A DNA stretch of 64,000 nt. It comes from Podarcis bocagei. Its lineage: Eukaryota. Shown here piece by piece: positions 1 to 64,000 of this stretch. The DNA is taken from NCBI GenBank assembly GCA_964188305.1, contig OZ076896.1; one strand, 5' to 3'. The number at the start of each line of letters is the position of its first letter. Position 1 is the stretch's first letter. Position numbers and translations under genes: made by a program. The notes under the pieces are model-generated. The model worked only from the letters and a program-made list of their open reading frames with translations, did no database searches and was not told where the DNA came from.

Positions 1-3000
1 TCTGCTATTCAGATCTTGTAAACTGGAAGATTCAACAGGCCACATTTTGCTTGGCAAGTTACAGTTAACAGGTCTAAAATGAAACATTCAGTGAATCAGT
101 TAAATGAAGGACTAGGACTTAAGTCCCTTCCAATATGGTTAGCCACCACCCAATTTTGTGGGGCAAGAAAATTTCCTTTGGTGCACTTTTTTGTTTGCAA
201 TTTGCAAATAAAAGGGTAGTCCTTGTAAGACAATGTTCTGACAACTGAATACAGTCCACAAATCTTAGCCATGCACTGCATACAATTTTCCTTCTGGAAA
301 CAATGACAAGAAAACAACTGGGAAATAAAGTGTCCCAGAAGTGTATTGAAGTTTGCCATTGGGATTTCTTTACTATCCTACCCAATGCTACCATACTGGG
401 GAAGTAAAATGCAACATTCTTTTGTTTTTTCTTAGACAAACAGCCAGGGAAAGTTCAAGAAATTTTACTTCACTCTACCATTGGAAAGCCCTATAATATT
501 TTAGGTGAGCACAACACAGACACACCTATGTAAATGGCTGATTTCCTCAAAACAAGTACTCCATGTTTAAATATGACATTATCTGGCATATTTTTGCTTA
601 CCTTTCATAGTCAAAAGACTCAAGGAAAAAACATATCAACAAAGTTTTATGATGAGGGATTAATAAGATATTGGGCAACTTGAAAAATCACTCCAAAATT
701 ATGATTAAACTTTGTTTGATACCTTCTTGTAGATACTCAAACCATATGGGCTATTTTTGTATTATGCCGAACACAATATAGTTTCTAGGGAATGATATAC
801 TAAAGTTAAAAGGCAGATTCAATTTTTAAACTCCCATAAAGCAGACATCCTGTGAGGTAGGTTAGGAAGGGCATGTTTGCTCTGATGCTAACAGATGTTC
901 AACATAAATTAAAATTTGTATATAGTTTAAGCAAATTAAAATGGGATTGGAGCCTTGATTACAGTTAATTTTAATATATTATTCAAGTTTGGATTTTATA
1001 AGACCGCTGCACAATCTAGCACACTGATAATGTAAAGGACACTTCATCACATCTCATATGGTGTGTGATCAAATGGTTTTAATCAAAGTTAAGAAATTAT
1101 CACCAAAGGTGAAATCCAAAAAAAAGAAAGAAAGAAAGAAACACATTTGGGCGTTCCTTCTCATATCATTCAATTCTTCAAGGAAATGTTTAAAGGCCTG
1201 GAATTTTCTCCTCAGCAGTTCTGAGGAATTTCAGTGAGAGTCAGAAGATTTTCAGTCAGATGCACAAAATTTTGCAGGTCCCCCCCCCCCCGCCCCCAAA
1301 GTAGTCTGCCTCTCTGGTGCAAGAAACAGATGGTTTGAATCTTATTGAAAACACAATAGTCTTGGGGTTGCTTTAAGCAATTTATTAGATAATTCAAATG
1401 CCACCCTCCCCAAATCACATTGGATATCGCCATAGTGAGTTGTAAATGGGGTGTTTAAAGGCTTTCGTGGATACCAACCTGGCCCTTGTAGCTTGCTAGT
1501 TTGCTTCTTATTTTTAAAATAACACAGGCATAACTAGTAGAAATAAAAGCCTATTTTAGATAGGTATTTTCTAGCACTGGAAAAATTAATCTGAGAACTA
1601 CATAGTCCGTAGCTTTTGCTTTATCTTACATGCACAGAACTGAGGGGGAAATACTGTAACCCTAATGAAACAGCTTTTTTAATGAAAATGATTACGTTGT
1701 AGGTAACCAAAGAATATTAATATAATATATATTAGAGATGTAATTGCTTCAGTACTTCAGGATACTTAATGCTCTCCATCCTTGGTTATGTTAATAGCAT
1801 AGCTCAGTGACATAGAGTTGAGAGAGCAATATAAGGCACCTTCATATATTCCTAGAACACTTCAGTTTTGCTTAATTCCAATATAAGAAGGCACAATTTC
1901 TTCTTATTTGCATGTAGTAGGCATAAACAGTAAGCAACAGTCCTGTATCTACCACAATAATTGTCTTTCTTTGTGGATAAATCTAGCATTTGGACAGTAA
2001 ATTATGAGAGCACAGATTTAGCACCAATGTCAATGAGCAAATCGGTGTTTCCTGTTCTTGCTAGTATATCATGACAACAGCAGAAACAACAATACCCCTG
2101 GAAATTGAGCTAAGATGGGTATGCAGAAACAAATGTCTGTGCAGGAAACACCAAGGGATAAAAACAAAGCAATATGGATGTTATAATGTTATATTATCTA
2201 TTTCGATCACAACCAAAATAGAATTTGTGCTCTTGTTTGGGGGCTTCCCAAAACCATCCAGCTGTCCACTGACAGAACAAAATATCCAACTAGATAAAAC
2301 TTTTAACTTAGCAAGTTTCTTGCTGTAAATTTCTATTTCTCCCTTATGGAGATGCTCCCTTGGGAATGGAAATCTGGTACTACCTAACCCTGGTTTCCTG
2401 GTAGCACACTTTGGGATGAAGAGGCTATTTCATGGAATGTTCAAGACTGAATAGCTGCAACAGTGACAATGGCATCATCTAAAGAGACATTTCCTTTTAT
2501 TACTACTCCAGAGCCTTCACCAGTCAAAACCTCCTTTATTAAGATTTATTATGTATCATGAAACATGCACAACTGTTTTCCTGCTCCCTCTCCATCAGTT
2601 TTTGTTGTTGTTGTTCCTCTCTATTCATTTTTCCTGTTGTATGATGTCTGTAGATTATGAAAGCAGCGAAGGTGTCGCTTTTTCATTTTTGTGTTGGGTC
2701 TAGAACACTTTAGGCATTTCATTAATAATCACCATGAGTTTATCATATGATACTGCTACAACATTCACATAAAACACTTATGTGAAAATAAGTCCCATTC
2801 TACTCAGGAGGGCATTCTTTTGAGAAGATATATTGTAGGACAGGCGATTTATGTGGATCCTTACCATAAAATTCCATGGAAAAAGCAACTCCTGCAAGGT
2901 TTAAAGGGCACCACAATCAAAGGAAATTTTAAGAGTGATATTTTGGCAATATAATTTTTTTAAGTGCTATTTTTCTCCGGGAAAGGAGCTGCTGTTATTG

Positions 3001-4053
3001 CTCTTTCAGCAGAATGCTAAAAATTTGGAAAAACTGGTTCAGAGCTTCAAACACTCCCAGGACTAATGAAGTTTTGCTATTGATTTGTATCTTATCTAGT
3101 AAAAGCTTTATTTAATAAGGAGAACTTGGTTTATATTAAGCAGACATTTTATGTCTTTTGATTAGGAACTTGGGTCATTAGTGTCACAACAGCGATCAGC
3201 AACTTTTTCTTCTTATTAAAAAGACGAGCATTTTTACTTCACTCTGTAGACACACTGCCAGAGTTTACTCATTTATTTTAGTGTGTTTTTCCCTGGGATG
3301 ATCAATAGACACAAAGATAATTTCTCTTGTGACCACTTTTAAGGATGTTGTAAACCTTCTCTTCCTTTACCTCTGTTCATTATTCTTTGTCCCACAGTTA
3401 ACATAGTTGTGTAAGTATCTTAACCTATCCCCTTCATACTTCATTAGAAATAAACTGCAAACACTATAACAAAAATGGCCGCTTTTCTGCTATTGTTTTA
3501 CATTTTTAAATAAAGCAAGTTCCCTATATTAATCACCATCATTGTCATCATTATAATTCATAGCAATGTTTTTTTAAAATAAGAAGAAGAACGAACGAAT
3601 AAAAGTGTGTCCAACGCTGCCATTCTGCTTGCACAAAACTCTTCTGTATATCCGATGGAATTCTCCTATCCTCTTCCGTCCCCAGCAGCCATCCCCCCAC
3701 ACTCTCAAAATGTCTCTTCTGGAGCATATCTGAGAGTGCACAACAAGAAGAGAGGAAGCGGATGTCCTATTGCTCAAGTGGAACTCTACTCAAGCAGCAC
3801 TAGATACAACCCAGATCCTGTTTTAAAGACTGTAAAACCAAACAGTCGAGAATCAGGTGAAATGGTGTTGTAGTTGAGGGCTAAAACAGAGAGAAATTTA
3901 GCTTCAACTCCAACCCCCTGCTAGGCCAGAGACAAGCAAATATGCCTACACATCAACCCAGCCACACCCTGAAAGTGAATAGGAAGGACTTCCCACATCA
4001 CCTCCCTCCCAGGGCCCTACAATTCTTGGTTGATGAAGCGAGTCAGGCTGAGA

Positions 4054-4308
4054 GAGAGCCAGTGTGTTGTAGTGGTTAAGAGCGGTAGTCTCATAATCTG
4101 AGGAACCGGGTTTGCGTCTCCGCTCCTCCACATGCAGCTGCTGTGTGACCTTGGGCTAGTCACACTTCTCTGAAGTCTCTCAGCCCCACTCACCTCACAG
4201 AGTGTTTGTTGTGGGGGAGGAAGGGAAAGGAGATTGTTAGCCACTTTGAGACTCCTTCGGGTAGTGATAAAGCGGGATATCAAATCCAAACTCTTCTTCT
4301 TCTTCTTC
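4054..4308 (+). mobile_element. tRNA-derived squamate SINE (Squam3-like) with (TCT)n tail
   Basis: tRNA-like head GAGAGCCAGTGTGTTGTAGTGGTTAAGAGC with A/B-box-like segments, CORE-like TGTGACCTTGGGCTAGTCAC, ends in CTCTTCTTCTTCTTC; ~255 bp. Confidence 0.7.
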
Positions 4309-6995
4309 AGAGGCAGCCCTCATCCCACTCACGGGTCATTCACTCCTTAGGTGCAGTCCTCAGACACTGTCAATCACCCCAAAAGGAGCTTCAGAGGGTC
4401 TCTAAGCTGCCCTATCATGATCTCCTTCCCACACCTTCTTGCCACAAAAGGGGGTCAAATATCAGTTTAGACCTTCTTTGCCCCACTGCCGAGAATAAGC
4501 TCATGCAAAATCCTCTGCAGGCCCCCCAAGAATATTTCATTTCCAGTTTCCAATGGGCAGATGTCATCAGCACTGTATAGTTCAACCCTATCATGCCACA
4601 CTTCAGGATTATGTAAAGCACGAAGAAAACAGAATTAAAAATGAAATACAGGATCTGCTGGTTCACTTTTTTATGTGCCCTGTTTATTGCTCTTGGGTCC
4701 CCCTCACAACTACACTTGGTCAGGCAAAATATCAGATCACAATAACAGAACTTCTGGCCAATGCTGCTTAAGAACCTGAAAGTGATGACCAGCCTGTAAA
4801 TTCAGGGCCTTGGCCTTGCCTTCCATGTGTTTTAAATGTCTGGTGTGTATGGCTTTATTTTAAGGACAGTAGTTAAAGGCTCAGTATGTTATCTCAGGCA
4901 GCAGGGGCTGGAGGAAAGGGAGATAATCGGGTTAGAGGATGCTGTCCGGTTGCCAGTGCTGAAGATTCATCTACCAGTTTAGTCAGTTCATATACAAAGA
5001 ATGGGAGCGACATCTTGTCCTTCACCCTAGGAGGTGAAACAGGCCCTGCCTATACTAGAGTGTGCAGGAAAAAAAGAATTATTCTGGATCTGGGGCCAAT
5101 TCTTCCACATAATAGCACAGCTAGAAATAGCTCTCCCATGAGTGAAAGAGACTTTCCAACAGTGGAAACAGCACCTTTGGGCCCAACCCAAACAGCAAAT
5201 GCTGTTCGCTCAAAGTCCAAATAGCAGATCTGGCTTCAGAGCAGATATCCCAGTCCAAATCATAAACTCAGGTGCTAAATCAGGACTAGGAGAAAAGCAC
5301 TGCTTCTTACCTCTTCTTGGGTGCCTTTGCTATTGCCACTTCTGATTTAGGGATGCGCCAGTCACCATCCGGATGCCAGCCTAAGGTCAGGAGACATTGT
5401 AGTAATCTGAATGTATCCAAATGCCCATCAGCCTGCTAAAGGCAAATGACTAAAACACTCTGAATGGTGAGCAATATAATCTCTTACTCATGTGGCTGCT
5501 TTGCTATGAGCCCTACGCCAACTTTTTGTCTATTTTCATTACTGTGAACTAATCCCTTTCAAAGTAATTGCTCTGTTCTCCATTAGGGAGAGACGTGCCA
5601 GCAACGGAGCTCAACAATTAACACTGGCATTAAACAAAAAAACCCAAAAACTTCAAACAGTCTGAAGTTCAGAACTAGGAGAACTCTTGGGCCTTTGTGA
5701 TAAAGAAGATTGTCATAGTCTACTTATTGTCCAATAAAGTATTCTGTAAAGAAGAGGAATTCTGGCACAGTGAAGCGTTGAGATGCTAGAAGGCAACATA
5801 GCAAATGAAACAGATTTACTTGAAAGCAGATCTTGGGATATTTCAATGGAGCTGGCTCCCAAGAAAATATGCTTGGTATCAGAGCCTTAGTTGAATAGTT
5901 AAGTAACTATGGAAGGTAATCATTATTTAGTGATATTCTTTGGCAGTGGAGTAGAAAATCCTACATTTTATCAGCATCTCTTTCTTTCCCATACCTAGGG
6001 TATGAAACTGAGTCTTAACTATAGCCAAAAAGAAATGTCTGTAGACTCTTATATTAAATTATATAAATAACAGAATTAATATCAGCTATTTGTTGCAATG
6101 TTGCAATTTGTTGTTTAGAAAATGTGTTTCAGAAAGAACACAGTCTGGTAATCTTCAAAGATCACTTTATGTTTGTAATAACAAAGGCATTGTAATGTAT
6201 GCATTTATAATAAGCTTGTGTATTTTACAATATAATTTGTGGTTGTAATAATATTCAGTATGCTGTTCAGCAAGTTGGAAGGCATATACGGAAATGGAAA
6301 CTGTCTCATACTGAATAACTTCTGGTTTTTCTGAAATAATCCTCAAGTGTTGGGTGTTTGAAATCATTTCTTCAGATATCTGTCTTTCTGTGAGTGCCTA
6401 TCAAAGGTGTTGACACAGTATCACCCAGTAATCCAGAGGCTTATCATCAAATTCCACACAAAACTCATTTCAGTGATGTGGCAACAGTTTGAAGGTCATA
6501 ATAATCTCTGAAGGTCAATTTCCTGATGCATGGTTCAGAGCTTTTGCTACACGCAGGGGTGAACTTGGCGTTTTGCTGCAGACTACTTCAATCAGGAGCT
6601 AACTTGTGAATAATCAAGAAGTACTTCACAAATACTTCTAAGCTCCACTTTCCTAATCCAAAGGTGTGATAGGGTGCAGCCAACCATGGTAATTCAACTT
6701 GGAACAAGTTATTATCAGATAGAAAACACGATGGGAGGCTGAAAGGTGCTGGGCTCTTTAAAGACTTCAAATGCTCTCACCAATAGAATATGCACTTTTC
6801 TGTTTGTCCCTTTCCCATAAATGCTTTTCTGTGGCACAGCTGAGTAGCAAGTTCAAAATCCAGTAAGCAAATTAGGGGGTGGAAAGCAGCACTCGGCAAA
6901 ACTATCCTATAGTTGTTTCATTATCACAGACAATCGGGTGACATGGTGGAGGGGAGTTCGCACACATAGCAAAAGCATGCACACGCAAGCTAATT

Positions 6996-7000
<5 letters not shown>

Positions 7001-7070
<70 letters not shown>
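7001..7070. repeat. compound (CT)n(CA)n microsatellite
   Basis: directly visible. Confidence 0.98.
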
Positions 7071-7072
<2 letters not shown>

Positions 7073-7289
7073 CCAGCCCAGAGTTTAAATAAGACACATG
7101 ACATCAGAATTGGGTTGAATAAGGCCACAACATTATTGACTACAGACGTAAACTGGTTTGGGCAAAGGCATTGAGTATGTATCCGGTATCAAGGAACCTG
7201 TCTGTTGGTTGAGCAGTAAGGTGGGTCGACCCTGACATACGTCAAGTGGAACAATCTCAACAGGGTCACCACTCAGAAGGTTTTATGGT

Positions 7290-7580
7290 CCATCAGTCCC
7301 TATATGGCACTTTCTTGATCTCCTGCGCTCAGGCAAAAGATATAGAAGCATGATTAGTTGCACCGACAGGGTAAAGAACAGCTTCTATCCGTGGGCTGTG
7401 TTAGGCTGCTGAATGAAAAGATAACAACAGGGCAACTGACTTTCGGGTTTGGTGGGTGTGCGTCAGTAAACAAGGGGAATTAAGACTAAGAGAGCTGAGT
7501 GGGGGGTTCTCGTGTAATCTCACTGTATACAAGTTGTACAAGTGACAATAAAGTATTTCAATTCAATTTCAATTTCAATA
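7290..7580 (+). mobile_element. Rex1/Babar-clade LINE 3' fragment
   Basis: 7321 onward translates as LRSGKRYRSMISCTDRVKNSFYPWAV..RLLN, matching the Rex1-type C-terminal motif LPSGRRYRS..T.R.KNSF.P.A.RLLN; then AATAAA and a (TTCAAT)n tail; 5' boundary uncertain. Confidence 0.65.
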
Positions 7581-7699
7581 TGGACTTCCAGACAAAGCAA
7601 ATATTTCATTGACTCCTTTATCAGGCTACTCAATGTCTAATGATCCAACCCAATGCCTTATATCACCTCTGTGGGGCACAAGCTTGGGCAGCATATATG

Positions 7700-8330
7700 G
7701 AAGTTCTGGGCTGCCCAGACAACAAGACCCCACTCTCAGCCTTGGTGATGTGGTTCAAAGGAAAGGAAAGCAATACATTTGGCACTAGCTTGGCTTCAGG
7801 AATTTCCACAAGGAGGCGTACAAGATGCCATCCAACCATCTTAGGGACTCCTCTCTGGAATTTTCCAGGGTTTACTCCTTGGTCTTTTCTTCTCCTGAAG
7901 ATGTCCCACAAGGCATCAGGAACAGATTTTCCATCAGGGTTTGCTCCTGAAGGCTTCCTCACAAATGAGAGTAGCCACAAGGTGGTGGAGATTTAGGAAC
8001 AGAGCTCTCCATCTCCTAGATGGTTGACTTTCCCACGTTGACAAGCCCCATCTGCCCCTCATTTCTCACTACAGCATATGCAGAAACTGCCTTTTTGGCC
8101 ACTGGACTTATTATTAGCCTCATCCACTCAATCCGTCAGAGCCAGTTTCACATGCAGGGGAAGTTCCTACCTCACTGAGGGTTTGAGACCCATCAGAAAC
8201 CCTCACCTGGTTTAGCCAGTTGGTGGAAGTCGATTCCAGGCATGTGGCTACTATCGCATGCTGACAGCTTCTAGGAACCACAGGTGAGAGCTAAGTACAG
8301 AGGACCAAAGGTGGACAAACTAACATGGAA
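7700..8330 (-). mobile_element. probable RTE-clade LINE 5'-region fragment (degenerate)
   Basis: minus strand carries CATCTAGGAGATGG..., GGAGCAAACCCTGA..., GGAGTCCCTAAG motifs that resemble recalled RTE-1 5' regions; boundaries approximate. Confidence 0.4.
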
Positions 8331-8932
8331 GGAGAATGACATGTCACCACCAGAGATACTACTCTTCCCCTAACATCTCATACACCCCAGCCTCAGGCTA
8401 CATCAATAGCATTCAAATAAATTTATGTTTACATTTACCAGAATCTGTTTAAACTGGTTCCTTGAGACCTACTTTTTGAAAACTTAACTTCACTGTCTTG
8501 AGTAATCTTTATTCAATTATTCATATACCATACAACATATAGCTATTTGTAATGTGTCTCTCATTAATACATGGTGATAGGAAAGGATATTGTGCATAAA
8601 TCATGTGCCATTCCTGATCTGAAATGTCTCCTTCCATCTCTATTTAAACCATGGCAGCCCTTTTCATGAGTTCTGGAATCCTCAGTTCCCAGGATTTCTG
8701 CTGATTCCCACTTCTCCTTGCAGACTATAGTGCTCCCTGAATAATTGCTCTGGCTGAACAGTACAAGAATGGGGATGGGAAAACTGGTAAAAGTCATCTT
8801 CTTCCCCTTCTGCCAGCAGGAAAATCCAGGCATCAAAGGCCCTTCCACAAATTATCCAAGTCCATTTCAATAATATCACAGGACCAAGAAAGTCAAGGCC
8901 TAACCCCAAGAAGGCAAATTCTAGCTGCTGAA

Positions 8933-8999
<67 letters not shown>
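8933..8999. repeat. (AAT)n microsatellite
   Basis: directly visible. Confidence 0.98.
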
Positions 9000-9385
9000 G
9001 CATGTGGATACCTCTTTGATCAAACTAAACTGCTCGTGAGTCATGACCCACTACAGTGGTTAAACAAAGAAGTTTTGTTTCAGCAAACTGTCAGTGTGAG
9101 ATCACTACAATAATGTTATCAGCCGACAGAGCAGGCCAAGTGTCTGTTAGAAAAAGGATTCACGGAATATATATGAGATGAGGAGATTGCTTTCTGTTCC
9201 ATGGTTATAGAATTGTGCTATTTTCTTTTTTTATTCTTTTCCTTTTGTTGTTTATATCTGGGCGATGTTCTGGTAAATGAGCTTGGCTGTGACCAGTGTA
9301 TCTCATTACAATGATAGCTATAGTATTTTGGAGGTCTTCCTCACATTAGATGACTGGCAGATTAATAAGTCCCTTCTATTGTTTT

Positions 9386-9736
9386 GGGACGTGGGTGGCG
9401 CTGTGGGTTAAACCACAGAGCCTAGGACTTGCCGATCAGAAATTCGGTGGTTCGAATCCCTGCAACGGGGTGAGCTCCCGTTGCTCGGTCCCTGCTCCTG
9501 GCAACCTAGCAGTTTGAAAGCACCTCAAAGTGCAAGTAGATAAATAGGTACCACTTCAGCGGGAAGGTAAATGGCGTTTCCGTGCGCTTCTCTGGTTCAC
9601 CAGAAGTGGCTTAGTCATGCTGGCCACATGACCTGGAAGCTGTATGCTGGCTCCCTTGGCCAATAAAGCGAGATGAGCACCTCAACCCCAGAGTTGGTCA
9701 CGACTGGACATAATGGTCAGGGGTCCCTTTACCTTT
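9386..9736 (+). mobile_element. Sauria SINE
   Basis: GGGACGTGGGTGGCGCTGTGGGTTAAACC head, B box GGTTCGAATCCC, 3' GGGTCCCTTTACCTTT tail; homologous to five other copies in the window. Confidence 0.92.
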
Positions 9737-10066
9737 TTATTATCTGTTTTAGATCTTCTTACATTTTTATAGGGTTTTTTAAAAAAATCTTAACCTTCAT
9801 TTTGTAAGCCACCCAGAGAACTTTGGTAATGGCATGACAACAATCATAAAAGGCAGTACAGCAGCAGAGGTCTCAACTTTTTAATTTTTTAAAATAGAAA
9901 ACATTGCAAACTAACAAATTTTATCTTATCTCCACTTCCCAGTAGCAAGCACAAATAGCAAAGTCTTGCATCTTTCCCAAAAGATGCTTTCATCTGGGAA
10001 GAGAAAGGAGCACACAGTTTCTAGGGCAGCCACCAAAAATGTGCCCCTGAGTTTGTTATGTTCTAA

Positions 10067-10416
10067 GGTGGCGCTGTGGGTTAAACCACAGAGCCTAGGA
10101 CTTGCTGATCAGAAGGTTGGCAGTTTGAATCCCTGCGGCAAGGTGAGCTCCCGTTGCTCGGTCCCAGCTCCTGCCAACCTAGCAGTTTGAAAGCACAAAG
10201 TGCAAGTAGATAAATAGGTACCACTCCGGCGGGAAGGTAAACGGTGTTTCCATGTGCTGCTCTGGTTCGCCAGAAGCAGCTTAGTAATGCTGGCCACATG
10301 ACCCGGAAGCTGTCTGCAGACAAACGCCGACTCCCTCGGCCAATAAAGCGAGATGAGCGCCACAACCCCAGAGTCGGTCATGACTGGACCTAATGATCAG
10401 GGGTCCCTTTACCTTT
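10067..10416 (+). mobile_element. Sauria SINE
   Basis: near-identical to 9386-9736, slightly 5'-clipped, ACCTTT tail. Confidence 0.92.
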
Positions 10417-10779
10417 ATAAGTTGGTGTTCAGATGGTGTTGCTAAGAGGACACCCAACTGAATTGAACAAGCTCAAGTTTGAGTTTACGTTATGGTGTTG
10501 AGGGTGGCAAAGGAGGCTTACTTCTCCATCTCCACTGTAGCCTCAGTTTGCCACCCAGAGCTGTTCCCGATGGTGAAGAGCTATTACACACAGGCCCTGC
10601 TGAGATGGTAGACTCATCCAAATCCCACTGTCACACATTAGCAAGTCTTTTTTTTTGGGGGGGGGGGGATAATAGCACTGGGATTTTGACTCCGCTTTTT
10701 GGAGCAGATGATTCTGACGAGGTGTCTGGGTCTCTTTCTTGTCTTAAATCATTGGACAGATTTCAGGCACTATATATTT

Positions 10780-10845
10780 CATAGAATCATAGAATTGTAG
10801 TGTTGGAAGGGACCATGAGGATCATCTAGTCTAACCCCCAGCAAT
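10780..10845 (-). mobile_element. CR1 LINE extreme 3' end fragment
   Basis: CATAGAATCATAGAAT (reverse complement of the CR1 ATTCTATG terminal repeat) followed by GTTGGAAGGGACC...ATCTAGTC. Confidence 0.65.
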
Positions 10846-10889
10846 TCCCATTAAGAGTCTCATGCTCTGCTAACTCACTATGATACTGC

Positions 10890-11130
10890 TTTAAACAATC
10901 ATGACTTTCCCGCAAAGAATCCTGGGGACTGTAGTATGTTAAGGGGGCTGAGAGTTGTTAAGAGACCTCTATTCCCCTCAGAGAGCTACAATTCCCAGAG
11001 GAAGAGGATCTGATTGTTAAACAACTCTGGGAATTATAGTTCTGTGATGGAATAGGGGTCTCCTAACAACTCTCAGCAACCTTAACATACTACAGTCCCC
11101 ATGATTTTGAGAGGGAGCTAGAACTTTAAA
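10890..11130. mobile_element. palindromic foldback MITE
   Basis: long imperfect inverted repeat: GGGGACTGTAGTATGTTAAG...CTACAATTCCCAGAG pairs with CTCTGGGAATTATAG...CTTAACATACTACAGTCCCC; related partial copy at ~14870-15060. Confidence 0.7.
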
Positions 11131-11149
11131 TGTTTGGGGCCCCACTTGT

Positions 11150-11400
11150 TGTGGTCTGAGGACATGGACAAGGTGCTCGATCAGGTTTGTGCAACTACTT
11201 GCATCTTGAATCCCTTCTCCTCTTGGTTTATGATATTAGGAAGGGCTGGGACAGCCAGTTGAGCCAAAGGGGTAATTAATGCTTCTCTTCAAGAGGTAGT
11301 GGTCCTGGGCTGCCTGAGAGAGGTGGTGGTAAGACTCTTGAAGAAATCTACTCTGCATCTGGAAATGTCCCCTTTGTGGGCAAGGTCTTTGAGTAGTTGC
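11150..11400 (+). mobile_element. degenerate L2-clade RT fragment
   Basis: reads TCIL.PFSSW...VINASLQE...LREVVVRLLKK, resembling L2 ORF2 (INASL.EG.FP..LKEAVV.PLLKK). Confidence 0.5.
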
Positions 11401-13570
11401 CAACCAAATCCAAGTAGGTTAAAGAGTCTGAAAATCTGTTTGGCCTATGGTAGCCTTTATTATGTTGGGAGTCCCTAGATGCCCAAGGCCACAATGGTCA
11501 CAGATGTGTGATGTTTCTAATCTTTTAGGTTTTGAAGCCAGAATGTTGGTTCCTGCCCACTTCCATCTGATGAAAATCATGGAGAGTGGTAATGAAATGT
11601 AGAGTTCTGTGTCTCCAAAGCCATGTATATGGCTTTTTAAAAATTCTCTACAGCGCATGCTAAGGAAACCTTCTTTCAATAAATGAATGTAATAACAAGA
11701 AACCACAGCATTTATTTGAAAATCCATGCTTTTAGCATGGCTTTTATACAGCTTAAATGTTTAAAATAATAGAATGAAAGTAGCTTCATGTTTAAGTTTA
11801 CTGTCCAAATCATTAGGTCATAGTAAAAGAAGCTTGTAAACTATCTGATAAATATTCTCTCTGGCTGCCTACTTGAGAAAACAGCAATATCAACAAAAAT
11901 CCTTAATCATTTTTATCAAGATATATTTTGTGCAATTTAGTGAGTGGGCGGGGAAGCAATCCTGTGTTGAAAGTAAATGTTCAGTAAATGTTCCTTTCCT
12001 CTAATTTCTAGGCTTTCTTACCATAAAATACATGAGCACAATTACCCAGGGAATTGATAAAGTAATAACACTAACAATTGGTGTTCAGTAGATAAGATAC
12101 AGAGTACACAAATGTATCAGATTTCACCTTTGAGATGTTTTAATGGCAACATTTAGCAGTTTCTTTACAGGCGTACTGGAGTTGTATTATATGGGCAAGT
12201 CAAATCATTTTTAAATGGTACTTTAATTTGCATTTTGAACTGATCTCACTCCCCAAGCACTAAAAGGTTGCAGAGTAGCTCATGTTCAAGATCAGCCTTC
12301 AAAAATGTAACCTTCATTTTTTTATGGTTTAAAACAATTTTAAATAACAAAGCTGTTCAAAGTAATTCATCTTCAAACATGTCAAGATTCTTTAAAGTGA
12401 AACCACTTCTAGTAATAGTCATTTTCAATTACAAATTAACTTTGATTTGTTGCCCTTCCTGTCATTGGCATTTGACTGGAATGAATAACAGTGGCCTATA
12501 AATTACAAACTCAAAGCTAAGCCTTGCAATCCATTATGGATATTCATTAAACAGAAACGGACTTTCAATTTAACTCTTAACATATACAATCGGCATTGTG
12601 AATAAAAGCCAAACTCAACACCAACTGCTTTATCTCATCTGTGAAGGATCTCTTTTCATCTCAGGAAAGGAGATTAGAATAGAATGTATGTTCCTGGTAA
12701 TTTAGGCTTTTATAATATTCAGTACATAAATAAGTCTATCTCAGGGACGAGCCCTGAAAGAAAACACTCATGTGCACTCATGTATGCGCGCTTTGTCTCA
12801 TTGATCCAAATGGTCTTGGGATTTTTGCCTATGTATTTTCCTAGTGCACCCGTGTCTCTAAACATCTGCTACTCTCATTAGCACTTCCTTTACTATCAAG
12901 CCTTCTAGCACGCTCTCTCTCAGTCTCCGGAGTATCTCCTGAACCTCCTGTTGTTGTTGTTTTGCAGAATCTATCTCACAAAATAACCCCATGTACAAAT
13001 ATGTACTTTGAGTTCTCTTTGGTTCCAAAGAAATCTCTGCTACTCTTTCCAGATGTTGGTGCTACAACTTTTGATTTCATATCTGGAGCTTAACATTTAG
13101 CTTAGAAATGAATTTTTACAATTTGATTAGCATGTGACACTTTTGCTTTCTTCTGTAGCATTTATTTGACAGGTTATGTGTGGGCTGTTGAATGCACAAA
13201 ATGATTTTTAGGGCTGTGCAATATCCACCCCAATTTGTTTGGGACCCAGTTCTGTTATTCAGATCTGGGTCACAGCAGTGGTGGACCTTGGGGTCTCAAA
13301 TTTCGGTGGTGCCCTGTCTCTCGCCTTCCAGTCTACTTCACATTTGTGGCACCCCCTGAGACTCTGCACCCACTGTGACTGCACTTGTTGCGCTCCTCTA
13401 AATCTGCTTCTGGTCACAGTTTGGATCGATTCAGGCTCAATCCAACCCTATTCAGAAATCTGAATCTTTGGTGATCCCACTGACTTGTATTGGGGAACCA
13501 AATGGCCATAGCCTTTCATTTTTGCTTATAAAGGTAGTTTTGCATTAGCTACCTTTAAAATTTGCTTATA

Positions 13571-13812
13571 CAGTGGTACCTTGGGTTAAGTACTTAATTC
13601 GTTCCAGAGGTCCATTCTTAACCTGAAACTGTTCTTAACCTGAAGCACCACTTTAGCTAATGGGGCCTCCTGCTGCTGCCGTGCTGCCGGAGCACGATTT
13701 CTGTTCTCATCCTGAAGCAAAGTTCATAACCCGAGGTAATATTTCTGGGTTAGCGGAGTCTGTAACTTGAAGCATATGTAACCTGAAGCGTATGTAACCT
13801 GAGGTACCACTG
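13571..13812. mobile_element. Tc1/mariner-superfamily (pogo/Tigger-type) MITE, family A
   Basis: TA|CAGTGGTACCTTGGGTTA ... TAACCTGAGGTACCACTG|TA: TIRs plus TA TSD; 242 bp. Confidence 0.9.
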
Positions 13813-14869
13813 TATATAAAAAGACTCTATAGTCAGTTTAGTGTTCAGTTCTGGAAATTTAAAATGCCTAACGCTAGTGCTAAGCTTTATAGTTTATGCA
13901 TTATACACTTTTGGAAAAAATAGGAAACTGAAATTAACAGATTCCCTCATCCCTACTCCCTGCTATGCTTTGGCTTTTACCTTTACCCAAGCCATAATTT
14001 GTGAACCATCACCACTGCGCATAGCATGTGGTGTAGCACAGCGATGTTGCCAAGAATAATAAATGTAGAAAGAATTGTTCAGGGGACCATTATGAATATG
14101 ATTCAAAGCTCATTGAAGTTTATTTGCATACATATCTGAAAAATGAACCAAAGAACTTAGTTACCATTGGAGTATGAATACAAGGAAATACGGGTTAGTT
14201 GCACATAAAATTGACTCTGGCATTACTGGTAAGTAACAGCCCTCCTATAATGAAAAATTCCAATATACTACATACCAAGAAACAGTAGTGTCCTTTACCC
14301 CTTCTATGAGGACTTAAAAAATATAGTTGTGATGACTCCTATAAATACATTGTGAGCAAAAGCCTGAATTTTAATTCCTGACCTTAGTCCCCTGCTATGA
14401 ACTACACTTGCTAAAGGTTAATTGCTGTCATTTCACTGCAGTCAGCATTTTGTGGCTTATTGGACACAATGCACACACTTCATTTAACATTTGCACAAGT
14501 TTTTCTTCATTACTTTAAGATCACAAATGCTCCATCACCAAGGAGACTCCTTCTATAAGACTTGGAATCTAGAAGTACAGGAAGAAGGGGAATTATAAGG
14601 GACAGAAGAGGCAAGTTGTGAGGAATCCTGGACAGGAGAACCAGGCATTAGAGCTCCACCAGACAACCAATTTATTCAGCATTCATTCAGATTTGCTTGC
14701 TCAAAACTTATGTGACAGTTGAACTATTTCCAGTCTATCTTGAGCATTTGTTTTTATTTGTTTATGGGGAGGTTATATGATGATGACAATTGATGCTGAT
14801 CTGCTTGCTGCCTATTTACACACCTTCCTGTTAATTGTTGTTCATTGCACACTTGAAGATCACCATTTT

Positions 14870-15060
14870 CCTCACCAAGCTACAAGTCCCAGAATGGTTT
14901 CGCAGTCAATACCTCTTCACAAGGAACTCTGAAAATTCCAGCTCTGTGAGGGAAATAGAGGTCTCCTAACAACCCTTAGGACCCTTTCTGAACTACAGTT
15001 CCCATGATGCTTTCAGAAAAGCCTTGACTGTTTAAGGTGGCATCATAGTGCTTTAAAAGT
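14870..15060. mobile_element. partial copy of the palindromic MITE at 10890-11130
   Basis: shares GCTACAAGTCCCAG, GCTCTGTGAGGGAAATAGAGGTCTCCTAACAAC and ACTACAGTTCCCATGAT. Confidence 0.55.
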
Positions 15061-15949
15061 ATGCTGTGAATATCGCCTACATCTAGAAAATACAAAAGTG
15101 GAAAATATGAAAAGTGGAAAGTAAAGAAACAGTGTAAATGAGGGGGTGGGTGAAACAGCATTTTTTAAAAAATAAACAAAACCAAAAACACTGTACAGAA
15201 ACAGAGGGAGGTAGAAAAGAAAAAAGTGATTGAGATTTGCAGCAGCTCTAAGTCCATCAGTTACACTTATTCATTTTTGTTTTAGTTCAAAACAGCACGT
15301 GAAATCAACAAATCCATTTGAGATATTAAAAAGCACCCCAACAATATAAACCAGCATCGGTCCAGATATGGGATGATTTTTCACCTGGAAAAGTGAATAA
15401 AATTTTCTACAGGCATTCATTTGACAGGTATTGCCTTTTCCAGAATGGGAGAGTCAATAAGGGAATAGATGGGCCCATTGAAGATTACATGAAGAGAAGA
15501 GGTGCACTGGTCACTTTAAGAGAACTTAAGAAGAGCTTCCATATATCTGTCTATTGAAGAATAAAGTATATTGTACAAGTACATTGTAAAGGCCATGTTG
15601 GTGGCATTGAGATCAATGCTAATGAATAGACTTCTGATAACACGGAGCAACTCAACAGCTGAAAGCTAAATATTCTAGTTGCTTGCAAGCAGGTCAATAA
15701 AACATAGTTGACTTCGGAGACCTCTCTTTGAATGCTATTTATTTTCTCATTCAATTTAGAGTCAAGACACAGAGGTCATAAGTAAGTTGACATTGCTGTT
15801 ACTGGTAATAGAAGAATATGTCATCCAACAGATCTTTAAAACAAATTAGTTTCCATCAATTGTGCCAAATGGAAGGAGCTGTCTGGTGATGGAAGAATTA
15901 TGTCCATCAACTCTATATGTTGCTATGCCGTAATATGTGTGAGGAAGAG

Positions 15950-15982
15950 AAAGAAGGAAGGAAGGAAGGAAGGAAGGAAGGA

Positions 15983-16026
<44 letters not shown>

Positions 16027-16027
16027 A
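15950..16027. repeat. (GAAG)n(GAAA)n microsatellite
   Basis: directly visible. Confidence 0.97.
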
Positions 16028-16139
16028 ATCTCCTGCACTTGCCAATGTTCAGACTATGGGGAAAAGATAATGGAACTCGAAGTGAAATCCACAAACCTCA
16101 GCTAACCCAAATCCCGCTCCCCCATACCTTATTTTTAAG

Positions 16140-17040
16140 AAAACACATAATAAGAGCCCTGGTGGATCCATCCAGTCCAGCACTGTGCTCTCACAGAGTC
16201 CAGCCAGATGCCTATAGAAAGTCTACAAGGAGCCCTTGAGTGCAACAGCTCTTTCCCACATGGATCCTAGAAACTAGAATTAAGAGGCATGCTGCCTTTG
16301 ATACAGAAACTAATATAGCCATCCATGACTAGGAGCCGTTGATACCTTTATCCTCAAGGAATTTGTCTAAACCCCTTTTAAAGCCATTCAAGTTGGTGGC
16401 CGCTACATCTTGCAGTGATGAATTGCATAGAACTGAGCAAAGGATGACTTCCTTTTGTCTGCCCTAAATCTCCCACCATTCCATTCCATTGGATGTGCTG
16501 GGTTTTAATATTATAGAAGGGGGGAATGATTCTATTCAAACAACACATAATTTTATATACCCTTTCCCTACAATTTCCTACCATTTTAAATGCCCTTTTA
16601 TATACAGTACCTTTTTTGAGGTGGGAAGCAAAGTGGACACTTACCCCTTCCTCTGGGTGTCCGGTTGTTATGAACCCTTGCGCTCGGTCGCCATCCCCAG
16701 GCATTGAGAATGGACCATACATGGCCAGGCAGCCATTGGGGGAATTCCCCCAGCTGCCTGGGTAGCTGGCTTGAGTTCCTGCCTGCAGATGCATTTCAAA
16801 TTGGCCAGTGAGTGGCTTCTTTGGGGAGCGGAGGTTTGCAGACTGAAAGGGCATTGGTTGCAAGCATACACTTGCAGCCCATAAGGCATAAAAGCCAGCA
16901 GTGCCACCCTGAGTTGCTCCAGCACCTTAATCAACACACTTTTCTGCCCTTTTCTGGTGCTGCAATGACCTTTTTAAGGTGGGGACCAAAACTACACTGC
17001 TATTCCAAGCAGGGCACTTGGAATGGCTTATATAAGGGTT
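16140..17040 (-). mobile_element. old CR1-like 3' fragment, apparently interrupted at ~16630-16950
   Basis: CR1-type motifs (CCCTTTTAAAGCCATTCAAG, CCTTTTTAAGGTGGGGACCAAAACTACAC...TATTCCAAG); degenerate. Confidence 0.4.
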
Positions 17041-18775
17041 CAGACCCCTTGTTGCCCCCTAGAAATTAGATCACTGACCCGTGGTCATGAACTAATATCC
17101 ACATCCTTTGTATGATTTTAAGGGCACGTCTTTATGATTCCCCACTCCCCTCCAGGCAGGTGAGCTTTATTGGTTGAGTAGGCGCAGAAATTTCTGAAAT
17201 GTACATAGCAAATGTATACAGGGCACCGTAATCTGCTAAGTAGATTTAAAGAATTGTTGGAAGGATGCAAAGTGAAGGACCTGCAAAGTTCCACTCAAAA
17301 TGGTACCTTTGTTTTTTGGAGACTGTTTCCTATTGCAGATGAGGCTTCTATGTGTGTTGATGAACACTACATACAGGGGGGGGGACGACCCAAACTTGCC
17401 TTTGGCCTCCTAAAAAATATTTAAAGCAAACTGCAAGTCATGCAAATCACTCCATTTCCAATAAAACAATTCATGGTTATTGGGGCCAGTGGATAAATAG
17501 CTGATTTGGCTGCAACTCATAAAAAAGACACTGCCAAATGGATGCATTAAAAGGCATAATGCTGCCATTACTAGCTGCTTTTTCTACTTCTGATGGTCAT
17601 GAACATGAAAGAAATCAATGTAAAAGCATTAAATAAAAAAGACTGGGCACAAATCAGAACCAGCAGCGAGTGATGCATTAACACAATTAGCATCTGTATC
17701 AAACTCCAAAGGAAGACCTGATATCATTATTAGCTGAAAACCATTAGATACTAATTATAGCACCAAGAATATAATGGTTGCACATATTTCCAGCAAAAAT
17801 GTAGAATCATACTTGCCAGTTGGCTAAGCTCTGAAGGTGGGGATTGCAGTCTGCCATCCCAAACCGGCGTAATGTAAATCCATCATGTATTTGTTAGGAT
17901 AACATGAAACAGAAGAGAGATCAAATCAAAGGAAAATACAAAGACAATTTTGATAAATATTGGAGAGCAGGAGAAGAAGTCTGGAAATGAGAGTGACACT
18001 CTATGAAAGCAGTTCAGCAGAGGAGAAACTCATTCATCGCTCCCACCCACCTTGGAGAAAGGTCAAGCTTTTATTTTGCAAGTGCCAGAGGAACAAAGCA
18101 AACCTTTAAGGGGCGCAAGCAGCCGGAGACTGGCAAGAGACCTGATGCTAAATTGGTTTAGGTTTCTGAACTAGTGACAGAAACAGAGACAGATGAAGCG
18201 CTCATCACATTACAGATGGGTCATGAGTTTCAATATTGGTATTGTGATGTAGTTCTGCCGTGTATGACATTCAGCAGTAAAAACACTTGAAAAACAAATC
18301 ATTATGCCTAGGGGGATGAGCCAAATTGGCACTCCACAATAGGCACCCCCTACAGGAGGCAGCAGGAGTGTAATGTTGGCATCGAAATGAGCTGCAAGTT
18401 CTGTTTAGAAACCTATCCAGCAAAGCCTGCTCTGCAACTCAAATCCTCCAAGCTATTCAAGCTGATAAAACCCATAACAATACAACCGGCAAACCCAGAC
18501 CTCGCATAAGTGACCATTAAAGACAAAATCACAGATGTGATGCATTTGGACAGGACCCGTGCTCACCGGAATATCATAAAATAGCCCAGCTACATATGCT
18601 GAGAAAACTTTGCCAGCAGTAAGAGGCAAGATGAAATGCATGAACGGTGCAAACATTTGAGAAAGCAACAGAATGCATTAGCTCTCAGTTTGAAAAAGAA
18701 AGCCATGATTACAGAACCCAAGCATGCCAAAAGTGGTTTATCAGTGATACTGGGGAAGCGGCTGAGTTTCTTTTC

Positions 18776-18777
<2 letters not shown>

Positions 18778-18832
<55 letters not shown>
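18778..18832. repeat. (TA)n microsatellite
   Basis: directly visible. Confidence 0.98.
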
Positions 18833-18835
<3 letters not shown>

Positions 18836-19539
18836 TTTAGTGTCTAAGCAGGATAAAGCAGAGTGTGGCAAATAAAGTTAGAATAATAATTATCATGAAT
18901 TCGGGCAGAGGGAGGGGACTGCTGTCTTTCTGCCTAAGAACCCAAGGTTTTGACAATCTGAGCAAAGCACAGACACCAGATTGTGCCCGTTTATTGCTAG
19001 ATTTGGTCTAAAGCCCAACCATATGACATGGGGCTCAATTAAGCACAGCTGCTGTCCCGCCCCTTTAGAGAGGTGTAGCATGTCCTTCACGTAATGATTG
19101 GCTCAGATTGCATGCATCTGTTGAAAGCGTGGAAAATGTAAAAATCACATTTTGTCTCATATAGTTGTCCTGGATTTAATTTTGTAGCCTTTTCTACACT
19201 CTAGAAATATCACGTAAAACACACCGAAAATGAATGTCTTCGCCATGACATAACTGGGGGGGGGGGGAATAAGGAGTGTTTCTCCAACAAGAATTTGCAT
19301 GCAGATTAGGTGTGTTTTTTTCATCTAATGAAAACCCAAGAACTGACTCTACAGTTAGGTTGACTTTGATTATATGAGAACCTACAGTTTTACTTACATT
19401 ATTGATATTTTTCCTTCTTGCACGTTCCTTCACTGCAATGCTCACTGGATTTTACCATTTTATTATAATACCTTAGTCACTCCGAGTGCGCGAGACCCAA
19501 ATTAGACATTATGGAGAAAGCCACCACAGCTTGATAGGC

Positions 19540-20870
19540 TGACATCCATCTGTCTCAGGAGACAAGGGAGGAATGTGCCTTTGTGGATGAAGTCAAACTG
19601 TTGGGAGGTTACAGCACCTGCTGTGGGTGTAGAGACCAATAAGGGAGAGACATGTTTTGTTGCAGCTGGGGCAGATGAAGGCATCCAATTGTGTTGCTGC
19701 AGATGCACCCTGGTGTTTCTTCTCTCTGTGCTCCTCCCAGAGCTCATTCATCCTCTGGTCACTGCTATCAATGTACAACCTGACTGCCTGTTTCTAGGCA
19801 CTGCGGTTGTCTGCAAAGGATTCCCACATGGCAGGGATGATGTTGCCAGCCTTCATGTCACATTCACAGACATCTTTGTAATGCAGAGTTGATCTCCCAC
19901 AGACCTAGTGCCTGATGCCAGCTTGCCATTGTTGTTGTTGAGTCGCTTAGTCGTATCCGACTCTTCGTGACCCCATGGACCAGAGCACGCCAGGCACTCC
20001 TGTCTTCCACTGCCTCCCACAGTTTGGTCAAACTCATGTTAGTAGCTTCGTGAACACTGTCTAACCATCTCGTCCTCTGTCATCCCCTTCTCCTTGTGCC
20101 CTCGATCTTTCCCAGCACCAGGGTCTTTTCCAGGGAGTCTTCTCGTCTCATGAGGTGGCCAAAGTATTGGAGCCTCAGCTTCAGGATCTGTCCTTCCAGT
20201 GAGCACTCAGGGCTAATTTCCTTAAGAATGGATGCATTTGATCTTCTTGCAGTCCAAGGGACTCTCAAAAGTCTCCTCCAGCACCATAATTCAAAGCATC
20301 AATTCTTTGGCGATCAGCCTTCTTTATGGTCCAGCTCTCACCTCCATACATCACTACTGGGAAAACCATGGCTTTAACTATATGGACCTTCCAGCTTGCC
20401 ATAGGGCACGTCATTGGGGATCCTCCCCTCTTCCATTTTGTGGATATGACCAAACCAGCACAGATGTCACTGAGAAAGGTGTGTGTACTTGCTACAAATG
20501 TGAGCTTTGGAGAGCACATCTTTCTTTGTGATGCTGTCCCTCCATGTGATGCCTAAAATCTTCCTGATGCAGCATTTGGGAGGCATTGAGGCATCACTCC
20601 TAGCAACTGTAAGTTGCCCACGACTCACTTCCATAAAGCAGTGTTCTTAACACGCAAGCATGGTAGATCTTCAGTTTGGTATTGGTCATTAGCATCACAT
20701 TCTCCCATACCCTTTTGGACAGGAAAGCCATGTTGTAGCTGCCTTGCCAATACACTTGTCCAGTTCAGCGTCGATGGAGAGGTTGCTGGTTATGGTGGAA
20801 CCCAGGAGGACAAAGTCATCTACCTCTTCAAGCATGTGGTCACCAACATCTAGTAATATCATAAACCAGG
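19540..20870 (-). mobile_element. RTE-clade LINE (RTE-1/AviRTE-like) degenerate 3' part, split by a BovB insertion
   Basis: ORF 20695-20922 has LEEVDDFVLLGSTITSNLSIDAELDKCIGKAAT (RTE RT C-terminal motif); ORF 19593-19778 has FICPSCNKTCLSLIGLYTHSRCC (C-terminal Zn-finger-like motif). Confidence 0.75.
19930..20390 (-). mobile_element. BovB LINE 5'-truncated copy
   Basis: VPWTARRSNASILKEISPECSLEGQILKLRLQYFGHLMRREDSLEKTL, (CAA)n tail, 12-bp TSD CCAGCTTGCCAT at 19918-19929 and 20391-20402. Confidence 0.93.
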
Positions 20871-21969
20871 GGTCACCAGTGTGCCAGTGTCCTGCAAAAA
20901 GTTTCTGTAAATATCCTCCCAAAGAGACTGTTTACTGTTACTTCTTGGCTCCTGTTTAGCCTTTCCTACATTGAACATACACCCATAAACATGCCTACAT
21001 TTCATTGGATGCTAGGAATCCACTCTATAGTATCACATGAGGACTGACTAAGACTCTTTTTAATGTTCAATGATATTAATCTTTACTCATTGCTAACTAC
21101 AGAAGGAAAGTTTTAGGAGGTTTTGTTTTGTTTTGTTTTAAAGCCATTTTGTCAATCAATTCCAGTTTGCTTTTCCTTTAGGGCAGTTGAACTTCTCATG
21201 GAGTGCTATAGGGAGTTTAGAAAAATGAACTGCTTTCATCATATTAAATTGCCAGTACAGCAGAATTGAGGATTATGTTTTATTTGTAATATATATTATA
21301 TCTTTTGACCTGAGTGTGTGGCTAATGTTTGTATCCCACAGCAAAATACATTAATATGCAGCTATAGTTCTGATGGTTAAACATGTTATATTATGTGGTT
21401 ACACCAAAAGAGAGTACATTGGGATTTTTAAAAAAAGAAATTGGAATATAAAGTTGCACTTTGTGCATCTTCAATGTCAAAGCTGCCACGTGTAAAAAAT
21501 CAATTTGTTCCAATAGCCTAACATGGACTGGGCTGCAATGTATTAAAATAAATTCCTTAGAAACTTCCATAAAGGGAGATTTCACTACTGGATGTTTGAA
21601 ATGGAGTCTGGATAAGCATCTGTTAATTTGGGATGGTTTGACACTAAGGGATACAGCTGTAGCAAGGAGCTGGCAATGGAATAACTGATAAAATTATAAA
21701 AACTGATATTTCTAGCATGTTGCAATTATATAATTCTGTGTGAGTTCAGAGTTTTTGTCCAAGCAAAAAACAACCACTGTAGCGTGCATAACCATACTCA
21801 TGACTTCTACAACAAAGAACAGCAGAACTTTAAAATTTTGGGTCTACTGGACCCAATTGAGTCACATGACTAAAATTGATTATTTTTGTTGTGTATATTT
21901 CAAGAATCCCAACGTTTGAGAGTGAGTAGCACAGATGTTGTAAAGGTTAATGTGTTGATTAATGTGTTA

Positions 21970-22137
21970 ATGGGCTGATTTCCTTAAGAATGGAGAGGTT
22001 TGATCTTCTTGCAGTCCATGGGACTCTCAAGAGTCTCCTCCAGCACCATAATTCAAAAGCATCAATTCTTCAGCGATCAGCCTTCTTTATGGTCCAGCTC
22101 TCACTTCCATACATCACTGCTGGGAAAACCATAGCTT
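21970..22137 (-). mobile_element. BovB internal fragment
   Basis: near-identical to 20210-20375. Confidence 0.88.
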
Positions 22138-22471
22138 ACAAAGGTTTTTGTAAACAGCCCCATTGAAGAAGATGACAGTGGTTACTCAGACATTGTTTCT
22201 GGTTGCGAAGGCGGCCCCATGACAGTTAAAGCTTCAGGGCCCCCAAAATGTAGGTCTGCTGCTACTGCCTGTCAGTGTTTTCAGCCAATAAGTGAAGTCA
22301 GTGCTGTGACTGATGAATGAAGTCAGAGCTATGGCTGTAGGACAGGTGGGCATGGCTTGGCCAAATCAACTTCATGAACCAAATGTGAAGTCCTGGCATG
22401 CCTAAAGTAGGCCAGAGGTTCCCCACTGCAGGTGTGGACAATATTGAGCTAGATGGGTTAATCCTCTAAAG

Positions 22472-22609
22472 CAGCGGTTCTCAACCGGTGGGTCCCCAGA
22501 TGTGGTTGGACTACAACTCCCACCACCCCTGAGCTCTGGCCTTGCTAGCTAGGGATGATGGGAGTTGTAGTTCAACAACATCTGGGGACCCACAGGTTGA
22601 GAAAGGCTG
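22472..22609. mobile_element. hAT (Charlie-type) palindromic MITE
   Basis: CAGCGGTTCTCAACC...GGTTGAGAAAGGCTG TIRs, fully foldback, 8-bp TSD CTCTAAAG at 22464-22471 and 22610-22617. Confidence 0.88.
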
Positions 22610-24234
22610 CTCTAAAGGAACCTGTAAACATTTCACTGTACCTATGAAGGAAATCACACTACTGGATGAGACCAAAGGTCAGTCTGGTCCAGCATCTTAT
22701 AATCCTCTGGACTTTAAAGTTACATATACCAGTCCTAGCTAATAGCCACTGGTGAACCTATCCTCTGTAAATTTTGTCTAAGCCCTTTTTAAAATTACAT
22801 ATAAGTAAGAAAAAAAAACCCCCTCCTGCTTAATCGTAATTGTTTGATCTAGCCGTCTGCCTACTTTCCCATTTTCCTGATGGCTGCTTTTTAACATCCA
22901 CTACTCCAGAGCGCAAACACCTGCCACTTCATTGCCCAACATGACACACTGCCAGAGCCAGTTGTGTGCTTCTTAGAAAAGGATGCTTGCCAAGCAGGCC
23001 AGGGCTAAGCGGAACCGCTACGGAACAATTACGCAGAAGGTTAGCATCGCTCTCTCCATTTATCAGATACTAAAGCCTTATTGCAAATTGATGGGAAATT
23101 ACCTTTCCATTGACCTTTGATTGCCCCAAGTCCTAATAGTCTAAAGAAACTCATGTCCAAATACAAAAACTACTCCCACTGCTAAAATAAGTCTGAATTT
23201 AGTTTTCAAAACAATTGATTTAACCATCTCCTTTTAGCAATGGCAAATTTTTGCTTTTTTAAAAACACACACACACAAGCATTCAACAGTAACACTTTTG
23301 TGTGAGCAAGAAGGTTATAAACTATTTCACAACTAGCATTACTCTAATATTGCCCCTTTAACTTAGAGTATCAATTAGAGCCCCATGAGTTGAGTTCTCC
23401 TAGCATCTGCCTCTTTGGCACAATCAATAGACAACTGGCAGTCCAGGCTTAATGTGTCTGTCAGATGGTTAAAAGGTTGCTGATGGGATGCACCTGGTTT
23501 GTTCACACAAACATCATTTTTCTTTAAAACTCACATTATCGAAAGTTGTATATCTGTTTGCAAACATGCCACTGTGTCTGTCTAAATAATATAATGATGG
23601 AGTAAAGAGGAAAGTGTAGGTGTCGTTTGAAGGGTCACATGGCAAAGTGTTCACATTAATTCTTTGGCAGATTGAGAAACAGCCCAAACATTGGGCGTGT
23701 TGCTGGAAAAAGATACATTAGTGCCAGAATTAACTCTAGTCCAGATCTTTGAGGATAAAAAAAATCATATCCCGGTGTATAGTTCATTGCAGAATTGGGT
23801 GCTTCATAAAACAGCCCAAACTCTGCTTGCAGCAATACAGAGGGTGTCTGATTTGGCTCAGGGATCAATGTCCATTCCAATCTCTAGATTTTATTTTCCA
23901 TTTGGCAGAAGTGGATGATATTTGTAACTACAGGAGTCCATCCAGAGACTTTAAAACTCACCAAAATGCAGGCCAATAAGAGCGGGGTTTTGGTTATGAA
24001 TACTTCTAAAATGTTGTCCCCCCCCCCAAAAAAAAAAAACCCAAGAGGAACAGCCTCTAATTTAAAAAAAATAAAAGAGAGGGGGGAATTAGATTATATT
24101 TGCAGGCATTGTCCTGCCAAATTTCAGAATAGCTAGCATAGTTTTCTTGCAAGATGTCAGGGACTGGTCTTAGGAGGAATGGTGGAGTCCACCCCCCACT
24201 CCTGCACTTCCCATTGAAGAGGGAGACAGTATAG

Positions 24235-24236
<2 letters not shown>

Positions 24237-24288
<52 letters not shown>

Positions 24289-24897
24289 TTATACCCCGCC
24301 CATCTGGCTGGGTTTCCTCAGCCACTCTGGGCGGCTTCCAACAAAATATTACAATACAATCGTCCATCAAACATTAAAAGCTTCCCTAAACAGGGCTGCC
24401 TTCAGATGTCTTCTAAAAGTCTGGTACAGTGGTACCTCAGGTTACATATGCTTCAGGTTACATGCGCTTCAGGTTACAGACTCTGCTAACCCAGAAATAG
24501 TGCTTCAGGTTAAGAACTTTGCTTCAGGATGAGAACAGAAATCGTGTTCTGGCGGCGCTGCGGCAGCAGGAGGCCCCATTAGCTAAAGTGGTGCTGCAGG
24601 TTAAGAACCGTTCCAGGTTAAGTATGGACCTCTGGAACGAATTAAGTACTTAACCCGAGGTACCACCGTAGTTGTTTTTCTCTTTGACATCTGGTGGGAG
24701 GGCGTTCCACAGGGCGGGTGCCACTACCGAGAAAGCCCTCTGCCTGGTTCCCTGTAACTTGGCTTCTCTCAGTGAGGGAACCGCCAGAAGGCCCTCGGTG
24801 CTGGACCTCAGTGACCAGACGGAATGATGGGGGTGGAGACACTCCTTCAGGTATACTGGACTGAGGCCATTTAGGGCTTTAAAGGTCAGCACCAACA
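24237..24897 (-). mobile_element. L2-clade LINE 3' fragment with (TTA)n tail, interrupted by a MITE
   Basis: LTFKALNGLSPVYL...LRSS...LAVP...RAFSVVAPALWNALP (L2 ORF2 C-terminus); sister copy at 38703-39000. Confidence 0.85.
24427..24668. mobile_element. MITE family A inserted in the L2
   Basis: TA|CAGTGGTACCTCAGGTTA...TAACCCGAGGTACCACCG|TA; reverse orientation relative to the 13571 copy. Confidence 0.9.
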
Positions 24898-24899
24898 TT

Positions 24900-25290
24900 T
24901 ACAACAGTGGTTTGCAGAAGGTCACAGTTCAGTGTCTGCAGAGGGGAGAAGCTGAGAAATATTGGGAGAAGAGCAGCAGGAAGAAGCAGCACCAGGGGGG
25001 TGACAGGTGACAGACTCAGTGTCTTTAGAAATAATTCCTGACCCCCCTCCCCTCTCCCAGGACCAGGCGGACACTGATAATGTAGGAACAGAAAGCTCAG
25101 ATGCAGAAAGCACAGATAAGCTGACACAGGGATGACGTAGAATAGGAGAGATGAAGGGGGTGGGACTTTCTTCAGAGCAACACCATTATCTAAGAGAGAC
25201 GGCATTTCTATGTCTCTCTCTATGAATATTGAATAAAAGGCTGGTAAGAACGCTTCTTGTTTATCTACTTCTTAGCTGCCACTGTAGGAG
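24900..25290 (+). mobile_element. possible solo LTR fragment
   Basis: purine-rich U3-like tract with TGACGTA motif, then AATAAA at ~25232; termini and TSD not resolved. Confidence 0.3.
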
Positions 25291-27254
25291 GGATCGGATT
25301 CCCTGAAGGGCAGCCATTTCAGTTTTGGGGTGGATGAAAAAGGAATATACAATTGTTACAAAAACAGCAAACCTGAGAGAAACATCCCTGGGTAAGAAAG
25401 CTCATGAAATGTCTAAATGTCTGTCTACATTTTCCTTGCCGAAAGTAACTTCATGACACATTTATTAAAAACACTTTTATCCCGTTTTCCTACTAAATGT
25501 TTAGCTATCAACATAGCAATAAGCTATTTGTTACAGCAAAATTAATATGCAACAGTAAATAGCTAACCAGGAAACTAAAAGTTACCAGTGCAGATAGACA
25601 AATTGAAAGTCAGGGTAAACTCTGTTGTTTAAGTCTACTGGCTCATCTTTGATGGTGGCACACCTGGATAAGAATATTTTAACGCAGGTGGGTTTTAGAT
25701 GGATAAGGAGGTATCCTGGTCCCAATGTTTAAAGACTAAAACCAACTCTTTATGCTGTGTCTGAAAATAAACTGGAATCTACGGATATCAGCCATATTTT
25801 GTTTCTGAATATAGGCAGCCTCACATAAAATGTGCTCTAGTAACCATATTTTGTTTCTGAAATAGAAAGTCTATGCGCAGAACAATTTGGCATTAGTTGG
25901 GGTGGGAGACAACCTCCCCACTTGTAGTCTCTGTAGAAACCACCACAGGAACAGCACATGGAGCCAAAGGCTAGCAAGCATATTTGGATGTTTGCCTTCT
26001 TTAAATCGTGCCTGAGGTTGACTAACAGAATTGCCAGCTATTCTTAGGAAGCTAGGCAACCACACTGCAAAACAGCTTGGATGCATATACATTGACCTTC
26101 AATCACATATCTTATTTAGCGGCTTTTGTACCAACTGCAGTATGTATTAACTAAGTGTATTTCAGTGTGTTTTTTTATTAAAAAAAAACACCAGGAATAC
26201 TGTGGTTTATCTATTTCACCACCTTAAAGTTAGAAAGCTATCTCTTTTATTATTTTAAATATCTTCCTAAATTATTATCTTGCTCTTTTTTGTCCAGCAC
26301 AGACAGGAACCATTAACAGCTGATAGCTTGAGAACATAGTGTGTCTTTGGAGCCAGTGTGTGAAAGTTGCCAATAAACTCAACTTGTTTAAATTTGTGAA
26401 ACATAAATATAGCTTGCTGTCTCTATTTCTTAGATTCCATGAAAGCTTCAGGGAACGGCAGTTGTCACCCCAGAAATCTGCTTTGGGCCCTAACAAATTG
26501 GACTGCTAAAGCTGATTAGTGTTATAATGCGAGACTTGGCTTGCGGAAAGAATGGATGCTCTCCAACCGGCTGAATGCATGCTTGATGCCAAAATTTTAA
26601 AAAAAAATAACATGGCTTCCTAGCAGAAGGCTTCTTTCCTTCCTATCATATCCAAAGTACCAAGGGACCTCGATTGCTGGAATGATTCTTACTCAAATAT
26701 AGGGTGACAACACTGTATAGTTAGAGAGAAGTCATACTGAGAGAAAACCCATTCAGTGGACTTGTCAATTAAGTTAACTGATTTCAATGGAGTTTGATTA
26801 ACATAGTGCAAACATGGGTAATTTTAAATGTCTGCTGAAGTATTTCACATGATATGCCCCATCATCTAACCTTGCCAGCAGAAGCCATCTTTCCTAATCC
26901 ATTTTCGTGATAATCTGTCAGACCTCTGAGTAGTTTGCAAGGTTGAAAAAGCCTTAGCTAAAAGGACTGATCAAAGGAATCTGCAATCTGCTTTGTAGTT
27001 CCCTCCAGCTTCGTAGTGGGAAACGTAAATTCATTCCCCTATCTCCTCCTAGCCAAAGTTTTATGTCACTCTGCACATGTTTTCTCTCCTTTGGTGCACC
27101 TATTCCATTTGGTGATTCCATTACAATGCAAACATATAATTCCTTAGCTGTATTGTCTTCGGCACTTCCTATAAACTTAGTTTATTTCGACGAGCCTACC
27201 CAGACTTGTAATTCTAGCATGTAATTTTCACCCAATATTTTATTTCATAAATAG

Positions 27255-27690
27255 TTGCATGCCACCCCATTCTCCAAGATTCCAGGGGGATCTACTTCCC
27301 CAGGAACTATGTTTCCTTTTGGAAACGAAGTACTGCAGAGACTTGGTATCTTCGTAATATATGGTTTATTTACACATATATATAACCTGAATCTACATTG
27401 GACGGGTTCCCAGCATCGACCTCCAAGACAGTCTTGCTTCCTCCATAAGCACAGCTTAGGATCCAAGTAGATACCCAACACCATGTTCTGTCTGCTATTT
27501 TGCATCTCCTGGTCAAGCAACTCCTCACTTTAACCTCTCTAAGCCTTGGTTTTATCTTCTATCTCTGGGGGTCCCTCACATTTACCATCTGGCAAAGAGC
27601 CTCCCTCTCTTTGTCTTTTCCAATGGCTCATCACCTTCTTTTAGTTCCTTTTGTTGTCCCAGGCAATGTCTTTCTCTCCCTAACACCCCC
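27255..27690 (-). mobile_element. possible solo LTR fragment
   Basis: minus strand has a GA-rich U3-like tract followed by TATATATGTGTAAATAAACC; termini not resolved. Confidence 0.35.
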
Positions 27691-29199
27691 AACGCAGGCA
27701 TTTTAATAGAGTAAATAAATAAATACATCACACAACAAAAACAGCTACAATCTAAATGGGGCGAGTATCTAGTTTCATTTTTGCTTGGGTTTCCTACCTT
27801 TCAGTCTGGCCCTGCATTCTGTTCTCTCTCTAAATAAATAAATAATAAAGAAAATAAATTTCCCATTCTATTTCCTTACTTTAAATTTTTCACTGCCTTA
27901 AATATCCCCTTCTAGCAAAACATTTAAAGGAGAGAAAAAAATAGAACTATGGTCCAGAATATGTGCAAGATGGAAGAAAGAGCCCTACTATATTTAGGTA
28001 CATATTCTATGCCATAATAACCATCTGCAAAATTGCTTTCATCCGAGCACAGTATACAATGAACTGTAGCAAAGCTTTGGCATCATCACTGCAGGATTTA
28101 CTGTGTTTCTATCAAGGGCAGCACACTCAGAGAGCAAACAACAGTAACCCAGGGATTCCAGCTACAAGAGGAAATACAGGTTGCTATGTTACAATTCACG
28201 CAAGTCTTGCTGCAGCAGATGGACATTTTGAATAGAATTGGTGCCCATTTGGCTTCCGTTCATTGGACTTCTAAAAGTTAGGGTTCTAAATCAAACTGTC
28301 CACAAAATGTGTTCAGGTTGTAGAACATGTGGCTGAACACATTTTAGCATTTTGTGGGCTATCTGCGGTGCCAATATCCAGTCCTTGGAAAGGCTGGTGA
28401 AATCTCAGACCTTAATGTACTGCTATATAAGCCGCCCTTAACGGAAATTGATCCAAGGGTCACGGGGTCACAATTCAGCAAATTTCAGTGCGGTTCACTA
28501 ATTTTGATTCAGGGTTGCAGTCAGGAGTGACTGCAGCTTCCAAAGAGAGTCCTTTTTTATATCTCTAAAGTCTCAGGTGATACATGCCAGTTGAGGGGCA
28601 GTGGAAAGATTCCACTGCACCTTGTGCCAACGTAACTCAGAGAAACGCTATGCTTGAGTTATGCCCATGAATGAGCCATTGGATATGGTGGAAGCTCCAC
28701 TAGACTGGTGGAAAGTGAGATTTGCTGCTGCCATGACAGTCTTGCCCAAAAATACTGTGCCCAAAAATATTCACAACTAGAGTTGAAGCTCTGGGGGTCA
28801 ACAGGAGGCAGGAGGACATGTGAGAAAACATTTGCTGTTGCTGCGCTATGACACACACCAGCTGTGAGGTGGGGAGGCTGAGCAGCTTAAGCAAAGCCCT
28901 GCTGTGCCTCCAGTCTTTTCGGGACTTCCTCACTGATGTTCTCTTTGGGCTCCAGAAAGGGTTTCCTCAAGAGCTACGAAGAATCTCCAGCCGTCTCCAC
29001 CATTTCCATGTTTGAATCAAATTATTTATAATGCATGGGGACACCTGTATGACTCTTTTCCATTCCTTTGCAACGGGGTCAAAGGAACATTGGCTCCTAT
29101 GCTTTGCAATACTGCCTCAACTATATAGCTCCAATCTGCACACACAAAACCCCTAAAAGTAAAGCATTGCAGCTATGTTTTCTGTTCATGAAGCCGTGT

Positions 29200-29557
29200 A
29201 AAGGTAAAGGTAAAGGGACCCCCTGACCATTAGGTCCAGTCGTAACCGACTCTGGGGTTGCAGAGCTCATTTCGCTTTATTGGCCAAGGGAGCCGGCGTA
29301 CAGCTTCCGGGTCATGTGGCCAGCATGACTAAGCCGCTTCTGGTGAACCAGAGCAGCACACGGAAACGCCATTTACCTTTCTGCCGGAGTGGTACCTATT
29401 TATCTACTTGCACTTTGACATGCTTTTGAACTGCTAGGTTGGCAGGAGCAGGGACCGAGCAATGGGAGCTCACCCCGTTACGGGGATTCGAACCGCCGAC
29501 CTTCTGATTGGCAAGTCCTAGGCTCTGTGGTTTAATCCATAGCGCCACCCGCATCCC
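29200..29557 (-). mobile_element. Sauria SINE
   Basis: reverse complement of the 9386 copy, (AAAGGT)n tail. Confidence 0.92.
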
Positions 29558-32500
29558 TTACTGCCATTTTAATGCAACACTAGCAGAAAACTACATGCGT
29601 AGGTTGGTGAAACTAAGGCTTTGTTCCTCCACTATCGTAGGTTTGCATTTTCATTTGTTATATAATGTGTGAAGTGCAGGATCACACACATGCAACTAGT
29701 AGTGTTCCAAAACTTCTAGGGAGCTGGGCAAAATACCACCCTGTCTACATAAATTCTTGCACGTTGAATCCATGAACTCTAATTCACATGTGAAATTCCT
29801 CATAGGAGTGTGGAACTATCTTACATGGCCTGCCATTTGTCACAGCTTATGTAACAGTACCCCACCCCAGCTGCATCTGCTTCACTGAGATCACCTGGTG
29901 CTCAAATGAGATTTGATGCATAGCAAAGAATTTTTGTGTGAAATAATCAACTGAAGAATAAAGCCAGAGATTTTATTTTTTTCTGGGGGAGATGGAAGGA
30001 ATGGCTGCCCTTACGAGAGTCCCTCTGACAAATTGGTTTGGGCCCACATTGTCAACCAAATGACTTACCCAAATATGCATTCATTTTGGAGTGAACACCA
30101 GGTTAAAGAAGTCCATATGGAACATGAAGGAAGCTTTGTTCAGGATGGACAAAACAATGAAGCTATTGACAGTGTATGGTTGCATTGTGGAATTTTGCTA
30201 TTACAACCTGGGCAGCTTTAAGGGAAAATAGATAAATTCATGGACAATAGGGTTCCCAATGGCTACTAGCCATGATGCATGTATGACCTCCACTGTCGGA
30301 GGCAGCTTGTCTCTGAATACCAGTTGATGGAAGTGAAGCAGGAGATTGCTTCTGTTTTCATGCCCTACTTGCGGGCTTCTCATGTGCATCAGGTTGGGTT
30401 CGCCACTGTGGGAATGTGGAATGCTGGACAATATGTTCCGTCTTGTAGCTGAACTGCCTTAACTTCCAAAACAATTTGCAGCAGTGTCTGATCCCAGTGT
30501 TTTGTCCCTAATATGGCCATTGCTCCTTCCATATTTTTTTTTAAAGGAAGATAAGGCTGCCGATTTTTGAAAGGGTGTTAATGACAATCATTTAACCCCC
30601 ACAGGCACCTGCTGTTTGCAGAACTGGGACAGCCGCTCTCTTGATTAATGAGGACTTGTATAAATAATAGATTAAAGTGGAGAAATTTCCCCAAGATATC
30701 ACTCTTCCATGTTCAAAGATGAGATGGTTTTGAAAATGGAAGATTTACAACTGGTAATACAGGATAATTTTTAGTTTAATACAGCAATCCATGAAGCTAA
30801 AAGCTCCAGCTGTGATCCTTCTACCGGTTGCCAAAAAGGCATTCAACAATATCAAATGACATTATCTATTTCCTGCATTAGGAAGAACTGGATTTCATCC
30901 CTACTTTCTTCATTTGATAAAGATGACTAAATCTTTCAAATTAAAACCGGGTCCACAGAACACAATTATTACATCAAGACCCCTGTGTACCTTGTCTCCC
31001 AGAATTTTTCCATGCCTGATGCCAAACAATGCCAGGTTTTGTTGGATGCAGAGTGTTGGGGTTTTTTAAATGGGTTTTGTTGTTGTTGTTAGGGATCAAT
31101 TGTGTAAAAGCAATTTGCATTACATACTTCTATTTGCAAGATTTCATGAGTTCATGATAATTTAGGGTGTTTTGTAATGGAATGCTCAGCGGTGTAAAGA
31201 AGTTGGAGTCTTGATGGCTAGGGAAAGAAAGATATGAAATTGTGGAAGGAAAGAGTGAAATCATGGAAGGAAAGAGTAAAAAAGCTGCAATGCTGCTCCC
31301 ATTTTGGCTGTTTAATTGGTATGCAGTTATCTAGATTTGCTCCTGCAGAGGAGAAGAAAAGGAATGTCAGTCTGATAGATAAATAAATAAATACATATTG
31401 TGGGCCAACAAACAGTGAAGCATGGAGGGGAATCAGAAAATGAACTGCCAGGGGCCAATTTGTGGGGTAAGATAAAACCACAATATTTTACTGCAGGCAT
31501 GGGTCATAGCTCTGTCGACCGACCTGCCACTAGTTGATGTGCTGTCACCTCACAGTGGGAGCTGACTGATATTGGGGCCCACCACAATGTGAACAGCTTC
31601 CAGTGGATCCCATCAGGAAGCTTAGTATGGGGTGCTATGGCTAGTCAGGCCCCAAGCTCATTCTGGACAGAAGAGCTACCCTCCAGATCCTGTCATCTCA
31701 GCATCCAGCCCAAGGTCTCTCCCATAACCCCAAGGTGTGACAAGAATGGAACTAATGAGAACACTCCATTTTGTGCCATTACTATGAGGCAGGCGAAAAC
31801 CCCACAGAACCAAGGTCAATCATACTGTGGGTAAAAATTCCCGCCTGGCCCTAAGAACCAGCAACCAACTGATGCTGATAGCAGTGCTGCAGGTGGCATT
31901 CTCCTTCCATAAAGAGAATGAACTGAATTAAAACTAGATACTGAGAAAGGTTTGTGTGGAGAAGCCTTTTTAAACTAAGGTGAAGCGAACAGGTAGAGGC
32001 CGCTTGGAGTAGAGCAGTCCAAGAGAGTCTTTGATGAGGTCCACTTCCAGGCCCTGCCCACAGGAACAAGAACACTACTCCTGATTGGCTCCCTGGTGAG
32101 AGGGGCCAAGACTGGAGCAGACCACGTAGGAAACTGGTTGCTGCCCCTCTCCACTCAGAATGCCACCACAGATGAGACTACCCAGTGAGTTGGAGAACTT
32201 GGCCTGCATAGAACTTTTGTATCCCAAGCCATGAGATCTAACGGTTATAAAGTCCAATGAATATCAGAAATTGCCATACACAGACAGTAGGAAATATGTA
32301 ATTTTCATCTGTTAAAAAAAAACGTTTCTAGTCAGCCTAAACCTTAATGAATGGTGAAGTAGAACTTTGGATAATTTCAATATAACAACAGCAACAAAAG
32401 AATCAATATTAATGCCAGCAAAATTGCTCCAGCTTGCAGCAGAGTCCCATGATAACCAAGGTTAGTTAATAAACTATGGCAGGTAAATAATATTTTTGCC

Positions 32501-34994
32501 CAGTGCTCATAGAACGTCATACCTTTTAATGAGCAGTTTATGGGCATCAATAAATCACTATGAATAATTGTGCTGGCATTGCAAATTCAGTCAAATACTG
32601 TGAGCGACACTTTTAAATAAAAGGTTCCGAGCTGAAAGTAAAAGAAAAGAAAGAAAACTAATAAGGTTTAAGAGAACTAACGTCACTAAACACTGATTTG
32701 AGAATCTCTAGGGCTGCTGAGGTTAAATGGGGAAGGAGTAACTAGAGTTGGTAATGCCACAGTGGCTAGAATACTAGCATGGGTGTTACCTCCTGAAAGT
32801 GGAATCAATATTACTTGGAGGGCTAATATAGTAACTACAGTACGCCAGATGCTCTTCCTGGAAATGGAGTAAAAAGGAAGAAGAATGGGCAGGTTTGTGT
32901 GCTGGAGAAATGAAAGTCACAAAATACCATAAACAATCTTATGTCTATTAAAGTTTATCTTAAGACATCTAATAGCCATTATCCCCAACATACGCTTCCC
33001 ACTCTAACAGATCCTTCTACTCCAGAGACAAATGGGGAGATTCCTGTTGTGGTCAAGTCCTGCTTGTGGACTTCCCATAGGCACCTGGTTGGCCATGGGA
33101 TACTGAGCGAGATGAGTCATTGACCTGTTCCACCAGGTTCCTCTTATGTCATGCCAACCTTTTTTGATTTGAGGGCTTCATTTCCTTGTGGGCGACTTCC
33201 AAGGAGCCACATGACAGCGCAGTAGGCTACATTCTAAGCTTGCAGAAGTCACAGGTTTATCCATGCATTGCTCCATCCAGGCAAGCAAGAAGCATTATCG
33301 CAGTGCAAGGACCAGGCAAAAGCACAGAAGGTGCAGAGCAGGGATGGTGAATGGTGTAGCTTGGAAAGATGGAGCGCGGCCAAGGGAACATTGTGAAGGT
33401 CTGATGGGCCTCAGTTCCCACCCCACTTCTATTCCATTCCCCAAATACATTCTTCTCATAATAGATGTATATCCATAATTGCAAGAAGAAAAGGAAGAGG
33501 AACTAAAGGAAAGATACAATAGAAAGGGAGGCTTTTTCATTGGCTTCCCATGAAATACTTAATTAAATTCATCATATGTTTCCCTCTTCAATGAGTTTCT
33601 AAAATAAGTGGGCATAAATTTTATACATTGACCCAACTTCTCAGTAATCATCCAATGATCGGACACCATGCATTCCATATATTACAGAAACGTTGCTTGT
33701 TTCTAGGCAAAGTCTAGACACTGGGGAAGTTTTCTTTTTTCTTTTTTTACTCAGAAAAAGCACTTTAAAATATATCATTTGGAATTTGGCCATTAGAATG
33801 GTAACTTCAAGGTTTTCGCTAAGTCCCAGTATATCGTGTGGCACTGTCTTCCTTAGTTTCTATTGCCATTCTGAAAGGATAAAGTCATTTGACTTCTAAG
33901 CAAGTTGATCCCTTCATTCAGTAGAGCAGGATGAGGAAGGCTGATAGGCTTATCCTTCTCCACTTCTTCCTGCACTAACCTTGAAAGTAAATTGATACCT
34001 AACACTCATACAATGCTAGTGGAGGAAGAATAAAATGGCAATATAAATGGGCTCTGGAATCCATATTAATAATTCCTTAGTGTTTGACTTTTGCTGTGAA
34101 ACTCAGATTTTCTATTTGCAATATCATTTCAGTCATAGAAGGCTGCATTAGTTCAACAGGAGCCCAAGCTAAGCTTGTGGAATAGGATCTTTCCCTAGCT
34201 ATGCTTGTAGATTCAAACACTTCTGCAGAAGAATTGCAAGGGAGTTCCAAACTTTAAGCTGTGTGGGTGTAGATTGCACTATGCCAAGCAGTCACCATCA
34301 GCAGTATTAGGTTATTAGCTCAACCTAGAAGGTAATGAGGAAGGAGTGAGGAACCTTTCTTACCCTGTGGGCCAGATTACCTCACTGGGAAACAGTCAGG
34401 GGCCACATTCCAGCCATTAACAGGGCAGCGGCCTTGTATGTCAGACTGTTGTCTCTGCTGTGTATGTCTTGCACCTTTCCTTCGGACCACCCCTTTCCTC
34501 CAGAGGTGTGCTTTTTCTGCAGTTTTTCAGTTACCACAGCTCAAATAGACATTACAGCCAGGCAAATGGGAGAAAATATGCAGGATTTTTAATGTTATTA
34601 CTATTTTACAATTATCATGCACTTCCCAAGAGAAACACATTATTCTACCTTCCTCATTTAAATACCACTCTTGCTAGTGCAAGAAACATACAACCAAGTT
34701 TCATCCACACTTTCACTTGCTCGGCCACTTTCCCTGGGAAAACCTTCCGTTTGGCACTGAATCGAAGCAAACATCAATTGGGTTTTCCACAGACTGATAT
34801 TCAGTCTGAATGGGTTTTCCCAGGGAAAGCAGTGGGGCACACAGAAAGCTGCTCAGACCCATGCCCAGAAAGCACATGGCAAACAGAAAACCATGCTTTC
34901 TAGGAGTGGAACAGGTGGACGTTACAATATTCCCCCCTACCACAGACACTCTGGCCAATCACTGCTCCCATGACCATGTGTTTACCAAAGCTTA

Positions 34995-35362
34995 AAGGTA
35001 AAGGTAAAGGACCCCTGACAGTTAAGTCCAGTCCTGGACAACTCTGGGTTTGCAGCGCTCATCTCGTTTTACTGGCCAAGGTAGCTGACATTTGTCCGCA
35101 GACAGTTTTTCCGGGTCATGTGGCTAGCATGACTAAGCTGCTTCTGGCGAAACCAGAGCAGTGCACAGAAATGCCGTTTACCTTCCCGCCACAGTGGTAC
35201 CTATTTATCTACTTGCACTTTGATGTGCTTTTGAACTGCTAGGTTGGCAGGAGCAGGGACCGAGCAATGGGAGCTCACCCCATCATGGGGATTCAAACTG
35301 CCAACCTTCTGATCGCCAAGCCCTAGACGCAGTGGTTTACACCACAGTGCCACCTGCGTCCC
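34995..35362 (-). mobile_element. Sauria SINE
   Basis: homology plus 13-bp TSD TTACCAAAGCTTA (34982-34994, 35363-35375). Confidence 0.93.
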
Positions 35363-38300
35363 TTACCAAAGCTTACCATACTGATTTAAAGTTTAGACAT
35401 GACCAAGCAGAGAGCTGCCTTGGGAGAAGGAGAGGTAGAGAGAGTGCTTTCAGGGTCATTCTGGAGCACTGCCAGGAGACCCAATACACTGAGTGCTTCA
35501 GAGCAGTGCCGACAGCAGCTAAACACAGCAGAGCATCCCAGAAGTGCCTTTGAATCACTGCCTTTTCAATGCTGTATTTTCAATGCAACTGACTGCAGCT
35601 GCTAAGATAATTGAGCAGGGAGTGGCATGGGTCTAGTTTTGGGCCAGTGGGTTGGTGAGGGAGAAGACCTAAGGAAAATGCCAAGGTCTGGATTAAGAGA
35701 CCTGTGGGAGTAGATTTGGGCCATAGGTTTCCCATCCCTAGGGAACATAAACTACTCATCATGACCTACAGAGTCAGCCTTTAATTTCACAGGAGGAATG
35801 CTACACCATGGATTCTCCTCAGCCTCTCTGCAGCTTTCAATATTGTTGACTATGGTACCCTAGAATAACTCTATGAGTTGGGGGCAGTGTGTTTATACTG
35901 GTTTCACTCTTACTAGCAAAGCGACTACCAGAAAATATCATTGGGAGATTCCTGAATGGGCCAGTGTGTCAAGCAAGACAGTGACACAAGATGGGTATTC
36001 TTAGTGGGAGCACCCATTTATGTTACTCCCTCTCAACTGAGATATGACAGCCTTCCACATTAGCTGTTTTTAGAAGACTTTTGAACACATATTTATTTCT
36101 TCAAATCTTTGGAACCTAGTGATGCTACTGACTGGACCATCCAACCAAGTCTTTTCTTTGGTAACATCTTTATTTAAATGAAATGAGGAACAATATTTAA
36201 GTTAGTTCTCTTCACTGTGTCTTGCAACGTTATGATGTTGCAAATTGTCTCTTGCTCCCATGGGTTTCGGGAGGAGAGGCCTCCAGTCATTGAAGGTGCT
36301 AGGAGCTACAATTGCCAGAGGGTAATTTAATAATATGCAGCAGCAGCAGCAACGACTTTGCACTAGCTGGAAGAAATTTCTTAGAATTCTCTGAGACATC
36401 TTCTAAATACTGTGCCAATTCCAAATTAAGCCAAGGGAAGTTTACCCATCATTAGTTCTCATCAAGCTGGGGAAATGCACGTGGACGTCTGCTTCTAGCT
36501 GGGCATGCTTCCTACCTGGATCATAGCAGATGAAATTAGTAGTCACCAGCTCCATAGTGGGAATGACCTGCTCCATTTGCCTCCCATAAGATGTCGTGCT
36601 GCTAATACCAATTGCCACTGCCATGCCTTCCTGTAGGGCACAGTGCTGACATTTCCAGCTGTTTGAATAAAACTGATGCAACATCCAATCAATTTGTGGT
36701 AACCTTGGAAGCAGAACAATTACATCTGCATTTATGCATTTTCTTAGAGGTATGTATGAACCAGTTGTCATTTAAGACTGGACGAGGGTTGGTTTGTGCC
36801 AATACAATTAAACCTGCTTAAAAATGTATTTGCAGTTAAGCCAAGGACAGTCCTTAGGGGCTGCCACATCACAAGATCACTGTGCAAGGGAGCTTTATTT
36901 CGAAAAGACGTGGAAGGTGTTTCATTAAAGAAATACTTAGATTGCGAAGTATTTTATTAACATGCAGAACAAGTGACACAAGGAAACACAGTGAAACAGA
37001 AATGCCATTTTGTAGTGGCACTTAATTTTAATGAAAGTTAATGGGACTTTGGTGAGTAAACATAAGGGCTGGCATGGAATTTCTCCCCATAAATATACAA
37101 TTCTACTCATGGGGATCCATAATAGCTTTCTCTGAACAGTTCCTTTGTTCATATACTGTTACAAGTGTTCATTTATATTCACAGCTTCATGAAGTCTTAT
37201 TTTCTGGTTATCCTAAACCATTTTATCAGTTGTGTGTAACTCTTTAACTAAAGTTTCCAAGAGGCAGATAGCCATAGAAAAAATGTGGTTTTCTACCCAG
37301 GAAACCCCTCACATAAACCCTGAATTTCACTTGGCACATCACATGTATAAAATAGAAAAGAGTAAGGTTGCAACACACTTTTGGCTGAGTAAGTCTCATG
37401 CACTCACAGTGCTATCCATACCCAAGATCCAGTAGGATGAGCAAGTTTGGAATAGACTGATCTTGGGCTGTCGTGGGTGTGTTGCAGCTGAGCCAAGGCG
37501 ACACTGGCATAACTCCCTCAACCCAGCTGAGATGGGGCTTAACTGGTGGAACTTAAACCAGCAGAATTTACACTGCTGTGAATCCCAGAAAGGGAGAGGC
37601 TGGGGCATGGCATAGGCAGGACACAGCAAGAAATGTAAGACTAAACAATCATACACAGAGGCCTATAGGTACTGTTGACTAATGTTTCTTCTTTTAAAAA
37701 GTGGGAAGCATTGCCCAAAAATACAGCTTTGAGATTTTGCGAGACTCTAAAATGATCTAACCAAACTGAACATTTTGTACAGCCTTCATAACATTAACAA
37801 ACTACTGCCTTAGGTACAATAAATGGTAGATATATTAAAAGTGACTTGTGCAGTCAATATCTGGAATGAAACAGCTAGTTTCATCTTGTCCAATTTTTAC
37901 ATTACTCTTCATTTTCCTTGGGAACTACAGTGCTGCAACACGTTCAGTAAAACACTTCCTCGCAAAATGATCTGTTTTATCTGTCACCAAGAAGGAATGC
38001 ATTTTCACTGCTTTAGTGCCATGACATGCATCCTTCATTTTATTTTAATTTAGTCATTGGAATCCTAATGATCGAAGCCATTCCAGGCAGTCCCATCAAT
38101 TACATCAGGGATCTCATTCAAGGGTGAATGATGAGTCCTTTTCTCTGTTGCTTAGAGGTCAGCAATAATTCCCAGACTTCTCCCTGAGTGTACAAATACT
38201 GCAGTATTTTAGTATATCCCTTCCATTTTTCTTAATGCCACACTATTATTACTTTTCATAAAGTGCTACCTTTATCATAAAACTTCTCGTGTTTTATGAC

Positions 38301-38702
38301 AAACTCCACGATGAGCAGAGCACAAACGATTTTGCTTCCATCCAGTTTGATTAATTCAATTGCATCAGGTGTGCTAGGTTTCAGAGTGAATTCAGCGAAG
38401 GAGATAGCGCATCAGAAAGGGCCCGTCCTCGTAAACCTGATGCAGTAAATCAAGCACATTGCAATGAATTACATCAGAAGTAATATTTAGCATCTTAACG
38501 ACACTTTTTGGGTTGCTATTTGTCAAAAGATGAATGATCAGAATTATCTCTGTATATATTTTCCTGATTGTCTGCAGCAAATAGGGATTAGCCAGTGGAA
38601 TTCACAGAGATGGCAGGACTTTAAATCATCATACACAGCTGGAAAAAGTTAACGGTGAAAGTTGAAGGGATTGTCACAGAACTGTATGCTACAAGTACGA
38701 AT

Positions 38703-39000
38703 GATAATAATAATAATAATTTTATTTTTTTACACGCCACCCATCTGACGGGGTTGCTCAAGCCACTCTGAGCAGCTTTCAACAAAATATAAAAACACAG
38801 TAAAATATCAAACATTAAAAACTTCCCTATACAGGGCTGCCTTCAGATGTCTTCTAAAAGTCAGGTAGTTGTTTATCTGCTTGACATCTGGTGGGAGGGC
38901 GTTCCACAGGGCGGATGCCACTACCGAGAAGACCCTCTGCCTGGTTCCTTTTAACTTTGCTTCTCGCAGTGAGGGAACCGCCGGAAGGCCCTCAGAGCTG
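38703..39000 (-). mobile_element. L2-clade LINE 3' fragment
   Basis: highly similar to 24290-24800 without the MITE; (TAA)n tail. Confidence 0.85.
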
Positions 39001-42000
39001 CACTTGAGGCAAATGTGCAGTTAGAACCCCCAGTATCTCTTTATTTACAATGGGGGTGTGGTTGTTCTTTTGGCTGAAGGTCTTCATGCCCTGTTGGCCA
39101 ACTTTCTAAAGGCCATATGCCAGAGGTGGGTATGGTCAAAGAAGAAGTGGACATAGCAAAAGGTAGTAAGACAGATTGAAAGACATACCAAACAACTCCC
39201 TCCCTCTCTCACACACACACCGTATCCACACACCTGAGAATTAGGAATCCATCCATTGGAAGCATCACCAGTTAATAGTACTTCTTAAGCACTTATTTTT
39301 CTCGAGAGTTTGTCCCATTCCAGCTTCCCTTGCTTCACTGAGAGCAGTGGTGGTGATTTAGGATAAAGGTGTTGTTGAACAGGAATTTCACCCTCCTCCT
39401 TCATCTTATAACTATCACAACATATGGAAGATCATACCTCTATATTCTGCTTAAATTAATCTGGGTAGCTACTTATCCCTGAGTCAGAACTCAGTGCTCA
39501 CAGATCTATCCTTAAGGGAGGTTTCAAATGGCACAACATAATTAGGTCACTGCATGTATGTAACTGCCTGAAGCAAGTTTATGATGGGTTGCTAACCTGA
39601 AACTACTTGAGGGCAGAAAGACTTGCACTCACTCTGAATTAGTTTACCGACAGCATCACAGCCAAATCTGATTAGCGACAAATCCAATTCCGGGTAAAGA
39701 TGGGAAGCCCAGTTGTCCCATGAAAAACTATTGTGTATGGCTTTCATTCCTTAAAAAAATGCTGAAAATGTCTCTATACTGACAAAAGTTGTACAAAAGA
39801 AGCATGTTGATTGGGTAGAGATTGTGTTCACTTTCCACTATGGAAAGGAAGCATGATTTTAATTTATTCATTGCCTTTTTTAACTGGAAAAAAAATAGTT
39901 TCAAAGTGACTTGCAGCAATTTAAGAATACAAACATACCATAAAATAGCCAAAAGCAATAAAATTATACATAGTACTAAAATGTTCATCAAGCAGCAATT
40001 AACAAGGAAAATATTCTCCACCGCCCAACTAAAAATGAACACCAAGTTCAGGCCAAAAATGAAACTACATCAAGATCCAAATGTCTGGGGGAAACAATAA
40101 AGTCTTTCCCTAAACATCAACATATATGTCTAATTCCAACAAATCTACTGGGATCTAGTCAAGTTGAAGTGGCTCCCATGACACTTTGATGATATATGAA
40201 TTGGTCCTAAATATGATTAGGAATTATGTAAGAATGCATTGAATGCAGGCAGAAAAGTGAACTTAATTTAATATACTTTAAGTGACTATGAATACTATTT
40301 GAGGATAGTATTTATTCTGGATTAATCAGCATGAAATAATTGTGCTACTAATATCGAGTCCAATTAATGTGGCCAAGTTACTCCTTTCCCACAGTAATAT
40401 GCACAATTAGAGTGTGTAAACGCTGGAAAAATGTGAGAACAATATTGGCATGACATTGACCACATCAGCTATCTGCCCACATGGCTCCTTTCCACGGATG
40501 TTGAGAAAGAGATGTGAGATCTATACAGTACACACACCAGGATTTTTATAGGGTGGTAAGACTAGCTAGTCAATGTTAAGTGATCTTGAGTATAGTTCCC
40601 TTCACTGATACACTTCTTTCCTCTTTTCCTTCCCACATGCAGGTGTTTCTCCGTACTTTGAAGTTCAAAACCATTCACTGAGTTGATTGGGGAAAAGAAA
40701 AGAAAACCTAATGCACATTTAAATGCTTTTGTGGCCCAATAGAAAAAGAAGGTTCAGAAGCAAAGAAATGGTGCTTATTTGCATGATAAATACCACAAAG
40801 CACTCTTACCTGATAATCATACTCTGGGAAAAGAAATGCCAGAGTTAGAGTTGATTCCAAGAAGACTGAGTCACTTTTCGAGAGTGACTCACTTCCCTAC
40901 AGTGAATTTTGCAGACAAAATTGTTGAGACCTTTCCCCCCATATTTATCCACGATTGCTGTAGCAAACAATGCCTTCTTTATAATAAGCTACTGTATGGC
41001 TTAATTACCTTTCCCTATTCATGCAGCTGCACTTTGGAACCTTTTTTGTCTCTTGCTTCTTTAATGAAGCTCTCCTTTATAATACGCTCTATTATAATTC
41101 CGTGCTTCATGTTCCAACTATGTATTATCTTCATTACCTTCTAGCGTGCTCGGCTCCCAAGGATAATGGTGAAACAGAATATTCATAAAACTAACCTCTA
41201 AAAGTCTTGAATCACTTCTTCTTTGAGGTGAATTGCTAATACAGGAGGCCAATTCTGCGAATTCCTCAATGTGAATGCAAGACTATAGGCAGGTATTGAG
41301 CTGCAAACATTCTGTTATCCCAATTATTTCAAGGTTATTGGGGTCCAGCTGTGTCAAGAAAAGAGCTAAAGTTGATACCCCCACCCACCCCCCGAAACCC
41401 AGCTATTCTTGTGAAAATCAAATTCATTGGAGCATGTACCCAAATTTTCATGAACTACTTTTTTTAATACTAGTAAAATGGACAGAAAGTGGTAGAATTT
41501 GTATACTAAACAGAAATGTGGCTTTGAAAATCTGAAACGGTAAATGAGTGCAAGTTGTTCTTCTCTATATTCCCATATTAGTTGCTGGATTTTTGCTTCC
41601 AGGCCTGATAAGCAATATTTGCCCCTCAGTAGCTGTGTATGCAGATAAGACTTATGGTGTGTTGAATGGTGGAGTGTGTTTGTATGTCACAAAATCACTG
41701 GTGGTGCCTAAAGAAGCAATAGTCCACTAACATGTATGCCTCCTCCTCTTTCCTTCTCCTGTACTCACACTGAATTTGAATGGTTCATTTATTCCTCCAT
41801 CGCTACTGTGGTGAGCACAACTGAGAATTGTAACCAATTCCTCCTGTGCCACTACTATATCAAGAGATGGAAACTGAAGAGGTAGATCCCAAGAGCTTGT
41901 GACATCCTGTTTTGGCCCATGACTTGCAGCACTAGTACCAGCAGCCACTATGAAGAGCTTCCTTGCAAAGGAGAGTTCTTTCAACAACAGCCTAGATGTC

Positions 42001-43107
42001 AGGAATGAGCCAGCTCCAAGCAAAAGTTTGCTGCTAACTGCAGAAAACAGCCAGGAATAGAGAGGCTGCTTTGATGTTAGCCAGACAGAGGAAAGCCGGC
42101 AGCTGCATAATCCGGCTCCTCTTAACCTTGATGTGCAAGCTGATAAGACAGGAACAGAGAGCTGGCTAGAACGCGGTCAAAGCTCGCAGGAAACACAAAC
42201 AGGCGGGAAAGGGTTAAGAGACAGCCTCTCAGATAATGGGGAAGAGGTGGGAGCTGACCCACTCTCTCTGACGTCTCAGCGAATGGGAGGTTTGCAAGAT
42301 AGGAAGCAAAATAAAAGCTGCCAGAAGCAAAAGTTCAGTTTCTTCTGGTCATGCCGGAAGCAGTCTTTAGAAGGGTCATCTTGAGTAATAATGCCAGAGG
42401 CTTTGTTAGAGCAGTCCAGAGCTATCTGTTTCTTTTTGCAATAAATCCTCCTTTTTAATTAGCTATGCTTACTGTGTTATCAAGCTGACTCTAGAAGGCA
42501 AAGAGGGCAAAGAGGATGCCATGGTGCTGAGTAGGCAAAGCTGGCTGCTGATTTGGTGTGGATAGGTTGTGACGATTCCCTAGTGCACCCCTCAGCATCC
42601 CAGTACCGGTGGCAAGCAAAGCCAGAAGCTCCCAATCTGGTGCCTACCCCAGGTGCATAGGCATGACTTTTTGAGATAGTTTTCTACGTAGATTGAGACA
42701 TGGCTAGCTTCTACATTTGAAAAAGGCCACCACCATTATATTATGTGCCCTGCTCCATATTGGCTTTCAGTGTTACTGATGCAATGGACCTACTCAAGTA
42801 CTTCATTCTCTACTAAAAATGTACCTAGCCTTGTGGACATGCCTATACAGAGACATAAATCAAAATAAAGATAGTCTTTGGTGACCAGTCATCAATGGTC
42901 CCCCTGCCAGTTCATGGGTCCTAGCGTCTGCCTATGATGCTCACTAAGGTGAGCTTGGCCAGCAACTCATAAACCCTTACAGAGAAATAACTTTGAATGC
43001 ACTGGAACCTGTACAAACCTGCCCAAAGATTTAAAAAGGCAGGTGATTACTGGAGATAGGCCCTTCCTAATTGTGGTAACCCACTCCTGGCATGTTCTTC
43101 CTAAATA

Positions 43108-43360
43108 CTGTATATTTTCACTCTATAAGACGCACCATACCACAAGACGCACCTATTTTTTGGAGGAGGAAAATAAGGGGGGGGGATTCTGAATCCCAGA
43201 AGCCAGAACAGCAATCATTGCGCAGCAAAAGCAATGATCCCTCTTGCTGTTCTCGCTTCTGGGATAGCTGTGCAGCCTGCATTCGCTCCATAAGACGCAC
43301 ACACATTTCTCCTTACTTTTTAGGAGGGAAAAAGTGTGTCTTATAGAGCGAAAAATATGG
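43108..43360. mobile_element. Tc2/pogo-type MITE, family C, short copy
   Basis: TA|CTGTATATTTTCACTCTATAAGACGCAC ... GTGTGTCTTATAGAGCGAAAAATATGG|TA; same terminal regions as 47700-49636. Confidence 0.85.
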
Positions 43361-43460
43361 TAAGTTTGCTCTATTCCCCTTTCTTTTCAGCACCAGGTGA
43401 AACCTTTTTATTTGCCCACACATTTTATGATCTGCTAGCTTGATAACATGATAGCTATAT

Positions 43461-43823
43461 AAAAAGGTAAAGGTACCCCTGACCCGTAGGTCCAGTCGCG
43501 GATGATTCTGGGGTTGCGGCATTCATCTCACTCTATAGGCCGAGGGAGCTGGCGTTTGTCCACAGACAGCTTCCAGGTCATGTGGCCAGCATGACTAAGC
43601 TGCTTCTGGCAAACCAGAGCAGCGCACGGAAACGCCGTTTACCTTCCCGCTGGAGCGGCACCTATTTATGTACTTGCACTTTGACATGCTTTTGAACTGC
43701 TAGGTGGGCAGGAGCAGGGATTGAGCAACGAGAGCTCACCCCATCACAGGGATTCGAACCACCGGCCTTCTGATCAGCAAGCCCTAAGCTCTGTGGTTTA
43801 GATCACAGTGCCACCCACGTCTC
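43461..43823 (-). mobile_element. Sauria SINE
   Basis: homology plus 12-bp TSD TGATAGCTATAT (43449-43460, 43824-43835). Confidence 0.93.
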
Positions 43824-44204
43824 TGATAGCTATATGATTTAAGCTTAATATAAGACACTTTGAGAGTGTCTACCAAAAAGTGGTTGCTGTATCACCTAAA
43901 TAAATATACATATATTTTGTCCACATTCATAAGACATCTGAAGTCAAGGTCAGCAGGTGCATCTTGCAGGCTTTTATAGCTCTCGCCTTTCAAATCCAGC
44001 TTGGGAAAACAACTCACTCATATTTTCAGCCTCTGAGCTTTCTGCATTCAAATCACCTCAATTACTTCCATTAAAAATTAAAATGGTTAGGTTTTAAATT
44101 ACTTTAAAATTCATTTCAGCTCAATTGTTTTTCTAATCTCTGGAATTCTGGTGAATTATCCATTCAGGCCACACCCACACAAAAAACACATACCATACAC
44201 ACAT

Positions 44205-44206
<2 letters not shown>

Positions 44207-44249
<43 letters not shown>
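44207..44249. repeat. (CA)n microsatellite
   Basis: directly visible. Confidence 0.97.
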
Positions 44250-44250
<1 letters not shown>

Positions 44251-46003
44251 TTTGCTAACACAAGCTGCCTTGCTATTTTGTTTTCAGTGCTGTTCCCTTT
44301 ACTAATATGATTTCTCTGTTGACAATATGTGTACCACTTTCCATTCCTGGCAGAGTGGCATTTTGTCCTTTAGGTTGCATTCAGTCATTAGTCTGTACAC
44401 TACCAAAAATGACTAATGCCAAATAACTGAATCCTGCCAACAATGTAAAACAGTGAATAATGTCGGATCATGCTGAGAAAAAGTAGTGTGTGGTCCACAA
44501 ATTCTCTGCTAGCTGAGCATGAACTGAATTCTAATGTGAACCGCAGGAGGTTTTACAAGTTTTATTTTTAATTGCTGTTCACTTGTCCTTATTAAAATTG
44601 CTTAATTAATGTGCCTCCAATACACTGACAATTGGAAGTCAGTAAGAAATGAATGCCATGTTTTGTTTTGTTTTTAAAGTGTTCCTTTCATTGCCATGGT
44701 AGTCAAACTTCATTTTGGAATCCAGCACACAAAATTACAGCTTTAACAGTGAATATTCCTGTTTAGAAAACACCCTAAAGTTAATGCTATAACCCTGAAT
44801 CGAAACATTCCTATTAAAGTTGATTGACCAGCACAGAATTTGTTTACGCAAGTTCTGATATACCAATTGGGAGCAAGGCAGATTTTTATTCATGTCTCTG
44901 AGGTCCAACACCAGCCACAGCATTGCCTTGCTTATATTGATAAATGTGACTGACATGGAGTTATGCTTCAAGGACAAAACTTATTATAATATGCTTGAGC
45001 AAAATACATAACGGCAAAACTGAAGGAGATATTTCCTTCTCACTGTTGATTTTCTGCCTAATACATGTATCGTTGTTGGGTGCGCTGTGTGTCTCGCGGT
45101 TGGGTTTACAACAATTCTGAACGAGGTTGCACTCCTCCTGACAGAGCAGGTGAGGAGTTTTGGGCACACTTCTGGTGTGTGTACATGGTTAAGAGATGCC
45201 CTTTTTCAACTGTGGCTAGTCTGATAGCTTTGTATTTTCCTGGCAAAAGCAGAGCTCGCCATGGCTATTCATGGTTTAGTGACCTCAAGATGAGATCCCT
45301 GCAACATATTCTCTATGGGCCTGCCATTGAAAAGCATCCAGTTAATGCAAAATCCAGTGGCCAGAATGTTGATGGGAACTAGGCATTTATCACACTAGTT
45401 TTATGTTACATGTGCATGCTGCCAATATGCTTCTGTGATCAACTGAGAGTGCTGCTGGTAACCATTAAATGGTCTTGGTACTGGTACCTTAACGACTGGT
45501 TTACTGCAATGTATTCCTTTTGACGCTTCCCTTGTGCTTAACTCAGAAGTGCATCAGGGTTGCTGACTGAACTATTCTGTTGATACTATGTATGATATAA
45601 CACCCCTGCACTGACTGCCAATATTAAGCCAGGTGCAATTCAAAGTTTCTCTATTAACATTTTAAACCCTAGACAACCTGAGACTAGCACACCCCATATA
45701 TTACAGCCTGGCAGCTGCATTGCTTAAAACAGTGCCACATACCACAGACATGCTTAGATTGTACTAGAAATTGTTATTTTAGGGTTTGGGCTTCAGCCCT
45801 TGTAAAGAAGTCCCACAGCCATGATGTTTAGGTGCCTACTGAAGACCTCATTGTTTAAAACTTTCCCTTCCAGTCATTTGTGGAAGGTTAATTATACATC
45901 TGTAGAAATGGTTTTATTGATTGAATGGTTGTAGGAATGCTTTTGTTTTTAGACTTTTTTTGGGGGGGGGGGTTATCTCATTTTTATCTTGTGCACCATT
46001 TTG

Positions 46004-47161
46004 TTTTTTGTTTTGTTTTTTATATACAGTGGTGCCCCGCAAGACGAATGCCTCGCAAGATGGAAAACCCGCTAGATGAAAGGGTTTTCCGTTTTTGAGC
46101 TGCTTCGCAAGACGATTTTCCCTATGGGCTTGCTTTGCAAGACGAAAACGTCTTGCGAGTGTTCCGATTTTTTTCCGCTTCCCCCCCCTTTTTCTAAGCC
46201 GCTAAGCCGCTAATAGCCTTTTAGCCGCTAATCCGCTAAGCCTTTAATAGCCGCTAAACCGCTAATAGCACTAATCCGCTAAGCCGCTAATAGAGTTGCT
46301 TCGCAAGACGAAAAAACTGCTAGACGAAGAGACTCGTGGAACGGATTAATTTCGTCTTGCGAGGCACCACTGTATAATTTTTATTTATTTTCCATTTAAT
46401 ATTGCACATTCACATCATCATTATCCACTATACCACCTTGGCTCTTTACAGCCTATCAGCTTCCTTCCCTCCTGCCTCATGGCTTTCGAAATTAACCTTT
46501 ATATCATTGCAATTTATACGTTTTCCAGTTCTAATCACATTCATTGCAGAATGGCTCAAAATTTAAATAGATATACAAAGGTAGAAAAATTCTCATTACA
46601 AGTCTTCAGACAACCCTGCTAGTGATGTTAATTGTTTACAATAATCTTTCATATATTGTATGAATTTGCTCCAATCCTTTTGGAATACTTGATCATGCTG
46701 GTTCCAGATTTTTCCTGTCAGCTTCGCCAGTTCTGCAAAGTCCATCATCTTCATCTGCCACTCTTCTTTCATTGGTACTTCTTGTTGTTTCCATTTTTGG
46801 GCTAAAAGGATTCTTGCCGCAGTTGTTGCATACGTGAACAGTCTTTTATCCTCTCTTGGTATCTTTTCAACCACTATACCCAGTAAAAAGGCTTCTGGTT
46901 TTTTGACAAAAGTATTTTTAAACATTTTCTTTGACTCATTATATATCATTTCCCAGAAAGTCTTTACCTCTTTACATGTCCACCACATATGATAGAAAAT
47001 ACCTTCCTTTTCTTTACATTTCCAACACTCATTAGTTTTTGTTCTATACATTTTTACCAATTTCGATGGTGTTAAATACCACCTATACATCATTTTCATA
47101 ACATTTTTTTTAAGTGCACTGCATGCTGTGAAGTTAATACCTTCTTTCCATAGGCTTTTCC
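46004..47161 (-). mobile_element. L1-clade LINE 5'-truncated copy (ORF2 C-terminal CCHC region plus 3'UTR), with a MITE inside its polyA tail
   Basis: ORF 46596-47099 CWKCKEKEGIFYHMWWTC (zf-RVT-type knuckle) ...PEAFLLG...YATTAARILLAQKWK; T-rich tail; 18-bp TSD ATCTTGTGCACCATTTTG (45986-46003, 47162-47179). Confidence 0.92.
46027..46372 (+). mobile_element. pogo/Tigger-type MITE, family B
   Basis: TA|CAGTGGTGCCCCGCAAGACGAA...TTCGTCTTGCGAGGCACCACTG|TA; internal CGCAAGACG and CCGCTAA repeats. Confidence 0.9.
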
Positions 47162-47195
47162 ATCTTGTGCACCATTTTGATGGCTTTTGGCTATA

Positions 47196-47532
47196 CAGTG
47201 GTGCCTCGCAAGACGAAAATAATCCGTTCCGCGAGTCTCTTCGTCTAGCGGTTTTTTTGTCTTGCGAAGCAACCCTATTAGCGGCTTAGCGGATTAGCGC
47301 TATTAGCGGTTTAGCGGCTATTAAAGGCTTAGCAGCTAAAAAGCTATTAGCAGCTTAGCAGCTTAGAAAAAGGGGGGGAAGCGAAAAAAATCGCAAGACT
47401 CGCAAGACTTTTTCATTTTGCAAAGCAAGCCCATAGGGAAATTCGTCTTGCGAAGCGCATCGAAAAACGGAAAACCCTTTCGTCTAGCGAGTTTTTCGTC
47501 TTGCGAGGCATTCGTCTTGCGGGGCACCACTG
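47196..47532 (-). mobile_element. pogo/Tigger-type MITE, family B (inverted relative to the 46027 copy)
   Basis: TA|CAGTGGTGCCTCGCAAGACGAA...TTCGTCTTGCGGGGCACCACTG|TA. Confidence 0.9.
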
Positions 47533-47699
47533 TAAAATGGTTGATGCTGCTGCTGCTGCTGACGGCTTGGGATCTGGACACCTTAAAAAACAACAACACA
47601 CAACCACTTTCCCATGTCATTGTACTGAAAGATTTCATTAGGAAACTTCCTCCCCTCAAAATGATGATGATGATGATGATGATGATGATAATAATAATA

Positions 47700-49634
47700 C
47701 CGTATTTTGCGCCCCATAAGACGCTCCGGCCCATAAGACGCACCTAGTTTTTTGGGGGGGAAATAAAGGAAAAAAATTATTTCCCCCCCAGGCGCGGGGC
47801 TGGGGCAGCCCGAGCTTCCCCCGACCCCAGCCCCCAAACAGGCAGCTCTCTGCAAGCCGTGGGAGCCCAGCGGTGGTTCCCGCTGCTTGAGGAGAGATCC
47901 GCGAAGCCTGCACGTGCTGGGATCAGCGCTTGCAGGCTTCGGGATGCCTGCAACTCTCCCCAAGCAGTGGGAACGTTCCCGCTGCTTGGGGAGAGATCCG
48001 CGAAGCCTGCGCGTGCTGGGATCAGCGCTTGCAGGCTTCGGGATGCCGGCAACTCTCCCCAAGCAGTGGGAACGTTCCCGCTGCTTGGGGAGAGATCCGC
48101 GAAGCCTGCGCGTGCTGGGATCAGCGCGCGCAGGCTTCGGGATGCCTGCAACTCTCCCCAAGCAGTGGGAACGTTCCCGCTGCTTGGGGAGAGATCCGCG
48201 AAGCCTGCGCGTGCTGGGATCAGCGCGCGCAGGCTTCGGGATGCCTGCAACTCTCCCCAAGCAGTGGGAACGTTCCCGCTGCTTGGGGAGAGATCCGCGA
48301 AGCCTGCGCGTGCTGGGATCAGCGCGCGCAGGCTTCGGGATGCCTGCAACTCTCCCCAAGCAGTGGGAACGTTCCCGCTGCTTGGGGAGAGATCCGCGAA
48401 GCCTGCGCGTGCTGGGATCAGCGCGCGCAGGCTTCGGGATGCCTGCAACTCTCCCCAAGCAGTGGGAACGTTCCCGCTGCTTGGGGAGAGATCCGCGAAG
48501 CCTGCGCGTGCTGGGATCAGCGCTTGCAGGCTTCGGGATGCCTGCAACTCTCCCCAAGCAGTGGGAACGTTCCCGCTGCTTGGGGAGAGATCCGCGAAGC
48601 CTGCACGTGCTGGGATCAGCGCTTGCAGGCTTCGGGATGCCTGCAACTCTCCCCAAGCAGTGGGAACGTTCCCGCTGCTTGGGGAGAGATCCGCGAAGCC
48701 TGCACGTGCTGGGATCAGCGCTTGCAGGCTTCGGGATGCCGGCAACTCTCCCCAAGCAGTGGGAACGTTCCCGCTGCTTGGGGAGAGATCCGCGAAGCCT
48801 GCACGTGCTGGGATCAGCGCTTGCAGGCTTCGGGATGCCTGCAACTCTCCCCAAGCAGTGGGAACGTTCCCGCTGCTTGGGGAGAGATCCGCGAAGCCTG
48901 CACGTGCTGGGATCAGCGCTTGCAGGCTTCGGGATGCCGGCAACTCTCCCCAAGCAGTGGGAACGTTCCCGCTGCTTGGGGAGAGATCCGCGAAGCCTGC
49001 ACATGCTGGGATCAGCGCTTGCAGGCTTCGGGATGCCGGCAACTCTCCCCAAGCAGTGGGAACGTTCCCGCTGCTTGGGGAGAGATCCGCGAAGCCTGCA
49101 CGTGCTGGGATCAGCGCTTGCAGGCTTCGGGATGCCTGCAACTCTCCCCAAGCAGTGGGAACGTTCCCGCTGCTTGGGGAGAGATCTGCGAAGCCTGCAC
49201 GTGCTGGGATCAGCGCTTGCAGGCTTCGGGATGCCGGCAACTCTCCCCAAGCAGTGGGAACGTTCCCGCTGCTTGGGGAGAGATCCGCGAAGCCTGCACG
49301 TGCTGGGATCAGCGCGCGCAGGCTTCGGGATGCCTGCAACTCTCCCCAAGCAGTGGGAACGTTCCCGCTGCTTGGGGAGAGATCCGCGAAGCCTGCACGT
49401 GCTGGGATCAGCGCTTGCAGGCTTCGGGATGCCGACAACTCTCCCAAAGCAGTGGGAACGTTCCCGCTGCTTGAGGAGAGGTCCGCGAAGCCTGGAGAGC
49501 GAGAGGGGTCGGTGCGCACCTACCGCTCTCGCTCTCCAGGCTTCAGCGAAAGCCTGCATTCGCCCCATAAGACGCACCCACATTTCCCCTTCATTTTTGG
49601 AGGGGAAAAGTGCGTCTTATAGGGCGAAAAATAC

Positions 49635-49636
<2 letters not shown>
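47700..49636. mobile_element. Tc2/pogo-type MITE, family C, with expanded internal minisatellite
   Basis: TA|CCGTATTTTGCGCCCCATAAGACGC ... GCGTCTTATAGGGCGAAAAATACGG|TA, inserted in a (TAA)n tract; CCGTATTT termini resemble Tc2/MER104-type TIRs. Confidence 0.88.
47878..49494. repeat. 99-bp tandem repeat, 16 full units plus a partial unit, two hairpins per unit
   Basis: GAGATCC anchor at 47894, 47993 ... 49379 (exact 99-bp period; one unit has GAGATCT); degenerate 17th start at 49478. Confidence 0.98.
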
Positions 49637-49679
<43 letters not shown>

Positions 49680-49747
49680 TTCTGCTCGTAAAGTGTAAGG
49701 CCTGTGTACTTCCCTTCATCCTTTTTTGTCCGTGTGCTTTGACGCAG

Positions 49748-49849
49748 TGCTTTGTACTCTGAAAGGGTTAATCATAATGCCATGCGTAATCTAGTCCACA
49801 GTGAGTGCTTGCCTCTCAATTGGCTAGAAGTCCATGGGGTCAACCAAAG
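49748..49849 (+). other. candidate 102-nt cassette exon of an unidentified host transcript
   Basis: long polypyrimidine tract ending GACGCAG| at 49747 and strong donor AAG|GTGAGT at 49850; one open frame (ALYSERVNHNAMRNLVHSECLPLNWLEVHGVNQ), phase 2-2; peptide not recognised. Confidence 0.3.
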
Positions 49850-50427
49850 GTGAGTGTTGTTTATCACAACTGAGCACTACACCTGGCCAATTAATTATAT
49901 GTATGCTGAGAGCTGCTTCTGTGCTGGCAGAAAGCTATTTGGAGACCCAAGAACAATCACTGCATGATTTCTGCCATTATTTAGTGGATATTCTATGCAA
50001 GTGACATTTTTCTCTCATGCATTTTTTGAAAAAAAGAAAATTAGGCTCACCATGCACTTTTAAAACTAGCTGATACACAAACAGCATTATATTTGTGAGG
50101 TTTGTTCACCCACGTTGTCCTGACTCTCCTTCCCACCATGAACAGATTCATGACAGAATATCAATTCTACCCACAATGAGTTTTTCTTATTTATTTTTAT
50201 TTTTTAACTATATCCCACTTTCCATTTATTCTTCTTTTCCAGCAGCTTCTTAAAGTCTTGCCTTTTTAAAAAATAACACCACACTAGCAATGTAGACACA
50301 GGAGGATTAAAAATATAAGTTTACTATGCATAAAATGCTGTGTTTGAATGCATTGTGTTTAAAAGCATTTTGCAAAAGAGAAGTTTGCATTAGGCAAAAG
50401 AGGTTTGTCTCTGGCTAAATGCGGCAA

Positions 50428-50926
50428 TCTTAACAGTATCTTAAAAAGCAGAGGCATCACCTTGCCAACAAAGGTCCGTATAGTTAAAGCCATGGTTTTC
50501 CCGGTAGTGATGTATGGAAGTGAGAGCTGGACCATAAAGAAGGCTGATCGCCGAAGAATTGATGCTTTTTAATTATGGTGCTGGAGGAGACTCTTGAGAG
50601 TCCCATGCAAGAAGATCAAACGCATCCATACTTAAGGAAATTAGCCCTGAGTGCTCACTGGAAGGACAGATCGTGAAGCTGAGGCTCCAATACTTTGGCC
50701 ACCTCATGAGAAGAGACGACTCTCTGGAAAAGACCCTGATTTTGGGAAAGATCGAGGGCACAAGGAGAAGGGGACGACAGAGGACGAGATGGTTGGACAA
50801 TGTTCTCAAAGCTACCAGCATGAGTTTGAGCAAACTGCGGGAGGCAGTGGAAGACAGGAGTGCCTGGCGTGCTCTGGTCCATGGGGTCACGAAGAGTCGG
50901 ACACGACTAAACGACTAAACAACAAC
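50428..50926 (+). mobile_element. BovB LINE 5'-truncated copy
   Basis: KLRLQYFGHLMRRDDSLEKTLILGKIEGTRRRGRQRTRWLD...HGVTKSRTRLND; (CAA)n tail; 11-bp TSD AAATGCGGCAA (50417-50427, 50927-50937). Confidence 0.94.
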
Positions 50927-51609
50927 AAATGCGGCAAAGGAAAGGGTGGGTGTTTTCATTCAGGTTAACTGATGACTCGTCCGTGGAAACCCAAGCAGAT
51001 GAAACTTGAGTCTTTGTCAGTCCTTGGAGCCTGCAACCTGTCATTGATACAGGAAGATGCTTGAATAGGATCTCTTTCTTCATGGACTGCTTTGCTTGCT
51101 TGTTTAAAAACAATATGTTACTTTGTATCTTGTACGAGTTTTTTGGAACTATTTTAAGACTGTTTCCAGGAAAGCTTTGAACTCATTTCATGTGGTGGAA
51201 AGCAAATTCATTTCTACTCTGCACAAGGTCCAGATCAGGAATTCCGTTTGTAGCAACTCTAACAAAGAGCTGCCTCTTTCAGTCTGAACATGCCCCAGTG
51301 GCTGGCACCGAGGCAAAACAGGCAAGATGGACACATAAACTGATATGCTAAGCAAAATACACTTGATTTCATTGTTTTCATTGTTATGGGAATTATAAGG
51401 TCTAAGATATAAAATAAATGCTCATAAATGTACCAGGCAAACAAATACATAAATATATAAACCACATGTCTGAAACAGTACAGGAAAATAGTCCTGAAAC
51501 CATTCTGACTCTCCCAAATTGACCTCAAATGTTTCTCTGCAAAGAGGAAGGAAATAGGAAAACCTCCCCATTGTCTCTTTGCTCACAAATCCTGTCTTAA
51601 GGGCGTATC

Positions 51610-52079
51610 TGTGTATGAATATGGTGAGGCTGTGACCTGGATTCAGGAACTGAGTATTTACCATCACAAAAGAATGCCTAGACTGCCCAGGTAATGCAAT
51701 CAGTGACCATTATCAGGTACCCTGGCAAAGAGGATTTCAGCTGTAGACTGTCTCCTCTGCTGTTGACTGCCTCCTTCTGTGATGTATGTATGATGTTTCA
51801 TGGGGGGTGGTCTTGGGCTACAGGGTGGGCAATTTCAAAAGTCTATATAAGGGCTTGCACACCAATGTTCTGGGTTCCTCCTCCTTCCTGCTTGGGGGTG
51901 TGAGCAACCTGTTGCAACAGTATAATAAAGATCAGGCTTACTAGCCGCTTTGCTTCTCAATATTCTCTGGTTGGCCTCTGTTATTTTCTCCTACTGATAT
52001 AGAACCTACATAAGAACTCTATATGGGCTCTTGGGTACCCCATAAGGGAAAAGGAGCAGTTCCCCCCCCCCTTATAACA
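51610..52079 (+). mobile_element. probable ERV solo LTR
   Basis: TATATAAG at ~51844, AATAAA at ~51924, ends ...TATAACA at 52079; 5' TG terminus and TSD uncertain. Confidence 0.5.
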
Positions 52080-52085
52080 TCATCT

Positions 52086-52441
52086 GTGGGCTGTGGGTAA
52101 AACCTCAGTGCCTAGGACTTGCCGATCGTATGGTCGGCGGTTCAAATCCCTGCGGCGGGGTGAGCTCCCGTCTCTCGGTCCGAGCTCCTGCCCACCTAGC
52201 AGTTCGAAAGCATCCTTAAGTGCAAGTAGATAAATAGGTACCGCTTTATAGCGGGAAGGTAAACGGCGTTTCCGTGTGCTGCACTGGTGCTGGCTTGCCA
52301 GAGCAGCTTCATCATGCTGGCCACGTGACCCAGAAGTGTCTGCGGACAGCGCTGGCTCCCAGCCTCTTAAGTGAGATGAGCGCACAACCCTAGAGTCGGA
52401 CACGACTGGCCCGTATGGGCAGGGGTACCTTTACCTTTATC
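52086..52441 (+). mobile_element. Sauria SINE (distinct subfamily)
   Basis: homology with diagnostic differences; 13-bp TSD TATAACATCATCT (52073-52085, 52442-52454); carries AGAGTCGGACACGACT, identical to the BovB 3' end at ~50893-50908. Confidence 0.92.
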
Positions 52442-53563
52442 TATAACATCATCTTACTATATCAATCTCAAATAAGATCCAATAATGCACCCTAACAGAG
52501 TTATCTCAGATTATTTATTCACAACTGGCATAATTTACTTACATAATCAAATCTTCTTTTCCCTAACATTTGGCCTCCAAATGGATTGCTGGCCTTTGTC
52601 TACTGCAGCACCAACAATGAGGCAATGCCAACCAAATACATATGAGGCATATGTATATACAATCAGAAAAAAAGTGTAGAAATGTTAATGAATACAGTTT
52701 TTGCTTAGGGTTTAAAATCTCTCCGCTCTGCCATGGTACACCAACTTTATGCCAGAGCAGCTGAGATCAAAATTTAACTTATTGTCTTCTCAGCATAAAG
52801 TGCCGGAGGGGATCAAATTTATGACAGTAAAATGGCAGTCCTGTCAGTCTCGCTCTTTTTCAGTTTGTTTGCTGTTCTGAGTCACTGGTCTGAAGATGCA
52901 TGGAATTGAAAAGGAGGGAAATGAAGGGGGGGGGACCAACAACAACCTTTAAAACTTTTTCTCTGTGAATCATCCAGAATTTAAAGGTGGAACCTGAAAT
53001 GTATTTCAGAAAGATTCTAAACTAGATCAAATTAATGGGGTTTTATGGCTAATCCTTGGACAGTTTGAAGGCAGAATTGGTATTAATTTCAAAAGGTGTG
53101 TAGAATCCTGTTGTGGCATATTTTACTTCATTACATGTGAATATAACTGAATTCTACCAAGTTTTATAAAATAAAATGTTGGTTTTTTTAAAAAAAAAAA
53201 TATAGTTGCATTGTATGGAAATAGGATTATATTTTGTGGAATTAAATCACAAAGAACTTTGGCAGGTGGAGGGGACTAAAAAAACTATGAAGAGTATATT
53301 ATTTAAAAAAGGTAAACAGTTCTGAGTGAGGGGTGACTGACTTGGAAACAGACAGTCAAATGAACAATGCAGTCTCTTATTTGCAAAAGGTTGAGGGGTT
53401 TTTTTGCAGTGAGGGGCAGCTCAATGTTAAATCACATGCTTTGCAGGCAGCACCCAGATTCCACCTTCTGCACCTCCAGGTGGGGCTCGGAAATGTCCAC
53501 ATCTGAAACCCTGGAGAGATGCTGCCAGTCTGTGTAAACAGTGTAGACGGTAATGAGCTAGAT

Positions 53564-54021
53564 CAGGCATGTCCTAGGGTTTCAGATGTGTCCCAGGTCG
53601 ACCGCCACCTCCCAGATCGATTCCCGCCCCAACCCCTCAAAAACTCAACAACTTTGGCTCCCTAAAGAAAGCTCAACAATGAACAACTCTAGTCCATCCT
53701 CCAATGACAATGGGTAGATCACTGGCAGTTTTTTTATATATATACAGTGGTACCTCGGGTTACATACACTTTAGGTTACATACGCTTCAGGTTACAGACT
53801 CCGCTAACCCAGAAATAGTACCTCGGGTTAAGAACTTTGCTTCAGGATGAGAACAGAAATCGTGCTCCAGCAGCGCGGCGGCAGCAGGAGGCCCCATTAG
53901 CTAAAGTGGTGCTTCAGCTTAAGAACAGTTTCAGGTTAAGAACAGACCTCCGGAACGAATTAAGTATTTAACCCGAGGTACCATGAGTAGATTGCAGTCT
54001 CTTGGAAGTTGGACGTCCCTG
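53564..54021. mobile_element. hAT-type MITE
   Basis: CAGGCATGTCC ... GGACGTCCCTG TIRs; 8-bp TSD AGCTAGAT/AGCTACAT (1 mismatch). Confidence 0.7.
53745..53985. mobile_element. MITE family A nested in the hAT MITE
   Basis: TA|CAGTGGTACCTCGGGTTA...TAACCCGAGGTACCA; right terminus damaged. Confidence 0.88.
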
Positions 54022-54461
54022 AGCTACATGAACCAATGTGTCTAACCTACTATAAAGGAATTTCCTTTTTTTTTAAATTTTTTATTGGTTTTTCCACTTT
54101 TATAAAGACAAAACACACACAAAAAAGACACAAGAAAAGAACATGTATAAATTCCGAAAATCCTAGTTTCCTAACCCTATTCCCAGACTTCCCCCACCCC
54201 CCCTCGTGCATCCCAATTCCCAAGATTGTGTCAGCAATTTGGTGTTTCTCCTCTTAACCATCTTATTACCTTTTTTATAAACAAAATATAGATTTTTCCT
54301 AAGTTGGACTCAAGTTCTCTTCCGTCGATTTCTCATTTTGTCTTAATTAAAAGTCATATTAACTAAACCTAAAGGTCTTGAGTGTTTTTAAGATTCTCTT
54401 CTTCCCTCCCTCCCATCCCCGGTTTTTGTCCCTTCCCAATACATATCCAGAATAGCAGTTC

Positions 54462-55064
54462 TTAGCCTGGGTTCCTCACGTCCGAGGCTTTCAAGTCTCT
54501 TTCAGTCCCTCTCCGCCGGTCTTGTTGGTAGTCCTTTATGTCGGTCATCAAATCTGGAAAGAGTTCTTTCGCCATCAAACCATATTCTCTTCCCACAAGG
54601 ACATTTGAAAGCCACTGCTGAAAAATTTCCACAAATCCTGCATCTTCAAAGTCAAAGTCAAAATGGAGGCCCCAATCATATTTCTTTGTTTTAAGTTCCT
54701 GTGTTCCATAGACTCCCGGGGCCTCCTCCTTCATCTTCTTCATCTTTCGCAGACTTGTGGTAGATATAATCCAAAAATCTCCTTGCTTGTATTCCACAGA
54801 TGTCGGCTTTTGGTTATTACTTCCCAGCTTTACTTTCTCTTTTTCTTGTTTAGTCTCTTCCACCTCTTCAGATATCAGTTCCCATTCAGCTGTGGATTCT
54901 TTCTCATTCAGGTCCTCAATACGTACAGCAGAGCTGCCTGTTCCAGAAGTCAAGGTCATAAGTTGTTTATTCATAGCTAAGCTCTGCTCTTGTAGAATTC
55001 CCACCAATTGAAACATCCTTTCGATTTCCACTAGTAACTTTCCATCCACAGCCATTGTATCCAT
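54462..55064 (-). CDS. 200-aa ORF of the non-autonomous retroelement (possibly ORF1p-derived, coiled-coil-like N-terminus)
   Basis: intact ATG-to-stop ORF in the element's sense orientation, A-rich coding strand, heptad-like and E/K-rich N-terminal half; homology unverified. Confidence 0.5.
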   Translation of the reverse strand: MDTMAVDGKLLVEIERMFQLVGILQEQSLAMNKQLMTLTSGTGSSAVRIEDLNEKESTAEWELISEEVEETKQEKEKVKLGSNNQKPTSVEYKQGDFWIISTTSLRKMKKMKEEAPGVYGTQELKTKKYDWGLHFDFDFEDAGFVEIFQQWLSNVLVGREYGLMAKELFPDLMTDIKDYQQDRRRGTERDLKASDVRNPG

Positions 55065-55823
55065 TGTAGTTTCACAGAATTCCCCCTAGGGGGAATCTGG
55101 TTACTTATTAGTCTTTTCTCCAACAATCCTTTAACTTATTTTTATTACTTTGTTTCCAACAATCTTGGTTCAATTGTAGCTCATCTTAGTCCAGAGGGAT
55201 CTTAAATAGCAATTTTTCCACTCTAAACTGCCCGCTTGACAGCTTTGACAGCTGTCAAACTCCGCAGCTCTTACACAGGCACAGAGACAGGACGCTCCCG
55301 GGCCCGGGAGGGGGGGTTGTTTAAAGCAAAAAGAAGGCTTCCCAGTCTCCACTCTCCAGCTCAAAATTTCTTTTAACTAAATCTTGGAAGTTAGTGTCCT
55401 TTTTAACTCACCCCTCCAAGGGTAGGCTCTCCAGCTTAGCACTTTGTCGTTGCTTAGATCATCTGCAAGGGGGGGGGGTGCGGACTTCCTTTTAGCACAC
55501 CCCCCGGTCGTCTCCAATTCAGGGTAATGTTTTTAAAATCCAATTCCGTCTTACTCACGGGTTCTTTCTTTTCAGTCCAAATTTCAAGGAAGGAAGTCAG
55601 CGCTCTCTGGTCATGGCTCGCGGCTTCACTCCACCGAGGTAGCGATCGACTCTCAGTGCCACGCCGCCCTCCGTATCCTCTCCGCAGCCTTTAAAAAGGC
55701 TCTTCGTGGATCGGGGGGGCGCTTAAGGCACCCGCCGAGTCTTCAGTCCGCAGGCTTCCGCGCCTGCAGTTTTTAAGGGTCCCCGCGTCGCCGGCGCGGC
55801 AAAGACCCGTCCTCGGTTGAGCC

Positions 55824-55884
55824 GATTCCCTCCGCAGCTCGGAGGGAATCCGCCATTTCCAAATCGCGCCAACCCGGAAGTCCC
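55824..55884 (-). promoter_or_regulatory. putative internal Pol II promoter 5' module (ETS plus YY1-like motifs, hairpin)
   Basis: CCGGAAGT at 55874-55881, CGCCATTT at 55851-55858, perfect 11-bp stem 55824-55834/55840-55850. Confidence 0.5.
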
Positions 55885-58800
55885 ACTATAAAGGAATTTC
55901 CTAGGCTCCTAGCATTAGGGAAAAGCCAAGGGACCCTTCACACATGGAGAAAGTCACTTCCACAATATGTGGTGCCATGCTGTTGGAATACAGATATGAA
56001 TAGAATTTGGATATGAGCAAGGCCAATCATATGGGTCTTTATTATGAACACTTTCCCCTGACATACGCACTTTTGCACAGATTTTTGTTCACAATTTTTG
56101 TTCACATTACCAAATGCATCAACAAAGTGAAAATCTCAAAAGAAAATGGCATTTTGTGGGGAGTGCAAATTAAGCAAGTTTGCATTAAAATGCAAAGTGA
56201 ACCAAAGTTCTCTCCTATCCATACCTTCAGTTTTTGGGACTGCATATCTTAGAGCACAAATGACTATGGTCAGGTCTTATACATCAGTGTTATCTGTAAA
56301 GCTATTGGCTAAATGATAATGATAAAACGGTATGTTTGATCTAAAAAATATTTACCAACTTTTTAAAGCAGCATTAAATTTCTAATTTAAATATATTTAG
56401 GATTTGTGATTTTCAGGCCACTGCATTAACATCAATTTAAACTTATTTTGATTGTGAATTGTTGGAACCTGAATTTTACCTCTGAACAAATACAGGTACT
56501 GACCTAACAGGTCATTACAGGTTTTAGCTCTGCAACTCTGTAAGTGCTGACTCTAGAGTAATATCGCCAAAATCAAGGGTGTGACCAAAAAGAACAATAT
56601 TTTGCAATTCAAGCATAGATGGATAGCTGCATTACGATTAGGTATGGAACTAGAACTCAGTTTAATCAAGGATGACAGAATATAAATGTTCATTGGAATG
56701 ACTGTTTTCTCAACAGAATTTTTATTATGCATCCCTTTTATGTAGATAAGTCAAAACAATTTATTGCTTAGCTGACATACTTGAACTATTTTTGTTTTTT
56801 AAAAAAACAAAAACCCAAGACATGGCCCAATGACAATTTTACAACTCTTGTTGAACGTTATGCCCCAAAATTAAATCAAGAATGAATGTTAAGTGTCAGA
56901 GCATCTGTTTGCTTTATACATCTCAAATAACCTGCCATATAAACAGATAGTTTGATTAAAGCTCTCACTGTTGGATGTGTCAAAATGTTTATTCCCCGAA
57001 CCGTGCTCTTCCAATATTTCTGATCTGATATGTAGCCATCAATCAACAAACTCATAAAATTGTCAATAGTGTAGCAGGGCTTAAAATATTGAACAACAAG
57101 ATCTGCCCTTGCCCTTCATTTGTCTTAATTTATATGAGCCTCTATTTTGGTGGGAGATGTTTTCATCACTATGTTTTTAAAAAGGACATGTGCAATACAT
57201 GTGCCATACAATGCCAATCTTGTTTCTATTCTCTTGTAAGTATGCCAGCAATGGGCAAAGAAAAGGCAGGTGTTGAACAGGTGCTTCCCATCTCCCATCC
57301 TGGATAGTTGCTTCGAAATCTCTCTCCCCATCATCCCTGAAATTCTGCTGACAAAATTGCCACTATAGACTTTATAACTTTCCTTAGTGCTATCCATTGT
57401 CGCCACAGTAATCTGTACTTAGTCTAACAGTGTATTAATGGAGACCATTCATGTCAAACAATATTGTTTAAGCTCGTAATTTTGCATAATTCTAATTCTT
57501 GCTCGCTGGCTAAATAATGAAGTTTATTGGGCGCCTTTATTAATTAAAGACATCTTTATTTTGAGTCTCAGATTCTAGCATGTGTTTGTGTGATGTCAGA
57601 AGAGGTTAATGTGTCGCCCATTAAGGTTAATGATGTGGAACATGTTGGGAGGACCTTTGTGGAAAAAAGGATGAATAAAATGCAGGTAAGTACAACACTG
57701 TGATTAATTAAGAGGTTTTGTGAGAATAATGACTTGTCCCACTCCCACACCAGTACGATAGTAAGAAAAACTTCAGTTTCTGCAGTTCTGAAGGACAGTA
57801 TTCTTAACTTAGGGACAGAGAGTTCTTGAACCATTTTTATTGGTTTGAATGTATGAACCAATGGAAAGAAAGGTTCCATACTTTCAGTGGTGTAGTGCAG
57901 CAGGAATGTAAAGGAGCACAGATCCAGTACTTATCACACCAGGTGTAAAACATAGTGCCGGAGTGGTACTATTTGCCAGTGTTGTAAGCTTGCAGGGAGA
58001 GGACTGAAGGACAGGTCTGGCCTGGTACTTTATCTGTTAGTCAGGTAGGCTTTGCAGCAACAATGACTGGCCCAAGGTCCACCCAGTTTGGCAGTGCAAA
58101 GGGACAGCTTATTTTCAATCTTTGTCCTAATGATCCCTAAAGTTCTTTTCACACTTGTTACACACTACACTGATGCTTTTATTGAGATATTCAGCATAAC
58201 TCAAGATTCTGTATCTTTCTTTGTAGGACTGCATCAGACCCCTATCAGTGTATACATGTCATTAGAACAGTTTGCCCAAAGTGTTTGCCTTTACACTTAA
58301 ACAGGTTTTGCAATTTGTTCTTCATCTGCCGTCTATGGAGAGATCCTTTTGAAGCTCTTCACAATCTGCTTTAAAACCAACCAAACAACCAGCCCCAAAT
58401 TATGTAAGCACATTTCCACAATGTGTCTGCTCTCTACTTATGATACATTGAGATGTACCTCGGTTGCTTTTCTAGAAGACAGAATTGGGAGGCAGTTTTT
58501 ATGGCATGATGGAGACCCTTTGTTCCCATCCAGTTCTGCGAACCACTGAAAACTGCCACATGGATTGATGGGACAAATGAAAAATCAGCAGGGCTTTGTG
58601 TCATGTGGCGTGCAGGGCTTGGATATGTGCTAGAAATATGTCAGTGGACTTTCCAGCTTGCCATATGGGTGCACCCTTATTAAAGAAGTGAGGAACTGAA
58701 CACAACACACATTTGCTGGGCACGGTTTGAATGAGAGATGTACCCCAACTTCAGCTTCATATTTTGCTATTCCCATATAAAAAAAAATGGGAAATGTTTT

Positions 58801-59466
58801 AGGCAAGTTCCCCCATTCTATGACTAACATCTCCACAATGTATAACAAGCGCTGTGTGTGTAAAGGCTGCCTCGGCGCAGCTGATCCTGTCTAAAAACTG
58901 GAAATAATGCTATTGTTCTCATTGCAGCAACATCATCAGCATGACTCTCAATGTTCCACAGAAATAAAGTAATTGAAGCCATTTATCCTCAGGACATCTG
59001 CTATATAACTCTATCTGTTATGGCTGTTGTGAAGTTTAGTAAATAGTGCTATGTGCTAGTTAGATCAGAGGAGACCAAACGTGCAGAAATTGATTTTCTA
59101 AAAAGTAAGCATTTTTCTTCTGGGGCCACTGAGCCTATTCCAGCAAAGTGTCACTTTTGGCTTATCTATTTACCCTGTAAACCAAAGTACTCAGCTGAGG
59201 TTAACTTTGCTGAGCAACAAATGTAGGCTAACACACTTACAGGCTGTACATCTCCTTTTCATAAGCCTCTTTTCAATTAAATGCAGATCTTGCTCGGCCT
59301 AGGTCTTAACCATTGGCAATGGCACAATGCTCAATAGGTTACTGGAGAGAACTGTAGCCTGAGAGGCCACATAGGCCAGAATGAAGTTGATCTGAATTAG
59401 TTAAACATTTTACAGGGATCGATGAGGTTTTCCCAGGTCTTGAGCAAGAACAAAAAAATGTTTCTC

Positions 59467-59501
59467 ATCATCATTATCATCATCATCATCATCATCATCA
59501 T
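59467..59501. repeat. (ATC)n microsatellite
   Basis: directly visible. Confidence 0.95.
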
Positions 59502-62290
59502 TCCTTCTAATACTGAACTTCAGTGCTTTGGATACCCTTAGTTTGGCAAGGAAATGGGAACACTAAAAAATAAATAAAAAATCTCACCATGCGTGAAGAA
59601 GCGTATTAGTTTGTGAATTAAAATAAATATGTATTTCTTTTCTTCTTTTTTAAAAAAAGTGCCCTAACAAGAAGCTGTGCTCAGTGGCTTTGGATGTTGA
59701 AGATATCTACAGGAAAAAGAAAACGTAAATGGGATGGAGGAGTAGAGGGTTACTTGAACTTCTAACCCTAGCATCTTACAATTACTGAGGCATAGAGATA
59801 AGGGTCAGATAGGAATTCTGCCTTACTAATCTACTTCGGAGGAGTAAAGTATTATATGGCACTATACAGGGAAAGGAAATGGTCCTGTAGAAACAGGACA
59901 AGCCATCACTTAATTTTTTCAATGAAACTAAAACATAGTTTCATTGAAAAATTTAAGTGATGGCTTGTTCTGTTTCTACACAACCATTTCCTTTCCATGT
60001 ATAATGCCATATAATCACAGAAATGAAAGCCCTGATGATGGAGACGGGAGCTGGAAGACAGAGGTGTCTGGCATCAGAAGAGAGCTAATTCTTCTTCTGA
60101 GCTTTGGCAAGGAAGAACACATGCTTAGCCCAGACAAATTTCTCATTCTTCCACAGGAAGAATGCTCCATTTCCATTCTCCCTTTGCCACTTCCTCCTTT
60201 ATGTCCAACTTCTGCAACCAAGGAAAGGTTGGGAATCCAATTGTGATTCTCCACACGCACCTGAGTTTTACATTCCTACCTCTGCTTGAGCCTGGGCCAC
60301 AGTCCTTGAGCACCTGCTAGTGATGCCATTTCTTGGTGTTAGACCACTGGTGAGGAGCACTGCAAGGAACAGTGAACAAACAGCTGGCTAATAGTGGAAA
60401 ACAGTGACTCTCATATGCAAGTCTTTGCAAAGAAAGAGACACCCGTTACATCCTTTGTTGATAATGTACACTGTGCATATTGCTTCGACAGGGTGGAAAA
60501 ACACTTTTGAAATTTTTTCTTCCTGGTCAACCTGAAATTAGTATTAGGGACTTGCAACATTGGCTCCCTCACCTGATATTCATTGCAGAAGCAAATTAAT
60601 CAATTGACTCTAATATAGTTCACAGAGCCTTAATCACCTCCCTGCAGTTACCCTTACTAATGGCAAGGTGACAGTAATTAGTTATTGATGGCAATCTTTG
60701 ATATAAACAACATGGATACTAATCCTATTGAAATTGATACCTACATTTCCCTAGGCGCTAAGAGCTCACATTACAGACATGATGAATGAACAGAAGATAA
60801 AAGCATTTTTTTAAAATAATAAAAAAGCAAGAGATTCACACCTGCCAGAATAACAGGTAGCGGAAAAGGGGAAAAGCTCACTCATCATAAAGACCAGAGG
60901 GCAGGCTATCTATCTGGGAATTTTTCCATAACTGTTGTGGTTTCCCGGCATTTTTCATGCATTCTGCATTTCACAGATTATTGAACACATGTTATTAAAC
61001 AACTATATCAGGCATCTACTTTGGCAAAGCAGCAATAGTACTGGTGTTGGATGTGTGCAGTCCCAGGTAGAAATCCATGCTTTCAATATATGGGACTAGA
61101 AGGCTCATAATGGTAAGAAAAAGAGTTTGTTCTTCCTGGACTCATATAATAATGCCCCATAGCCCTGCCTGGTCACTAATATTTTTTTCTGCGCTACAGT
61201 TGGCAAAAACTCATCATGATAAGGACCTTTTTGTTGTTGAGCTCACTTCCTGAAAGACTCTTCTCTCTGGAAAAAAAAAGTACTGTGTTGACAGTTATGT
61301 GGTTTGGCATTTGCTAAAATTGTTTTTGTTTGTGCCAGCCTGTCATTTTATTGTTTTAGTTATTTTTGCCTGATGCAAAGAAGTTGCTGGGTTAATTTTA
61401 TTTTTAATGATAATTTTAAAAAGACATTATTTGTCAACTGCCTTGGGGTTGTTATATGACAGCTGCTTTAAAAATACTTTAAATAGACAAAATGTTGTTT
61501 TACTAGGTAGCTAACAAATTTGGCTTTGTTGTTTGCCGTTCAGTTTGTTTCAAAATAAAAGAAACTTTTTTTGATGTGTCAGCAACTGCAGTTGCCACCA
61601 ACACTAGTTATACTCAAACCAGAACAGCTATCTACCATGGCTGACCCTACCATGGGCAAGGGAGGCCTTGTGGATGGTGCCACTGATGGTAGGGCAAGCA
61701 AGCTTGCTGGCTGGCTGGTGGTGACCCATGACAGGGCTTTTTCACTGGTGGCTCCCTGTATGTGAAATGCCCTCCCTAGTGTGGTGTGTATGTCATTACT
61801 GATTTTCAAGAGAATTTTTTTAATGTTCCTGTTTCCCTAGGCATTTGATAACTGCAAGATGCCAGTCACTGAGATAATGACAACAACAACTGCTTTTATA
61901 AGTGAACTCACCCTTTTCATATGGCGGAACTGCAGGACGGAGGAGGCTTCACTGGGGCCCTGACGAGGGAATCAAACTGGAGACTTCCGGGTTGGCGCCT
62001 CTGGCAATGGCAGATTTCCTCCGATCGGGAGGAATCCGCTCCGTGGAAAACAGGGTCTGAACCGCCACGGCGAGGTGGAGACCCATCAGAAACCACAGGC
62101 GGGAGAAGCCTGTGGACGTGGGATTCGGCCGGCACCTTTGCGCCCCCCCCTACTCGCAGGGAAACCCGATTTCGGGGCTCCGGAGTGATGTGGGGTGAGC
62201 GGCGCGGTACCTTGAATCGACTGCTTATTTCACTGAGTGAAGCCGCATTGCTGTTGCCGGAGAGCGCTGACTTTTTCCTGTGGACAATTG

Positions 62291-62919
62291 TTTTTTTTTT
62301 AAATAATTTTTTATTGCTTTTTTTCCAAGGTCAGAAAAGATCGTCAACAACACAACAAAAGCGTTTTTACAGAAAAAAGAAGAAGTTATAAAAGAAAGTT
62401 CACTTTTCCAGATCTATTTTCATAGTCAACTGGACTTCCCCAGATCTTCCATCCCCTGCTTTCTTTACAATAGAAATAAACAGCAAATTGATACCTTATT
62501 TTATGTGTTTTTGTACTTTCATTTAGTTATATAATCTGTAATTTATACTTTTCAAAATCATAACTTAATTTCCATCATTTATAAATCTCAATGCTGAAGC
62601 ATGTTTTTCCCAGAGACTTAGCAAATTCTCAACATTCATATAACTTATAATGTTTTTGTAAATAGTCCTTAAATTTTTTCCAATCCTCTTCCACTGCCTC
62701 TTCTCCCAGATCTCGGATTCTGCCGGTCATTTCGGCTAATTCCATGTAGTCCATCAGCTGCGAATGCCACTCTTCCAGCGTGGGCAACTCCTGTGCCTTC
62801 CAATGTTTAGCTATAAGGATTCTTGCTGCTGTAGTAGCATATAAAAAGAAAGTTCTATCTTTCTTTGACACTCTCTGGCCCACAATGCCCAGGAGGAAGG
62901 CCTCTGGTTTCTTATGGAA
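62291..62919 (-). mobile_element. L1-clade LINE short 3' fragment
   Basis: ORF 62629-62883 FLYATTAARILIAKHWK...EEW...MDYMELAEMTG, homologous to 46596-47099; polyA tail; 17-bp TSD TTTCCTGTGGACAATTG (62274-62290, 62920-62936). Confidence 0.92.
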
Positions 62920-63560
62920 TTTCCTGTGGACAATTGGAGCTTAAATAACTGTTCGTGAGTAGAACGGAAAATTGGAATAAGAAATTTCTTTTAATTTGGC
63001 ACTGAAGCAGGAAGGTCTAAACAGGAAGTCTGCCTTCTGCTTTTTGTAAATAGATTGAAGCAAAGACACGGCAAGCTAGAGCTTAGAAAATCATTTGTAA
63101 AGGATCAATTTTCATCATTTAAAAATTACTGAACCCCCCTTGGAAGCAGGAGAAGAGGGGGGAACTTTTTCTGGACTGATTAAACTTGTAGAAGACAAGC
63201 AAAGAAAAGTAATTCTCCTCCGTCCTGAACCTGGTAGCAGGGTGTCAGGACAGACGTCTTCGGGAAGTTCATTGACTATATACAAACGTCTTTGACAGAT
63301 AATTAAAAGAAGAGAAACATATTGATTCCATTGTTCCCCTTCACATCTAAAAGGAACAAAATATTGACAAAATATCTGAAAAAGGAAACTTTGTTGTTAG
63401 ATTTGCTTTTTTAAAAAAGAGAGAGAGAGAGATGGATGGATACAAATAGAAGCTTTTTCCCCTAGAGGGAGCTTGTGAAACTGTTATTAAATTCGAACTG
63501 GGGAGCTTTGCAGCTGCAATACATTAAGATCGTGGGAACAGACTCTGACCTTGCATAACA

Positions 63561-63914
63561 ATGTATTCAGAGGCTCTGGTGCGTGCTTTCTGCAAGACAA
63601 GTGCTTTATTGGAACAGTTACATGAGAAGACGGATTTGATGACTGTTGCGATTAGAAATTTTGGACAGGTAGTGGGTATCTATATAGAGCCCACCCAGGA
63701 ATCAACTCAGGAGTGTGCTCTGACAGATCAGATGAGGGAGGAGGCTGTTGTTGCACCTCGGGTGGCAGAGATGGAGGAAGCTGTGGCCCAGCAGGAACAT
63801 GAGTTGTTGGATCTGACAAATGAACTTGGAAAAAGCCAGATTTGGAGAGACAGAGTTTTGTTTGGCTTGGAGATGGGGGGCTGGATAGACCCCCCCTATG
63901 CAGGGATGTTTTGA
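63561..63914 (+). CDS. 117-aa ORF of the second non-autonomous element (acidic, coiled-coil-like)
   Basis: ATG ORF just downstream of the conserved TTCCCCTAG block, positionally equivalent to 54462-55064; may be truncated. Confidence 0.35.
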   Translation: MYSEALVRAFCKTSALLEQLHEKTDLMTVAIRNFGQVVGIYIEPTQESTQECALTDQMREEAVVAPRVAEMEEAVAQQEHELLDLTNELGKSQIWRDRVLFGLEMGGWIDPPYAGMF

Positions 63915-64000
63915 CTTTCCAAGTCTGGCAATGGGCCGTGAGGAGTTTGGGGTTGTGGGGGTCCTCAACTCTGGAAGGACCGTGAAACATGCTTTTAAAT

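Follow-up and report, generated by a model that had tools for sequence, protein, structure and literature searches.

The 1.8-kb retroposon described here, found in a 64,000-nucleotide stretch of Podarcis bocagei DNA (the window), belongs to a family found in lacertid lizards that is discrete, present in multiple copies, devoid of ORF2 and marked by the insertion hallmarks of L1 elements. We consider it best explained, with a probability of about 80%, as one copy of a lacertid family of poly(A) retroposons that derive from L1 and are non-autonomous; the family would combine an L1-type promoter with a protein of ~200 amino acids and be copied in trans by the ORF2p of resident L1 elements. Most of the non-autonomous partners known for L1 come from mammals: Alu and SVA are without a protein of their own, and HAL1 codes for ORF1p. 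The original prediction, made from the letters of the window, had placed the retroposon beside the last of these, as a non-autonomous family with its own 5'UTR, a single ORF perhaps derived from ORF1p and a poly(A) tail. The family is multi-copy and its ORF is preserved, and so the two outcomes that the prediction itself had named as fatal, a single-copy structure and an ORF lost among copies, both fall away; the proposed descent of the protein from ORF1p has fared less well.

Anatomy of the element and the L1 character of its 5' end

The retroposon runs on the minus strand, with its 5' end at 55884 and its 3' end at 54067, and is 1,818 bp long (Table 1). It is flanked by the 18-mer ACTATAAAGGAATTTCCT, which has two exact occurrences in the window, both of them at the borders of the element, with the match stopping at both sides. 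Within these borders, every item of the anatomy that had been claimed is present: the 18-bp duplication, an AATAAA (54086-54081) placed 6 nt ahead of a tail of 8-9 A residues (54074-54067), a ~820-nt 5'UTR with a CpG-rich start (GC 61-67% and 32 CpG in the first 300 nt, then 0-4 CpG per 100 nt further on) and the 200-aa ORF. The retroposon is a complete and probably young copy. The absence of APE and RT coding capacity was also confirmed, with the 200-aa ORF as the sole sizeable one (the next longest on the sense strand has 64 aa) and no Pfam domain found in the retroposon; a total of 1.8 kb cannot hold both APE and RT, and no endonuclease or reverse transcriptase is encoded. The nick deduced from the duplication, a single site, is TCCT/AG, pyrimidines followed by purines, which is a loose match to TTTT/AA, the consensus site of the L1 endonuclease. 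Just outside the retroposon, at 53915-53960, lies the motif GAACAGTTTCAGGTTAAGAACAG, the first 17 nt of which also open the 3' flank of an unrelated copy in another sample (L009, 1368-1384); the motif probably belongs to a common interspersed repeat.

Table 1. Coordinates of the retroposon, its parts and related elements in the window.
Feature	Position	Strand	Basis or remark
Target-site duplication, poly(A)-end copy	54049..54066	.	Exact 18-mer
Target-site duplication, 5'-end copy	55885..55902	.	Exact 18-mer
Whole retroposon	54067..55884	-	Bounded by the duplications; aligns end to end with the P. lilfordi copy L011
5'UTR, 820 nt	55065..55884	-	Upstream of the 200-aa ORF
5' terminus motifs: ACTTCCGG (ETS-type), 55881-55874; AATGGCGG (YY1-type), 55857-55850	55850..55881	-	Kept in families A and B, the L010 type and L1
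L1-derived promoter part of the 5'UTR, CpG-rich (element positions 5-352)	55533..55880	-	Match to the 5'UTR of the L012 L1
Splice-donor-like GTGAGTA	55552..55558	-	Same relative position (322-330) in the A, B and L1 5'UTRs
Splice-acceptor-like pyrimidine run and CTAG/G (slash marks the putative cut)	55084..55093	-	Kept at a site shortly ahead of the ORF in A, B and L1
ORF, 200 aa, intact	54462..55064	-	Relatives with the same N- and C-termini; dN/dS
3'UTR, 395 nt: G-rich block, T/G-rich block, AATAAA, A tail	54067..54461	-	Junction and 3' end common to L001, L003, L006, L008, L009 and L011
Family B, second diverged member, running past the window end	61979..64000	+	5'UTR match to the L012 L1 and to the retroposon
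5'-truncated L1 3' fragment nested in family B	62291..62920	-	ORF2 C-terminus 79% identical to P. lilfordi L1

The origin of the 5' end was revealed by comparison with a full-length L1 of Podarcis lilfordi (L012), which was reached starting from an L1 endonuclease fragment and consists of a 5'UTR (5934-6880), a 370-aa ORF1 (6881-7993) and then the EN, RT and C-terminal parts; another L1 locus (L007) is without a 5' end. Element positions 5-352 align with L012 5938-6288 at 73.8% identity over 355 nt (E 6e-48), and no other non-coding part of the family is as well conserved as this segment (84-89%). Comparable matches to the L012 5'UTR are found in a P. lilfordi copy of family B (477 nt, 77%), in the L010 type (420 nt, 73%) and in the window copy of family B, whose 5' 450 nt are 76% identical to the L1 and 69% identical to the retroposon. 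Homology to L1 thus ends ~350 nt into the 5'UTR in the retroposon family and ~450-480 nt into it in family B. The extreme terminus is also held in common, with CTTCCGGGTTGG and then AATGGCGGA opening families A and B as well as the L1, and with the L010 contig beginning just past the terminus. In Anolis, the conserved 5' terminus of clade 1 L1 elements is GACTTCCGGTG-N8-ATGGCG, and the 5'UTRs of lizard L1s are long, with the first ~120 bp the most conserved (Boissinot & Sookdeo 2016, PMC5381506); the terminus of the retroposon fits this consensus apart from a longer spacer. Judged by these alignments, the promoter end of the retroposon family is the promoter end of L1, and the reading of the family as an L1 parasite is supported, since its first ~350 nt are L1-homologous and carry the published lizard L1 terminus motif.

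Directly after the YY1-type motif there is a 28-nt near-perfect palindrome (55851-55824, minus strand; element positions 34-61), which is kept in families A and B and has a shorter counterpart in L1. Its fold is a hairpin of 11 bp, with a z of -3.0 for the first 85 nt. An RNA hairpin was considered for this segment and set aside, its sequence being conserved yet free of compensatory changes, and the palindrome may therefore equally be a site acting at the DNA level.

The 3'UTR had been said to end much like that of the L1 fragment at 62291. The resemblance is real, since local alignment scores 46 where shuffled sequences reach 22.4 +/- 2.7 (maximum 31), but it is short and of low complexity, extending over 30 nt at 87% identity (E 9e-5) when compared with the L1 3' end at 62291-62920. 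A longer match, of 105 nt at 73%, links the copy L008 with another L1 3' end, and an nhmmer search on the L012 3'UTR gave an E of 2e-4 with high compositional bias. The family and the L1 3'UTRs have a common layout, in which a G-rich block is followed by a T/G-rich block and then AATAAA.

The encoded protein and its relation to ORF1p

A word search with the 200-aa ORF retrieved six proteins of 182-201 aa with 58-78% identity to it, one annotated in P. lilfordi and the others contained in eight ERR runs as assembled by Logan. More distant members were reached when 1.84 billion representatives were searched exhaustively with an HMM, which returned ten clusters only, all of 129-215 aa. The resulting 16-21 relatives, spanning the same range of lengths, have a common start and stop at identities down to 26%, the family-wide start codon being the second ATG of the 200-aa ORF, at 55055. 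All members carry the N-terminal consensus MAADGKL..EIERMF.LVG.LQEQ and the C-terminal consensus KDYQQNRRRGTERDLRASDVRNPG followed by the stop, around a middle part that is variable and contains indels, and the stop position and C-terminal motif are retained even at 26-30% identity. At the very C-terminus (54462-54500, minus strand), every family member ends in RASD(V/L/I)R.PG and a stop. A 2A-like 'NPG' recoding signal was considered at this position and rejected: the motif is one residue short of the D(V/I)ExNPG spacing, its N is not conserved (N/D/S/L) and the stop stands where the P would be expected.

What is this protein? The strongest rival account makes the family a true HAL1 analogue, in which the 200-aa ORF is a truncated and very fast-evolving ORF1p, with a coiled coil and the remnant of an RRM, that still works as ORF1p. 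The ORF does occupy the ORF1 position behind an L1 5'UTR, and its start, MA.DGKL, recalls the MADGRGKL of L1 ORF1p; however, the score of a nucleotide alignment between the two ORF starts was matched by 62 of 500 shuffles, and blastn and tblastn searches of the retroposon against the L012 L1 were silent beyond the 5'UTR, although the UTR itself is still 74% identical. At the profile level, hhalign gave the family a 3% probability against L012 ORF1p, and the all-database HMM search supplied no relative above 215 aa. In favour of the rival account, the family HMM scored 5.1 bits on the coiled coil of L012 ORF1p in hmmsearch, with only 2 of 300 shuffles scoring higher; the score is not significant.

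Searches of Pfam with the ORF and 16 relatives returned nothing relevant and no Transposase_22, and sequence and profile searches of the PDB with the ORF family likewise returned nothing relevant. These negatives carry no weight against descent from ORF1p, because the genuine L012 ORF1p, used as a control, is also missed, obtaining no Transposase_22 or PDB L1 ORF1p match and only coiled-coil noise. There appears to be a gap in Pfam coverage of squamate ORF1p, and because of it both proteins are left as 'hypothetical' in lizard genome annotation. The top-scoring entries in a feature search of the ESM Atlas, at 0.87, were unrelated fungal clusters.

Structure prediction and composition bear on the same question. 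Two AlphaFold models, built from alignments of 16 and 21 sequences, have mean pLDDT values of 46.7 and 42.3 and predict, with modest confidence, an N-terminal helix with a heptad-like pattern (residues 4-41 and 3-53); a helix of ~40-50 residues would be in keeping with an ORF1p coiled coil. No strands of an RRM or CTD are predicted in either model, a result whose weight is limited by the low confidence (pLDDT <50) after the first helix. A pI of 4.9 (4.5-6.4 in most members) makes the protein acidic, whereas L012 ORF1p has a pI of 8.4, a difference that counts against the ORF1p model. The one sequence cue offered by the original prediction, a likeness of MAKELFPDLM to the IIQENFPNL of mammalian ORF1p, fails because the FP is private to the window copy, with LR or FR in its place in other members. 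Descent from ORF1p is thus not borne out by the profile, nucleotide, structural or charge comparisons, and we regard it as unlikely, if still a serious contender; on the comparisons made here, the protein is not demonstrably an ORF1p homologue.

A bolder reading, less likely than not and only slightly more probable than descent from ORF1p, is that the protein is an orphan, not derived from ORF1p but born de novo or captured, which has been carried under selection by its L1-derived vehicle through lacertid evolution. It would then probably help the parasite RNA to reach L1 ORF2p or L1 particles, or else to evade silencing by the host.

Whatever its ancestry, the ORF is under purifying selection. 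The Nei-Gojobori dN/dS, as a mean over pairs of eight copies (a set from which the L010-type copy was excluded), is 0.35, against 0.86 and 0.69 in the other two frames. By region, dN/dS is 0.25 in the N-terminal 43 codons, 0.41 in the middle and 0.25 in the C-terminal 30 codons, and dS is about equal in the three (0.70, 0.68 and 0.62), so that the conservation of the ends acts on the protein and not on the nucleotides. With length, start and stop also kept, the expectation that the ORF would be preserved across copies was upheld. Upstream, the 799 nt before the acceptor-like motif hold four ATG triplets where ~12 would be expected, a depletion that fits translation of the ORF by scanning.

These data also weigh against an incidental ORF, in which the family would be a non-coding L1-dependent retroposon with a frame open by chance or through ascertainment. 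The intact copies were indeed retrieved via a protein database, and their intactness is to that extent subject to ascertainment bias, but the contrast between frames is free of it; the unreduced dS of the conserved ends, the survival of the stop and C-terminal motif in distant members and the scarcity of upstream ATG all speak the same way, making a chance ORF improbable. A case for it comes from family B, the reading frame of which is split in both species seen, in the window copy and in a P. lilfordi copy (L002, 2506-4148). A 117-aa ORF stops at the same place in the two; after this stop, the P. lilfordi copy carries on with the conserved C-terminal motif in the +1 frame. The family B lineage may spread without an intact ORF or may use frameshifting and, given that its frame is split in two species, an intact ORF may be dispensable in some lineages.

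Copies, lineages and a candidate intron

The prediction of a non-autonomous multi-copy family, rather than a single-copy structure, holds. Six further copies (L001, L003, L006, L008, L009 and L011) lie at distinct insertion sites and share the ORF-to-3'UTR junction and the 3' end; in all but the last, the junction was followed to the same AATAAA and poly(A), beyond which the flanks are unrelated. Together with the window element there are thus seven copies with at least six different 3' flanks, two of them full-length with duplications. The second full-length copy, L011 from P. lilfordi, is 78.6% identical over element positions 4-1818 and has a duplication of its own, of 14 bp with one mismatch. 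The duplication and poly(A) hallmarks of the window element recur in L011, L008, L009 and L006, and duplications in the family measure 14-18 bp.

A single genome harbours several deeply diverged lineages side by side, namely family A, family B and the L010 type. At L002 4023-4149, in P. lilfordi, a family B copy breaks off ~60 nt past its stop and is joined directly to a family A copy at the exact 5' end of the latter, which is itself truncated inside the ORF end; this junction could be a nested or a chimeric insertion. In the window, the L1 fragment nested in family B has a 16-bp duplication (62275-62290 and 62921-62936) and a poly(A) tail, which shows that L1 has been active in this genome and that its insertions bear the hallmarks seen in the retroposon. 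The other 5'-truncated L1 3' fragment in the window lies at 46635-47162. Downstream of it, at 46000-46400 on the minus strand, are short repeats of the GCGGCTTAGCGG type with inverted arms of the CGTCTTGCGA type on their flanks; this block, which adjoins the 3' end of the L1, represents a different repeat.

The 5'UTRs also have in common a pair of splice-site-like motifs, located at 6263 and 6773 in L012 and at 2827 and 3353 in L002 as well as in the retroposon (Table 1). The interval between them, 471-531 nt in length, diverges faster than its flanks, and looks from its sequence like a conserved candidate 5'UTR intron. Among the copies seen none is spliced, the interval from donor to acceptor being kept in every one.

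This last observation stands against the view that the copies are processed retrocopies of a host gene and no transposon family at all. Such an origin would account for the mRNA-like look of the retroposon, with its CpG-rich 5' end, one ORF, 3'UTR, AATAAA, poly(A) and duplication, but the terminus and first ~350 nt come from an autonomous L1, and the presence of an L1 promoter end in the family removes the host-gene reading; the coexistence of lineages A, B and the L010 type within one genome is a further argument against it, and we rate it as highly improbable. A one-off internal deletion of an ordinary L1, which the L1-like ends and nothing more would favour, is already refuted, because seven copies at different sites, from at least two assemblies and eight sequencing samples, share the same junctions.

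A proposed life cycle and its place among L1-dependent elements

The preferred reading, a non-autonomous L1-derived retroposon copied in trans, suggests the following cycle. Transcription would start from the internal promoter terminus as in lizard clade 1 L1 elements, driven by the ETS-type and YY1-type motifs within a CpG-rich first ~330 nt, and the RNA would be polyadenylated after its own AATAAA. Its translation would yield the ~200-aa protein, which starts at the N-terminus with an amphipathic helix, has a middle that is variable and probably disordered, and closes with the conserved C-terminal tail. A resident L1 would then supply, in trans, the ORF2p that nicks the target (TCCT/AG here) and primes reverse transcription on the poly(A) tail, leaving an A tail and a duplication such as the 18 bp seen here. 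The data show the anatomy, the multiplicity of copies, the L1 ancestry of the 5' end and the selection on the ORF; mobilisation by L1 ORF2p in trans is an inference, as is a role for the protein in the propagation of its own element, where it may serve as a functional stand-in for ORF1p. In that role the protein might associate with itself via the helix, bind its own RNA or L1 particles, or do something else. Weighing against the preferred reading are the short, low-complexity likeness of the 3' end to L1 3'UTRs, the loose fit of the nick to TTTT/AA, the retrieval of the intact copies through a protein database, the split frame of family B and the acidity of the protein, which is unexpected in an RNA chaperone.

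Among known systems, the nearest is mammalian HAL1 (half-L1), a non-autonomous L1 derivative that encodes only ORF1p and arose several times (Smit 1999; Bao & Jurka 2010, as summarised in PMC5753468). Both measure ~2 kb, retain the 5' end of L1, carry their one ORF where ORF1 would lie, finish in a 3'UTR and poly(A) without any ORF2, and form long-lived lineages of their own. They differ in host, here a lacertid lizard, and in product: HAL1 encodes a recognisable ORF1p, whereas the lizard protein is acidic, without significant ORF1p similarity and without a predicted RRM or CTD. The term 'HAL1-like' therefore stands for architecture and lifestyle, while membership, for want of ORF1p similarity, is not established; since the protein does not qualify as an ORF1p as far as this could be assessed, the lizard family is a counterpart of HAL1 and not a member. 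In the research literature, as distinct from the repeat catalogues Dfam and Repbase, our search found no description of HAL1-like elements in squamates.

With lizard clade 1 L1 elements (the Anolis L1_AC families) and the L012 L1, the family shares the 5' terminus motifs, a long 5'UTR with a CpG-rich start and a poly(A) 3' end, together with the GTGAGTA and CTAG/G motifs, but it lacks their ORF1p, EN and RT. SVA, other composite L1-dependent retroposons and processed pseudogenes resemble it in being Pol II-type polyadenylated RNAs inserted by L1 target priming with duplications; unlike it, they have no conserved and selected protein of their own, and processed pseudogenes have no promoter.

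The lizard family has thus kept the promoter and insertion mode of L1 alongside a small, selected protein that is not recognisably ORF1p, in lineages that have diverged to 26-30% identity. If that protein is an orphan, the family would be a hyperparasite of L1 that codes for a protein, a type for which mammals offer no described example. If it is needed for mobility, the family would offer a compact system for learning what a parasite RNA requires to capture ORF2p in trans, and would show how far a protein in the ORF1 position can stray from the RRM/CTD design.
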